Both the position numbers and the translations under genes were made by a program. The notes beneath the pieces were generated by a model. It was not told the origin of the DNA. It did not search any database and saw only the letters and a program-made list of their open reading frames with translations. A stretch of DNA of 58,566 bases from the NCBI GenBank assembly GCA_004524535.1, contig SDNY01000005.1, positions 1 through 58,566 of the forward strand. The letters run 5' to 3'. Positions 1-58,566 of this stretch are shown here, piece after piece (positions within the stretch are counted from its first letter, which is position 1; each line of letters opens with the position of its first letter). The DNA is from Promethearchaeota archaeon (GTDB lineage Archaea; Asgardarchaeota; Lokiarchaeia; Sigyniarchaeales; SOKP01).

Positions 1-259
<259 letters not shown>

Positions 260-344
260 TAAATTCAAAAACATTTATTTATAGAATTTATTTTCTGGGA
301 AACTCTTATTAAACTTTTCTTTTCTTTTTTCCAAAATATAAGCC

Positions 345-447
345 GGGCCTGTAGATCAGTGGAAGATATGGAATATTTTCTTGGGTCATATCCAAAATCG
401 CTTGACTTGCATTCAAGAGGTCACGGGTTCAATTCCCGTCAGGTCCA
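345..447 (+). tRNA. tRNA-Ala(UGC) with a 31-nt BHB intron (366-396) at position 22/23
   Basis: Acceptor GGGCCTG/CAGGTCC-A; anticodon arm CTTGA-CT TGC AT-TCAAG; BHB TGGA-AG|A...TCCA-AA|A restores D-stem GATC/GATC. Confidence 0.93.
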
Positions 448-564
448 TTTTATGGATACTCAAATAAATTTTAGATTAATTATTTGAACTCAAATTTATT
501 AGTTACTCTTTTTTAAGGAACTGTATTTATTTTAAAGACTACTTTTTCATTCTCCAATTAAAGA

Positions 565-789
565 ATGCCAAATAAACAAAAAATTTTTTTAAATATTTAT
601 TATTATTTCAACAATAGCATGAAAATTTTTAGTTACATTTTATCTATCATTCTTTTCTTATTTCAAGAACCCGAATTAGATACAGAATTCGACCCAATAG
701 AAATTTATCAATTTGTATTAATCTTTCTTGGAATTCTTTTGATAATTATAATATTAGTTTATATTATTTTGTCATCAAGACAAGAATAA
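565..789 (+). CDS. small putative membrane protein
   Basis: Two hydrophobic stretches; true start may be the ATG at 619. Confidence 0.4.
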   Translation: MPNKQKIFLNIYYYFNNSMKIFSYILSIILFLFQEPELDTEFDPIEIYQFVLIFLGILLIIIILVYIILSSRQE

Positions 790-804
790 CTGAAAAAAAG
801 TGTG

Positions 805-2047
805 TTATTTAGCAGATACTATTTTTATGATATCGTTGTGTTTTAATTCATAATTTTCACCTAATCTTTTCTTAGTTCGAGCATCAATACCGAAAATAAA
901 ATGCTTTGCTAAGTCTGAATGAATTTTCTCTCTAACAAAATCTCTTAATAGAGTCCCCTTCTTTACTAAAAAAACATCTGGTAAAACGTTGTTATTATTA
1001 TCTGAATAATCATTAATATCAGAAACGGGATAAACACAAATTAGATTTGAAATCTGAAAAGTTGCATAATTGAGAACTTGTTGTACCCCTGTTCCATTAA
1101 AAACTTTAAGTAAATCTGTTTTTATTTTATTTAGCATATCCAATTCTTTTGAATTTAATTTTTGTGGATTTCTAATTTGAAAATCGATGGATCCAGGGAT
1201 GTAATGTATAACTTTTTCATCATGATATTTTCTTAAAAAATGCTCTGCTAATGCACTGCAAGGTATAATAACGCCTTTATATTTCTTTTTTAACTCATTT
1301 AAATTATTTAAGCTAATTTCTTTATCAATTTTGTTTGCTATAATAAGAATTGGTTTGGAAATTTCTCTTAAATTTTTTGAAAATTTAAAAATTTCATTAT
1401 CTGTCCATTTTGAAGGTAATTTATTCTCCAATTTCGAATTTTTTAAAGTCAAAATAATTTGTTGTTTATTAATTTTCAGACCTGAGAGTCTTTTATGTAG
1501 ATTTTCAACTATTTTAATTTTATCTCGAAAAGATTTTGAAAATTTATTCCAATCTTCTCTTTCGAGTATATCTTTAAACCAGAAATTTATTTCATTTTCT
1601 AAAAATAAGATATCATCATAAGGATCATTTTTACCAGCACTATTTCTCTTTCCTGTCTTATCGAGTGTTCCTGTCGTATCGACAATATGTAAAAGCACAT
1701 CAGCTCTACTTAAATCATTTAGAAATTTGTTCCCTAAGCCTTTTCCCTTATGAGCATCAGGGACTAAACCTGCAACATCTAGTAAATTTATAGGAATAAA
1801 ACGATATCCATTAATACAATTGGAATTTTTTGGATTATCATCAACATTTAATTCCTTACAAACACAATTTTCTTTTGCATACGCAATACCTTTATTTGCT
1901 TCAATTGTAGTGAAAGGCAATTCACTAACTTTAGCGTGAGTTAAGCACGCAGCGTTTAAAAAAGTAGACTTGCCAGAACCTAGCCTTTTGATAAAATAAT
2001 TTACCAAAACTTGGCTTTCCGACAATTCCAAAAATTATATGACTCAT
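805..2047 (-). CDS. ychF: Obg-family ATPase/GTPase YchF (archaeal type, C-terminal TGS-like domain); two exons 2047-2011 and 1979-805; 403 aa after splicing
   Basis: PFTTIEAN, DVAGLVPDAHKGKGLGNKFL, ANKID motifs; N-terminal MSHIIFGIVGKP lies in another frame and is joined by removing a 31-nt intron. Confidence 0.93.
1980..2010 (-). other. BHB-type intron in ychF mRNA (31 nt)
   Basis: 9-bp outer helix TTGTCGGAA/TTCTGGCAA, central helix AGCC/GGCT, 3-nt bulges AA|G and AG|G, 10-bp inner helix TTTTGGTAAA/TTTATCAAAA. Confidence 0.88.
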
Positions 2048-2157
2048 ATGTTTAATAAGTAATTATTAAGTTAAAAATATCTAAAAAATTCTTTTGCGGA
2101 TAATATTCAATTTTTAAATAGAAAATTTAGAATTTATTTCGACTTTTTTATATTCAA

Positions 2158-4014
2158 TCAAGAAATTTTTTTGGTTTTCTCTTGTTTTGAATATAATTCG
2201 TTAATATAATCTCTTAATTCGATAAATTTTTCATTATTTTCTATTTCATTCTCATTTTTTATTTCATAATTGACGAAATTAGATTCATCCTCTTGAAAAT
2301 GATTTTCCAAATTATCTGATTGAATTTCTTTTCTTTTCAGGTGATCTTGCTTTTCTAGCGTAAATTTTTCTTTAAAATTATTAAATTGCTTATTAGAATT
2401 TCTATAAAAGCGATTAATAATCTTACTTAGACTTTTAATAAGCTTTCTTTTCTTCTCTTCCCTTCCTATTTTTTTTTTCCCATACTCTTTAAGGTTTGTT
2501 AATGCTAAATCATTATTTTTATTGATTTCTGAAGTATCTAAATACTCTCTTTCAATTAATGGTACTGATAATAAAAAAGGTTTTTTAATTGAATTTACTC
2601 GAACAATACATTGTCCTTCTTCAAGAATTGATAAATAATCCTGATTTTCTACCTCAAGATTTAATAATTCACACAAAAACTCTTTTTGCATATGAGTTTT
2701 AAAAACAATTAATCCCCCACAATTTGCCAGAATTTCTTTGCTAATATCTGGACGTGTAGCTACGGATACTAAACATTCACCTGTTCCCCTTTGCAATAGT
2801 GCAATATCTTCTAAATAAGTTGTTAATTTGGTTTGTCTGGTTAAATTTTTTGGTGCAAAGTATTGAACATCTTCAATAATAGTGATGTGTTTAATGCCTT
2901 TAAAATTATAAGCCCCGTGCGTTATATTTCTATCCCATAAATATTTTAAAATCATATTTAGAAAAAATAAGGCATCTGCTTTTTCTCCTCCTAATCTGAT
3001 AATAGAACTTAAATCTATTAAAATATTTCTTTCGAATAGATCATGAACTCTTATTTTATTTTCTGTATCGAACAAAGCTTTTAAAGAACCTAGGGAAAAT
3101 CTTCTTATTCTATTTCTAATGCTAATTAACGTTTGACTTAACATTGGAATTTCATTTTGATATATATCTGAATATGCTTTACAAAAACGGTAGAATCCTT
3201 TCCAATTCTGTAATTTTTTATTTTGACAGACTTTCGTTAAGATTTCAACTAGGACTTTCTGCATTTGGGGTGAAAATTGGGAAGATTCACTCTCATCTAA
3301 AAATTTTCCACTTTTTAAGATATCAAAAATCCTTTCCGCATGAACCTCTGGAATTGTCCCTTCTGGGTTAAATATATTTATTGAGAAATTCTCTCCTGGT
3401 CTAATTATTAATAGATTTTTTATTTTCTTTTGAAGAAAATGATACTCTCCTTTGAATTCAACAAGTAAAAAAGGAATATTATAGCGTTCTGTGAAGTTTA
3501 ACAAAAAATTTTGTATAAAATTACTTTTACCTGTGCCTGTGGCCCCACACACAAATATATGTTTCTCAAGATCCTTAATTGATAAAAAAAATGAGTTTTT
3601 TTTTTTTCTACCTTTTAGATATCTACCTAATTTAATCATCCCTTTTTTTGAACCTTGATATGAAGGAATTTCTAAATTTATAATATTTTCATCTGCTACA
3701 AGGAGAGGTAACGAAAAAAGCATTAACGAAATGCTAAAAAATGTGACTGAAAGATTAAATAAGATTATAAGAATGAGATAATCGTTAAAAGAATTTAAAA
3801 TGACATTCGAAGAATTTGTAGTGAAAAAGGACAAGGCTGCAAAAAGAAATATTGTTGAAATTATTAAGATTATAATTATGAATTTCTTAGTTTTAAGTAA
3901 AGAATAACCCTCCCTCTTATAAATATAAAAAATAATATTAATTATAAATGAAATTATACTTAAAATTAAAAAGAGTGTAATACAAAAGTCATAATTAATC
4001 TCCATTATATCCAT
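2158..4014 (-). CDS. membrane-anchored HerA/FtsK/VirB4-like ATPase (DUF87-type)
   Basis: N-terminal TM helices; HIFVCGATGTGKS Walker A; EFKGEY; IIEDVQ Walker B; ATRP. Confidence 0.8.
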   Translation of the reverse strand: MDIMEINYDFCITLFLILSIISFIINIIFYIYKREGYSLLKTKKFIIIILIISTIFLFAALSFFTTNSSNVILNSFNDYLILIILFNLSVTFFSISLMLFSLPLLVADENIINLEIPSYQGSKKGMIKLGRYLKGRKKKNSFFLSIKDLEKHIFVCGATGTGKSNFIQNFLLNFTERYNIPFLLVEFKGEYHFLQKKIKNLLIIRPGENFSINIFNPEGTIPEVHAERIFDILKSGKFLDESESSQFSPQMQKVLVEILTKVCQNKKLQNWKGFYRFCKAYSDIYQNEIPMLSQTLISIRNRIRRFSLGSLKALFDTENKIRVHDLFERNILIDLSSIIRLGGEKADALFFLNMILKYLWDRNITHGAYNFKGIKHITIIEDVQYFAPKNLTRQTKLTTYLEDIALLQRGTGECLVSVATRPDISKEILANCGGLIVFKTHMQKEFLCELLNLEVENQDYLSILEEGQCIVRVNSIKKPFLLSVPLIEREYLDTSEINKNNDLALTNLKEYGKKKIGREEKKRKLIKSLSKIINRFYRNSNKQFNNFKEKFTLEKQDHLKRKEIQSDNLENHFQEDESNFVNYEIKNENEIENNEKFIELRDYINELYSKQEKTKKIS

Positions 4015-4062
4015 TATTTAATTAATAATCTTAAAAAGAAAACTAATTTTGACTGAATAAAG

Positions 4063-5547
4063 ATGGGAAAAGATATATATAGAAACAGATTAGAAGTACC
4101 TCTTAATAAAAAAGTCTTATCCTTTTTATCTTCATTGAAAGAAGATTTATGGATTGCTGAAGAAGACATAATAGGGACAGAGGTTCATAATATTATGTTA
4201 TTTGAACAGGGCATCCTTAATAAAAATGAAATAAAAATGATATTAAATTCACTTGAAAATATTAGAAATAAGTTTCTAAATAAACAACTTGAATTAGATG
4301 AAAATTTTGAGGATATTCATCCATTCATCGAAAATTGCGTTATTGAAGATATAGGAATAGAAATTGGTGGTAAAATTCATACTGGACGATCTAGAAATGA
4401 CCAAGTATCTGTTGATATAAGATTAAAAATAAGAAATGAACTAAATAAGATATCTAAAATGTTATTTGAATTATTTGATGTTTTACTTAATCAATCTAAA
4501 AATTTTATAACTAATTTTATGCCTCTCTATACACATCTTCAAAGAGGTCAATTAGGTGTATTTTCTCACTATATTAATAATTATATCGCTCAAATTTTAA
4601 GGTCATTAGAGCGAATAGAAGAGGTTTATAATAGAAATAATTGCAATCCTCTTGGAGCTTGTGCTATCGGAGGTACAAGTGTAAATATTAATAGGAAGAG
4701 AACTGCAGAATTATTAGGATTTCAAGCTGTAATTGAAAACTCAATAGATGCAATTAGTTCCAAGGATTATATTTTAGAAACTTTAATGTGCTTATCATTA
4801 CTATCAATTCAATTTTCAAGGATCTCAGAAGATTTATTAATATGGTCTTCAAAAGAATTTAATTTTGTTGAGTTAGACGATGGATTTTGCTCGGTTTCGA
4901 GTGTTATGCCCCACAAGAAAAATCCAGATACAGTTGAACTTATTAGAAGTAAGACTTCTAAAATTGTCTCAAATTTATTTACTGCATCTATGATTATTAA
5001 AACAACGCCATCTGGATACTTCAGAGACTTTCAAGAATTAAAAATGTTAATAAAAAATTCATTTAATCCCTTATTTTCGATTATAGATATGTTTATAGGA
5101 ATTTTTTCTACGATTAAAATTAATAGCGACGAAATGTTAAATGCAATTAAAGGGAGTTATATACTAGCGTTAGACCTTGCTGAATTATTAGTCAATAAAA
5201 ATAATATACCTTTCCGGCAGTCTCATAAAATTGTGGCAAAATTGGTAAAGGAATCGAATAATCCACAAGATATTCTCAATAAGAAAAAAATTGAAAGTGC
5301 AATTTTAGAAATAGAAAAAAAAAAAATTATTATACCAGAAGACTTTGTAGAATCATTAAAAGATTTAAATAAATGTTTAGAAATGCGTATAAGTCAAGGT
5401 TCTCCATCAGAAACGGAAGTCAAAAAGTTTATTCAATCCTTAAAAGAAAATAAGAACAAACTATATGAAACCTATTTAATAAGAGTTGAAAATGTTGAAA
5501 AAGCTAAATCTAATAGAGAGAATCTAATTAAGAAATTAATATCATAA
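4063..5547 (+). CDS. argH: argininosuccinate lyase
   Basis: EDIH, HTGRSRNDQV, YTHLQRGQ, SSVMPHKKNPD. Confidence 0.97.
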   Translation: MGKDIYRNRLEVPLNKKVLSFLSSLKEDLWIAEEDIIGTEVHNIMLFEQGILNKNEIKMILNSLENIRNKFLNKQLELDENFEDIHPFIENCVIEDIGIEIGGKIHTGRSRNDQVSVDIRLKIRNELNKISKMLFELFDVLLNQSKNFITNFMPLYTHLQRGQLGVFSHYINNYIAQILRSLERIEEVYNRNNCNPLGACAIGGTSVNINRKRTAELLGFQAVIENSIDAISSKDYILETLMCLSLLSIQFSRISEDLLIWSSKEFNFVELDDGFCSVSSVMPHKKNPDTVELIRSKTSKIVSNLFTASMIIKTTPSGYFRDFQELKMLIKNSFNPLFSIIDMFIGIFSTIKINSDEMLNAIKGSYILALDLAELLVNKNNIPFRQSHKIVAKLVKESNNPQDILNKKKIESAILEIEKKKIIIPEDFVESLKDLNKCLEMRISQGSPSETEVKKFIQSLKENKNKLYETYLIRVENVEKAKSNRENLIKKLIS

Positions 5548-5683
5548 ACAAATAAATTCTATAAAAAAAATAGACTTTCAACTTGACTTAACACATATTA
5601 TTTTTAGTAAAGTTTTTTAATTTTATGACTTAGAGATCTATATAAGTATTTTTTATTTTAAAAATAAATAAAGTGAAAATATT

Positions 5684-7288
5684 ATGGCACAATTATCAGG
5701 AGTCCCTATTTTGGTTTTAAAGGAAGGGACCGAAAGAAAACGAGGAAAAAATGCCCAAAAGAACAATATAGCCGCAGCTAAAGCTGTAACAGAAGCGGTT
5801 AGAACAACACTAGGACCGAAAGGAATGGATAAAATGCTTGTTGACTCTCTAGGGGATGTTACAATAACAAATGATGGTGCTACAATTTTAGATACTATTG
5901 ATGTTGAACATCCAGCAGCAAAGATGATTATTGAAATTGCTAAAACTCAAGACGAAAAAGTTGGAGATGGAACTACGACAAGTGTAATAATTGCAGGTGA
6001 ATTATTAAATCTTGCCGAAGAATTAATGGAACAATCGGTTCATCCAACTATAATTTTTAGAGGATATAGGAAAGCCCTCTTGAAAAGTAAAGAAATTTTA
6101 AAAGAACTCGCAACTAAAATTGATATTAATGATAAAGAAACCCTAATTAAAATTGCGGAAACCTCGATGAATAGTAAATATTTTGCTGGTGCGAAAACTC
6201 ATTTCGCAAATATCGCTGTTAAAGCTGTGACTCAAATTAGGGAAGAACGCGGTGAACATCAAATAATTGATCTTGACCAAATTCAGATAATAAAAAAGGA
6301 AGGAAAAAGCCTTTTAGACACCAGTATTATTGATGGGATTATCGTTGACAAAGAAGTAGTTCATCCAATGATGCCAAAATCAATTAAAAATGCTAAAATC
6401 GCATTAATTAGTTCTTCTCTCGAAGTAGAAAAAACAGAATTCGACGCTGAAATAAAAGTTCAAACACCCGATCAAATAAACAAATTTCTCGAAGAAGAAT
6501 CAAATATGTTGAAAAATCGCGTCTCAAAATTAAATGAAATTGGTGCTAATATCGTTTTTTGCCAAAAAGGAGTTGATGATAAGGCACAAAACTTCTTAGC
6601 AAAAGATGGTATTATGACAGTCCGAAGAGTAAAGCGTTCTGATATGGAAAAATTAGCAAGAGCAACTAACGCAAAAATTATTAACAATATTTTTGATATT
6701 ACTGCCAATGATCTTGGTAATGCTGGAAAAGTAGAAGAAAAGAAAATTGGAGAGGATAATATGATTTTTGTTTCGGATTGCGCCGACCCTAAAGCAGTCA
6801 GCATATTGATTAGAGCTGGAATTGAACACGTTGTCGATGAGGCGGAAAGAATGATAAATGACGCATTATGCGTTATAAAAGCAGCTGTAGAAGTACCATA
6901 TATTTTGCCAGGTGGTGGTGCTTCTGAAATAGAACTTGCAAAACGCTTAAAAACTTATGCTAGATCAATTGGTGGTAGACAACAATTAGCAATAGAAATC
7001 TATGCAAATGCCTTAGAAATTATCCCTAAAACCCTTGTAGAGAATGCTGGATACAACCCTGTGGATTTAACTGTTGAATTAAGATCAAAACACGAAGCTG
7101 AGGAAGGGTCCTCTTATGGGATAAACATTGATACGGGAAAACCAGATAATATGATACAATTGGGCGTAATTGAACCATTGCTAATTTTATCTCAAGCAAT
7201 ACAATCAGCAACCGAAGTTGCGTCAATGATCTTAAAGATTGATGATGTAATTGCTGCTTCTGGCCTCTCAAAGGGTGGCGAAGATTAA
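5684..7288 (+). CDS. ths: thermosome (group II chaperonin) subunit
   Basis: [33 protein letters not shown]. Confidence 0.98.
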
Positions 7289-7317
7289 ATTTTTTTTGAT
7301 TTTTAATTATCTTTTTT

Positions 7318-7782
7318 TTAATAATTTATTTTGAAGAATTCATTTCCCCAAGAGAATTTTGAAAGTATTAATTTAGCATAATCATCGAATTTTGTTATAT
7401 ATAGCGTAGCTGCTATAGCCTCAGCGGAAGTTAATTTTTCCCATTTCCCATAATTAACAGGATTGGCAGCCATTAAAGGTGGTAATCTACGTGCGTATTC
7501 ATTGTTAAGGTTTTTAATATTTAAGAGTGTCTTCCAAGAGCAATCTATTACAATAAGACCATATTTCAATATTCTTTTTCTATCATTTATTGATACCTCT
7601 TTTTTAGAAAACGGATTTAATGTTAAAGCTTTGTTTAAAGAACCTTTTACCTTATTTATTATCTTCAACAAATCATGTCTTTTCAATTTCAACGCTGTAC
7701 ACTTCTTTTTAGAGCAACCTCCATCTTCATAACGCAAACAATATAATTTAAGGTTAAATTCAATAGCTTTTGAGTCGTTCAT
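7318..7782 (-). CDS. tsr3: SSU rRNA aminocarboxypropyltransferase Tsr3
   Basis: KKCTALKL, IDCSW, RRLPPLMAANPVNYG, LTSAEA, FSWG. Confidence 0.95.
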   Translation of the reverse strand: MNDSKAIEFNLKLYCLRYEDGGCSKKKCTALKLKRHDLLKIINKVKGSLNKALTLNPFSKKEVSINDRKRILKYGLIVIDCSWKTLLNIKNLNNEYARRLPPLMAANPVNYGKWEKLTSAEAIAATLYITKFDDYAKLILSKFSWGNEFFKINY

Positions 7783-7857
7783 TTTAAATCATTAATCAAA
7801 AAATTGTTAAAGATCTTTAATATGAATAAAGAGTTTAAGCTGAAATGAACTTTATAT

Positions 7858-8856
7858 TTAATCGTATTTCGAACTAGTAAGAACATTAACAGCTTTAATA
7901 AAGTTTTCTGTTATTTGCTCAGGACCAATAATTTCCAATATCGAATTAATAATATTTCTAGATTCTCCCATTACTGGAATTCCTCCATATGTCAACTTAA
8001 ACAACCCTATAAATGAAACTTCTTCAATATTTGATGTTCCCTTTACGCTTGAGAATTTTAGCTTTCCAGAGGGACATGTTATTAGACCGTAAAAATTATC
8101 AGGATCTTGTCCAGAAATTGCAATATAACATAATAGCTCTCCAATAGAACTCCCCTCTGATTCTTCTTTCATTTTTTGAAAGGCAACATTAGCGCTGGCT
8201 GAAAAAGCTTCGATAGATACAGGTAAATCTTGTCCGGTAACCTCTCGTGCGTCGATTGTTAATCCAGAGGGAACAACTAAACTGTATCTTATAAAAATTG
8301 GATTTTGAATAGAATCTAAAACTATGCTTATAAACGGTAATAAGTTCGTTTCATCAAAATTTTCAGGTGTATAAGATACAAATGGAACTTCAGTTCCCAT
8401 ACCAAAAAGATAAATAGCACTTCGAATTTTATTAGAAAAATCTTCAAGTTCTGCTTTCGAGGCTTCACTACCTCCAAAAAATTCCCCTAATTTCTGTTTT
8501 AAATAATACATCGAACTCGCTAAATTATCTGCATCTAAAGGCCACTCTTTATGATAATCATGAACTATTGTTAAAAGTGTATCATTAATTCTTATTGTAA
8601 TTAAGCACACTTTATCAAAATATGAAAAAGAAATTACTTGATCTTTGATATTGAGATCATCCCAATTTTCTGCACTAGCATAAAAAGCTGCTGCCGCAAG
8701 GCTAGTAATTTCATTGGGATTTATTTCTATTTTACTCTTTCGTCCTATTTTTGCTATAGAAAGACCATTTTGATCACAAAGTATTATTAAGACGGTTCCT
8801 GAAGAAGCCCGCAAAATGGAAGTTAAATGTTTTATTAAAGATTCTCTTACGCTCAT
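7858..8856 (-). CDS. tandem roadblock/LC7-like domain protein
   Basis: Two roadblock-like units (LCDQNGLSIA...ITSLAAAAF and LVVPSGLTID...AFSASANVAF). Confidence 0.65.
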   Translation of the reverse strand: MSVRESLIKHLTSILRASSGTVLIILCDQNGLSIAKIGRKSKIEINPNEITSLAAAAFYASAENWDDLNIKDQVISFSYFDKVCLITIRINDTLLTIVHDYHKEWPLDADNLASSMYYLKQKLGEFFGGSEASKAELEDFSNKIRSAIYLFGMGTEVPFVSYTPENFDETNLLPFISIVLDSIQNPIFIRYSLVVPSGLTIDAREVTGQDLPVSIEAFSASANVAFQKMKEESEGSSIGELLCYIAISGQDPDNFYGLITCPSGKLKFSSVKGTSNIEEVSFIGLFKLTYGGIPVMGESRNIINSILEIIGPEQITENFIKAVNVLTSSKYD

Positions 8857-9071
8857 TAAAAAGACCAAACTGATTTTTCTTTAGTTTATAAGATGTTTCA
8901 ATTACTGTTACATGTATATAATTCTATGATATTTTTATTTTTATTCTCTATTTTACTATATGTTTTCTATAAAATTATTCACATATAAATTTGAATAATT
9001 AAATAAAAAAATTATTAATTTTTGAGCATTTTATGTTATTTGTTAAGATATCAATTATTTCCTAAAAATAA

Positions 9072-9221
9072 GCGGGAATTGCCAAGTCTGGTTAAAGATC
9101 TTTGACCAAAATTAAAGTCAAGACCGAATAAAGGTGCGTTATTGATTAAAGGCGCATTGAAAGCGCTGGACTTAGAATCCAGTCTCGTAGGAGTTCGGGA
9201 GTTCAAATCTCCCTTCCCGCA
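9072..9221 (+). tRNA. tRNA-Leu(UAG) with a 65-nt D-arm insertion, probably two introns (9096-9131, 9134-9162)
   Basis: GCGGGAA/TTCCCGC-A; CTGGA-CT TAG AA-TCCAG; long variable arm; two hairpins with BHB-like ends. Confidence 0.88.
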
Positions 9222-9342
9222 CTTTTTTCATTTTTATTTTTTATTATTAAAAGAAAAATTTTAATGTTTAGTTTGATTACAAAGTTCACATTATATGATA
9301 GTTTAAGACTTCCATAAACTATTTATTTTAGAATTTAAACAT

Positions 9343-9449
9343 GCTTCTGTAGTGTAGTTCGGCCAATCTTTCTTTATTTCTAAGGAAAGGGCTTGGCATG
9401 CTAGGCTTTCACCCTGGTGACCCGGGTTCGAATCCCGGCAGAAGCACCA
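9343..9449 (+). tRNA. tRNA-Glu(UUC) with a 29-nt intron (9367-9395) at 21/22; CCA encoded
   Basis: GCTTCTG/CAGAAGC-ACCA; CTAGG-CT TTC AC-CCTGG; BHB GGCC-AA|T...GGCT-TG|G. Confidence 0.93.
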
Positions 9450-9466
9450 TAACATTGGAAAACCGC

Positions 9467-9624
9467 GCCTCTGTAGCTCAGTTAGGTAGAGCGCCGACCT
9501 AAAAGTGTGCCTAAAGCACCCGGCTTTCGTATCTGGTTATCCAGTACGACCGGAAGTTAACCGGGCGGTCGCATGTTCGATCCATTTTGTGTTCGATTTC
9601 CGGAACAAGGAAAAGCCAGAGGCG
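9467..9624 (+). tRNA. tRNA-Asn(GUU) with three introns (9490-9514 at 22/23, 9526-9555 at 33/34, 9586-9614 at 63/64)
   Basis: GCCTCTG/CAGAGGC-G; spliced product gives CCCGG-CT GTT AA-CCGGG and GCATG-TTCGATC-CATGC. Confidence 0.88.
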
Positions 9625-9747
9625 CTTTTCTTTTATTTTTCCTTAAATTAAAAATACAATGAGATTATTTAAATAAAAAAAGAAATAAATTCCAAATTGA
9701 AGAAAATGAGATTTTTATAAAATATTAAAGAAAGATTGGTTGTTGAT

Positions 9748-10281
9748 TTATTTTTCCCCGTCTAGAGAAGCATAATAAATAAGCCATTTTGCCATTGCTT
9801 GAAATGATTCATTTATGTTGATATCCTCTTTTGAAGAACAAAAGACGCATTGGTTACATTTTGCTTTTTCAGCATAATCATTTGCCATATCTAAATCAGT
9901 TTCATGATTAGGCAAATCCCATTTCATTCCCATAAGGATAATTGGGATAAAACCTGCTTTTTTGCGGATTATCTTCAACCATTCAGGAATTTGACGAAAT
10001 GTATCATAATCACTAATGTCAAAACAAATAAATGCACCACTGGCTCCTTTACAATAATCAGGTAATAACTCACGAAATCTACGTTCTCCAGCAAAGTCCC
10101 AGAGTTGCATTTTAATAGATTCTCCCGTATCAAGAGTTTCAGATTTAGTGTGAAAAGCTGCGCCAATTGTCATTTTATATCCTTCTTCAAATTTTCCCGT
10201 ACAATAACGATTTACCATCGCAGTTTTACCTACACCACCAGCACCAGCAACGACTACTTTAAAAATCCAGGAGCTTGCCAT
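9748..10281 (-). CDS. Rab/Ras-like small GTPase (eukaryotic signature protein)
   Basis: GAGGVGKT, TIG, WDFAGE, GMKWD, CSSK; no C-terminal prenylation motif. Confidence 0.93.
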   Translation of the reverse strand: MASSWIFKVVVAGAGGVGKTAMVNRYCTGKFEEGYKMTIGAAFHTKSETLDTGESIKMQLWDFAGERRFRELLPDYCKGASGAFICFDISDYDTFRQIPEWLKIIRKKAGFIPIILMGMKWDLPNHETDLDMANDYAEKAKCNQCVFCSSKEDININESFQAMAKWLIYYASLDGEK

Positions 10282-10564
10282 AAAAGTCATCTTTTAATTT
10301 ATAAATAAACTAAATTCTTAAATATAAAATATTAAATTTTTTTTTTATAATAATTCATTGTTGAAAGTTTTTAAATAATCTATTAAAGCATTTTTTAATT
10401 AAAAAATCTATTAATTTAAAATTCATTTTTCTCTCAATTAATAAAAATTGCACTCAGAGTGAAAGGTTTTTATAAGATTTTATTATATTATTTTTTATTA
10501 TTGAATTTTAAAATTAAGTACTAAAATTTAAAAATTATTAAAAGAAAGGTTGTGAAAAGAGACA

Positions 10565-10882
10565 ATCAAAGACGAAGACATTTGTCCAATATGTAGTTTT
10601 CCAAAAGAATTATGTATCTGTGATGGCTTAAGTGCAGACGAACAACAAATAATCATCTCTAATGATAAACGCAAATGGGGTCGTGTTGTTACTGTTATTA
10701 CGTTTCAAGGAAATTTTGATGCTAATTTAAAGGATATATTAACAAAAGCTAAGAAAAAATGTGCTTCTGGTGGTACAGTTAGAGGGAATGAACTAGAATT
10801 GCAAGGAGATCATCGTTTTAAAATAAAAAAATTTTTAATTGACTTAGGATTCTCTGAAGAAAATATCTTGATTCAAGAATAA
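10565..10882 (+). CDS. sui1: translation initiation factor aIF1/SUI1 (absent from the ORF track; probable ATC start)
   Basis: Translates as ICPICSFPKELCIC...KRKWGRVVTVI...KKKCASGGTVRGNELELQGDHR; in-frame TGA at 10553 and no ATG/GTG/TTG before the zinc knuckle. Confidence 0.92.
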   Translation: MKDEDICPICSFPKELCICDGLSADEQQIIISNDKRKWGRVVTVITFQGNFDANLKDILTKAKKKCASGGTVRGNELELQGDHRFKIKKFLIDLGFSEENILIQE

Positions 10883-11003
10883 TAAGGAAAATTGGAAAAT
10901 CTATAAGCTAATTTATTGATAATTATTTTAAATCCTAAAATAATGTCATTAGATTTAGAGAATTAATTAATAATAAATATATCAAGTTATATAATCGAAT
11001 TCT

Positions 11004-11435
11004 ATGAGTTTAACAGTTTATAAAGTAATTTTTAAAGGTAGTAATGAAATCAAGGAAAAAAATCTAACTTTAACTTTCAAAAGTGTATTCTATGAAGACC
11101 CCATAAAAATTCCTGCTAAATATATATTAGGTTTAAAAAAATTAAGTGAAATAAACAAAAATATAGTTATTATTAAAAATATTGATGAAGTCACTCAATT
11201 TGGCAAAGATATTTCCTTAATTTCTTATAATTATTATTTTATCCTCCTTTTTCAATTAAAAAATAAAAAAACAGGATTTTTAATAGGAAATATGAAAAAG
11301 ATGGGAAATATTCTTATTGGAATTTGGCCCTTTAATAGGGAACAAACTCAGATTTCTAAAGAAAAGATATATGAAAAACTAGACAATATAATAAACAAGG
11401 CTCATGAATATAGTAAGATTTGTTTAATTAATTAA
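11004..11435 (+). CDS. hypothetical protein
   Basis: 143-aa ORF filling the gap, stop abuts the convergent gene. Confidence 0.6.
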   Translation: MSLTVYKVIFKGSNEIKEKNLTLTFKSVFYEDPIKIPAKYILGLKKLSEINKNIVIIKNIDEVTQFGKDISLISYNYYFILLFQLKNKKTGFLIGNMKKMGNILIGIWPFNREQTQISKEKIYEKLDNIINKAHEYSKICLIN

Positions 11436-11436
11436 C

Positions 11437-12372
11437 TTAAAAAAGAGGATCATTATTATCTTTTAGAAATTGGATTAAATCTTTTTCATTTGGCATTCCA
11501 GTTCTAGCACCTAATTTCTGAATTTTTAATGATGCTGCGGCATTAGCATATCTACAAGATTTCTCTAAATCCCACCCCTTAGTCCAGTAACCTATCGAAA
11601 AAGCACCATTAAAAGTATCACCTGCTCCAGTTGTATCAACGATTTTTTCAACTTTATAAGTTGATATTAACTTTTGAAACTTTTTAGTGGTTATTAAAGC
11701 TCCTTGACTTCCCATCGTTATTATTACTAACGGAATTCCTTTATTAATTAATATTTTAGCAGCCTGTTCAGGAGTTTTACTATTTGTAATCGATTTGGCA
11801 CCCTCTTTATTTGGAATTAATATATCTGCCTTTAAAAGGATGCTTTTTAAATTATTCCATCCTTTCTGAGCAATTTGTGATTCCAAATCAATACTAACTT
11901 TCACATCATTTTCATTTGCGATATCTATCGCTTTTTTTGTTACATCTGGATGAATAACTGTAGTATGTAGTAATTTTGAATTTGCAATGTATTCTAAATT
12001 CAAATCATCAATTTCAATCTTAGTAGTTTTCATATGAGGTGATTGTATTATAGTCTTCTCCCCTTTTGCCACAAATATAAAATTTACAGGGGTTTTCTTT
12101 CCTTTCTTTTTAAAAGTTAAACTTGTGTCAACATTTTCTTCTTCAAAATCTTTAATTAAGAAATCTCCATAAGAATCGTCACCGACAGCTCCAATAAAAC
12201 CACAAGAGCCTCCTAAACGACCAATAGCAACTAAATAATTTGCAGTAACACCACCTGGAAAATAATTTTCACTTAATGCATCAATCTTCTCGTCTGGCTT
12301 AGGAAAATGTGGAATTTCAGCAACCCAATCTACAACTACCTCTCCTAACCCTACAATATCTATTTTTTGCAT
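11437..12372 (-). CDS. PfkB/ribokinase-family carbohydrate kinase
   Basis: PGGVTAN, GAVGDDSYG, PNKEG, VDTTGAGDTFNGAF. Confidence 0.95.
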   Translation of the reverse strand: MQKIDIVGLGEVVVDWVAEIPHFPKPDEKIDALSENYFPGGVTANYLVAIGRLGGSCGFIGAVGDDSYGDFLIKDFEEENVDTSLTFKKKGKKTPVNFIFVAKGEKTIIQSPHMKTTKIEIDDLNLEYIANSKLLHTTVIHPDVTKKAIDIANENDVKVSIDLESQIAQKGWNNLKSILLKADILIPNKEGAKSITNSKTPEQAAKILINKGIPLVIITMGSQGALITTKKFQKLISTYKVEKIVDTTGAGDTFNGAFSIGYWTKGWDLEKSCRYANAAASLKIQKLGARTGMPNEKDLIQFLKDNNDPLF

Positions 12373-12451
12373 AAGATAAAACCAAACATTTTACTAACTA
12401 GAACTATATAAGATGTCTTTATATTAAAAACTAGGTTATAAATTAAAAAAA

Positions 12452-14182
12452 TTAGGTTTCTATTTCTTTCATAACTCTGTCTAGTTCTTCATTAATATTT
12501 AAACCCTTAAAATCATACACTGACATTTCATATGAATTTGAAAAATCACTAAATTTAGCTCGCCCTCTTATTATAATATCTTTTCCTAAATACTCATTGG
12601 ATTTATTTTTCAAAAACTTCTCAAAATCCGGTGTTTCTTTAAGTTTTTTTATAAGTTCTGTCTCTTCTCCTAAAAATTTTTCACCAACATTCCGTCCAAA
12701 GACTGCTTTTATTGTTGAACTCCCATCGTCAATAAAGATGTTAAATATTAATCGGCTCTCAATATCCCCTCTCGTATCACAAATGCAATTGTCAACTTTT
12801 CTGTTGCAGTTAGAACAAGCTTCGTAAACAATGATATTATTAATTTCTTTAGCAATATAACCTTTTATCTCAAATATTCCAGCAGAGTTTATTGAATCTA
12901 TTTTTGTATAATTTCCTATAAAATTAGAGGCCCTTTCTTTCTTCTGTGGTTCGATATCTTTTAATTTATCTATTTTTATATCTACGATTTCAATACTTGA
13001 ATCATTTATGAATGAAATTTCATTCCTGCCTGAAAAATTGCTATATTTAACCATGACATTTTTCAACAAAATACCCATGCCTACTTTCAGAGTTTCTGAA
13101 AACTCCTCTGCTTTTTCATTCCAAAGAGTACCTCTTATACCATCTGAATCGTCACTCACTACAAATCCTAATAAAGACGCCTCATCTCCTGATTTTAACG
13201 ATACTTTCCTTAGGTTATCAACTGAAGAAATTATACCTTGTAACGAGACAATACCCGTTGATTTTTGAAGACTTTCAATTTTCTCAACTAAATCACTTTT
13301 GATTTGTAACTTTTTATCTTTTTTAGTAATAGCAGTATAATTATTTGCATGTAATTGAATTGTCTTAGAATCAAGAGTGCTTAATCTAGGATTTAAGTTT
13401 GTTAATGAAATAAAATTATCAACTTCAAAATCCATTGCTTTTTCTGTGTCCTCATTCCAAAATGTTATTCGTATAGAAGATCCTGAAGAATCCAATAATA
13501 TTAACGATTTTACTTTTCCTGGAGATCCATCTTTTCTCGTAAACTCCTTAGTTGGATAAACCTGAAGAACACTCCCCTCTATAGAAACGGATTTCATATT
13601 TAAATTAATATTTTTAATAGGTATTATTTTGCTTTTTATTTTAGAATAATTTCTATAATCTATATCCTCTGGAGATAAAATAATCTTCCCCAGTCTGCCG
13701 ATGTGTATTTCTGGTTCACCTGTTCTTCCTTTTTTAGCATATCCATTTATGATTTTTACTAATTCATTTATATCAAAATTACTGTCATTGAATATCTTAA
13801 CATGCTCATCCCATAACGTTATTCGTATATCTCCTGTTTTATCATGTAATAAAAAAGACCCTACGGTACCTTTTCCTCCTTCTTTCCTTTCAAAACTGCT
13901 AACTCTGTAAATCTCTTTTATTCTTCCTACAAGAGTGATATTTTTCATATTTTCGGTTATATCTGAAATATTTATCTCAATATCTTTTAATAATTCTTTA
14001 TTCTCATCCTTGACATCCACACCTAACTCTTTTGCTATTATAAATAAAGCCCCCTCTTCAGAAATTAATCCCTTTAATTCAACCTTCTTTTCTTCTACTA
14101 AATCTTTAATCTCTTTTCTTGTTAAACCCGTTTCTTCAAAAATCTTATTGATATAGGCCTCAATTGTCATTTTTTTCGTCAA
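12452..14182 (-). CDS. rpa1: replication protein A large subunit (multiple OB folds, Zn finger)
   Basis: GLISEEGALFIIAKELGV; repeated D-x-T/SG-x-I-x-x-T-L/F-W OB folds; C-terminal CSNC...CIC. Confidence 0.9.
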   Translation of the reverse strand: MTKKMTIEAYINKIFEETGLTRKEIKDLVEEKKVELKGLISEEGALFIIAKELGVDVKDENKELLKDIEINISDITENMKNITLVGRIKEIYRVSSFERKEGGKGTVGSFLLHDKTGDIRITLWDEHVKIFNDSNFDINELVKIINGYAKKGRTGEPEIHIGRLGKIILSPEDIDYRNYSKIKSKIIPIKNINLNMKSVSIEGSVLQVYPTKEFTRKDGSPGKVKSLILLDSSGSSIRITFWNEDTEKAMDFEVDNFISLTNLNPRLSTLDSKTIQLHANNYTAITKKDKKLQIKSDLVEKIESLQKSTGIVSLQGIISSVDNLRKVSLKSGDEASLLGFVVSDDSDGIRGTLWNEKAEEFSETLKVGMGILLKNVMVKYSNFSGRNEISFINDSSIEIVDIKIDKLKDIEPQKKERASNFIGNYTKIDSINSAGIFEIKGYIAKEINNIIVYEACSNCNRKVDNCICDTRGDIESRLIFNIFIDDGSSTIKAVFGRNVGEKFLGEETELIKKLKETPDFEKFLKNKSNEYLGKDIIIRGRAKFSDFSNSYEMSVYDFKGLNINEELDRVMKEIET

Positions 14183-14417
14183 TAAATTTATTTTAATTAT
14201 GATATTTTAAGAGTAATTTAGAAATTATAACTTAAAAATCAAATTGTTATATGTTAATTAAATTATATTCCTTTTAAAAAAAAAGAGTATTAACGATTTC
14301 TTATTTATATTTTCAAAAACAAATAAACTTACCATGCATTAGCAATTTTAATTTCATAATATTAAAATTTGTTAATTTTAATCAATCATCTATAACAAAA
14401 ATTTTTAATTTAAAATA

Positions 14418-15155
14418 ATGTCAAGTTTTAGAATCATACCAGTAATAGATATATTGGATTCTAAGGCAGTTCATGCAATAAAAGGTGAGAGAGCTAAATA
14501 TAAACCCTTAGAATCTAAATTAATAAATTCATCAGATCCAATAGAAATCATAAAACTTCTCAAACAAAAATTTAATTTCAGGGAATTTTATATAGCGGAC
14601 TTAGATGCAATTATTAAATATAGTCCCAATTTAGAAATATTATCTAAAATTTTAAAAATTCCAGAAATAGAAGTAATACTTGATCCAGGAATTAAAGATA
14701 AAGAAGATCTTTTAAAATATTCGAAATATAATATAAAAAAAATAATTTTAGGCTTGGAAACTATTAATGACTACAATATAATTAACGAAGGATTGAGAAT
14801 TTTAGGAAAATACAACTTAATTATAAGTTTAGATATGTTTAAAGGAAAAGTAATTTCAAAAATAAAAGATCTTAGAAATCAGAACCCACTAAATGTTGTA
14901 AATAAATTAAAGAGATTTGGCGTAAAAGAACTAATCCTTCTTGATTTATTTAGAGTTGGACAAAAAATAGGAGGAATCCCACAAGTCTATCTAAAAATTC
15001 TTAAAAATTTTAAAGGAGCTGTTTTAGTTGGAGGGGGAATTAAAGATTTAATGGATCTGACAAGTTATTATAACAATAAATTCTCTGGAGTTTTAATTGC
15101 TACTGCATTATATGATGGATCGATAAAATTCAATAAATTAAAAGGTATTAAATAA
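14418..15155 (+). CDS. HisA/HisF-related TIM-barrel protein (C1-cofactor biosynthesis type)
   Basis: IIPVIDI...VHAIKGERAKYKP, YIADLDAI, LDLFRVG, GGGI, ATALYDG. Confidence 0.8.
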   Translation: MSSFRIIPVIDILDSKAVHAIKGERAKYKPLESKLINSSDPIEIIKLLKQKFNFREFYIADLDAIIKYSPNLEILSKILKIPEIEVILDPGIKDKEDLLKYSKYNIKKIILGLETINDYNIINEGLRILGKYNLIISLDMFKGKVISKIKDLRNQNPLNVVNKLKRFGVKELILLDLFRVGQKIGGIPQVYLKILKNFKGAVLVGGGIKDLMDLTSYYNNKFSGVLIATALYDGSIKFNKLKGIK

Positions 15156-15156
15156 T

Positions 15157-15687
15157 TTAACCGATACTAATTGCCCCAGTAGACGATATATATAAAGATT
15201 TATTACAAATTGGACATGAATGCTTCATATTAATCCAATCTATTAAATGGTCACGATGTGCTTTTGCTTGACAAATGGGACACCCAGTTATATCATCAAA
15301 AATTTCTATATCTCTCGAACACACTGCGCACTTAGCCGTTGATACAGTAGATACAGCAATAATTTCTTTTTTAGTATCTAATATTACTGATCCTGTATTC
15401 TCGGCAGTTGGATTAATTTGTTTTAACTCAGATCCTGTATCTACACAAAATAAAGTCCCTTCAGTGCCATCTTTTTTATTTCCAATCCATACAATTTTTC
15501 CTCTAAAATAAGGCGATCCCGTTTTTTGTAGAATCAGAGTTAATCTTCTATTTTCCATAACATATGTTTGTATTACTTTGGTATATTTCAAACCATCTAT
15601 TTTTTCTGTCAGTTCTTTTATAACTTCTGAAGGGTCTTTAAAAACTGCTTCTGTAATAGGAAATTTTGTAATCTCTTTAGGTGACAT
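15157..15687 (-). CDS. protein with C-terminal RING-like zinc finger (putative E3 ligase)
   Basis: CAVC-x12-CPIC-x4-HRDHLIDW-x6-CPIC. Confidence 0.7.
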   Translation of the reverse strand: MSPKEITKFPITEAVFKDPSEVIKELTEKIDGLKYTKVIQTYVMENRRLTLILQKTGSPYFRGKIVWIGNKKDGTEGTLFCVDTGSELKQINPTAENTGSVILDTKKEIIAVSTVSTAKCAVCSRDIEIFDDITGCPICQAKAHRDHLIDWINMKHSCPICNKSLYISSTGAISIG

Positions 15688-15816
15688 TATAATATCATAA
15701 TAAACTAAATGCTATATATATTTTTTTTATAATCTAAATTTTTTTTAAATTATGCTGTTGTTTCTAATTTCAGCTAAATAAATTTTTTAATCTCTTTATA
15801 TTAATTATGATTAGAT

Positions 15817-16548
15817 ATGCGCAATAAAATTAAACTATTGATAAGTCCAAAAAGCATAGAAGAAGCAAAGGTAGTAGTCGATTCCAAGATAGATTATATC
15901 GATTGTAAAAATCCTAATGAGGGATCACTAGGGGCAAATTTTCCATGGATTATTAAACGTATGAAAGAATTAATCCCTTCAAATAGCACTCAACTTTTAA
16001 GTGCTGCTATTGGAGATTTTCCTAATTTACCAGGTTCTGCATCATTAGCAGCTTTAGGAGCGGCAGTTTCAGGGGCCGATATAATAAAGGTGGGTTTAAA
16101 AGGTCCTAAAAATGAAGATCAAGGTATTAAATTAATGAAAAATGTCGTTAAAACCGTTAAAGGTTTTAATAAAGAAATAAAAGTTGTAGCAGCAGGATAT
16201 GCAGATCGCTCAAGAAAAAATATTTCACTAAAATATTTAGAGATTCCAACAATTGCAGCAGAATCTGGTTCTGATATTGCGATGCTTGATACATATATCA
16301 AAGATGGTAAGGGGTTATTTGATTTTTTAAGCGTGGAAGAATTAATTAAATTTAAAGAAAAAGCAAAAAAATTAGATCTTAGAGTTGCCTTGGCAGGAAG
16401 GATATTGATAAAAGATATACTAAAACTTAGACAAATATCTCCAGACATAATTGGTGTTAGAAGCCTTGTTTGCGAGGATTTTGATAGAAATAATGGAATG
16501 ATTAAAAAAGACCTTATAGAAAAATTGAAAACAGAATTATATAAATAA
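15817..16548 (+). CDS. mfnB: (5-formylfuran-3-yl)methyl phosphate synthase (methanofuran pathway)
   Basis: LLISPKSIEEA, DCKNPNEGSLGANFPW, SAAIGD, AMLDTYIKDG, DIIGVR. Confidence 0.93.
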   Translation: MRNKIKLLISPKSIEEAKVVVDSKIDYIDCKNPNEGSLGANFPWIIKRMKELIPSNSTQLLSAAIGDFPNLPGSASLAALGAAVSGADIIKVGLKGPKNEDQGIKLMKNVVKTVKGFNKEIKVVAAGYADRSRKNISLKYLEIPTIAAESGSDIAMLDTYIKDGKGLFDFLSVEELIKFKEKAKKLDLRVALAGRILIKDILKLRQISPDIIGVRSLVCEDFDRNNGMIKKDLIEKLKTELYK

Positions 16549-16559
16549 AGAATTTTAAG

Positions 16560-17069
16560 ATGAACTCGCATAAAATTGAAATTAAAATTGCCGGAAAAGA
16601 AGATTTTATCGAATTGAAATTATGTGCTATGGAATTTTTAGATTTTATTAAAGATTTTAAAAAAAAATTTTTTGATAAGAAATTTTTTATTTTAACAGCT
16701 TATTATGATTCCATTCTGGCAGGTATTTTAGTGGCTGAAGATGAAAGTAAAAAAATTGATTCAATAGAAAAAATAGTGCCGATTATGTTCTTGCGTTTGC
16801 TATTTGTAAATCCTAAATTTAGGCATAAAAACATTGGAAAATCGTTGTTGGACAATTTTATAATTATTCTAAAAAAAAAAGGAATTGCTTCCATATATGT
16901 AAAATTACCTCAAAAATATAAAAAAGGTGTTGAATTTTATCAAAAAAATAACTTTCATCAAGTAGATAAAAATCAAAATCGTATAATTTTAGAATTAAAC
17001 CTTTGGAACGATCTTGGTATAAGAGATTGCCAAATTATTGGAGACAATTTTGATAATATGCTTAGTTAG
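16560..17069 (+). CDS. GNAT-family N-acetyltransferase
   Basis: LFVNPKFRHKNIGKSLL motif A; FYQKNNF. Confidence 0.8.
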   Translation: MNSHKIEIKIAGKEDFIELKLCAMEFLDFIKDFKKKFFDKKFFILTAYYDSILAGILVAEDESKKIDSIEKIVPIMFLRLLFVNPKFRHKNIGKSLLDNFIIILKKKGIASIYVKLPQKYKKGVEFYQKNNFHQVDKNQNRIILELNLWNDLGIRDCQIIGDNFDNMLS

Positions 17070-17147
17070 ATCCAGGCAAAAACCTTACTAATTATTAAAA
17101 ATAATAGAATTTAATCTATTCTATCATCTATATAAAAGGATGATAAG

Positions 17148-17957
17148 CTATTTCATAGATTTTGACTTCAATGTTGCTGATTCAATAGCTTTCATAAGTG
17201 TTGCTCTAATTTTACCTTTTTCTAACTCATGCAAAGCAGTAATAGTTGTGCCTCCAGGAGAAGTTACCATATCTTTCAATTCTCCAGGATGTTTCTTTGT
17301 CTCTAAAAGCATTTTTGCTGAACCTAAAACGGTTTGAGACGCAAGTTTTAAAGCCACATCTCTAGGTAAGCCCATTTTAACACCCCCATCTGCCAAAGCC
17401 TCAATAATGATAAAAATATATGCTGGACCGCTTCCAGATAATCCTGTTACTGCGTCAATAAGTTTTTCTTCTAATTCTACTACTAATCCTACCGAACTTA
17501 ATAACTTTTTCACGAATTCTAACTCTTCAGTACTTACATTATCATTTGGGGCTAATGCAGAAGCACCTTCACCTACTAACGCAGGTGTATTAGGCATAAC
17601 TCGAATTATTCCGAGATTTTTTTTAATATAATTTTTTATATAAGCAATAGAAATTCCAGCAGCTATAGAAATAATTGTTTTATCTTCTGTTATTACAGCT
17701 CCAATTTCTTTTAAAACTCCTTCTATTACTTGAGGTTTAACTGCGATTAATATATATTTCGAATTTTTTACTAAATCTTCATTACTTCTTGCTTTTTCTA
17801 TATTAAATTCTTTTATACTATTTTGTAGGATTCCTTCATTAATATCATAAATAATGATTTGTTCGGGTTTTAAGATTTGTGAGCTTAGTATGCCACTTAA
17901 AAGAGCATTACCCATATTACCTACACCGATAATCCCAAGCGTTCTTAAATCACTCAT
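17148..17957 (-). CDS. proC: pyrroline-5-carboxylate reductase
   Basis: GVGNMG, AVKPQ, RVMPNTP, GLSGSGPAY, VTSPGGTT. Confidence 0.97.
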   Translation of the reverse strand: MSDLRTLGIIGVGNMGNALLSGILSSQILKPEQIIIYDINEGILQNSIKEFNIEKARSNEDLVKNSKYILIAVKPQVIEGVLKEIGAVITEDKTIISIAAGISIAYIKNYIKKNLGIIRVMPNTPALVGEGASALAPNDNVSTEELEFVKKLLSSVGLVVELEEKLIDAVTGLSGSGPAYIFIIIEALADGGVKMGLPRDVALKLASQTVLGSAKMLLETKKHPGELKDMVTSPGGTTITALHELEKGKIRATLMKAIESATLKSKSMK

Positions 17958-18038
17958 CTAATATAATCATCCAACTTTTCTTATTTTTCTTAATATGTAT
18001 AAAACCATTGCTTTTAATTAAAATTAACTAGAATTAAA

Positions 18039-19001
18039 TTACTTAATTTTTAGAATTCTTGGATAATTATTATTTATTGATAAATTATATATCCTTATAT
18101 CGGGTTTAAAAGCTTCAAACACTTCAATTATGTTCTTTTCTTCTTCTTTATTTCCAATAGCATAGATAGAACGCCCTAATTGATTCATACTCGCCCCAGT
18201 AATATTCAACTTATTTAAATTCTCCATCAATTCTTTCGATTTTTCTAATCTGAGGATATTAAGGATATTCGTATTTTCCACAAATTCGATTGATGCTTTT
18301 ATAAATGTTTTCATATTAGGATTTTGAATTAATTTTTTTAAAGCTACTTGACCAGCTTCTTTAATCTTTGAATTTAAAATTGGATCTGATAAAATTGATT
18401 TAGTGTGAATCATTCCAAAAGAACCACATATAATTATTATGTCTGAAGGTACATTTATACGTTCAACTACGCACGGGTATCCGGGTTCCTTTAACATGCA
18501 TAAACCTCTGCCTAACAGCCCACATACGGTACCCAATCCAGTTTTATTTACAACTTCCGCTATATGGGCAATTTTCCCCCTTTCTCTATAAGACAAATTT
18601 AAATCTAATAAATAATTTAATCCAAATATTGTTCCTAAGGCCCCAGAACCACTAGCTCCATATCCACATCCTACTGGCAAATCAAAAGTATGATTTATCT
18701 TTACTTTAATTGGATTTTTAAGGTACTTTTTAATATAAGTAATTATGTAATATGTAGTTTCTGCCTGCTGGTCAAGTCTTTTACCATTTATATAAATTTC
18801 AATTTTAAAATCTTCTCTCTTCTCAAGTTTTTTAATCTTAATTTCTGTTTTACTTACGGCACTGAGACAAAATCCACCACCTCGAGAACCGATATTTTCC
18901 GGATTTTCTATTTTAATTCCGTTGATTTCATCAACAATCTCAAAAAACCCCGATATTCTATGCGGTACTTCAACTATAACTTTTTTATTTCTTTTAGACA
19001 T
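18039..19001 (-). CDS. pantoate kinase (GHMP family)
   Basis: PHRISGFF, GSRGGG, LPVGCGYGASG, AHIAEV..KTGLG, SMNQLG. Confidence 0.88.
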   Translation of the reverse strand: MSKRNKKVIVEVPHRISGFFEIVDEINGIKIENPENIGSRGGGFCLSAVSKTEIKIKKLEKREDFKIEIYINGKRLDQQAETTYYIITYIKKYLKNPIKVKINHTFDLPVGCGYGASGSGALGTIFGLNYLLDLNLSYRERGKIAHIAEVVNKTGLGTVCGLLGRGLCMLKEPGYPCVVERINVPSDIIIICGSFGMIHTKSILSDPILNSKIKEAGQVALKKLIQNPNMKTFIKASIEFVENTNILNILRLEKSKELMENLNKLNITGASMNQLGRSIYAIGNKEEEKNIIEVFEAFKPDIRIYNLSINNNYPRILKIK

Positions 19002-19069
19002 AGATTTTAAGTAACTTAATTTATCTAATCAACTATATTTAATACAATAAAGAATAAATTGAAAAGATT

Positions 19070-19774
19070 ATGTATGTTGTTATAAAAATTGGTGGATCAT
19101 TATTATTTAATAAGGATAAAAAATTAGATTCGAAAAAAATTGCTGAATTTTGTAAAATTATACAAAGTAGACCAAATTTTGAAAAAATCGTTATTGTCTG
19201 TGGGGGTGGAATCGTCTCAAGAGAATATATAAATGCAGTTAGATCATTTAAAGGAAATGAAGCTTTGTGTGATCTTTTTGGAATAGAAATTTCTCGAATA
19301 AATTCAAAATTAATTATTGCTGCATTACAGGATATTGCATATCCTCAAGTTCCAAAATCAATTGAAGAACTTTCTACAGCAATACTCATCAAAAAAATTG
19401 TTGTGATGGGTGGTTTACAACCTGGACAATCAACCACTTCAGTTGCATTTGAAGTTGCTGAATTCATTAATGCTGAAGAGTTAGTTGTTCTCACTGATGT
19501 TGATGGTATCTATGATAAAGATCCAAAAAGATTTAATGATGCCAAATTATTAAAAAGTTTAAATTATTCTGAACTCCAAGAAATTATTTTAAACTCGACT
19601 GGAGATAAACAAGCTGCCGCAGGAGAATATCGTATTTTTGACGCAGTCTCATTACAGATTTTAAAGCGTAGTAAAATTAATGTAATCTTTATGTCTGGAA
19701 AAAATTTGGATGAGTTTAAGAAATTATGGAATGGTGAAAAAAACATAGTTGGAACGAAAATTTCGCCTAATTAA
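19070..19774 (+). CDS. pyrH: uridylate kinase
   Basis: VIKIGGS, CGGG, MGGLQPGQST, TDVDGIYDKDP. Confidence 0.95.
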   Translation: MYVVIKIGGSLLFNKDKKLDSKKIAEFCKIIQSRPNFEKIVIVCGGGIVSREYINAVRSFKGNEALCDLFGIEISRINSKLIIAALQDIAYPQVPKSIEELSTAILIKKIVVMGGLQPGQSTTSVAFEVAEFINAEELVVLTDVDGIYDKDPKRFNDAKLLKSLNYSELQEIILNSTGDKQAAAGEYRIFDAVSLQILKRSKINVIFMSGKNLDEFKKLWNGEKNIVGTKISPN

Positions 19775-19852
19775 GATATAACAAATTATTTTAATCTTAA
19801 TTATTTAACTATCTTAAATTTAAATCGTTATTATAATAAATTAAATAAAAAA

Positions 19853-20083
19853 ATGTCTCAAAAATCTTCTTGGAAAGACCAAATTAAACAAAAATGGGGT
19901 CCACACGCTCATTGTACTATATGTGGTAAAGCAATTCCCCCTGATAAGAAATTTTGTGCTCAAAACTGTAGAGATAAATATCTTGGCTACGAGATGAAAC
20001 AGAAGAAAAAAGGAAGAATACAATTGGTCTTCTTGGTGGGGCTTATGTTGTTTATGTTTCTTATGATGTTTATCATGTTTTAA
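19853..20083 (+). CDS. DUF2116-like Zn-ribbon membrane protein
   Basis: PHAHCTICGKAIPPDKKFCAQNC plus C-terminal TM helix. Confidence 0.85.
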   Translation: MSQKSSWKDQIKQKWGPHAHCTICGKAIPPDKKFCAQNCRDKYLGYEMKQKKKGRIQLVFLVGLMLFMFLMMFIMF

Positions 20084-20185
20084 AAAAAAAATCTAAATGC
20101 TCTCCCTCTAACTATTTTAAAATGTGATAAATAAAATAATTTTTATTTTTTGTAGCACTAAATTATTTAAAGATCTTTAAAAGCA

Positions 20186-20352
20186 GCAGGGATAACCAAG
20201 CCTGGTCAACGGTGCTGGACACTTTTGTGGTCATTTCAATCACACAAGCTAGACTCAAGATCTAAAAAAATACAATTTCCGTTGATTCATGCAATCTCTG
20301 ATGAGATATCCAGTGAGATAGCTCTTCGTGGGTTCGAATCCCACTCCCTGCA
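20186..20352 (+). tRNA. tRNA-Leu(CAA) with two introns (20221-20254 at 32/33, 20260-20307 at 37/38)
   Basis: GCAGGGA/TCCCTGC-A; BHBs CTGG-AC|A...CTAG-AC|T and CTCA-AG|A...TGAG-AT|A. Confidence 0.92.
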
Positions 20353-20375
20353 TTAATTTTTAAATTATTAAGATT

Positions 20376-21740
20376 TCAATTAATTTCTTCTTCATTTTTA
20401 TTGAAAAAATTTTCTAATTTTTTTTTTCGATGGTTAAAGTTGGATTTTATTGCTACTTTGGAATTTATTGCCAATTTTCTCAATTTATTTCTCATGACTT
20501 TATCATAATGCGCTTCTCGTGCCAATTTTATGGCATCTAAATATCTTTTTGAATAGGATTTATCATATCCCATAAACCAACTGAATTCAATAGCATTTAA
20601 AATCTTTACATTATTCATATAGCGAATATTATGTGGAGTTTTTATATTACTCTTATTTGTTGATAAAAGGACTATAATAAGGAATCTTTCTTCACTCTGG
20701 TAGCCTTTTCGACATTTTTGCATTATTGTATCTTGGTCCGAGCCAGAATAATATTCCACAATTATGATTTTAATTTTTTTTGAAATAGTTATTATTCTTT
20801 GCTTTGATTCAATATTTTCTATGAAACTTCCCTTTCTTATAATAGCATTATCTATTCTTACTTCACTTTCAACAATATTAGGAAAAAATTCATAAAAAGC
20901 AAAACAATCTTTTGTTTTAGCAAATTGAAGAAAGATTAATTCTAAAATCCAGTGTATATTATATCCAATATCTTGTTCTATATCCTTCCTATGTGGAATT
21001 AATCCTAAGGATTCAATTAGTTCAATATAAGAAATTCCCTTACGATATAAAGCTAAAATAAAATCTCTATATCCATATTTCCTTAATTGCTTTGTGGATG
21101 GTGCTTCGTTTTTTCCAAAATTTAAAAATTTTCTTAATGTTTCTTTTTCCCTAAATGGTGAATTTATTATATTTAAAAATATTTTTTTAGCAGAGTTGAA
21201 ATCTAAAATATCCCATTTACCAGATTCCTTATTAATTTCTAGTCCAGCCTTCTTAATAATGTCAGAGTATTTGATATTTTTCTTTTTTAAAGCATGAATA
21301 AACTTAGAATAACCAAACTTTTTTAATTGATCTCTCGTTGGAGCCTCGTTATATTTCAGTTTTAAAAAATCTCTTAATGATTTTTTATTTTTAAAGGGTA
21401 AATTTAAAATTTTTAAAAGTTTATTTGCTGCTGTATCCACATTTAACCAATCCCATATACCACTTTCATGATTCGGAGTCAAACCTGCCGCCTTAATGAT
21501 ATCATTATACTTTATACCATTTCGGGAATAAGCAAATACGAATCCATTATAATTTTTTATATCATTTTCTACTAATTGTCTTTTAGTTGGTGCTTCTTTA
21601 TAATCCAAATCTAGTTTAATTCTTAATCCAGAGTTTAATATCTCTTTAAGAATTCGAGCAGCTTTATCAACCACTTTTTCATAAGATTTTGGATCCATCT
21701 TATCCCATTTTAAAATATTCCACTTTCTTTTTTGTAACAT
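20376..21740 (-). CDS. repeat-containing protein with putative C-terminal PD-(D/E)xK nuclease domain
   Basis: Three ~75-80-aa repeats (EAPT..QL.K.GY..F..A....I.Y..II..AGL); C-terminal RIDNAI...IVEYY. Confidence 0.6.
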   Translation of the reverse strand: MLQKRKWNILKWDKMDPKSYEKVVDKAARILKEILNSGLRIKLDLDYKEAPTKRQLVENDIKNYNGFVFAYSRNGIKYNDIIKAAGLTPNHESGIWDWLNVDTAANKLLKILNLPFKNKKSLRDFLKLKYNEAPTRDQLKKFGYSKFIHALKKKNIKYSDIIKKAGLEINKESGKWDILDFNSAKKIFLNIINSPFREKETLRKFLNFGKNEAPSTKQLRKYGYRDFILALYRKGISYIELIESLGLIPHRKDIEQDIGYNIHWILELIFLQFAKTKDCFAFYEFFPNIVESEVRIDNAIIRKGSFIENIESKQRIITISKKIKIIIVEYYSGSDQDTIMQKCRKGYQSEERFLIIVLLSTNKSNIKTPHNIRYMNNVKILNAIEFSWFMGYDKSYSKRYLDAIKLAREAHYDKVMRNKLRKLAINSKVAIKSNFNHRKKKLENFFNKNEEEIN

Positions 21741-21907
21741 AAACCCTAAATTTGAATTAAGTTATTTATGAAAATCTTCTTTAAATTAATTATTTAAAAA
21801 ATAATTTAATTATATTAAAAAATAAAAAGAGTGTAATAATTTGATAACTAAAAATTTTTAATTATCAAATAAGCATGTGGTTTCAAAAAATTTCAGTTTC
21901 TCAGACA

Positions 21908-21937
21908 TTCGGAATTCCCATTCCCTACATTATTTTT
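21908..21937 (+). repeat. degenerate copy of the tRNA-Leu(CAA) 3' end (att-like direct repeat of ~20333-20361)
   Basis: TTCGGAATTCCCATTCCCTACATTATTTTT versus TTCGAATCCCACTCCCTGCATTAATTTTT. Confidence 0.6.
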
Positions 21938-21948
21938 TCGAATGGTTT

Positions 21949-22266
21949 TTAAATAAAACCTCTCACCTTTCTGAAAAAAAAGATTAGTTCATTAATTAAT
22001 TTATTATCTAAATTTAATCGAATCTCTTTTTCTGGGTTTTTAGCATGAGTTTGTATTGGTTTTAAATCAACTAACCCTTCTTCAATTAATTTATCCACAA
22101 TTCTTTTTGAAGAAGAAGTTGATACACTCCCTATTTTTGCTAATTCTGAAATATTTAACCAATTAATTTCTTTTTGAAGGGCGTTTTCTAAGAGGATTTC
22201 TAAAATTTTCACTCTAACGCTTTTTCCAAAAATTTTAGTAAGAACAAAAGGCAATTTTTCACGCAT
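21949..22266 (-). CDS. winged helix-turn-helix protein
   Basis: IFGKSVRVKILEIL...NISELAKIGSVSTSSSKRIVDKLIEEGLV. Confidence 0.8.
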   Translation of the reverse strand: MREKLPFVLTKIFGKSVRVKILEILLENALQKEINWLNISELAKIGSVSTSSSKRIVDKLIEEGLVDLKPIQTHAKNPEKEIRLNLDNKLINELIFFFRKVRGFI

Positions 22267-22280
22267 ATTCTTCAGAAATT

Positions 22281-22643
22281 CTATTTCTTCACTATATTTT
22301 TTAAAATTTCATTTAAAAATTTTATTAATGGTTTTATAATTTCATCTTCTTTCTTTTTTATTTTTAAAAAGAGTAGCAGTAAAACTGGTGCTTTCAGGAT
22401 ATTTGAGGCCCTTTCGGATATAATTGTACTTAATAGTTTTTTATTCACTCCAAATAAATTATAAGAAGCAGCTGTTGATTTTAAACCGTCAATTAATGGA
22501 GGACTTGCTAAGGTCACACTTCCAATCCCCATATCTTTTTGATCAGAAATTAATAAAAGATAGCTTTTATGTAATTTATAAAGTGTTAAATAAATCTTTA
22601 TATCCCCTATAGTTATATCTCTTTCAATTAAATTTTTCATCAT
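22281..22643 (-). CDS. putative proteasome assembly chaperone PAC4-like protein
   Basis: Size and pattern (SYLLLISD..MGIGSVTLASP...LFG...ISERAS..LKAPVLL) resemble PAC3/PAC4. Confidence 0.5.
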   Translation of the reverse strand: MMKNLIERDITIGDIKIYLTLYKLHKSYLLLISDQKDMGIGSVTLASPPLIDGLKSTAASYNLFGVNKKLLSTIISERASNILKAPVLLLLFLKIKKKEDEIIKPLIKFLNEILKNIVKK

Positions 22644-22686
22644 TATGAGAGCTTTTTTTATTTTAATAATAAAAAGAAAGATGGCG

Positions 22687-23490
22687 TTAGAGTTTTACCT
22701 CTTTCATCGCTTCCTCCACATTATAATTTTTATGAACAATCAAGCAAAGTGCTCTTACGACTTTGGTTGAATCTTCGGATTGGAAGACATTTCTTCCATA
22801 TGCTACCCCAGATCCTCCAACTTCTATCGATTGTTTAGTTATTTCCAAGATACCTTTAATATCAGACTTTTCTCCTCCTGCAATAATTACTGGAGCCATA
22901 CAACCATTAACTACTTCTTTAAAAGAATCAGGATCCCCCGTCCAGTTAGTTTTTACGATATCCGCACCTAATTCAGCAGCAACTCTTGCGGCAATCTTAA
23001 CAACCTCAACATCGTATTCATCTTCTATATTTTCTCCTCGCGGGTACATCATGGCTAGCAGCGGCATTCCAAATTCTCTGCATTCTCTCGAAACTCTACC
23101 TAGTGTTTCAAGCATCTCTGGATCTGATTTTGTTCCAACATTTATGTGAAGTGATACTCCATCAGCCCCTAATTTGACAGCCTCCAAGACAGTATTCACT
23201 AACACTTTATAATTCGAATCAGGGCTTAATGATGTAGAACCGGATAAGTGCAATATCAATCCGATATCGGGACCATATCCTCTATGTGCATAAAGAGGAA
23301 TTCCAATATGACCCAAAACAGCATTCGCACCTCCTAAAGCAATTTTATTTACCGTCTCTCCTAAATTTTTTTCAATCCCTTTGATTGGCCCTACAGTTAA
23401 TCCATGATCCATAGGAACAATAATTGTCTTGTTAGTCTCCCTATTCATAATTCTTTCCATTCGAATTCTTTTACCGATATATCCCGAAAT
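22687..23490 (-). CDS. aroA': DhnA-type class I aldolase, likely 2-amino-3,7-dideoxy-D-threo-hept-6-ulosonate synthase (probable ATT start)
   Basis: VPMDHG, HLSGST, AMMYPRG, ELGADIVKT, GRNVFQ; conserved GKRIR lies upstream of the ATG at 23460. Confidence 0.85.
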   Translation of the reverse strand: MSGYIGKRIRMERIMNRETNKTIIVPMDHGLTVGPIKGIEKNLGETVNKIALGGANAVLGHIGIPLYAHRGYGPDIGLILHLSGSTSLSPDSNYKVLVNTVLEAVKLGADGVSLHINVGTKSDPEMLETLGRVSRECREFGMPLLAMMYPRGENIEDEYDVEVVKIAARVAAELGADIVKTNWTGDPDSFKEVVNGCMAPVIIAGGEKSDIKGILEITKQSIEVGGSGVAYGRNVFQSEDSTKVVRALCLIVHKNYNVEEAMKEVKL

Positions 23491-23595
23491 ATTTAATTCA
23501 CTTCCTATTTTTGCAATGCTTTTAAAATTTAATTTTACTTAAATATTATAATTAATAAGTAGTTCAATCAAAATATTAAGTCTTAGGAATTCTTA

Positions 23596-23826
23596 ATGTC
23601 TGAAATTGAAACAAATAAAGAAATCAAAACTGATGTGAAGTTATCTTTATGTTATAACTGTGGAATAGAGATCAAATATATCGGTCTTAAACGATGCCCT
23701 AATTGCAAAGTGATTTTAGACCCTAATAATTACATTAATTGGAGATATAGTTTTTTAGCCTTTCTCTGTATACTTTGCTTAGTTCCAGTTTTAGTTGCTA
23801 TTCTAATTACCATATTTCATAATTAA
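23596..23826 (+). CDS. small Zn-ribbon membrane protein
   Basis: CYNCG...CPNC plus C-terminal TM helix. Confidence 0.7.
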   Translation: MSEIETNKEIKTDVKLSLCYNCGIEIKYIGLKRCPNCKVILDPNNYINWRYSFLAFLCILCLVPVLVAILITIFHN

Positions 23827-23894
23827 GAGAGTATTTAAAAAAAAAGTTAAATTTAGAATTTAATTTAAAGAAGAATTTATGCTGAATACGTGAA

Positions 23895-24977
23895 TTATAA
23901 CGGAAAATACCCTGGAAATTCTAGACCTGAGGTTTCAGGAAAACCAAACATTATATTCATGCATTGAATAGCATTTCCCGCAGCTCCTTTGACTAAATTA
24001 TCAAGAGCACATAATACTACTATTCTATTGATATGTTCGTCTAGTTGAAAACCAACATCACAATAATTTGTGCCGATAATTAATTTAGGATCTGGTAACC
24101 TGAATATTCCCACCTTTTGATTAATTAGACGTACAAATGGTTCCTCATGGTATGCAGTTCTATATGCTTTAAACAAAATTTTTTCGCTTACATCCGTAGA
24201 ATCATCGTAAAACACATGGGAAGTAGATAAAATCCCTCTAACTAAATTTACTCCATGAGCAGAAAAACCAACTTTAACCTGCTCGTTTTGTAACTTATTA
24301 GATTTTAAAATTAAAGTTAATTCTTGTTCAATTTCAGCCGTATGACGATGACCTGTCATTTTATATGGACGGATACTATTTGCTCTAATAGGATGATGAG
24401 AACCCTCGTTAGCAACCGCTCCAGAACCAGAAGATCCGGTTTTTGAATCAACAATAATATTATTAGTTTGAATTATCCCTTCTTTAATTAAAGGATATAA
24501 AGCATAAATTGCACTTGAAGATTGGCAACCTGCGACGGCTACTAAATTAGCTGTTTTAATTTCTTCTCTATGAAGCTCTGGTAAACCATAAACCGTATTT
24601 TTGGATTTAAGTAATTCTGGATGAGAATGCGTTTTTTTATAGTACTCTTTATAAATCTTATCATCTTTTATTCTAAAATCCGCGCTTAAATCAATAACTT
24701 TCAAACCCACTTCTAATAATTCTGGAACCATGTCTTGTGAAACTCCATGAGGTACTGCTAAAAAAACAACGTCACATTTTTCTTTTACTTTGGCTATATT
24801 ATATTCCTCAAATTTTAGAGTTGATATATTCCTTAAATTTGGATAAACAGAATGAAAATATTTTGAAATTAATCTACGCGAGGTAATATAATTTAAATTA
24901 ACTTTTGGATGAGACAATAATAATCTTACTGTTTCTCCACCTGTATAACCACTTGCGGCGATAACACCAACTTCCAT
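23895..24977 (-). CDS. argC: N-acetyl-gamma-glutamyl-phosphate reductase (ArgC/LysY)
   Basis: ASGYTGGE, IDLSADFR, YGLPE, HRHTAEI, DNLVKGAAGNAIQ. Confidence 0.95.
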   Translation of the reverse strand: MEVGVIAASGYTGGETVRLLLSHPKVNLNYITSRRLISKYFHSVYPNLRNISTLKFEEYNIAKVKEKCDVVFLAVPHGVSQDMVPELLEVGLKVIDLSADFRIKDDKIYKEYYKKTHSHPELLKSKNTVYGLPELHREEIKTANLVAVAGCQSSSAIYALYPLIKEGIIQTNNIIVDSKTGSSGSGAVANEGSHHPIRANSIRPYKMTGHRHTAEIEQELTLILKSNKLQNEQVKVGFSAHGVNLVRGILSTSHVFYDDSTDVSEKILFKAYRTAYHEEPFVRLINQKVGIFRLPDPKLIIGTNYCDVGFQLDEHINRIVVLCALDNLVKGAAGNAIQCMNIMFGFPETSGLEFPGYFPL

Positions 24978-25106
24978 AATCATCAATAATTGCAAAAGGA
25001 TTATAAATTTACCTTAAAATTATTGAATTATTAAATTGAGATAAAAATAGGTTTGAAATTTCGATGATAAGATCTTTAGAAATTAATTCATTATTCTCAA
25101 TAGTAT

Positions 25107-25709
25107 TTAAACGCCGAAAATTTGTCTTAATTCAGCGTAAATTTTTGACAACTCAGAAATTATTTGAGCATTATTTTGCTGAAGATAATAATTAATATAG
25201 CCCGAAAGTCCTTCAGAATCTTTGATCCAGTCTAAAAAAGCTTGAATTTCACTTTTTAATTGGGGATCTACTGACGCTGCGGCTGCAGCTGGACCAGGTC
25301 CTCCTCTACCCAATTGAGCATTTGCATCCAAATACGGACCAGTGGAGCTTATAGTTCCTAAACACCTTGCCGTATCCATATAAGCAACATTCATAGATCC
25401 GTCAGGCTCTACATATGCAATTATTTTATGTTCTTCGTCTTTCGCACCTACTATATGCCCTTCCCCTCTAATTGAAGTAGCCACTAATCGTTCAGTTGTA
25501 CATTGTAATAAAGAATATTTTACCCCTGAAATCATAATAAATTGAGCATTCATGGAGGCCCAACTTGATACAACCCTCCCGACATCCGCACTAATGTCCC
25601 AGTTATCTGTAGAATAAATAAGATCCTTTCCCCTTAAAACAGCAACTGCAATAATAGTAGGTTCAGATTGCATTAAATTATATACTGCCGTTTCGGGATC
25701 TAATGGCAT
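25107..25709 (-). CDS. Asgard profilin-like protein with C-terminal helical extension
   Basis: YSTDNWDIS, ISGVKYSLLQCTTERLVATSIRGEGHI, IAYVEP match the Loki profilin pattern as I recall it. Confidence 0.8.
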   Translation of the reverse strand: MPLDPETAVYNLMQSEPTIIAVAVLRGKDLIYSTDNWDISADVGRVVSSWASMNAQFIMISGVKYSLLQCTTERLVATSIRGEGHIVGAKDEEHKIIAYVEPDGSMNVAYMDTARCLGTISSTGPYLDANAQLGRGGPGPAAAAASVDPQLKSEIQAFLDWIKDSEGLSGYINYYLQQNNAQIISELSKIYAELRQIFGV

Positions 25710-25813
25710 ATTATTATTTCCTTATTCTATATTATTATTTTTAATAAAAAATTTTGATAATAAAGTTTAGTATAATATTTATATATAGGTAATTATTAAA
25801 AATTTATTGCAAA

Positions 25814-26278
25814 TTATAGGTTTCTTTTCTTAATAGTAATTCTTCCAAATTTCGGTTTGAAATTTGATTTTTTCTCACTTTTTTTTGGAAAGACTTCTTC
25901 TAAGGATCTACTTTTAAATATGAGTTTATTTTCAAAATATTGTTTGTGTAAAGGATCTAACTTTCTTAATTCATTCAAATGAGAATCCAAATCAACCGTA
26001 GTTTTGAAGTGTTTCCCACATACAGTGCAATATAATTTCTCTTCTTTGAATAGTTTCTCAGGTGGTTTAACTATAACAGGAAATTTATTTTTTCTATTTA
26101 GAATTTCTTTTTTACAGATATGTCTTATTAATTTCCCATATACAGGATAGTTGAAAAATAATTTAGATCCATGCGTACATTCCCAATAAAACACATCTTC
26201 TTTACATTTTGGACATTTTGTTGGAAAGCTACGAAGCACACAATGTTTTCCATGACTTTTATAAAGCCGAAACATCAT
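25814..26278 (-). CDS. zinc-finger protein
   Basis: CPKC, CTHG, CTVCGKHF...LDSH. Confidence 0.7.
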   Translation of the reverse strand: MMFRLYKSHGKHCVLRSFPTKCPKCKEDVFYWECTHGSKLFFNYPVYGKLIRHICKKEILNRKNKFPVIVKPPEKLFKEEKLYCTVCGKHFKTTVDLDSHLNELRKLDPLHKQYFENKLIFKSRSLEEVFPKKSEKKSNFKPKFGRITIKKRNL

Positions 26279-26517
26279 AATAAAAGAAAAAGAATATCTA
26301 TTAAAATATTATGATTAAAAAATACAAATTCAATTTTAAATTTCTTGTTATATTGCCCGACAAAAATAAACTATTTAAAGATTTACTTCAAATTATAAAA
26401 AAATTATTTAGTCAAACTTAATATTATTAACTGGAAAACTATAAAAACGCAAATATTTAAATGTTTAAACTTAATTATAGAACATAAAGATTAGATTTTT
26501 TTTGAGAAGATGTATTT

Positions 26518-27441
26518 ATGCCAGAAAAAGATTTAAATTTATGCACAGAATGTGGCAATAAAAATTTAATTTCAGATGATTCTCGAGGGGAAATCATTTG
26601 TAATAATTGTGGTTTAGTTATAACTCAAAAAAGAATAGATTCTGGTCCCGAATGGAGGGCATTTTCTTCTGAAGAAGCAAGTAGAAAAGTTAGAGTAGGT
26701 GCGCCAACAACTCTCACTTTACATGACAAAGGACTAAGTACAATGATTGGATGGAAAAATAAAGACGCATTTGGAAAAATTATTAGTCCAAAAATGAAGG
26801 CCGAAGTATATCGATTAAGAAAATGGCATGTTAGAACAAGAACAAATAAGTCTATTGATAGAAATTTGGCATATGCCATGAATGAATTAGATAGATTTTC
26901 TTCTCAATTGAATTTATCGAAAGATTTAAAAGAATCATCAGCTCATATTTATCGAAAAATGGCTAACAAGAATTTAATTAGAGGGAGATCTATTGAAGCA
27001 ATGTTAATTGCATCTATTTACGCAGCATGCAGATTGAATTTTATTCCTAAGACATTAGATGATTTTATAGAATTTGCATGTGTAGATAAAAAAAAAATTG
27101 CTCGCTGTTATAGATTAATTCTAAATGAGCTTAGAATAAATATTCAGGTATCTTCTCCAATAAATTTTATTCCAAGATTTTGTGCTGAATTAAATCTTTC
27201 CGGAAGTACGCAAAATAGGGCGGCAGAAATATTAAAGTTAGCCAATAAATTTCGTATTACTGCTGGAAAAGCTCCAACAGGTCTTGCAGGAGCGGCTTTA
27301 TATGTTGCTGCAATACAAGAGGGTGAACGCCGTACCCAAAAAGAAATTTCTATAACTGCGGGTGTAACTGAGGCTACTATTCGCAATCGCTACAAGGAAC
27401 TCGTTAACCAATTAAAATTACAATCTCAGATAATATCATAA
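26518..27441 (+). CDS. tfb: transcription initiation factor IIB
   Basis: Zn ribbon, GPEWRAF, HDKGLST, two cyclin repeats, VTEATIRNRYKEL. Confidence 0.98.
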   Translation: MPEKDLNLCTECGNKNLISDDSRGEIICNNCGLVITQKRIDSGPEWRAFSSEEASRKVRVGAPTTLTLHDKGLSTMIGWKNKDAFGKIISPKMKAEVYRLRKWHVRTRTNKSIDRNLAYAMNELDRFSSQLNLSKDLKESSAHIYRKMANKNLIRGRSIEAMLIASIYAACRLNFIPKTLDDFIEFACVDKKKIARCYRLILNELRINIQVSSPINFIPRFCAELNLSGSTQNRAAEILKLANKFRITAGKAPTGLAGAALYVAAIQEGERRTQKEISITAGVTEATIRNRYKELVNQLKLQSQIIS

Positions 27442-27573
27442 CTCTTTTTATAATTCAAGGTTAAATTTAATTATTTAATTAGATGGTTAAAATTAAAAAT
27501 TTAAAGGATAAAATCAAAAAATTTAATTCTTTTTGAAGATTAAATATATCATTAGAAAAAGAAAATATTTGAT

Positions 27574-27732
27574 GTGATTATAATTAAGTATGTTTGTGCA
27601 AGAAAAACTTGCGGGAAAGAAGTGACCAAGAAAGAACTGAGCGCATTGCCAGGGATCAAATGTTCACATTGTGGATTCCGAATTCTTTATAAAAAACGCC
27701 CCGATATTATTAAAAGGATTAAAGTGCAATAA
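27574..27732 (+). CDS. rpoP: RNA polymerase subunit P (Rpo12); absent from the ORF track
   Basis: KYVCARKTCGKEV...LPGIKCSHCGFRILYKKRP..IKRIKV; exact start uncertain. Confidence 0.92.
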   Translation: MIIIKYVCARKTCGKEVTKKELSALPGIKCSHCGFRILYKKRPDIIKRIKVQ

Positions 27733-27791
27733 TTTCTGACTTTTTAAAATATTATATAAGAAATAAAAGAATAAAAGAAAATATAAAATTT

Positions 27792-28604
27792 TTAAATATA
27801 TAAAGACTTCCGTTTATCTTCAGCATTATCTACTACTTGGAAAGTATTGAGATCTTTTTCTATTTGTTCTCTTTTATTTTGAAGCTTTTTCGTAATATCT
27901 TCAATATTATCAAGGGAATATTTATTATTAATCGGTAAATCAAACGATTTCTTAATCATATCTAAAAGTGTAATAGATGCTCTTAAATCAGTAATATCTT
28001 CATTAATCATAGCAACATTATCTGTTTCTCCTAAAAAAACTAAACCATCAATCTTAAATCGTGCTTTTGCTAAGGTAGGAATTAAACCATTTGCACCTAT
28101 AATGACTCCTTTTTGAATTTTCTCGCAAGAGTTATTAATCAAGAATTTAGAAAGTAATTCACGATTTGTTGAAGTAATAAATATTTTCGGAACTTTAGAA
28201 TTGATATTTTGACCACTTACCGGAAAGGCCCCCAATGCAATTATTAATTTGACGCCGCATTGAGCTATAATTTTAGTAAGAAAATTAGAAATTTTATAAA
28301 TTCCCTTCGGAGTTAGAGATTGAGCATCGGCGGTTATTAATAGAATGTCTCTGACCTTATTTGGATCTTTCCAAATTAAAATTTCTGCTTTCGGGGCAGC
28401 TAATAGACTATCATCAACAATAGCACCTGCGGGATACTCATCAAAAATAATATCCATATAATTTTGGGCTTTTAATTGACCAATTAAGGAATCTAAAGCA
28501 AATTTGCCAACATCAGCTATACCAGGCATTCCTATAATACAAATAGGATTATGAAAATCTCTCTCTGAAAAATCTAAATGTTTAATTATCCTAATTCCAT
28601 CCAT
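27792..28604 (-). CDS. PAC2-family proteasome assembly chaperone
   Basis: GMPGIADVGK, IIALGAF, GVIIGANGLI, LGET, C-terminal LYI (HbYX). Confidence 0.88.
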   Translation of the reverse strand: MDGIRIIKHLDFSERDFHNPICIIGMPGIADVGKFALDSLIGQLKAQNYMDIIFDEYPAGAIVDDSLLAAPKAEILIWKDPNKVRDILLITADAQSLTPKGIYKISNFLTKIIAQCGVKLIIALGAFPVSGQNINSKVPKIFITSTNRELLSKFLINNSCEKIQKGVIIGANGLIPTLAKARFKIDGLVFLGETDNVAMINEDITDLRASITLLDMIKKSFDLPINNKYSLDNIEDITKKLQNKREQIEKDLNTFQVVDNAEDKRKSLYI

Positions 28605-28797
28605 AATCTATACCTTCATATTTAAAAAATAGTTTTTCGGTATAGAATTAGATTTATTTTTTTTACTTAATAAAACAAATGTTATCTATATAGACATAAG
28701 AATTATCGATTTATTATTGTATTGAGCAATATTTAGATAATATTGATAATAATTTAACATTGATAAAAATAGAAATGTAATCTTCATTTGAAAGATA

Positions 28798-29409
28798 ATG
28801 AAATATATTTGTCAAAAGTGTGGAACTTGTTGCCACGAAGTAGAAGGGAAAGAGCTTGGATATATAAAAAGAATACCTTTATATCCTGAAGAAGTAGATA
28901 GATTGATAAATATAGCAAAAGAGAGAGAGATAACATTCAGAGTAATCGAGGATTTAGTGTTTCCTGATATTGATAATAAAAAAATCTATGTTGTGACATA
29001 TAGGATCTTGTTAGATAACGAAAATCAATGCTGCCCGTTTTATAGCAATGATAAAGGATGTTCTATTCAAAATATTAAACCCTTAGCATGTCAAGCTTAT
29101 CCACTAGCTTTAAAACATATCGATGCCTTTAATTTTCAAATATCAATTGATCCGTTATGTAATTTCGTAGTTGATGAATATGAAGACCTAAAAAAATCAG
29201 ATTTAGAGAAATTAAAAGAAATATTTGTGTACGAATATCCAAAAGCAGAAAAATTTTATCGAAAAAACAAAAAGCTGATGTTTAAAATTAGGCAATTGGA
29301 ATTTGAAAAAAAAATCAAGATTACCAGAGATATTTCAATTGACGATTTTAATAAAGCATTAAAGGAATGGGATAGAAAAGAAATTAAAGTTGGAAAAGAG
29401 AAGAGTTAG
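28798..29409 (+). CDS. YkgJ/CxxCxxCC cysteine-cluster protein
   Basis: CQKCGTCC, CPFY...CSI..IKPLACQAYP. Confidence 0.88.
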   Translation: MKYICQKCGTCCHEVEGKELGYIKRIPLYPEEVDRLINIAKEREITFRVIEDLVFPDIDNKKIYVVTYRILLDNENQCCPFYSNDKGCSIQNIKPLACQAYPLALKHIDAFNFQISIDPLCNFVVDEYEDLKKSDLEKLKEIFVYEYPKAEKFYRKNKKLMFKIRQLEFEKKIKITRDISIDDFNKALKEWDRKEIKVGKEKS

Positions 29410-30049
29410 GATTACAAACAAATTTATATCATTATTATCGGGAGGATTGGACAGTCCAATTGCAGCTTATTTAATGATTAAAAAAAGTTATACACCTGTT
29501 TTTTTAACGTTTCTGACCTCTGATGATGAAGAATATACTTTAAAAAAAAAAGTAATTAAAATAGTTCAAACTTTAGTTAAATATGCAAAAACTAATATAA
29601 AGACATATTTCATTAACCATGATCCTAATTTAGAGATATTTAAAAAAACTTGTGAACGAAAATTAACATGTATATTATGTAAAAGATTAATGATCAGAAT
29701 AGCAAAAGAAATTGGTAAAATAGAAAAAACTAATATCATAGTGACTGGAGATATATTAGGAGAACAAGCTAGTCAGACGCTTGATAATCTTTTTGCATAT
29801 AATGACCTTTTAGAAAATTTTGTTCTTCTTAGACCTCTTATTGGACAAGATAAACTTGATATAATTAAATTGAATGAAAAAATTGGATTATATGAAATAA
29901 CATCTCAAGGTTCTGCTGGATGTCAATTTAATCCTCAATTTCCAGAGACGCACGCCAAACCTAATGAAATTAAAGGAGAAGAATTGCTTATTAATTACGA
30001 TGATCTTATCAAAAAATCAATAGAAAAAGCTGAGATTTTATTCTTTTAA
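29390..30049 (+). CDS. thiI: ThiI-like PP-loop sulfurtransferase, catalytic domain only
   Basis: LLSGGLDSPIAA, CKRLM, TGDILGEQASQTLDN, RPLIG.DK; no THUMP domain. Confidence 0.85.
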   Translation: MEKRRVRITNKFISLLSGGLDSPIAAYLMIKKSYTPVFLTFLTSDDEEYTLKKKVIKIVQTLVKYAKTNIKTYFINHDPNLEIFKKTCERKLTCILCKRLMIRIAKEIGKIEKTNIIVTGDILGEQASQTLDNLFAYNDLLENFVLLRPLIGQDKLDIIKLNEKIGLYEITSQGSAGCQFNPQFPETHAKPNEIKGEELLINYDDLIKKSIEKAEILFF

Positions 30050-30430
30050 CTTTAATTCTTGAATAAATTTTTTAAACTCAATATCTTTAATTTCAATTTC
30101 ATGATAATTATTTAAAGCTTCACATATAGTTTGGGCTAATAGATGTTTACAAAATATTCTTTTTTTTTTAACTACAACATTTTTATAGAAATCTTGACAA
30201 GAACAATACAATTTAGGATATATTAAGTATTCATCATTTTCTCCCATAGCAGTCCATACAGTTCTATTTGATGGTTTATAAATATTTTTTTTAATGCCTC
30301 TTTTTATAACTTCTAAAGCATCTTGAGATTTGTTTGGAAAAATGGTTTCTAAATATTTTATTAAATCTTTATTAATTATTCCACTTTCCTTCACGCGCTT
30401 ATAAACATATAATAGTAAATCTTTTGACAT
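30038..30430 (-). CDS. SWIM zinc-finger protein
   Basis: YCSCQDF...CKHLLA. Confidence 0.88.
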   Translation of the reverse strand: MSKDLLLYVYKRVKESGIINKDLIKYLETIFPNKSQDALEVIKRGIKKNIYKPSNRTVWTAMGENDEYLIYPKLYCSCQDFYKNVVVKKKRIFCKHLLAQTICEALNNYHEIEIKDIEFKKFIQELKLKE

Positions 30431-30479
30431 TTGAATTAAATAATAAAATTATAATATAAAAATATAAAGGATTAATCTT

Positions 30480-31784
30480 TTGAATAATATTTTATATTTT
30501 CCTACAAGGTATTTTCCAGCAATTTCAGGAGCAGAGTTCTATTTACAAAGAATGGCAGAGATACTTACTTCAAGATATAATTATATCATAGACATTTACA
30601 CCTCGAATGCCGTGGATTTTAAAGCATTAAGGGATCCTCAGGGAAAAATTATAGCAAACAATGAAAAGTATTATAACACAGTGAATAATTTAAAAATTCA
30701 TAGATTTTCAGCAAATTATCATTTGCCATTAAACGAAAAAATAATATTCATCAAAAATCTTGAAGAATTTAAACATATAAACATCTCCGATGAATGTTTA
30801 CAAAAATTTGTTGAAAATGGACCATTTCTTCCAGATTTAATAAATTTTTTTTTAAGAACTCAAAAGCAGTATTACAAGCTTATACATTCTACATTTTTTC
30901 CTTATTTTAATCTTTTAATTAGCTTAATTGTTGGAAGAAATTTTGGAATCCCTACAGTCTGTACACCCTTTTTCCATTTTTCAAATCCCAGATATTTAGA
31001 TAAACCTTTAATTGACATACTTAAAAATTTTGATCTTCTAATCGCTTGTACAAACATAGAAAAAAAGGTATTAAGTAAAACTTATGGGATCCCTGAAAAA
31101 AAAATTGAAGTCATACCTATGGGAGTCGATTATAAAATATTTGATAATATTCATAACACAAAATTAAACGAATTTTATTTTAAAGAGAAATTCTTTAAGG
31201 AAAAAGAAAAAAAATACAAAATGGTTTTATTTTGTGGTTATAAAAACTTTGAAAAAGGGGCAATATCTATTTTAAAATCAATCCCTTTTGTCCTAAGGAA
31301 GTTTAAAAAAGTCTATTTTGTTTTTATTGGTCCTTCTACAATTGCATTCAATAGAGAATTATCAAAAATTCATAAATTAACTAATGCTAAAATTATCAAT
31401 TTTACACCAGATAATCTTACAGGATACTATGATATAAAGAAAATGACCGCATTTAATGAAACTAACGTATATTTAATGCCAAGCCGTAGTGATGCATTTG
31501 GTATTGCTTTTTTGGAAGCTTGGGCAGCAGAAAAACCTGTAATTGGCGCTAATTCTGGTGCAACGCCAGAAGTAATAAAAAATAATATTGATGGTTTCCT
31601 AGTGAAATTTAACGACCCAATTGATATTGCCGAAAAAGTAGTGAAGCTCCTTAAAAATAAAAAATTGAGAAGAAGATTTGGTCTAGCTGGTAAATTAAAA
31701 GTTTTTAAGAATTATACCTGGGATATTGTTGCTGTAAAAACTCATAAAATATATCAAGATTTAATACATGGATATGAGAAATAA
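30480..31784 (+). CDS. GT4-family glycosyltransferase
   Basis: YFPAISGAE, IPMGVD, PSRSDAFGIAFLEAWAAEKPVI. Confidence 0.93.
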   Translation: MNNILYFPTRYFPAISGAEFYLQRMAEILTSRYNYIIDIYTSNAVDFKALRDPQGKIIANNEKYYNTVNNLKIHRFSANYHLPLNEKIIFIKNLEEFKHINISDECLQKFVENGPFLPDLINFFLRTQKQYYKLIHSTFFPYFNLLISLIVGRNFGIPTVCTPFFHFSNPRYLDKPLIDILKNFDLLIACTNIEKKVLSKTYGIPEKKIEVIPMGVDYKIFDNIHNTKLNEFYFKEKFFKEKEKKYKMVLFCGYKNFEKGAISILKSIPFVLRKFKKVYFVFIGPSTIAFNRELSKIHKLTNAKIINFTPDNLTGYYDIKKMTAFNETNVYLMPSRSDAFGIAFLEAWAAEKPVIGANSGATPEVIKNNIDGFLVKFNDPIDIAEKVVKLLKNKKLRRRFGLAGKLKVFKNYTWDIVAVKTHKIYQDLIHGYEK

Positions 31785-33011
31785 ATGAAAATAATTGCTG
31801 GAAATCCTTATTTAAGAAAAGAAGCTGGTAAAGTTTTAATTGATTTAGTGCCTATTGACGATTTTTTAGGAAAATTCGAAACTCCTATTATGATTTTTCT
31901 AGAAAATAAGATAAGAGAAAATCTTTCCGTATTTAAAGATGTTTTTAATTCAATATTTAATAATAAGGAATTTCAAACCTTTTATTCATTAAAAGCAAAT
32001 TATCTCCCCGATATTTGTAAGATTATAAATTCTGAGAGAATTGGAGCTCAAATCGTAGGATTACCAGAACTCAAATTAGCATTAAAAGTTGGTTTTCCTG
32101 CAAATAAAATTATCGTGGGAGGACCATATTTGCCAAAAGATCTTATCGAAAAAAGTATCGAAAGGCAAGTAAAAGAAATTATTGTATATAACTTAAACGA
32201 TTTAGAACACATTAATTCAATTGCTCAAAAATTTGACATAATTCAAGATATCTGTCTAAGAGTAAATTCCAACAAATATAATAGCAAATTGGGTGTTATA
32301 TTAGATAGAAAAAGCCTAAAAATGTTAAGTAATTTAATTAATAAACATAGAAATATAAGAATTACAACTGTTTTATCTCATTATTCTAGTCAAATGAATG
32401 ATTTTGATCAGTACGAGAAAAATATTCAAGCTATTGCAGAAAATATAAAAAATCTGTCAAAAATAAATGTTAAGTGTGAAAACATAAACATGGGAGGAGG
32501 ATTCCCAGAAGCTACTGTGATGCCAAAAAATCGTTTGGAAAATATCGCCATTAATATAAAATCTACAATTGATAATCTGGGTATTGATTATAAAAGTATT
32601 TATTTTGAACCTGGTAGATACATTGTTGGAGATACTGGTTTATTTTTGACTAAGATTATAAAAGTTAGCGAAGATCGGTGGATTTTTTTAAATATTGGAA
32701 ATCATATATGCCCTAAATTTGCAAGATGCTCATTAAGATTTTATAACATATCCCAAATTAATGAACCACACAAATATAAAACATCCATTGCTGGAATTAT
32801 TCCTACTGATCAAGATGTTTTAGCAAAAAATTATTTTTTTACAGAAAATTTAATTGAAGAAGATGTCGTTCTGGTCTCTAATATTGGAGCGTACACTTTA
32901 ACTTTTTCAAATCGATTCCCTTATTCATTGCCTAAGATATTTCTTGTTAAAGGCAATAATTTTAGACAAATTTTTGATCCCTCTATAGACCATGATATTT
33001 CTATTATTTGA
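31785..33011 (+). CDS. fold-type III PLP decarboxylase (LysA/ornithine decarboxylase family, atypical active site)
   Basis: YSLKAN, LRVN...SKLG, NMGGGF, FEPGRYIV, GAYT. Confidence 0.85.
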   Translation: MKIIAGNPYLRKEAGKVLIDLVPIDDFLGKFETPIMIFLENKIRENLSVFKDVFNSIFNNKEFQTFYSLKANYLPDICKIINSERIGAQIVGLPELKLALKVGFPANKIIVGGPYLPKDLIEKSIERQVKEIIVYNLNDLEHINSIAQKFDIIQDICLRVNSNKYNSKLGVILDRKSLKMLSNLINKHRNIRITTVLSHYSSQMNDFDQYEKNIQAIAENIKNLSKINVKCENINMGGGFPEATVMPKNRLENIAINIKSTIDNLGIDYKSIYFEPGRYIVGDTGLFLTKIIKVSEDRWIFLNIGNHICPKFARCSLRFYNISQINEPHKYKTSIAGIIPTDQDVLAKNYFFTENLIEEDVVLVSNIGAYTLTFSNRFPYSLPKIFLVKGNNFRQIFDPSIDHDISII

Positions 33012-33122
33012 AATTCGGTACTTTAACCATTATTAAAGTAATACGCGAATATTACTGTAATATTAATTTCTAATTTTTGTCTTTTTTTATAACATTAAAT
33101 TAAAATATTTAGGTGATTAAGG

Positions 33123-34241
33123 ATAGAAAGCTTCATTAGAACTGCCCGAAAAAGAGAGACACTCCATTCAAGAAGAGAGAATTTAGGCTATGCAAACATT
33201 AAAATTGTAGGTTGTGGAGGTGCTGGAAATAATACAATTGATAGATTAATGAAGATCGGAATTCAAGGAGCTAAATGTGTTGCCATAAATACCGATCAAC
33301 AACATCTTGATATGATAGATTCCCATATAAAAATATTAATTGGCAGGAATTTGACAAGAGGTCTTGGAGCAGGAGGAAATCCTGAGATAGGGAAAGCTGC
33401 GGCAGAAGAATCACGAGAAGAGTTGACTAAAATTTTAAGAGAAACAGATTTAGTATTTATCACTTGTGGCGAAGGTGGTGGAACAGGTACTGGAAGCGCT
33501 CCCATTGTTGCTGAAATAGCAAAACTAGAAGGCGCAATAGTAGTAGGCGTAGTAACCATTCCATTTGAAACCGAAATTGGTCGAATTACGAAAGCAAAAG
33601 AAGGATTAAACTTATTGAAACAATATGCTGATACATTAGTCGTAATAGATAATAATCGTTTATTAGAAATTGCTCCAAATTTACCAATTTTAGAAGCTTT
33701 TAGTGTATCTGACGAAGTTTTAGCGAGTATGGTAAAGGGTATTACTGAAACTATTTCATTGCCATCTTTAATTAATTTAGACTTTGCTGATGTTAGAACC
33801 ATCTTAAGTACTGGTGGTGTCGCTATCGTCGGAGTTGGTGAAAGTAATGGTACAGAAAATCGTGTAGACGAAGCTATTGATGATGCTCTTAATTTACCAT
33901 TATTAGATGTATCAATCAATGGTGCTAAAGGAGCATTAATACATGTTTGTGGAGGAAATGATATGACATTGGCAGAGGCTAATTCGGTAGCAAGAAGAAT
34001 ATATGAAAAAATGGATGTTAATGACTCCATGGTAATTTGGGGAGCACGGGTTTCCGATGAATTCAATGGTTATTTAAGAGTCATGTTATTAATAACTGGA
34101 ATATCATCACCACAAATTTTCGGTATTAACTCTGAGAACGTATCAAATTTCAATTCAAATCTGCCAGGAAATAAGACTGAACTTAATTCAACAAAATTAT
34201 CTGATGACATATTTGACATTCGCGAAATCACTTTCGATTAA
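33123..34241 (+). CDS. ftsZ: cell division protein FtsZ (probable ATA start)
   Basis: IKIVGCGGAGNNT lies upstream of the listed ATG; AINTD, GGGTGTG, INLDFADV. Confidence 0.96.
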   Translation: MESFIRTARKRETLHSRRENLGYANIKIVGCGGAGNNTIDRLMKIGIQGAKCVAINTDQQHLDMIDSHIKILIGRNLTRGLGAGGNPEIGKAAAEESREELTKILRETDLVFITCGEGGGTGTGSAPIVAEIAKLEGAIVVGVVTIPFETEIGRITKAKEGLNLLKQYADTLVVIDNNRLLEIAPNLPILEAFSVSDEVLASMVKGITETISLPSLINLDFADVRTILSTGGVAIVGVGESNGTENRVDEAIDDALNLPLLDVSINGAKGALIHVCGGNDMTLAEANSVARRIYEKMDVNDSMVIWGARVSDEFNGYLRVMLLITGISSPQIFGINSENVSNFNSNLPGNKTELNSTKLSDDIFDIREITFD

Positions 34242-34290
34242 CTTGATAAAAATTTGTTGATTTTTTATACTTTTTTATCAATTAAGCTAT

Positions 34291-34656
34291 ATGGAAAATA
34301 AATATTCTCTTGAAACTCAAGTTGAAATTGAAAATATTTTAAAAGAATTTCAGTTTAAAAACTTATTTTACATAAAATATGAGTTTTTTTTTGATGGATG
34401 GGCAATATTTTTGAAAGAAAAAGCACTTTATCCTCGCAGTATTATAGTTTTTAAATCTTATACCAAGGACTCTTTCACTATTAAAAGCTTTGAGATTTCT
34501 CTTGATACTCATAAAGAGGAAAAATATAAACAAATATATGTTGTAGAGGATATTTTAAATATTGCTGATTTAAGAAAAGAATTAAATGAGATTATCTATG
34601 GAAAGGATTTAATAAATTATACATCTAAAAAATATTATAATTATTTTGATAAATAA
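34291..34656 (+). CDS. hypothetical protein A, copy 1 of 3
   Basis: 121 aa; near-identical copies at ~35522-35881 and ~36900-37268. Confidence 0.75.
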   Translation: MENKYSLETQVEIENILKEFQFKNLFYIKYEFFFDGWAIFLKEKALYPRSIIVFKSYTKDSFTIKSFEISLDTHKEEKYKQIYVVEDILNIADLRKELNEIIYGKDLINYTSKKYYNYFDK

Positions 34657-34709
34657 ATGTTAAAATTCAGGTTTGTAAAATTGTCTGAATTTTTTTGATT
34701 TGAAGATAA

Positions 34710-35432
34710 ATGAACGTAATTAAAAAAAATGAAGATTATGTTATTTTAAAACTTCATTGGTTTGAAAAATATTATGGATATATCCTAATGTTTTTATCTG
34801 TTTTTCTACCAGAAGTTATTTTTTTTCTTATATTAGGGTTTTTCTTAAAAAAAAATCTATTTTATATTTTCTTAATGGGTTCTTTAATACTATTACAATT
34901 ATTTCTCATTTTTTCTTATAAATATTTTATAGAAATAAATTTTGAAAAAGAACAAGTATTCACTTATGTAAAAATTCTTGGAATAAAAATAGATTTAATT
35001 AACTGTTCAATTTATGATATAAGTTCATTGGTCTCAGTTTTAGAAATTTCAAGGCAAGGAATAATTTGTAAAATTAGTATGCAGACTAAAGCGGGTATTT
35101 TAAGCTATGTAAAAAAACCTTTATTAAAATTAGCAAGTTTAAGTAGGAGGTCTCGTAAATTTTATGAGTATTATATCGATTTTTACAACATTTTAATTGT
35201 AAAAGTGTTAAAAGAGAAAGGATACAATATTAGATCAAATTTAATAAATCTTCAATCTTTATTAATTGATGTAAATTTTGATAATCTGAAGAAATTATCG
35301 AAAGAACATTCCAGTTCAAAGCAATTTCCCTTAGATGTACTTGTTTGTTTTCATATTTTTTTTTCGATCACAATCTGGATATTTTTTATAATTTTAATTA
35401 TTATAAAATATTTATCGATCTTATTTCTTTAA
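34710..35432 (+). CDS. membrane protein B, copy 1
   Basis: Two TM helices, soluble domain, C-terminal TM; paralog at 35935. Confidence 0.75.
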   Translation: MNVIKKNEDYVILKLHWFEKYYGYILMFLSVFLPEVIFFLILGFFLKKNLFYIFLMGSLILLQLFLIFSYKYFIEINFEKEQVFTYVKILGIKIDLINCSIYDISSLVSVLEISRQGIICKISMQTKAGILSYVKKPLLKLASLSRRSRKFYEYYIDFYNILIVKVLKEKGYNIRSNLINLQSLLIDVNFDNLKKLSKEHSSSKQFPLDVLVCFHIFFSITIWIFFIILIIIKYLSILFL

Positions 35433-35521
35433 TTTGATAACCTCGCAAAAGTATTTTAATTAATATTTTAATTTCGCTTTTATATTTAACTCAAGACTAT
35501 TTTACAGTAAATGCTAAAAGA

Positions 35522-35881
35522 AATAAATATTCTCTTGAAACTCAAGTTGAAATTGAAAATATTTTAAAAGAATTTCAATTTAAAAACTTATTTTACATAA
35601 AATATGAGTTTTTTTTTGATGGATGGGCAATATTTTTGAAAGAAAAAGCACTTTATCCTCGTAGTATTATAATTTTTAAATCTTATACCAAGGACTCTTT
35701 CACTATTAAAAGCTTTGAGATTTATCTTGATAATCATAAAGAGGAAAAATATAAACAAATATATGTTGTAGAGGATCTTTTAAATATTGCTGATTTAATA
35801 AAAGAATTAAATGAGATTATCTATGGAAAGGATTTAATAAATTATACAAATAAAAAATATTATAATTATTTTGATAAATAA
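35522..35881 (+). pseudogene. protein A copy 2, lacking its original start codon
   Basis: Identity begins at codon 3 (NKYSLETQ); no nearby upstream in-frame ATG. Confidence 0.55.
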
Positions 35882-35934
35882 ATGTTAAAATTCAGGTTTG
35901 TAAAATTGTCTGAATTTTTTTGATTTGAAGATAA

Positions 35935-36651
35935 ATGAACGTAATTAAACAAAATGAAGATTATGTTATTTTAAAACTTCATTGGTTTGAAAAATATTAC
36001 GGGCATATCTTATATTTTTTATTTTATTTTTTACCAGAAGTAATTTTTTTATTTGCTTTAGGGTATTACTTAAAAAACCCCTTGTTTTACATTCTCTTAA
36101 TATGTTCTTTATTATTGTTTCAACTATTACTCCTTTTTTCTTATAAATATTTTATAGAAATAAATTTTGAAAAAGAACAAGTATTCACTTATGTAAAAAT
36201 TCTTGGAATAAAAATAGATTTAATTAATTATTCAATTTATGATATTATATCATTAGTCTCAGTTATTAAAATTTCAAAGCTGGGAATAATCTGTAGAATT
36301 GAAATTAAGACTAAAAAAGGGTATGTAAAAAAACCTTTATTGGAATTACAAAGTTTTAGTAGAAGATCTCGTAAATTTTATGAATATTATATCGATTTTT
36401 TTAATATCCTAATTGTAAAAGCGTTAAAAGAAAAAGGATATAATATTAGATCAAATTTATTAAATTTTCAAACTTCATTAATTGATGTAAATTTTAATAA
36501 TCTGAAGAAATTATCGAAAGAACATTCCAATTCAAAACAATTTCCCTTAGATTTAGTCGTTTGTTTTATCATTTTTCCGATTGCAATCTATATATTTTTT
36601 ATAATTTTAATTATTATAAAATATTTATCGGATCTTATTTCTTTAATTTGA
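35935..36651 (+). CDS. membrane protein B, copy 2 (diverged)
   Basis: Paralog of 34710-35432; substitutions cluster in the TM segments and a central loop. Confidence 0.75.
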   Translation: MNVIKQNEDYVILKLHWFEKYYGHILYFLFYFLPEVIFLFALGYYLKNPLFYILLICSLLLFQLLLLFSYKYFIEINFEKEQVFTYVKILGIKIDLINYSIYDIISLVSVIKISKLGIICRIEIKTKKGYVKKPLLELQSFSRRSRKFYEYYIDFFNILIVKALKEKGYNIRSNLLNFQTSLIDVNFNNLKKLSKEHSNSKQFPLDLVVCFIIFPIAIYIFFIILIIIKYLSDLISLI

Positions 36652-36886
36652 TAACCTCGCAAAAGTATTTTAAAACAGTATTAAATAAATGAGGGTAATT
36701 TTTTTTGATATTTGAAATATTACGGTAATTTTTCTGAATTAATCTTTTATTAGTTATAATATCTATTTCAGTGTAGTTTTTTAAATCTCTCGTTTTCATT
36801 TTCAGAGCTTTTGAACGTTTATATCTTTCTTTTAAAATTAGCCTATTAAAAGATATGATTAAATAAAATTCGATGAGTATGGACAA
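36635..36886 (-). CDS. hypothetical ORF C (possibly a gene fragment)
   Basis: 83 aa; its last ~40 bp also follow B copy 1. Confidence 0.3.
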   Translation of the reverse strand: MSILIEFYLIISFNRLILKERYKRSKALKMKTRDLKNYTEIDIITNKRLIQKNYRNISNIKKNYPHLFNTVLKYFCEVIKLKK

Positions 36887-36899
36887 TGTAAAATATATT

Positions 36900-37268
36900 A
36901 TGGTCTCAAATAAATATTCTCTTGAAACTCAAGTTGAAATTGAAAATATTTTAAAAGAATTTCAGTTTAAAAACTTATTTTACATAAAATATGAGTTTTT
37001 TTTTGATGGATGGGCAATATTTTTGAAAGAAAAAGCACTTTATCCTCGTAGTATTATAATCTTTAAATCTTATAACAAGGATTCTTTTACTATTAAAAGC
37101 TTTGAGATTTATCTTGATAATCATAAAGAGGAAAAATATAAACAAATATATATTGTAGAGGATATAATAAATATTGCTGATTTAAGAAAAGAATTAAATG
37201 AGATTATCTATGGAAAGGATTTAATAAATTATACAAATAAAAAATATTATAATTATTTTGATAAATAA
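36900..37268 (+). CDS. hypothetical protein A, copy 3 (new N-terminus MVS)
   Basis: ATG GTC TCA joined to NKYSLETQ. Confidence 0.7.
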   Translation: MVSNKYSLETQVEIENILKEFQFKNLFYIKYEFFFDGWAIFLKEKALYPRSIIIFKSYNKDSFTIKSFEIYLDNHKEEKYKQIYIVEDIINIADLRKELNEIIYGKDLINYTNKKYYNYFDK

Positions 37269-37271
37269 ATG

Positions 37272-37829
37272 TTAAAATTCAGGTTTATAAAATTGTCTGA
37301 ATTTCTCTTTTTTTTTCTCTAAATATTTGTTTTCTAAAAATTTTATTACAACATGATGCGGCATACCATTTATTAACATACTAACTGCTTTTCTTGCAAT
37401 TTGTAAATTTTCATAATCAGCTATGATTGAAACTGTTTTTCCATAAACGGAAATATAAGATTCACCAAATTTTTCGATTGTCTTTCGCATCTCTCCATCT
37501 CTACCAATTATTCGACCTTTTATCCGTTTTATTCGTTTATCTGATTTTCCCAAAATTGTTAAAAGGTTAAAAACTTCAAGCTCATAAGTATCTTCCATTA
37601 ATTTCATAGCTTTAATTGGATTAAATCCCCTATTTATTGCATTAACTACTTTTTGAGCCGTGTAAATATTTAATGGATTATAATTAGGATTATTCAATTC
37701 TGGGTTTATATCACAATCTCCCGTTTTACTATCTAAATCTATTTTTACGCCTAATTTCCTTTCAATTTCTTCTTTTGTTTTCCCATTTTTCCCAATTATT
37801 ACAGCAATCCTATTTTTTCCAATTTTCAT
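37272..37829 (-). CDS. pno1: KH-domain ribosome biogenesis protein Pno1/Dim2
   Basis: RIAVIIGKNG, AINRGF, RIKGRIIGRDG; next to rio1. Confidence 0.93.
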   Translation of the reverse strand: MKIGKNRIAVIIGKNGKTKEEIERKLGVKIDLDSKTGDCDINPELNNPNYNPLNIYTAQKVVNAINRGFNPIKAMKLMEDTYELEVFNLLTILGKSDKRIKRIKGRIIGRDGEMRKTIEKFGESYISVYGKTVSIIADYENLQIARKAVSMLINGMPHHVVIKFLENKYLEKKKEKFRQFYKPEF

Positions 37830-37921
37830 AGCTCTAAATATTTAACTTTTACGAGTAAATATAGATTTATAATTTTTTAAGAATCAAGCTTATTTGATTT
37901 TTTTGTTTTTCCATTTTATTT

Positions 37922-38764
37922 CTATAAATTAATGACATCATAGTAGAATTTTCTGGGATCTGGCATCTCTATCCCTAATCTTTCAAAATAATTAAATATA
38001 TTTTTAATATCTCTGACTAAATAAACTTCAGCTTTCGGATGTTGAATGGAAACCGCTTGAGAAACATCAATTACTATAGGTTTTTGGTTATGATATAAAA
38101 TATTAAATTCTGATAAATCCCCATGAACCAATTTAGCTTTCTGATATAATCTTTTAATAAACATTAATATTTCATTAAATAAAAGAATCTTATCTTTAGG
38201 ATTTTTAATATCTTTTAATAAAGGAGCTGGAATAGCCTCAAAACCAATATATTCCATTATTAAAATGTTATTTTTAATATAAAACGGTTCTGGTACGCTT
38301 AAACCAGCTTTAAAGGCTCTTTTAAGATTTTTATACTCTTTACTTGCCCACAAATTAATTATTTTCATAACATTATGCGGAATTTTTTTGAATCTTGGAT
38401 CTCCTATAATATAATTTCTCATCCATTTTGAAGTGTTGCTATCAATTTTATAAATTTTTACTGCAACTTCTTTACTTTCTTGATCGTAAGCTAGATATAC
38501 ATTTGCTTCTTTTCCAGCTGAAATTATGCCCTCTATTTTCTCTAAAGGTCCATTTGTTAATATTTTATTTAATTGGAAAACCGTGCGTTCATCAAAAACA
38601 GATTCAATGACCGCTCTTTTTTTCGTTTTGTCAGTCTTTTTAATTCTTTTGTTATCTATTTTTTTTTTTTCCAAATCATCTATGCTTGAATCCATTTTCT
38701 CATTTGATTTATTGTTTAATTCTTCCTCTAAATCGTCGTCTACGCTGAACTCGTTGTTCTCCAA
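37922..38764 (-). CDS. rio1: RIO1 serine/threonine kinase
   Basis: ISAGKEANVY, AVKIYK, GDPRF, WASKEYKNL, LVHGDLSEFNIL, IDVSQ. Confidence 0.96.
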   Translation of the reverse strand: MENNEFSVDDDLEEELNNKSNEKMDSSIDDLEKKKIDNKRIKKTDKTKKRAVIESVFDERTVFQLNKILTNGPLEKIEGIISAGKEANVYLAYDQESKEVAVKIYKIDSNTSKWMRNYIIGDPRFKKIPHNVMKIINLWASKEYKNLKRAFKAGLSVPEPFYIKNNILIMEYIGFEAIPAPLLKDIKNPKDKILLFNEILMFIKRLYQKAKLVHGDLSEFNILYHNQKPIVIDVSQAVSIQHPKAEVYLVRDIKNIFNYFERLGIEMPDPRKFYYDVINL

Positions 38765-39691
38765 TTATTTTTCATCCAATTTTTTTTTAATTATAATCTT
38801 ATCCCTAAAAAAATAAGAGTATTCCTTTATTAATTTGGTACCTTGTTCACTTCGAAGTAAAACTTTATTTTTAGATAAATTCTCAACATTATATTTCTTA
38901 TTATCAATTAAAACTGAGTCGTTTTTATTTATTGGTAAGAATTTTATTAGACTTTTCAATCTATAAAGATTCCTCCCTTTCTGAGAATCGCGTCCTACTA
39001 ATTTTTTTGATCTTTTCAATAAAAAGTGGTAATTATGTTTTAAAAAATTTATAATATAGTTCATAAGTTCATTCGTGCTCAAATAAAGATCAACACCAAA
39101 TTTTTGATCTTCAATCTTTGAAATATAATGCCTACGATCTTTCTCGTTTAATTTCTCCACATATATATGAACATTATCTAAAACTTCACTTATTAAACTA
39201 AAATAAGATTCATTTATTACTCGCAATTGGATAATTGATAAGAAATACGTACCTCCTCTTAAATTTGAACAATTTTTACATAAATCATAATTTATATCGA
39301 TATTAATTTTTTCTTCATTAGTTACCTTTTTATCACTTATTAGAGTACCCCTTACCGTTGAGATAAGAGAATTCAATAAACCGCTTGAAGAATAAATAAA
39401 ACTCTCCTGATCGAAAAAAATAGAGAAATTTATATTATTTTTTTTAAAATTTGGTTTTAAAATAAATCTTCTAATTGAATCCTCAATAATAAAGTAAAGA
39501 TCATTAATATCTGGTTCGATCCATGTATTTTTTTTAGAATAACTCCCACAATCAAGGCAAATTTTAATGGATAAGTTCTCAGGCAATTTAAATAAAGGAT
39601 GTTCCATCAAATAACATTTAAAACACATTCTATAATTGGGTGCAAATTCATCAAGTACCTTTCCGCATATCGCACAAAATCTATTTGGCAT
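38765..39691 (-). CDS. nmd3: NMD3-family protein
   Basis: Four CxxC pairs, SIIQLR, GVDLY, KLVGRD. Confidence 0.92.
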   Translation of the reverse strand: MPNRFCAICGKVLDEFAPNYRMCFKCYLMEHPLFKLPENLSIKICLDCGSYSKKNTWIEPDINDLYFIIEDSIRRFILKPNFKKNNINFSIFFDQESFIYSSSGLLNSLISTVRGTLISDKKVTNEEKINIDINYDLCKNCSNLRGGTYFLSIIQLRVINESYFSLISEVLDNVHIYVEKLNEKDRRHYISKIEDQKFGVDLYLSTNELMNYIINFLKHNYHFLLKRSKKLVGRDSQKGRNLYRLKSLIKFLPINKNDSVLIDNKKYNVENLSKNKVLLRSEQGTKLIKEYSYFFRDKIIIKKKLDEK

Positions 39692-39987
39692 TAAAACATC
39701 ATCTTCATTGCCATTGGAACACCATTAATAAAACGAATGCCTTCTTTAGGGAGAATATGGCAATCAATAACTTTATTTATAATATTTTCACCAACTATAT
39801 TAAAATATGACGATTGTTTTAGAATATCAATAGCATCATCAAGATTTACTAGATTTCCTCCAAAGAATTGATTAGATATTTCAATTTTTAAATTACCTTC
39901 TCTAAAAACTTGATTTAATAAATCTTCATCGCAAACGGCCACTGTTTCAATTTCATTTCTAATATGAATCTTTAAAAATACTTTCAT
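39691..39987 (-). CDS. DUF424 family protein
   Basis: VAVCDEDLL, FFGG, NIVGE, INGVP. Confidence 0.88.
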   Translation of the reverse strand: MKVFLKIHIRNEIETVAVCDEDLLNQVFREGNLKIEISNQFFGGNLVNLDDAIDILKQSSYFNIVGENIINKVIDCHILPKEGIRFINGVPMAMKMMF

Positions 39988-40023
39988 TTTATTCTAATAA
40001 ACCCAATCTTACTATTATTATAA

Positions 40024-40449
40024 TTATTTCTCTTTAATTTCTAGTCTTGCACCACATGCTCCACATTTAAGGAATAATTTTTTACCTTCTCTTTGAATTT
40101 CTGTGTCAGGCTTATTACAAACATTGCATAAAACATAATTCTTAGTATAATCTTCAATTAATCGATTTAATACTTGTTCCTTATAGATACTTTTTAAAAA
40201 TAATTGTTGCCCTCGTATTTCACCCATAGTTCCTGCTTTTTTTAAAAAAATTCCTAAGAAATGTCTTGCATCTCTATTTAGTGTGTTGATGATTTTAGAA
40301 AAATTAACTATAAATGTATTTTTACTTTCGATTCGAAGAACTACCTTAGGAATTTCGAATCTCGAAGATTTCTTTGCATTCTCGGGAATTTTTTTATAAG
40401 CCCTATCTAACAGTTTTTCATAATCGTATAGATCCATTATCGACTCCAT
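40024..40449 (-). CDS. eif2b: translation initiation factor 2 beta subunit
   Basis: YEKLLDRAY, RFEIP, YVLCNVCNKPDT, CGACGA. Confidence 0.96.
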   Translation of the reverse strand: MESIMDLYDYEKLLDRAYKKIPENAKKSSRFEIPKVVLRIESKNTFIVNFSKIINTLNRDARHFLGIFLKKAGTMGEIRGQQLFLKSIYKEQVLNRLIEDYTKNYVLCNVCNKPDTEIQREGKKLFLKCGACGARLEIKEK

Positions 40450-40533
40450 TTTTCCATTTTCTATATAAAATAATAATAATTCTTAAGAAAAATATTTTTA
40501 CAATTTTATTAGGAGAATTTTAAAAAAAACCTA

Positions 40534-41280
40534 TTAATAAGTTTGATACACATTTTTTTCTGATGGGTAAATTCTAGATTCCATCTCCAAATCTCTAATA
40601 TATTTTTTTAACTTCTCTTCAGAAATTTGGATTAACTCTTTAATCTTTTTGAAACTTATCCCATTTCCCTCTATTGAATGTTTTTCTATAACAGAATAAA
40701 TTTCTTCTTTAACATCATCAATTTCTAAAGATTTCTCCTCATCAAAGAGACTATTAACATCAATTTCGGTTGATATTTCGTCAATCTCAAATTTTTCCTC
40801 TGGAAATTCTGGTATTTCTTGGATTTCTCCAGCTTTAATTTTTTTAATTATTTCTGCATCTCTTAATAGAATAAAATTTGGATCTTTTATTTTATTGATA
40901 ATCTCAGGTGATATCGAAATATAATCCTTCCATTTTCTAATTAAGCCAACAACATCAACAATATCTCCTTTTATAAAATCTTTAAAATGGTCTGGATTCG
41001 CTTTCCATAATATAGCTCGTATTAATCCTGTTCCATCATCTAAATCGAATTCAATCCTTAAATTAGAACCATTGTCATCTTCTAAAACAAAATCGCTCTC
41101 AGTTGATTGGGTATTTAAGATCTCTCTCTTATCGATAATTGTTGCCACAATTCGAACTCTCTTTACTTTTCCAAAAATAGTATAAAGGGATTTATCTTCG
41201 ATTGAATATTTGCCATCCAAAATATTTTTTATCCAACAATGAATCGCAGGTGACCTTTTTGGATATTGCATCTCATTCAT
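40534..41280 (-). CDS. rpa2: RPA32-like subunit (OB fold plus C-terminal winged helix)
   Basis: KRSPA, RVRIVATI, LDDGTGLIRAILW, acidic linker, C-terminal wH. Confidence 0.82.
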   Translation of the reverse strand: MNEMQYPKRSPAIHCWIKNILDGKYSIEDKSLYTIFGKVKRVRIVATIIDKREILNTQSTESDFVLEDDNGSNLRIEFDLDDGTGLIRAILWKANPDHFKDFIKGDIVDVVGLIRKWKDYISISPEIINKIKDPNFILLRDAEIIKKIKAGEIQEIPEFPEEKFEIDEISTEIDVNSLFDEEKSLEIDDVKEEIYSVIEKHSIEGNGISFKKIKELIQISEEKLKKYIRDLEMESRIYPSEKNVYQTY

Positions 41281-41443
41281 GTAGATTTTAGCTCCAGAAA
41301 TTTAATTCTAATTCAACTAATATATATTAAGTTTTATTTTTTATAGAAAGATCTATTAAACAAAAAATATCTTTAAAATTTTTTTTTGAACATTTAACTT
41401 ATATTAATCCTATTTTATAAAAAAGAATAGAAAAAAATGTAAA

Positions 41444-41587
41444 TGGTAGCGGGGGTTCGAGTTTCAGTTTGCTGGAAATCAGTATTTTATAACCTTTGAA
41501 CGAACGAGTCTGCTATTCATTCGACAATGAAAGAATATTCTCAGGGTTATGAGCCCTGCGGCATAAACCAGGCTAGCCCACCCCGCT
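41444..41587 (-). tRNA. initiator tRNA-Met(CAU) with two introns (41538-41508 at 46/47, 41494-41461 at 59/60); CCA encoded
   Basis: A1:U72 acceptor AGCGGGG/CCCCGCT-ACCA; three G:C pairs in CAGGG-CT CAT AA-CCCTG; BHB TTCA-AA|G...TGAA-AC|T. Confidence 0.9.
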
Positions 41588-41735
41588 TAAAATTATTCCT
41601 ATGAGTTATTTAAATAATGTTTATAACTTAATAGTAATCTTATCTTTAAAATTTTTATTATTATGTGGTGTTTTTTAATAAAAGAATAAAATAATTGTAA
41701 ATATTAATTGAAAATTCAAATAAAAGGAAAAGAAG

Positions 41736-42527
41736 ATGGGAGATTCACATTCTAAAAGCTTTTTTGGTCAAAATACGGGATTAGTAATTAATAGCTCCTC
41801 AAAATCAGAACCTTTTTTTTTTATTAGATGTATTAAAAAAAAACCTGGTGGATCGTGGGAAAAACCTTCTGCTGGCGAAGGAAAAGTAATTAAATGTTCT
41901 TTAGATGAGATTGTTATGATATTACAGGTTTTAAATCGGAAGCAATTAAATTGGTCTTGTTATCATAATTATAAAAACAATAAATCATCTATATCATTTG
42001 GATGGGAAGATGAACAAGCAGAAACTTTGTGGATAAATATCGCAAACTATTCAAAAATGTTGAATTTTGCTCAGGCAGAAATTTTAAGGCTATTATTAGT
42101 GCACATATTACATGAAAAAATAAAATATGCTACTTGCTCTAATGGTGAAAATCTAAATAATAAAATGGAAAGTAAATTCTACTCTGAAGGAACTGATCCT
42201 AATAAAAATAATCTGAATAATAATATAACTCTTGAAAAAAATTACGATCAAAATTTATTTGAACAGGATTTCGAGGAAAATGTAAATCAAGATAATCAAA
42301 TATCTTCCATACTCGTCTCAAAAAGTAAATTATTTAAGGAGATGACTAATATTAATGGAGCAATTAAAGGAGAAACAGAAAAAGCTTTATTGCTCACTTT
42401 TAAATCGGGACAAGAAATTTGGATCCCCAAATCAACAATACATTGTCAATATATTCCTAAAAAAATGTTCAATCAGAATTTTCTTATTGATAATTGGATA
42501 TTAAATAGAAACAAAATTCTAACTTAA
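41736..42527 (+). CDS. hypothetical protein (two domains joined by an Asn-rich linker)
   Basis: 263-aa ORF; C-terminal ETEKALLL...IWIPKS beta-barrel-like motif. Confidence 0.65.
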   Translation: MGDSHSKSFFGQNTGLVINSSSKSEPFFFIRCIKKKPGGSWEKPSAGEGKVIKCSLDEIVMILQVLNRKQLNWSCYHNYKNNKSSISFGWEDEQAETLWINIANYSKMLNFAQAEILRLLLVHILHEKIKYATCSNGENLNNKMESKFYSEGTDPNKNNLNNNITLEKNYDQNLFEQDFEENVNQDNQISSILVSKSKLFKEMTNINGAIKGETEKALLLTFKSGQEIWIPKSTIHCQYIPKKMFNQNFLIDNWILNRNKILT

Positions 42528-42675
42528 AATCGGATAATAAAGAAGCATTTTTAGATATAATTTGTACTATTTATAAAAATTCTATTTTGTTCCTTATCCT
42601 TTAATTAAAATAAAACCAATAACCTTAATTTCTTATATTAATTTTGAATAAGAAAAAATAGATATTTAAAATTAA

Positions 42676-44502
42676 ATGAGTTTTTTTGATTTAATCCTTT
42701 CAATTATAACTAATCCATGGTTCATTATCTCTATAATCTTCTGGTTAATTGTATTAGTTTTAATTTTTATCCTACGCAATAAGAAAGACAGTATTCTTGT
42801 GTTTTTTCCTTTTATTGCTATGTTAAAGACTAAAAAATTAAATAATTTTATCTCTAAAATTTCAAAAAAAAAACCGAGATTTTGGCGAATTTTTTGGAAT
42901 ATAGGAATTTTTATATCTTTTGCATTTATTATCTTTGCCCTTTTTTTCTTTTTCATAAATTTAATTAATCTCTTATATCAACCAAGGATAGAAAATGCAG
43001 TGACACCTTTAATACCTGGTGTCACGGTAGATCTCCCCCTTTTTGCATATTTAATAATACCACTACTGTTCATTTTAACTACTCACGAATTAGCACATGG
43101 AATTGCTGCTAATAATGATGGTGTCGACATTAAATCTACTGGTATTTTAGGAGCAGGATTATTCTTTTTAATTGGAATGGGTGCTTTTGTTGAAGTGGAT
43201 GAAAGAGAATTAAATTCACCCAAGTTCCATAGGAATACACGTTTAAGAATCGCTGCTGCGGGTACTTTTGTAAATGCAATAACAGCTGCAGTTGCTTTTT
43301 TTCTCTTATTGATTTTTCCAATTCTGATTTCACCAATTTACGGGGATCGTGTTATTCAAGTAGATTCCGTACTAAAAGAAGATGAGGGTGGCTTTAATTA
43401 TGGTAGACTCTCAAAAGGTGATGTTATTACAGCTCTCAAAAAGAAAGATTCAGACGAAGGTTTTATTAATATTAACGGGGATGGATATTATAGCCTTCAA
43501 AATCTACTAGACAATAACTCTATTAAAATTAAGTGTTCTCCTGGTGATAAATTAACATTAAAAATATATAGGCCAAGGGTAGATAAAACGATTGAAAAAA
43601 ATATAATTCTGGGGCCTCGCTATAAAATAGGAATCTTATATGAATATATCTCCAATAGAAAATTAAAAATTACTTATATTTACTCAAAGGAGGAAGATGG
43701 AAATAACTACAACAAAGATTTATATGAAGATTTAATTATAAGAAAAATTAATGGTACACGAATAAATAAAGCTGAAGGACAAACGCTTGAGAAACTATTG
43801 ACAAATTTTAATTTGAAAAAGATAAAACTAACCTCAGAATCTGGTAAAAATTACTATTTAGACGTTGATTTTGATGGTGTTTTTATCGGCATTATAAGTA
43901 AATTGTATTGGATGCCTAGAAACAACAATATAATAGCAAAAACTCTTGGGGGCAATTTTCCTGACTTTTTATTAAGAGAACTTATATGGTTCTGGGTAAT
44001 TGCCTTTAGTGTAACTTTATTTAATATGCTTCCTCTGCCAATATTCGATGGTGACAGAATGGTGAAAGAAATGATTAATTCGGGGATTGGAGAAAAGTAC
44101 AAATCTAAAAAGAAGAAAAGAGATAAATTTATATATAAAAAGAAAGAAAAATTTTATGGTTTATCTGAGTATCGTGTGGAAAAAATAGATTCAATAAAAA
44201 TCTACACACAAGACCAAACAAGAACAGAACAAAGCAAAATTATACTTGGTGAAAACAATTATGATCTAATCGACAAAATTGGGGATGGATATAAAAGTAC
44301 TGTATCATTTGATTTGCCTGAACAAACAGAATTAAAAGAAAACTCAATTATCGAAGTATCTTACGAATATTGGTATGATGAGAGAAAAAAAATAAAAAAA
44401 ACCATTTTGAATACGATTAGAATTTTGACTTTATTTATAGTTCTTGGTAATTTTCTATTATCTTATATTCAATTAGGAAATGTAGCATTTTGGTTAAGTT
44501 AA
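42676..44502 (+). CDS. site-2 protease (M50 metalloprotease) with PDZ-like inserts
   Basis: HELAHG, GAFVE, AAGTFVN, NMLPLPIFDGD. Confidence 0.94.
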   Translation: MSFFDLILSIITNPWFIISIIFWLIVLVLIFILRNKKDSILVFFPFIAMLKTKKLNNFISKISKKKPRFWRIFWNIGIFISFAFIIFALFFFFINLINLLYQPRIENAVTPLIPGVTVDLPLFAYLIIPLLFILTTHELAHGIAANNDGVDIKSTGILGAGLFFLIGMGAFVEVDERELNSPKFHRNTRLRIAAAGTFVNAITAAVAFFLLLIFPILISPIYGDRVIQVDSVLKEDEGGFNYGRLSKGDVITALKKKDSDEGFININGDGYYSLQNLLDNNSIKIKCSPGDKLTLKIYRPRVDKTIEKNIILGPRYKIGILYEYISNRKLKITYIYSKEEDGNNYNKDLYEDLIIRKINGTRINKAEGQTLEKLLTNFNLKKIKLTSESGKNYYLDVDFDGVFIGIISKLYWMPRNNNIIAKTLGGNFPDFLLRELIWFWVIAFSVTLFNMLPLPIFDGDRMVKEMINSGIGEKYKSKKKKRDKFIYKKKEKFYGLSEYRVEKIDSIKIYTQDQTRTEQSKIILGENNYDLIDKIGDGYKSTVSFDLPEQTELKENSIIEVSYEYWYDERKKIKKTILNTIRILTLFIVLGNFLLSYIQLGNVAFWLS

Positions 44503-44555
44503 TGAATTTAATTGATTAAAATTAACAATTTTCAGATTTTAACGAATAAATACAA

Positions 44556-45536
44556 ATGAGCAATAATTATAACTTATATTTAAAAAAAGGAAAATGCAAT
44601 TATTGCTCCAATTCAATTGTTATTCACAGAAAACATTCTGGAGAACAATTATGTCCTCATTGTTTTGAAAAGAGTGTAGAAAAAATAATTTATAAAACGA
44701 TATCTAAATACAAAATGATTAAATCTCAGGATAGAGTTATCGTAGCTCTATCTGGAGGAAAAGATTCTATAACTCTTTTATATAATTTAATGAAAATTCA
44801 AAAGAAATCTTATCATTCAGAACAATTGACAGCCCTAATAATTGATGAAGGAATTGAGGATTATAGAGAAAATAGTGTTAAACGAGCAATAAATTTCTGT
44901 AAGAAATTTGATATTGAGTATAAAATCGTTACCTTTAAAGAAAAAATTGGGAAAACATTAGATGAAATTATAAATATAAAAAAAAATTCCCCCGAATATA
45001 AGTATGCTTGCAATTATTGTGCAATAATTAGGAGAAAATTATTAAATGACGGTGCAAAAGAATTGGGAGGAACTATTTTAGCGATGGGGCATAATCTAAC
45101 CGATATCGCAGAAACTTACCTCATGAATATTCTGCACAAAAGGTTGAACTTAATATCTAATCAATATTTTTTCAAACAAGAAAATCAAAACATCTCTCAA
45201 TTCTTTATTAAAAAGGTGATGCCGTTAATTAAAATACCTGAAGAGGAAATATTTTTATATGCAAATATTAAAAAATTCAATTATTACGCCCCTCATTGTC
45301 CGTATAGAGAAAAAGATCCAATTCTAAGAAAACGAGTATTAGATTTTATTCAAGAATGCAAAAAATATAGTCCAGAAATAGAATATAATTTACTTAATTG
45401 TTTTTTAGAGTTATCCGAAATATTATATAATCATTATGAAAGAAAACCTCATAATTTTTGCCAAAAATGCGGATATCCAAGTGGAATTTCTAAGCTATGC
45501 ACTTTTTGTAATTTTGTTAAAGAACTTGCTGATTAA
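44556..45536 (+). CDS. ncs6: tRNA 2-thiolation protein Ncs6/TtuA family
   Basis: ALSGGKDS, CNYCAIIRR, GHNLTD, terminal Zn fingers. Confidence 0.9.
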   Translation: MSNNYNLYLKKGKCNYCSNSIVIHRKHSGEQLCPHCFEKSVEKIIYKTISKYKMIKSQDRVIVALSGGKDSITLLYNLMKIQKKSYHSEQLTALIIDEGIEDYRENSVKRAINFCKKFDIEYKIVTFKEKIGKTLDEIINIKKNSPEYKYACNYCAIIRRKLLNDGAKELGGTILAMGHNLTDIAETYLMNILHKRLNLISNQYFFKQENQNISQFFIKKVMPLIKIPEEEIFLYANIKKFNYYAPHCPYREKDPILRKRVLDFIQECKKYSPEIEYNLLNCFLELSEILYNHYERKPHNFCQKCGYPSGISKLCTFCNFVKELAD

Positions 45537-46519
45537 TCCGCAGTAACCAAAAACTTCCCTAATTCTTTTAATTTGTAATATTCTCTTATTTCTTCTTTGA
45601 ATAGAGGAATTTCAATTAATCTTTTTCCTAATTTTTCTCTAAAAATATCTTGAATCTTTAAAAGATTTCTCTGTTGCATTTCCCGACGACTTTTACAGAA
45701 ATCACATAATTCAGGGGTATCCTCGTACAACTGGTTGACAACAATATTTGAAACGGGGATGCTGTATTTAACTAACTCGTTTAATAATCGCCCTGTTTCA
45801 GCAATAGCCATTTCTTCCGATATCATAACAATAACAAAGGAATTTAAATTTGGATTGATTAAATCATCTCTCGCATTTAAAATTGAGCTGTTTAATTTTT
45901 CTAAGAGTTCTAATGTGTTGTCCTTCTTTTTTTCTCCCCCTGTAAACATCCTTTTAACAGCACCAAACAATTTTCCTATTTTCAACTTCAATTTTAATAA
46001 TTTGCCAATCCACCCAGATAATGTTTCAGGAAGACTTAGAAATCTAAGCGTATGACCTGTAGGAGCCGTATCAAAAACAATTAAATCGTAATCATGTTCG
46101 GTTTCAATGAATTCTAACACTTTCGCAAATGCTAACGCTTCATCGATTCCTGGAGGACTTAATGAAGAGAATTCTTGCATGTCTTCCATTAATGGCATAT
46201 CCCCCATTCCAGATAACCCCATTTCTTCCATAGGATTAACGCTTGTTATTCCTTGAAATTCTGCCATATTAGCTTTAGGATCAATCTCCAATGCAGTTAA
46301 ATTACGTATACCTTCTATTGGAGTAGGAACCCCTGGAGGTAATTCTAGTCCTAAACTATCACCTAAAGAATGGGCTGGATCTGTACTAATAATTAAAGTA
46401 TTCCTCCCATGTTCGGCTGCCCAAATCGCTGAGCTTGACGCACAAGTTGTTTTTCCGACACCTCCCTTTCCGCCAAACATTATCATCTTTAAATTTAATA
46501 AAAGATCTTTTAATTCCAT
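45533..46519 (-). CDS. ArsA/Get3 (TRC40) family ATPase
   Basis: GGKGGVGKTT, STDPAHSL, PGIDEA, DTAPTGHTLRFL, CDFC. Confidence 0.94.
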   Translation of the reverse strand: MELKDLLLNLKMIMFGGKGGVGKTTCASSSAIWAAEHGRNTLIISTDPAHSLGDSLGLELPPGVPTPIEGIRNLTALEIDPKANMAEFQGITSVNPMEEMGLSGMGDMPLMEDMQEFSSLSPPGIDEALAFAKVLEFIETEHDYDLIVFDTAPTGHTLRFLSLPETLSGWIGKLLKLKLKIGKLFGAVKRMFTGGEKKKDNTLELLEKLNSSILNARDDLINPNLNSFVIVMISEEMAIAETGRLLNELVKYSIPVSNIVVNQLYEDTPELCDFCKSRREMQQRNLLKIQDIFREKLGKRLIEIPLFKEEIREYYKLKELGKFLVTAD

Positions 46520-46620
46520 CTTTTTTCACTGCTTTTTACATTATATTTAATAATTATCTATAAAAACTAATTTAATTAATATTTTGTATTCAATCCAAAC
46601 TTATCTTAGAATGGTATGAT

Positions 46621-47895
46621 TTAATAATTAAGTTTATATCGCAAAATCGCTACAATTCCTCCAAAGGTACTATATAACATCTCTCCCTCTTCAGTTTCAG
46701 GAGAAAGGATCTCTACATCTGTTCCAGTGGTTAGGGCAATTTCTCCGAGTTCTTCTATTATTGAGTTTTTTTCAATAATATTAAAATTATTTGAGTTGCA
46801 TTTAGGACAACTCTCTTCTTGGATAACAGATTCTAAATTAATTAATTCATGTTCCCTTGTATTTCTAAATTCTATATAACCACAGTTAGAGCATTCTAAT
46901 TTTACTCTATATGAATCTAATTTTTCAGAGAGTATTAGTGTATCAACGGCACTATAATTTAAAGCTTTTTGTACTTCTTCAAGACCATAAGTTGCTAAAC
47001 CTGAATCGTTTGTTATCTCTTTCATAAAGCCTTGCATTACTAGCTTTTCACGAATATATTTCACATCTTCAATTTTTTCTTTAACCTTATCTATTAACGC
47101 TCGAATTCCCTCACTCCCACTATAACCAAGATCGACGACGTCTAAGATTTTATCTCTTAATCTATAATCCAAACTCTCTTCGTTTACAAATTTCTCTTTT
47201 GAAGGCCCAGGTCCGCCTACAAATATGCCGTTCAGGTCTTCTATATTTAAAAATAAATTATTAATTTCTTCCGAAATTCGACGATAAAATCTTTTTTCTT
47301 GTTCTTCAATTACTCTTTCGTATCTTCTTTGAGATTGCCCACCAGCTCTATGTTTACCATGGATCCCTGATGTAAATTCTCTTACAATCTCCACATGATT
47401 TCCTCTAAGATAACCAACAGCTGAATTAGCTCTTCCTATAACTAACAATCCATAGGTTTCTTTAGGTTTGATCATTTCCTCTAATGGGAACAATAAAAAT
47501 TCGCTAGCACAGTGATATCTAAAGGTTTGAACTTTCTCTGGAGGATTGACTATATATAACTCGTTTTTCTCTGTTCCTGGTGTGTCATTTTGCGGAATTG
47601 CTCCAGAAAACATAACTAATCCATTTTCAGGAACTTCTCTAATATTTTTTAATTGGCCTAAAAGAGTTGAAATACTATCTAATACATTTTTTCTCGTCAA
47701 TTTGGATTTAATATTCTGGCTTTCGCTTACCTCGTTTTTAAGATGATTCGTGACATCTGAAAGTTTGCGATCGTGCGGAATATATAATGAGATTAATTCT
47801 GTATGAAAACCCTTCTTGCTCTTTAAGAGTTCCAATAATTTTTTTGTCTTATAAATATCTAAATCTGTGCTCTTCTTTTTCACTTCAGTACTCAT
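46621..47895 (-). CDS. prf1: peptide chain release factor aRF1
   Basis: NIKS, YHC, GGQS, GEMLYSTFGGIVAILRY. Confidence 0.98.
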   Translation of the reverse strand: MSTEVKKKSTDLDIYKTKKLLELLKSKKGFHTELISLYIPHDRKLSDVTNHLKNEVSESQNIKSKLTRKNVLDSISTLLGQLKNIREVPENGLVMFSGAIPQNDTPGTEKNELYIVNPPEKVQTFRYHCASEFLLFPLEEMIKPKETYGLLVIGRANSAVGYLRGNHVEIVREFTSGIHGKHRAGGQSQRRYERVIEEQEKRFYRRISEEINNLFLNIEDLNGIFVGGPGPSKEKFVNEESLDYRLRDKILDVVDLGYSGSEGIRALIDKVKEKIEDVKYIREKLVMQGFMKEITNDSGLATYGLEEVQKALNYSAVDTLILSEKLDSYRVKLECSNCGYIEFRNTREHELINLESVIQEESCPKCNSNNFNIIEKNSIIEELGEIALTTGTDVEILSPETEEGEMLYSTFGGIVAILRYKLNY

Positions 47896-47996
47896 AATTA
47901 CCTACACAATTAAATAAACATACAAAAGATAAAATTTTTTTCTTTTTCTAAATTTTCAACACCTAAATATAGTTTTAATTCTAGATTTATAAATTT

Positions 47997-48794
47997 ATGA
48001 AAGAAAAAAGAAATCAAAACCATAGTATCCCAAAAGATCATCCAAGATATAAAAGTCTAAAATATCGGCATAAAATCATTGAAGGCATGAAAAATTTGGC
48101 AGTTGCTGAAGCAGGTTTAATTGCTCATGGGAGGGGAGAATGCTTTGATTATATTTTAGGTGAAAGAACCAATGAGACTGCTAAAAAAGCAATGAAGGCA
48201 GCAGTTGCAGCTCTATTATTAGCAAAAAGTCCTATTATAAGCGTCAACGGCAATACCGCAGCACTCGTACCAAAAGAACTTGTAGAATTATCCGAAATTG
48301 TAAACGCTCCGCTTGAAATAAATTTATTTTATTATAAAGAAGGTCGTATCGAGGCAATAAAAAAAATCCTAGAAGAAGCAGGTGCAACCGATATTCGAGG
48401 AACTTTAAAAGAGAAATTAGTTGAAATAGAAGGTTTAGAAAGCAATAGACGATTTGTACAGAGTATCATTGATGCTGACCTAGTAATGGTTCCTTTAGAA
48501 GATGGTGATAGAACCGAGACATTAAAAAAAAGAGGAAAAAATGTTATTGCGGTTGACCTAAATCCAATTAGTAGAACTGCCATTTGGGCGGACATTACAA
48601 TTGTTGATAATATTATTAGAACCTTACCAGAAATGATAAAAATTGCTAAAGATTTAAAAAGTTTGGAGAAAGAACAATTAATTACCATTTTAAATAATTT
48701 CGATAACAAAAAAAACATCATAGACACATTAGAATTAATAAAAGAATATATTGAAGCTCAAAAAGAAAACGCTTTCAAAATCCTAAAATCCTAA
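47997..48794 (+). CDS. phosphopantothenate synthetase (archaeal)
   Basis: HPRYKSL, GLIAHGRGECFDY, SVNGN, VPLEDGDR, DLNPISRT. Confidence 0.94.
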   Translation: MKEKRNQNHSIPKDHPRYKSLKYRHKIIEGMKNLAVAEAGLIAHGRGECFDYILGERTNETAKKAMKAAVAALLLAKSPIISVNGNTAALVPKELVELSEIVNAPLEINLFYYKEGRIEAIKKILEEAGATDIRGTLKEKLVEIEGLESNRRFVQSIIDADLVMVPLEDGDRTETLKKRGKNVIAVDLNPISRTAIWADITIVDNIIRTLPEMIKIAKDLKSLEKEQLITILNNFDNKKNIIDTLELIKEYIEAQKENAFKILKS

Positions 48795-48887
48795 AAATTA
48801 AATATATCAATTCAAAAATATTAAATTAGTATAATATATATTTTATCTAATTATGGTATAATTTTAATTATTTAAGAAAAAGATACT

Positions 48888-49427
48888 ATGACTACAGATA
48901 AAGATATTAAACCTTCTTTTCTGGAAAAAAACGATGATAATAAACCATTTTTAATTAGAAGGTGCACTATTAAAGATTTAGAAAATGTAAAAGAAATTAA
49001 TGAAAAAGAACTTCCTGAAGATTATCCATTTTTCTTTTATAAAAGTATTCTCGAAAACTTTCCAGAAGCTTTCTTAGTCGCCTGCAAGAAACAGGATCCC
49101 AATTATCTTTTAGGTTATATCATGTGGAGAATTGAAAGAATCCCTTCTAAAGATAGTCTAAGGTTAATTAATAAGGGACATTTGGTATCAATAGCCGTTG
49201 TTGAAAGCTACCGAAGAATGGGAATCGCTTCAGCTTTATTATTAAAAAGCATGCCAGAAATTTTAAAAAAAAATATAACTGAATATGTTTTAGAAGTAAG
49301 AATCTCAAACCATCAAGCTGTTAGTTTGTATCAAAATTTCAATTTTAAAACAGAAGGCGTTAAGAAAAAGTATTATAAAGATGGAGAAAATGCTTACTAT
49401 ATGGTCAACAAAATACATAATACTTAA
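48888..49427 (+). CDS. ard1: N-terminal acetyltransferase Ard1/RimI
   Basis: LPEDY, GHLVSIAV, RRMGIA, LEVRISN, YYKDGENAY. Confidence 0.93.
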   Translation: MTTDKDIKPSFLEKNDDNKPFLIRRCTIKDLENVKEINEKELPEDYPFFFYKSILENFPEAFLVACKKQDPNYLLGYIMWRIERIPSKDSLRLINKGHLVSIAVVESYRRMGIASALLLKSMPEILKKNITEYVLEVRISNHQAVSLYQNFNFKTEGVKKKYYKDGENAYYMVNKIHNT

Positions 49428-50429
49428 TTATGATGGCTCTAAACCTTTTACTAAATAAGTTAATACCTCATTAATTGGTACATTTAAGTTTATTTCTTTA
49501 GCATATTTTACAATTCTTCCATTTATGAAATCAATTTCGGTTTTTTTCCCTTTTAGAATATCCTGTAGCATAGAGTTTTTATTTTTAGCTGTTTTTTCAG
49601 CAACTTCATAAGTTGACCTTACGAAGTCTTTCTTAGAAAGGTTAATTCTTTTAGCTTCTGCGACCGTTACTGCTTCGTTTACTGCCTCTGCCATTAAATG
49701 TTTCAATCCTTCACTTTCTAATAATTTCCCGTTTTCTAAGCGAGTTAAAGCTCCAAATGGATTAATACCAATGTTTACAAACACCTTCTCCCAGCATTCT
49801 TTAATAATATCATCAACTAATATTGTTTCTAAACCTGAAATATTTAAGAGCTCGCTCAAAACATTTAAATCCTTGTCAATTTCTTCAAATTCATCGTTTT
49901 TTAAGGAAGTTTCATTCTTAAAAGGAAAACCAACTTTAGTGAGACCCATGCCCGTATGAATAATAAACCCAGGTTTCTCAAAAACAACCCCATTTACTGT
50001 AACCGCTCTTATAATCTTTTTTGGGTTAATATATTCTTTAACGATATCTTCATTACCAACTCCATTTTGTAATATCACTAACCGCTTACATTCATCAATA
50101 AGCTTTTTATACTGACCTAATGCTAATCTGATATCATATGTCTTGGTCGTAAGAAATAAAAAATCAAATGGTTTTTTAGAGCTTTTGGCTAAGAATTCTT
50201 TGAATTTCTCAGAACTTTCATAAGCTTTAATATTTTTAATTTCTCTCGTCTCTTTTCCAATTTGTATCTTAAGCCCATTTTTATTTATCGCATCAGAATG
50301 AACCCTTCTACAAAATAATATTACATCTATCGAGTAAATTTCCGATATAATTGACGCTAAATAACCCCCAAAAAGACTTCCAATAGAACCTGCTCCAATA
50401 AAACCTATTCTAATATCCTTTTTACTCAA
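49428..50429 (-). CDS. panE: ketopantoate reductase
   Basis: GAGSIG, LQNGVG, WEKVFVN, NSMLQD, TEIDFING. Confidence 0.95.
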   Translation of the reverse strand: MSKKDIRIGFIGAGSIGSLFGGYLASIISEIYSIDVILFCRRVHSDAINKNGLKIQIGKETREIKNIKAYESSEKFKEFLAKSSKKPFDFLFLTTKTYDIRLALGQYKKLIDECKRLVILQNGVGNEDIVKEYINPKKIIRAVTVNGVVFEKPGFIIHTGMGLTKVGFPFKNETSLKNDEFEEIDKDLNVLSELLNISGLETILVDDIIKECWEKVFVNIGINPFGALTRLENGKLLESEGLKHLMAEAVNEAVTVAEAKRINLSKKDFVRSTYEVAEKTAKNKNSMLQDILKGKKTEIDFINGRIVKYAKEINLNVPINEVLTYLVKGLEPS

Positions 50430-50505
50430 TCTATAAACACTAATTTAAATCTTATTGTTTTTTTTAAAATATTTCAATAAAATTCATATAATTCTCTATT
50501 TTCAA

Positions 50506-51381
50506 TTAAAAAAATTTGTCCAAACTTGATTGTCCTTTAGGTAAAGTGCCAGATTCTTTTTTAATATTTAAAATTTTTATTGTATCTGGATCGTTTCTAG
50601 GCTGAACATTTAACTCTCTCATCATCATTAAGGAATTTTTTGCCGCATATCCAGAAAAGTGATTATTGAAATAAATTCCAACTTTTTTTGAATTTTGAAT
50701 AACATCTCGAATTGGAATGGCCCAATTTTTAATCTCATCCTCCTTAAACAAATAATCAAACCATATTTTTTTTCCAAATCCATGAAATCTAATATATGCA
50801 AATTCAGGATTGGTAACATCCATCCGTGGTGGTAATAAAGGTTCAATTACAGCACAATAACTAAGATCTTTTTTTCTTAAGTAATCAAATATCTCGTTAT
50901 CCATCCAAGATTTATCTCTAAACTCAATAACTAAATAATAACCCTTCTCTTTCCAATCATGTGGCCAATCATTTATAAAATTCTTTAAATTATCAAAATA
51001 CTCCTTTTTTCTGAATGAAGGAGGAAGTTGGACCAAAAATGCAAGGAGTTTTTTTGTTTGAATTAAAGGTTGCATAACTCTTAGAAAATATTCTAAATCT
51101 TCTAAACAATTTTTTAAATCCAGTTTATTGTCATGAGTAATAATTTTAGGAATTTTCGCAGTAAAAAAGAAATTTGATGGTGTACGCTTTACCCAACTTC
51201 TTACTATCCCTTCTGGAGGGATATTATAAAAAGTGGTATTAATTTCATTCGTATAAAAGATCTTAGAGTAATATAATAGAAAATCCTTGCTTGTTAAACC
51301 TTTAGGATAAAATGGGCCAATCCATTCTTCATAACCCCATCCCGATGTTCCAATTAAAACTTTACTTGTCATCGATTCCAC
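50506..51381 (-). CDS. DUF72 (YecE) family protein
   Basis: IGTSGW, EINTTFY, QLPPSF, EFRDKSW, YIRFHG, YFNNH. Confidence 0.94.
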   Translation of the reverse strand: MESMTSKVLIGTSGWGYEEWIGPFYPKGLTSKDFLLYYSKIFYTNEINTTFYNIPPEGIVRSWVKRTPSNFFFTAKIPKIITHDNKLDLKNCLEDLEYFLRVMQPLIQTKKLLAFLVQLPPSFRKKEYFDNLKNFINDWPHDWKEKGYYLVIEFRDKSWMDNEIFDYLRKKDLSYCAVIEPLLPPRMDVTNPEFAYIRFHGFGKKIWFDYLFKEDEIKNWAIPIRDVIQNSKKVGIYFNNHFSGYAAKNSLMMMRELNVQPRNDPDTIKILNIKKESGTLPKGQSSLDKFF

Positions 51382-51455
51382 GGAATATTACAGTTAAAAC
51401 TATTGCTTTTTCCAAAATAATAATTTTTTGCAGAATAAATAAATATTCTTCTTTC

Positions 51456-52847
51456 CTAATTTATCTCTGAATTCCTCTCTAATTGTTTTCTTCTTTCAGA
51501 CATTAAGCCTCTTAATTCCTTACATTCCTTTGGATATACAAAAAATGGAATTATCCACAAAAAAGAACCAAACAACCAAAATAATAAAATTAACATTATA
51601 GCAAATGGAAAAAGTGACATATCCCTTTCAATCAAGAAAGAAAGTATTAAATTACCAATTATTCCCCCAATATTTATCATAAAACCATTCAATGCATTTG
51701 CTGTACTCATCAACTCTGGAACGCATACTTCTGAATATATTGCCAATATATTTCCGGCACATAAAGAAGTTAAAAAAAATCCTAAAAAGCCTAAAGCTAT
51801 GAAAAAAATCCAAGAAAAAGCAATTTGTAAGGAAGTCGCTGTATAAAACGGGATTAAATAAAATCCCAAGAAACACAATATTCCTAATATAAGTCCAATT
51901 AATGAGATAGTAACGCGACCCTTCAACTTTCCCGTATTGAAATAGGAGTCTCCGAGTTTTCCTCCTATTATAGTTCCGGGTATACCACCAATTCCAGCTA
52001 AAAGAAAAATAGTTGTAGCATATAATCCCGCATTAACATCGTTAATTTTAGTGGTTAAATAAAAAATTGCCCATGTTCCAAGCGTTATGTTAGCAATTCC
52101 ACTAAAGATCATAGCAATTAATATCGCAGCAACTGTCTTTTTCTTAAATAATTGACCAAGACTATGAAAAGTTATTTTGTAATCATAATTAATTTCACCT
52201 TTAAAATCCATAAACTCTGGCTCAGCACGACCTCGTTCAGGATTAATCCCTGATAAAACATAACTTAATAACGCTAATAATCCTAAAACAAAGCCTAAAC
52301 CATAAGCAATCCTCCAACCAAAAGACCAAGTATAAGTTCCTAATAATCCTCCAATAATAATTCCCCCTCCGGTCCCTAATAACAAACTGACTTGCATAGC
52401 ACCAAATTTACGCCCCCTCTCATTCGGTGGAAAAAAATCACTAATCATCGAAAATCCAATTGGTCCAAAAGCCCCTATTCCAATCGCACCAATGATAACA
52501 AAAATTAGCAAATAATAGTAATTGATTGATAGGGAAATTAAACCAAATGATATAATCCACGTAAGATTCGTAATGACAAAAACCTTTTTTCTTGAAAATT
52601 TTTCCGATATTTTTTCCCCAAAATATCCAAAAAATAATATGCTAATCAGTATAACTATTAAATAGGAAGCAGCTATAATCCCAATACCAAAGGCAGTAGT
52701 CCCAGGAACATACAATAACAAATTATCAATATTAACTGGCAATATGCCTATACAAAAATACATCATATAATAAAGAATAAAAAAGCTATTGAATGTTTTA
52801 TCTCGATTTATTTCATAATCCTCCTCCATCCTAAAAACCTCCTTCAA
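51456..52847 (-). CDS. MFS transporter
   Basis: About 12 TM helices; motif-A-like EKFSRKK and GKLGD; SDFFPPNERGR. Confidence 0.92.
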   Translation of the reverse strand: MKEVFRMEEDYEINRDKTFNSFFILYYMMYFCIGILPVNIDNLLLYVPGTTAFGIGIIAASYLIVILISILFFGYFGEKISEKFSRKKVFVITNLTWIISFGLISLSINYYYLLIFVIIGAIGIGAFGPIGFSMISDFFPPNERGRKFGAMQVSLLLGTGGGIIIGGLLGTYTWSFGWRIAYGLGFVLGLLALLSYVLSGINPERGRAEPEFMDFKGEINYDYKITFHSLGQLFKKKTVAAILIAMIFSGIANITLGTWAIFYLTTKINDVNAGLYATTIFLLAGIGGIPGTIIGGKLGDSYFNTGKLKGRVTISLIGLILGILCFLGFYLIPFYTATSLQIAFSWIFFIALGFLGFFLTSLCAGNILAIYSEVCVPELMSTANALNGFMINIGGIIGNLILSFLIERDMSLFPFAIMLILLFWLFGSFLWIIPFFVYPKECKELRGLMSERRKQLERNSEIN

Positions 52848-53089
52848 ACATAAAATCTAATTCTTTTCTAAATAACATTTATTTTTAATTTTATTTTTAA
52901 TTTCTTTTTTGGCTTTCTGTATTAAATATTTTGTTATTTTTCATTTTCTTCAAACATAATTGAGCTATTAATAAATTTCAAACCATAAAATTTTTAACTC
53001 AAAATTTCCTTTAATATTTTGTCGATGGCTTAAATATCGCTACAAAGAATTTTTTTCTTACCATCACAGACTATTGGTTGAAAAAAAAT

Positions 53090-53400
53090 ACCTCATCCCT
53101 CTGGATGACATACTCCAATAGTAGGTAGCGGTCTCGCAGAAGTATGACAATTGAGATGAGTACCAAAGCGCTGCTTGGGAAAGCCAAGGAAACTGCCACT
53201 ACGGGAAGCGAGATAACCGGACCAAGCGTCGAAAATCGCGCTCATAGGAACATACCCTATTGAAAATCAAACGTCCCAATTTGATGTTTGATCGTCAAAG
53301 CGATTAATTTGTTTACTTGCCGAATATGAATTATGCTTAACTATCTTACCCCTAAACCTATAAGCAAGCAATCTGAACCTTTCCTTAAGTAGACGCCAAT
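53090..53400 (+). ncRNA. 5' external transcribed spacer / processing-stem arm of the stand-alone 23S transcript
   Basis: GC-richer and hairpin-rich; AGGAACATACCC, TTGCCGAA, CTATCTTAC and CTGAACC are complementary to the 3' trailer at 56895-57010. Confidence 0.6.
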
Positions 53401-55252
53401 ACGCCTCCGCTATTTGGTGGATATCTTGGCTTGGGCACCGATGAAGAGCGTGACAAGCTGCGATAAGCTTGGGTTAGTCGCACGTAGACTTAGACCCCAA
53501 GATTCTCGAATCGGACATCCGCTTGCGGCCCAATAATCCGCAAGATTCCCATAACCGTAAGGTGAGGGAAGGGGAACTCTGAGAAGTAAAACATTTTAGT
53601 ATCAGAAGGAAAAGAAAACAATAGTGATTCCGTGAGTAACGGCGAGCGAAAGCGGAACAGGTCAAACCGAATCCGTTGGAGAAGATCCCTCGGAGATGTG
53701 GTGTATGGACCTCATACGGCCTCCCTAGAGAACATGAAAACCTCTTGAAAGTGGTGCCATAGAGCGTGATAGCCGCGTAATGGTAATCTAGAAGGCTGAT
53801 TTGAGGTATCCTGAGTAGTGCGGGATGGTTTTCTCGTACAAATGTGCCAAACACATGTTGGCAAACCTAAATATGTCCCAAGACCGATAGCGTAATAGTA
53901 GCGTGAGCGAAAGATGAAAAGTAACCCGGAAGGGTCGTGAAAAGTGCTTGAAACCAAATAGCTTAATAGGGATGCAGCCTGAAAGGAGAGATTCTGAGCG
54001 AATGTGTTCCGGTAACGGAATATCAGAGCACAGAGGACTAGGGTTGCATCATCAGTCTGGAATCATTGGCCAGGGAGTTTATAGTAGAGGCGAGCTTAAG
54101 CGTCTTACGGCGCGAAGGCATAGGGAAACCAATATTCTTGCAACCTAATTATCACATTAGGAAGATCTATTCGTCCTAGATTGGTTTTGCCATTCAAATA
54201 CGTCTAGTGAATCCTTCTAAGGGATTAGGCCAGAAGAATGGTCTCAAAGGGCCTAAAGTCTCTGTTATAAAACCCGAAGCCGGTCGATCTATTCCTGGCC
54301 AAGATGAAGCCGTTCGAAAGGACGGTGGAGGTCTGCAGTAGTGCTGACGTGCAATTCGCTTACATGAGCTGGGAATAGGAGCAAAAGGCTAATCTAGATC
54401 GGTGATAGCTGGTTCTCCCCGAAGTTGGTATCAGCCAAGTCTCAGACGAGGCAGCCAGTGGTGTAGAGCACTAATTGTGGAGCATGGGGAAGAAATTCCT
54501 CACTTTACTCTTAAACTCCGAAACTGCTGGCACTTTAGACTCTGGGAAACGGGTTGGTGGGCGTAAAGTCCATCGCCGAGAAGGGAACAACCTAGACTTG
54601 GGTTAAGGTCCCAAAGTGCAGGTTAAGTGTTAAAATAAAGGGCGTTATATTTCTAAGACAGTAAAAGGATAGGTATAGAAGTAGCCATTCCCTAACGAGT
54701 GTGTAATAACTCATTTGCCGAGAAATATAGCCCCGAAAATGGACGGGGCTTAAATCTGCCACCGAGACCCAAGGGCACGGGTAGAAGAATCCCGTGATCC
54801 GGTAGGGGAGCGTCCGAGTTGCATAGAAGCAGGTGCGCGAGTTCCTGTGGAGCGGCTCGGAGTGAAGATCCTGGTGATAGTAAAAGCAAAGATGGGTTAG
54901 AATCCCATCCGCCGAAAGGGCAAGGGTTTCTTCGCAATGCGTCGTCAGCGAAGAGTTAGTCGGTCCTAAGCGCAGCCTTAACTGGTATTGCGCGAAAGGG
55001 AAACAGGTTTATATTCCTGTACCTCGGTGCTACACTAGCGGTAACGCACGGCGTTGTGCTGACGGTTCCGGGTAAGTGGAATAGGGTCGTCGAATATCTC
55101 CCTATTTAAATGTATAAAGCTGGTAAATAGAGTAAATCTTAGACCCAGCCAAAATCATGAATAGCCCCCCAATTGTGGGAGGTTCCGCTGATCCCAGGAC
55201 CCAATGAAAAGGCAAACGCAAGGAACACCGAGTCCGTACCCAGAACTGACAC

Positions 55253-55282
55253 AAGAGCTCTATAACTGAGAGCGCTGTCAAA
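55253..55282 (+). other. 23S BHB intron 1 (30 nt)
   Basis: TGAC-AC|A...GTCA-AA|A; removal restores GACACAGGTG. Confidence 0.88.
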
Positions 55283-55723
55283 AGGTGCCCCTAGGTGAGT
55301 AGCCTAAGGCGTATTCGTGTAAAGGAGGCTAGGGAAATCGACAAATTAGAGCCGTAACCTAGGGATAAGGCTTGCTTGAGAACTTCGTTGCGCCTCACAG
55401 TGCTTCGGGGTTTCCAAGTCGCAGTGACTAGGGGGGGGCGACTGTTTAATAAAAACATAGGTCTCTGATAGAGCGAAAGCTTGTTTACAGAGGCTGACAC
55501 CTGGCCAGTGGCAGTCTGATAAATCCGGGTTACAACCCGAGTAAGTCCTGCTAAACGCCGGGAGTAACTATAACTCTCTTAAGGTAGCCAAATGCCTTGT
55601 CTGGTAAGTTCAGACGTGCATGAACGGTCCAACGTCCTCCCTATTGTCCCAGCCTTCTGACGATTGAAATCACACTCCGGCGAACGGTCCGGAGAAGCCC
55701 AACGGGACGAGAAGACCCCGTGG

Positions 55724-55753
55724 ACGGAATGAGAAATCTTCATTCCGGCGGAA
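55724..55753 (+). other. 23S BHB intron 2 (30 nt)
   Basis: CCGT-GG|A...GCGG-AA|A; removal restores GACCCCGTGGAGTTTTACTG. Confidence 0.9.
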
Positions 55754-56210
55754 AGTTTTACTGCAGCCTGTTGTTGCGGTTTTGAACTGGATACAGAGTG
55801 TAGTCGGGAGCGTAGATGCTATCATTTCGGTGGTAGTGGAGCGACTTTGGAATACCGGCTTTCTTTTTTGAAATCGCTAACGGCGTGAAAAGCGTCGGAC
55901 ACCCGCAGGTGGGCAGTTTGGCTGGGGCGGCTCACTCCAGAAAAAATATCTGGAGTAACCAATGGTCAGCTCAAGCGGGTCAGGAATCCGCTGAAGAGTT
56001 TAAGAGCAAAAGCTGGCCTGACTGGATTCTGATCACCAAGGAATCCTGAGGCGAAAGCCTGGTCTAGCGATCCTCTATTGTGCTCATGTGGCTTGTAGAG
56101 GTGATAGAAAAATTACCCCGGGGGTAACAGAGTTGTCACGAGTAAGAGCTCATATCGACCTCGTGGCTTGCTTCCTCGATGTCGGCTCTTCCTATCCTGG
56201 GAGCGCACAT

Positions 56211-56248
56211 AGCGTTTGCGTCAAATAGACCGATGTTTATGCGTGCAT
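56211..56248 (+). other. 23S BHB intron 3 (38 nt, helix 91 loop)
   Basis: GCAC-AT|A...GTGC-AT|A with inner helix GCGT/ATGC. Confidence 0.72.
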
Positions 56249-56280
56249 AACTCCCAAGGGTGGGGCTGTACGCCCATTAA

Positions 56281-56314
<34 letters not shown>

Positions 56315-56447
56315 TTCCAGTTCTCGGAAATGATATGGTTATAATTCAATTTATTGGAATAAACAGAACTTAAGAATCCTCCTAATGGATTGAATTATGA
56401 TCATGAGTAAATTTTCGGGAGTACCGATTTTTCGGGCTGGACACGAG
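56315..56447 (+). other. 23S BHB intron 4 (133 nt, no homing endonuclease ORF)
   Basis: CGTG-AG|T TCCAG...CTGGA CACG-AG|A; removal restores CGTCGTGAGACAGG. Confidence 0.92.
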
Positions 56448-56963
56448 ACAGGTCGGATTCTATCTGTTGGGCTTGTTGGAAGACTGAGGGTAAGGGAAAA
56501 TCAGTACGAGAGGAACATTTTGCCGGCGCCTCTGGTGTACCGGTTGTCTGACAAGGCATTGCCGGGCAGCTACGCGCTAACGGATAAGTGCTGAAAGCAT
56601 CTAAGCACGAAGCCGGACCCGAAAATAGTCTTCCACTCCTTTCTCAAATTGTTTGATTGATTTACTGGGACATTTTGGTTGGCTGGATTGATAAGGCATC
56701 CTGTGTAAGCCGGAAGTCGATCCGTAAAAAAGCCATAATCGGAATGGTCGGTGAGTTGGTTGACGTGCGTGGGGGCTGGTGACAGTAACCACAGGGAAGG
56801 GACGAGTGCACCCATAAAAGATGGGGTTGGTGAGACGGGGGTGTACGTGCCGAGCTTTCGGGCGAGGTATTTAGCCCGCCGTTCTCAATAGCACGAGTGT
56901 TTGGTGTTGAAAGAGGACTCGTGGTTCAGGCTTAGAGTTTATGGGTTTGTAAGATGGTGTTGT

Positions 56964-57026
56964 TAGTTAAGTGATTGTATGTTTTGGCAAGTGTATGGGG
57001 TGTGTTCCTGGAATTAATTTTTTTTT
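56964..57026 (+). repeat. ~63-bp direct repeat, left copy (23S 3' trailer ending in a T-tract)
   Basis: TAGTTAAGT..TTGT.TGTTTTGGCAAGTGTATGGGGTGTGTTCCTGGA.TTAATTTTTT recurs at 58143. Confidence 0.9.
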
Positions 57027-57128
57027 CCTTATAAAAACTTTATCTCTACAATTATAAATAAAAACACATAAATTTAAATAAATGTAGAGATAATATTATC
57101 ATGATGGAAAATAAATTGGTGATGTAAT

Positions 57129-58031
57129 GTGGCAACTATTATTAAACATGAAATCAATGGAAAAGAATATAATTATCTTTCATATTCTTATCGAGAAGGT
57201 AAGAAGGTTAAAAAAAAAGAGAAATATATTGGAATATCTATACCTCCTTTCGAAGAATTATCTGACTTATGGGAAGATTTTTCGCATGAAATAGTTCAAG
57301 AAAGATGGATACCACTTATAGAAGGAATGGTTGAGAATCATCGAAAAGCATGGAACTCAATGCCATTACCTATAAAAGCAAAAAACTTGAGAAATTTTGG
57401 AATACGATTCACACATCATTCTAGCAAAATTGAAGGTTCTACCTTAACTTTACGTGAAGTACAAGCTGTTATAGAGGATGATATTACACCAAAAGATAAA
57501 TCCGTTAGAGATGTCATTGAAACGAAATCCCATATGAGTATTTATGAGAAAATGATAAATTCTACCAAAGAATTATCCATGAAGTTAATATGTGAATGGC
57601 ATGAAGAATTATTTCAAATGACTGAGCCAAATATAGCTGGGATTATTAGAAATTATCCTGTGTCAATAGCAGGAAGTAAATATGAGCCTCCGATGTCTAA
57701 AATTGAGATTGAGATGTTATTAGACGAACTGTTTAAATGGTACAATGCAATGAAAGAGAAATATCATCCTGTATTTATTGCGTCTGTCATGCATTATCGT
57801 TTTGTTTGCATCCATCCTTTTGGAGATGGGAATGGTCGTATGACTCGATTATTAATGAATTATATCTTACATGAAAGCAATTATCCGATGTTTGATATTA
57901 ATGCAGATATGAGGGGACAATACTACAATGCTCTAGATAATGCAGATAAAAAACATCGTGATCTCCCATTCGTTCAATGGTTTTTTAAAAATTATATAAA
58001 AGCAAATAAGAGAGATATCCCTGAAAAATAA
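57129..58031 (+). CDS. Fic-domain protein (AMPylase)
   Basis: HPFGDGNGRMTR catalytic motif; SSKIEGS inhibitory-type motif; N-terminal YLSYSYREGKKVKKKEKYIG. Confidence 0.95.
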   Translation: MATIIKHEINGKEYNYLSYSYREGKKVKKKEKYIGISIPPFEELSDLWEDFSHEIVQERWIPLIEGMVENHRKAWNSMPLPIKAKNLRNFGIRFTHHSSKIEGSTLTLREVQAVIEDDITPKDKSVRDVIETKSHMSIYEKMINSTKELSMKLICEWHEELFQMTEPNIAGIIRNYPVSIAGSKYEPPMSKIEIEMLLDELFKWYNAMKEKYHPVFIASVMHYRFVCIHPFGDGNGRMTRLLMNYILHESNYPMFDINADMRGQYYNALDNADKKHRDLPFVQWFFKNYIKANKRDIPEK

Positions 58032-58566
58032 TTAAGTTAAAGCTCTTATTAATTATTTTCTGAAATTGCCTGATAATATTTCTAGTTAATGCGTGAAAGC
58101 TAAAAGTTATCTTTAGAAAAATCATAATACAAGTGATATTGATAGTTAAGTACTTGTTTGTTTTGGCAAGTGTATGGGGTGTGTTCCTGGAGTTAATTTT
58201 TTTTTTTAATATATTCAAATAAATTAAACTTAGAAGAACTCCAATGCTAATGGGATATACTACGAGAAATGTTATTAATGCACCATGCCAAGGGATTCCT
58301 GCATGGAAAATATATGCAGAATATAGCAGGATTAAACCGGGCAAATATGAGTCTGTTTTTCTGGTAAGATAACATAATAAAAAGCCGAAGATTATAAAGG
58401 TTAGAACAAAACCCCAGGTATGCCAAGGATAACATAAGCCAAAAAGCATACTCACGATAGCATAAGCATAAATAGGTTTAATTTTACTTAAAAATAGTTT
58501 CAGTCCATATTTAAAAAAGAAAGTACACATCGCCCATAATTGTACTAATTTTATAATAAAGAAAAA
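57985..58566 (-). CDS. membrane protein, degenerate CPBP/CAAX-protease-like; 5' end outside the window
   Basis: Frame open to the window edge; IVSMLFGL and YLTRKTDSYLPGLIL resemble CPBP motifs but the catalytic His residues are not evident. Confidence 0.5.
   Translation of the reverse strand, partial: FFFIIKLVQLWAMCTFFFKYGLKLFLSKIKPIYAYAIVSMLFGLCYPWHTWGFVLTFIIFGFLLCYLTRKTDSYLPGLILLYSAYIFHAGIPWHGALITFLVVYPISIGVLLSLIYLNILKKKINSRNTPHTLAKTNKYLTINITCIMIFLKITFSFHALTRNIIRQFQKIINKSFNLIIFQGYLSYLLLYNF
58143..58205 (+). repeat. ~63-bp direct repeat, right copy
   Basis: Near-identical to 56964-57026. Confidence 0.9.

Follow-up and report, generated by a model that had tools for sequence, protein, structure and literature searches.

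The window analyzed here is the whole stretch of 58,566 nt from contig SDNY01000005.1 of a Promethearchaeota archaeon (assembly GCA_004524535.1). Its minus strand carries a gene for a YchF-related GTPase, which is broken by 31 nt (2010..1980). Starting from the ATG at 2047, the minus strand reads MSHIIFGIVGKP, and the unspliced frame from this ATG gives an ORF of only 38 amino acids (1931..2047). Excision of 2010..1980 joins 12 codons, a split codon A|GT (Ser), and 390 further codons into a single reading frame of 403 amino acids. The predicted junction is GIVGKP-S-SGKSTFLNAACL, which restores the Walker A motif GKPSSGKS. The first-pass annotation of this DNA had claimed the ATG, the 31-nt insert, the 38-amino-acid product of the unspliced RNA, and the 403-amino-acid ORF obtained with a cut behind base 2 of each bulge, and all of these were found again on translation. 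It had also held that gene callers hide the insert by choosing a false start at TTG 2031; the corresponding 408-amino-acid ORF is present, and public proteins that begin MELSESQVLVN... carry the same apparently false call. The layout of the gene is as follows:

2011..2047, minus strand: 5' exon, with the ATG at 2047, 12 codons (MSHIIFGIVGKP) and base 1 of the split Ser codon
1980..2010, minus strand: putative BHB intron of 31 nt, made up of the third base of bulge 1, a 10-bp stem, a 4-nt loop, the 3' strand of the central helix, and bases 1-2 of bulge 2
805..1979, minus strand: 3' exon, which supplies the last 2 bases of the split Ser codon and runs through 390 codons (SGKSTFLNAACL...) to the stop codon
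805..2031, minus strand: 408-amino-acid ORF from TTG 2031, the gene-caller product, with an apparently false N-terminus read through the intron

The identity of the host gene can be judged from its 3' exon alone, which matches the profile NF007171 with 462.8 bits (cut-off 387) over positions 14-396 of 397, and whose product contains the Pfam domains MMR_HSR1, YGR210-like_G4, and TGS. In contrast, the score against the canonical YchF/OLA1 profile (TIGR00092) is 66.4 bits, below the equivalog cut-off of 279.2. Judged by these profiles, the gene is a YchF-related/YGR210-like GTPase and not canonical YchF. The label ychF under which it was initially described is used here only as an approximate name. 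The gene is single-copy in a genome that is 99% complete.

The RNA of this region was folded with ViennaRNA (1965-2035, minus strand), and 200 dinucleotide shuffles served as the control. The minimum-energy (MFE) fold is a strict hBHBh', just as had been drawn from the letters alone (9-bp exon helix, 4-bp center, two 3-nt bulges, and 10-bp stem). Its energy is -24.4 kcal/mol, against -11.0 +/- 2.5 kcal/mol for the shuffles (z -5.40), and 0/200 shuffles were as stable. An explicit check of the geometry gave 4/4 pairs in the central helix, 9 bp in the outer helix, 10 bp in the inner stem, and a loop of 4 nt. EndA cuts between residues 2 and 3 of the bulge, according to the available text of PMC2738675, and the cut sites below follow this position:

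2017..2025, minus strand: exon-exon helix (h), 9 bp, 5' strand, formed by the I-V-G-K codons; pairs with 1978-1970
1970..1978, minus strand: exon-exon helix (h), 9 bp, 3' strand, formed by the S-S-G-K codons
2013..2016, minus strand: central helix H, 4 bp, 5' strand, on the exon side; pairs with 1982-1985
1982..1985, minus strand: central helix H, 3' strand, on the intron side
2010..2012, minus strand: bulge 1, 3 nt, with the predicted 5' cut between 2011 and 2010
1979..1981, minus strand: bulge 2, 3 nt, with the predicted 3' cut between 1980 and 1979

Homologs that are free of the insert begin M..I.GIVGKPSSGKS. The P-loop is read contiguously at 33/34 species loci and is uninterrupted at 22 of the 30 relatives' loci examined, and 31-32 nt are found at the identical site in 5 of these 30, the window's own included. 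Same-site inserts also account for all five metagenome pattern matches (5/5) and for five of the seven species-level matches, the remaining two being chance. The same codon position is interrupted in 10 distinct sequences; the BHB is the MFE fold in nine of them (the exception is L068), and the outer helix of copies L040 and L071 contains a G-G mismatch. The first-pass annotation had anticipated a precise 31-nt indel among Asgard ychF genes, and the alignment bears this out as inserts of 31-32 nt against intron-free homologs.

Across the 10 distinct copies, 95.2% of the alignment cells are paired, compared with 35-54% when the 3' partners are slid, although for the five metagenome rows the search pattern set the exon columns, so that free variation there lies only in the intron stem and the intron-side central helix. 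Two-sided changes occur at five pairs. For instance, the central-helix pair at alignment columns 13/46 is G-C in 5/10 copies, G-U in 4/10, and A-U in 1/10. The covariation score of 0.241 exceeds the 0.161 of shuffles (0/500 equal it), but the 10 copies are mutually related, so the shuffle counts overstate the significance. In addition, intron-bearing alleles form 8-9 of the 9 pairs in the outer-helix register, versus a median of 6/9 for intron-free alleles. The coding sequence itself is preserved: five full-length intron-bearing genes, at 63-91% identity, keep 390-391 codons open, dN/dS between pairs of intron-bearing genes is 0.067-0.10, and the ATG and GIVGKP of the 12-codon 5' piece are kept in every copy. 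By these substitution ratios, the intron-bearing genes are under purifying selection.

The genome encodes two EndA paralogues of 201 amino acids each (107.9 and 70.7 bits; regions C100:31106-31336 and C84:30615-30863), both with N- and C-terminal EndA domains (PF02778 and PF01974), and one RtcB (561.3 bits). Asgard EndA is an (alpha-beta)2-type enzyme, with an L1 loop that has been linked to broad specificity, as given in the available text of PMC5829648. As regards the tRNA genes, only 12-15 are detectable in this 99%-complete genome, and ARAGORN called introns in 8 of the 12 that it detected; the genome looks rich in tRNA introns.

The ychF case is not unique, since five more inserts that restore conserved motifs are present in four other genes of the same genome; the phenomenon is thus broader than was thought on first reading. 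This brings the total to at least six inserts in five genes, the further ones being:

uL11: one insert of 30 nt; the profile match of the 3' piece begins at position 26 of 164
methylmalonyl-CoA mutase, B12-binding subunit: one insert of 32 nt; 29/30 loci are intron-free
cdhA (CO dehydrogenase/acetyl-CoA synthase alpha): one insert of 30 nt; the exon pieces cover profile positions 8-61 and 63-761
2-oxoacid oxidoreductase, gamma subunit: two inserts of 30 nt each

Excision of each of these parallel inserts restores the reading of intron-free relatives. The predicted junctions lie at C188 174/205, C113 6556/6523, C100 12034/12003, and C189 15189/15158 and 15065/15034, and the joined products would contain GPAVGPTG, KPGLDGHDR, YMPICDMCC, GGQGVITL, and SAAARGGR. 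The motifs in ychF, uL11, and mutase are strict hBHBh', those in cdhA and the oxidoreductase are relaxed, and in all six inserts the boundaries lie 2 nt beyond the 4-bp helix on both strands, which is the EndA rule. The inserts of uL11, cdhA, and the oxidoreductase have lengths that are a multiple of 3 and contain in-frame stops. The sites occupied are conserved-motif codons for Gly, Pro, or Cys, where the exon is G+C-rich and self-complementary in a genome of 30% G+C. In relatives, ychF, uL11, and cdhA are also interrupted at additional positions. Three of the inserts are missing from relatives as close as 95-98% identity and therefore look recent, and clustered synonymous changes (12 in 60 nt) flank inserts that close relatives lack. 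A comparison of the ychF, uL11, and mutase introns with each other and with the rest of the genome returned only short A+T-rich chance matches, which gives no clue to a donor, and the neighboring genes inspected around the ychF insert include no adjoining homing-endonuclease gene. The single-intron solver returned no solution or anchor for L085 (uL11), L173 (cdhA, apparently with two inserts), L177, and L183.

A scan of the genome for BHB motifs at apparent frameshifts, as the first-pass annotation had proposed, yielded no structural enrichment, but it also turned up the five motif-restoring inserts above. When a frame-fusion filter was applied to 7,987 raw motifs (5+4+4 bp), the true cuts were no better than decoys (e.g., 737 vs. 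738-783), and a stricter filter on 35,010 raw motifs retained 1,560, against 1,550-1,625 for decoys, with no bulk signal. The 3-4-3 geometry was found 550 times genome-wide, compared with 476-617 in eight off-geometries, again with no enrichment, and the motif was the MFE fold in 4/550 cases for 3-4-3 versus 0-9 for the off-geometries. Since BHB-like motifs are not enriched genome-wide, structure by itself proves nothing. On the sequence evidence, the ychF case is beyond chance only when the exact restoration of the P-loop is added together with conservation and covariation in relatives. Several entries of the scan were rejected as introns: C55:4950-4988 has its own in-frame ATG in the unspliced DNA, the small GTPase at C115:22504-22580 already has a normal N-terminus in the unspliced frame, and the HdrB-like gene at C15:3655-3731 is intact when unspliced. 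Entries C138, C51, C144, C89, and the remainder, which are gene ends fused to non-coding sequence, were rejected by eye only.

The 31 nt at 2010..1980 are very probably an archaeal tRNA-type (BHB) intron in the coding sequence of a YchF-related GTPase. The insert shows the fold, the frame-restoring junction in silico, and the compensatory change that such an intron calls for, and the genome encodes EndA and RtcB. Features of a self-splicing group I or group II intron are lacking, as the insert is 31 nt long and an Rfam scan of the window at gathering thresholds returned only rRNA and tRNA. The shape of the ychF insert, the restored protein, and the five further inserts imply that mRNAs are seemingly spliced by tRNA machinery in this genome. 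The initial proposal that an Asgard archaeon splices a housekeeping mRNA in this manner is supported by the fold, the junction, the covariation, the purifying selection, and the EndA/RtcB genes. Cleavage and ligation in the cell would be expected to proceed in the following manner. In the transcript, the outer helix would arise from pairing of the I-V-G-K codons with the S-S-G-K codons, the 4-bp central helix from pairing of the K-P codons with the insert's 3' end, and the remainder of the insert would fold into a hairpin. A heteromeric endonuclease composed of the two EndA paralogues could then cut past the second base of each 3-nt bulge, and RtcB could ligate the exons, which would rebuild the Ser codon and, with it, the Walker A motif GKPSSGKS; the intron is probably circularised. 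The 403-amino-acid protein would come from the spliced mRNA only, and unspliced mRNA would yield the 38-amino-acid peptide. A point against this scheme is that the BHB would have to fold while ribosomes may already be translating the mRNA.

An intact Walker A motif is found in no frame of the unspliced DNA, and BHB-like hairpins arise by chance at such a frequency genome-wide that the locus might be taken for a pseudogene whose P-loop was lost to a 31-nt insertion with a coincidental hairpin. However, this is the only gene copy in the genome, its intron-bearing relatives keep 390-391 codons open at a dN/dS of 0.067-0.10, the 5' piece retains the ATG and GIVGKP in all copies, the geometry of the insert is kept via compensatory changes, and the other essential genes with five further inserts would need to have been broken in an identical manner. 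The results on selection and covariation bring the pseudogene reading close to refuted, and it is judged highly improbable. An artefact of assembly or sequencing is the least credible source of the 31 nt and has almost negligible probability: though the assembly is fragmented (198 contigs), same-site inserts that differ in sequence and length (31 or 32 nt) recur in independent assemblies and in metagenome contigs.

Translational bypassing of the phage T4 gene 60 type involves matching take-off and landing codons and a stop codon directly after take-off. Bypassing of this type, or programmed frameshifting, would have the ribosome skip the insert, and a stable hairpin within a coding region, together with frames offset by a non-multiple of 3, would suit it; the cbf5 cases were themselves once confused with frameshifting (available text of PMC2738675). 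Yet no matched take-off and landing codons were seen when the sequence was read by eye, a stop codon right after the take-off site is absent and the frame continues for another 26 codons, and a +2/-1 shift cannot remove 31 nt. Frameshifting is of no help for the uL11, cdhA, and oxidoreductase inserts, which are multiples of 3 with in-frame stops, and all six boundaries follow the EndA rule and not a ribosomal one. A ribosomal explanation is therefore very unlikely, and the same low probability is given to the possibility that the 408-amino-acid ORF from TTG 2031 is the real GTPase product and the 38-amino-acid ORF a small gene or leader peptide. Both ORFs do exist, and the long one is what gene callers give in several assemblies, as in 7 of the 120 best homologs. 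On the other hand, the 408-amino-acid product lacks two features kept in all intron-free homologs, namely the initial Gly of GxxxxGKS and the first beta-strand; its N-terminal 18 residues come from out-of-frame reading of the intron and 5' exon and vary freely among copies; and the absent conserved residues are encoded just upstream, in the other frame, in every copy.

The best public homolog of the GTPase (98% identical) is the unspliced 408-amino-acid call, an aberrant N-terminus of the same kind is found in 7 of the 120 best public GTPase homologs, and 28 of the 120 best uL11 homologs are truncated or have a false N-terminus. Full-length uL11 proteins at 96% identity also exist (P0122 and P0123), for which an intron-free strain and a transcript origin are both possible. 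If splicing is confirmed, public annotation is systematically wrong at such genes, and marker-gene phylogenies and metabolic reconstructions are affected.

Beyond the single locus, the BHB-intron reading affects at least six inserts in five housekeeping genes (the translation-associated GTPase, uL11, the B12-dependent mutase, cdhA, and the 2-oxoacid oxidoreductase). Should RNA confirm it, protein-gene introns removed by the tRNA machinery would be regularly present in the archaeal lineage nearest to eukaryotes, with a bearing on the origin of split genes and of RtcB-dependent mRNA splicing, and the way in which BHB introns arrive could be tested with very young insertions whose empty sites are still intact in sister genomes. 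A wider and tentative reading, which is possible though doubtful, is that this Asgard family harbors active, still-spreading tRNA-type introns in protein genes. Their gain and loss would take place on species time-scales, they would insert again and again into the same stretch of a few dozen nucleotides, among Gly/Pro/Cys-rich motif codons close to the 5' ends of essential genes, and they would arrive with remodelled flanking exons, in a co-conversion- or homing-like manner. If this were true, split protein genes reliant on an RNA-splicing step would already exist in the closest prokaryotic kin of eukaryotes, and EndA/RtcB capacity may gate the production of proteins for translation and central metabolism.

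In HAC1/XBP1 splicing, an endonuclease that recognizes structure excises a short mRNA intron independently of the spliceosome, and a tRNA ligase, which in animals is RtcB, then acts. The first-pass annotation had drawn this parallel and suggested that YchF synthesis could be coupled to splicing capacity, which is a conjecture. The likeness to the present inserts, a spliceosome-independent mRNA intron whose removal would change the reading frame of the product, is one of analogy only, because HAC1/XBP1 uses IRE1 and not EndA/TSEN, has its cut sites in two stem-loops and not in a BHB, and serves as a regulated stress switch. This unconventional cytoplasmic splicing is mentioned in the available text of PMC13149111. 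A preprint on Asgard BHB introns describes repeated, recent, and lineage-specific gains with no arrival route identified, reports two EndA paralogues in 44/60 Asgard genomes, and finds that introns persist only where exon sequence can form half the motif. The motif and the presumed enzymes are shared with the present case, as is an apparent richness in tRNA introns, but the word "mRNA" occurs 0 times in that preprint; since the host here is an mRNA, excision must restore the reading frame, unlike that of the preprint's introns.

No report of BHB introns in Asgard protein genes was found in the literature searched, where the documented case is crenarchaeal cbf5 only. This agrees with the first-pass annotation and with the available text of PMC2738675, by which, as of 2009, cbf5 of Crenarchaeota was the one protein gene in archaea with BHB introns confirmed as spliced; the literature searched contained nothing newer on this. 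As that text describes it, the cbf5 intron (Desulfurococcales and Sulfolobales) is cut by a hetero-oligomeric EndA between bulge residues 2 and 3, as predicted for ychF, and it interrupts a codon of a catalytic motif, namely that of the catalytic Asp in cbf5 and a Walker A Ser codon in ychF. Patchy presence among relatives and mis-annotation by gene callers are likewise common to both (PMC2738675, available text). The cbf5 gene of the present genome is uninterrupted (TIGR00425 positions 5-320 of 322, no stops), which sets this genome apart from the cbf5 family of introns. The splicing of cbf5 is backed by cDNA and enzyme evidence (same portion of PMC2738675), whereas the splicing of the Asgard inserts is a prediction from sequence. 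Most cbf5 motifs are unconventional or relaxed, according to the same text, whereas those of ychF, uL11, and mutase are strict hBHBh'. The host also differs, being crenarchaeal and a different gene in the case of cbf5, and here an Asgard archaeon and a GTPase gene. Unlike cbf5, the Asgard case extends to several genes per genome and, among relatives, to several insertion sites per gene.

The ychF-like gene, which encodes a YchF-related GTPase, is represented by three overlapping features:

1931..2047, minus strand: 38-codon unspliced ORF, the frame read through the insert
2010..1980, minus strand: 31-nt insert, predicted to be cut out between bases 2 and 3 of either bulge
805..2031, minus strand: 408-aa ORF from TTG 2031, the product given by gene callers

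The minus-strand frame from ATG 2047 starts MSHIIFGIVGKP, crosses the 31 nt (2010..1980) and stops at 38 codons. Their excision would leave a 403-aa frame, made up of 12 codons, a Ser codon rebuilt at the junction, and 390 further codons; the spliced and unspliced products proposed in the first-pass annotation (403 and 38 aa) can thus both be read from the sequence. Folding of window positions 1965-2035 (minus strand) with ViennaRNA returns the strict bulge-helix-bulge (BHB) exactly as drawn earlier: a 9-bp helix of the exon flanks, a 4-bp central helix, and a 3-nt bulge on each strand, with a 10-bp stem and a 4-nt loop in the intron. Its energy is -24.4 kcal/mol, compared with -11.0 ± 2.5 for shuffled sequences (n = 200; z = -5.40), none of which was as stable.

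The 3' exon alone matches NCBIfam NF007171 ("YchF-related putative GTPase") with 462.8 bits, above the cut-off of 387. The match covers positions 14-396 of the 397 in the profile, and the 13 positions missing from it would come from the 12-codon 5' exon. Canonical YchF (TIGR00092) reaches only 66 bits against a cut-off of 279, so the earlier gene name holds for a YchF relative and not for YchF itself. The Pfam domains of the product are MMR_HSR1, YGR210-like_G4, and TGS. The upstream neighbor (2158-4014, minus strand) encodes 618 aa with hydrophobic N-terminal stretches and a P-loop ATPase domain of the HerA/FtsK type (DUF87, 33.4 bits); it is not a homing endonuclease.

Among the 120 best homologs in a large public protein collection, intron-free proteins start M..I.GI[VI]GKPSSGK[ST]TFLNA. 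Seven (P0002, P0005, P0028, P0052, P0059, P0065, and P0103) instead show, at the N-terminus, versions of MELSESQVLVN.FIKRL.SGKS, produced when the intron is translated out of frame; together with the 408-aa call, these false N-termini bear out the suspicion that gene callers hide the insert through TTG 2031. In species-level genomes the junction is contiguous at 33 of 34 loci, and the remaining one (L023) has a 32-nt interruption at the same place. The gene was found in 49 of 60 relatives (recorded as Promethearchaeota, Hodarchaeota, Hermodarchaeota, or Thorarchaeota, all in the NCBI "Asgard group"). Inspection of the best 30 of those 49 loci brings out the indel that was to be looked for: 22 are contiguous, and in five, the window's own included, the same codon position is interrupted by 31-32 nt. 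The other four carriers comprise three from the window's genus, which also includes two members without the intron, and one from a second genus. The last three, all from a third genus, have a 45-47-nt insert approximately 5 nt upstream, with a second bulge of 2 nt. An exon-anchored pattern search recovered five further copies in metagenome contigs; in the species collection, the same pattern gave five true copies and two chance matches in bacterial records. An Asgard-type GTPase gene with the 31-nt intron occurs on a 2.9-kb contig (WJKE01000155.1, L143) binned as a Peregrinibacteria bacterium, which is probably mis-binned.

Ten distinct but related copies were aligned (A2) and scored on the structure named beforehand. 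Standard pairs fill 95.2% of cells, vs. 35-54% in controls with the 3' partners displaced by 1-3 columns. Both partners have changed in five pairs, among them a central-helix pair that went from G-C to A-U. The covariation score of these related rows is 0.241, against 0.161 ± 0.017 for shuffles (reached by 0 of 500). The search pattern fixes most exon columns of the five metagenome rows, so that independent evidence comes from the stem of the intron and from its strand of the central helix. In one copy (L068) the minimum-energy fold (MFE) is not the BHB, and the outer helix of two of the 10 copies contains a G-G mismatch.

An interrupted frame could also reflect an assembly error or a pseudogene. 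Assembly error is excluded, since independent assemblies hold inserts that differ in sequence and length. Against a pseudogene stand a single gene copy in a 99%-complete genome, 390-391 open codons in all five full-length intron-bearing genes, and pairwise dN/dS of 0.067-0.10 among these five, compared with 0.14 in two pairs with intron-free genes. Chance is harder to dismiss from structure. In the window's genome (G000; 30.4% G+C), a scan for strict motifs found that frame fusion is no more frequent at true cuts than at cuts moved by 1-2 nt, that the 3-4-3 geometry is no commoner than eight others, and that 4 of 550 motifs agree with the MFE fold, vs. 0-9 in controls; several such hairpins per genome are thus to be expected by chance alone. 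The ychF-like site itself is in part pre-adapted, since the codons for Gly and Pro complement each other: at 40 distinct intron-free junctions the flanks pair at a median of 6 of 9 positions in the same register. Beside the central helix, the pairing run does not exceed 1 bp at 30 of the 40. The five intron-bearing alleles from the protein search form 8-9 of the 9 pairs, so that the full helix occurs only where the intron is present. Structure alone is not significant; it is in combination with exact motif restoration and evolution that it makes the case for an intron.

The genome scan suggested earlier showed no bulk enrichment of the motif, but did yield new inserts. Near-MFE motifs whose removal leaves the frame open across the junction numbered 7, or 18 with looser helices, plus a few with one bulge of 2 or 4 nt. 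After homology tests, six inserts remained; they lie in five genes, the ychF-like gene among them. The five new ones are (C-numbers, contigs of G000):

C188:175-204, plus strand: uL11 (L073), 30 nt, strict BHB, in-frame TAA
C113:6524-6555, minus strand: methylmalonyl-CoA mutase B12-binding small subunit (L074), 32 nt, strict BHB
C100:12004-12033, minus strand: cdhA, CO dehydrogenase/acetyl-CoA synthase alpha (L150), 30 nt, second bulge 4 nt
C189:15035-15064, minus strand: 2-oxoacid:ferredoxin oxidoreductase gamma subunit, 30 nt, second bulge 4 nt
C189:15159-15188, minus strand: the same subunit (the two being L151 and L184), 30 nt, in-frame TAA, outer helix 1 bp only

For uL11, the match of the 3' piece to the archaeal L11 equivalog begins at position 26 of 164, and without the insert the protein reads GGPPIGPA/VGPTGIN (slash, junction), as in intron-free relatives and public proteins at 96% identity. 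The mutase 3' piece matches its family profile from position 14 of 132; its insert lies directly before the DGHDRG codons, and the restored KPGL/DGHDRG is contiguous in 29 of 30 relatives' loci, one of them 98% identical. The cdhA exons match TIGR00314 (981 bits) at positions 8-61 and 63-761, the split codon being the absent position 62, and YMPICDMCC is contiguous at 21 loci. The oxidoreductase junctions read GGQG/VITLSKM (first) and SAAA-R-GGRCWAEV (second), both contiguous in the ten relatives shown; the near-absent outer helix belongs to the insert within the GGQG codons. All six inserts share a 4/4 central helix, a first bulge of 3 nt, an intron stem of 6-10 bp, and a position in the first ~70 codons, a 5'-proximal placement that is suggestive, though in only a few cases. 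The five host genes (two in translation, three in metabolism) have no obvious common function.

Insertion sites recur and turn over. Among 30 uL11 loci, five have an insert (30 or 28 nt, all strict BHBs) at the G000 site. Two have theirs 9 nt upstream of it, at a second site (one solved as 36 nt), and in three the insert (28-36 nt, with a 4-nt second bulge) occupies a third site, still further upstream. All three sites fall within ~40 nt; 18 have none in the region shown and two are not judgeable. Strict 31-nt introns interrupt cdhA within ICD/MCC in two relatives and within MCCL/C in one, and cdhA of one relative's genome (G007, L173) looks as if it has two inserts. The G000 mutase, cdhA, and oxidoreductase inserts are absent from relatives with 95-98% identical proteins. 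The mutase flanks differ from the closest relative at 12 of 60 nt, all synonymously, against a background of ~1.7 per 30 nt (3,280 aligned nt, 94.2% identity). The motif owes its exon halves to these clustered changes, which leaves two explanations: remodeling of the exon, or arrival of the intron together with flanking sequence. The ychF-like, uL11, and mutase introns have no sequence in common with each other or the rest of G000, and no donor was found there.

G000 encodes one RtcB ligase and two EndA-family proteins, both of 201 aa with N-terminal and catalytic domains. A Tyr/His/Lys-like stretch, which we take to be the catalytic residues, is kept in one paralogue and missing in the other, as would fit an alpha/beta pair. 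ARAGORN finds only 12 tRNA genes (8 with introns) in this 99%-complete genome and the Rfam tRNA model 15, most tRNA genes probably being too interrupted for standard tools. A 97-nt tRNA-Met (352-448, plus strand; ARAGORN), of which Rfam covers only 384-447 (30.4 bits), may contain an intron or extension. The SSU rRNA 3' end (1-257, plus strand) and the LSU rRNA (53392-56908, plus strand) lie 53 kb apart and are thus unlinked; the LSU match spans 3,517 nt where the model has 2,987 positions, which implies ~530 nt of inserts or expansion segments. The accessible text of two sources describes the Asgard endonuclease as an (alpha-beta)2 type whose broad specificity is linked to its L1 loop (PMC5829648), and reports two EndA paralogues in 44 of 60 Asgard genomes, with heavily interrupted tRNA genes (bioRxiv 10.64898/2026.10.13.758758).

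In silico, the fold, the protein-restoring cut positions, covariation, purifying selection, and the presence of the enzyme genes were shown. For the ychF-like mRNA, the fold, a junction equal to that of relatives, covariation, dN/dS, and the EndA/RtcB genes all agree with the BHB intron first proposed, and the inserts are very probably introns that the tRNA-splicing system takes out of the RNA. EndA would cleave these mRNAs and RtcB would ligate them, releasing intron circles, while unspliced mRNAs would yield peptides of 38 (ychF-like), 30 (uL11), and 20 aa (mutase subunit). The proposed coupling to splicing capacity and the HAC1/XBP1 parallel remain analogies. Annotation pipelines mis-call both the ychF-like and uL11 genes; 28 of the 120 best uL11 homologs in the public collection (P0127-P0232) are truncated or start off-frame at or near the insertion sites.

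A search of largely open-access main texts found no report of BHB introns in Asgard protein-coding genes; the accessible text of the Asgard tRNA-intron preprint (bioRxiv 10.64898/2026.10.13.758758) does not use the word "mRNA", and cbf5 is not named in that of a 2026 review on non-canonical splicing (PMC13149111). As of 2009, according to the available portion of one report, archaeal pre-mRNA splicing was confirmed for cbf5 alone, with introns of other genes predicted (PMC2738675). The cbf5 gene of G000 is uninterrupted. The proposed mechanism is the one known from crenarchaeal cbf5; the Asgard lineage, the host genes, the multiplicity of inserts, the hotspots, and the recent gains appear to be new.
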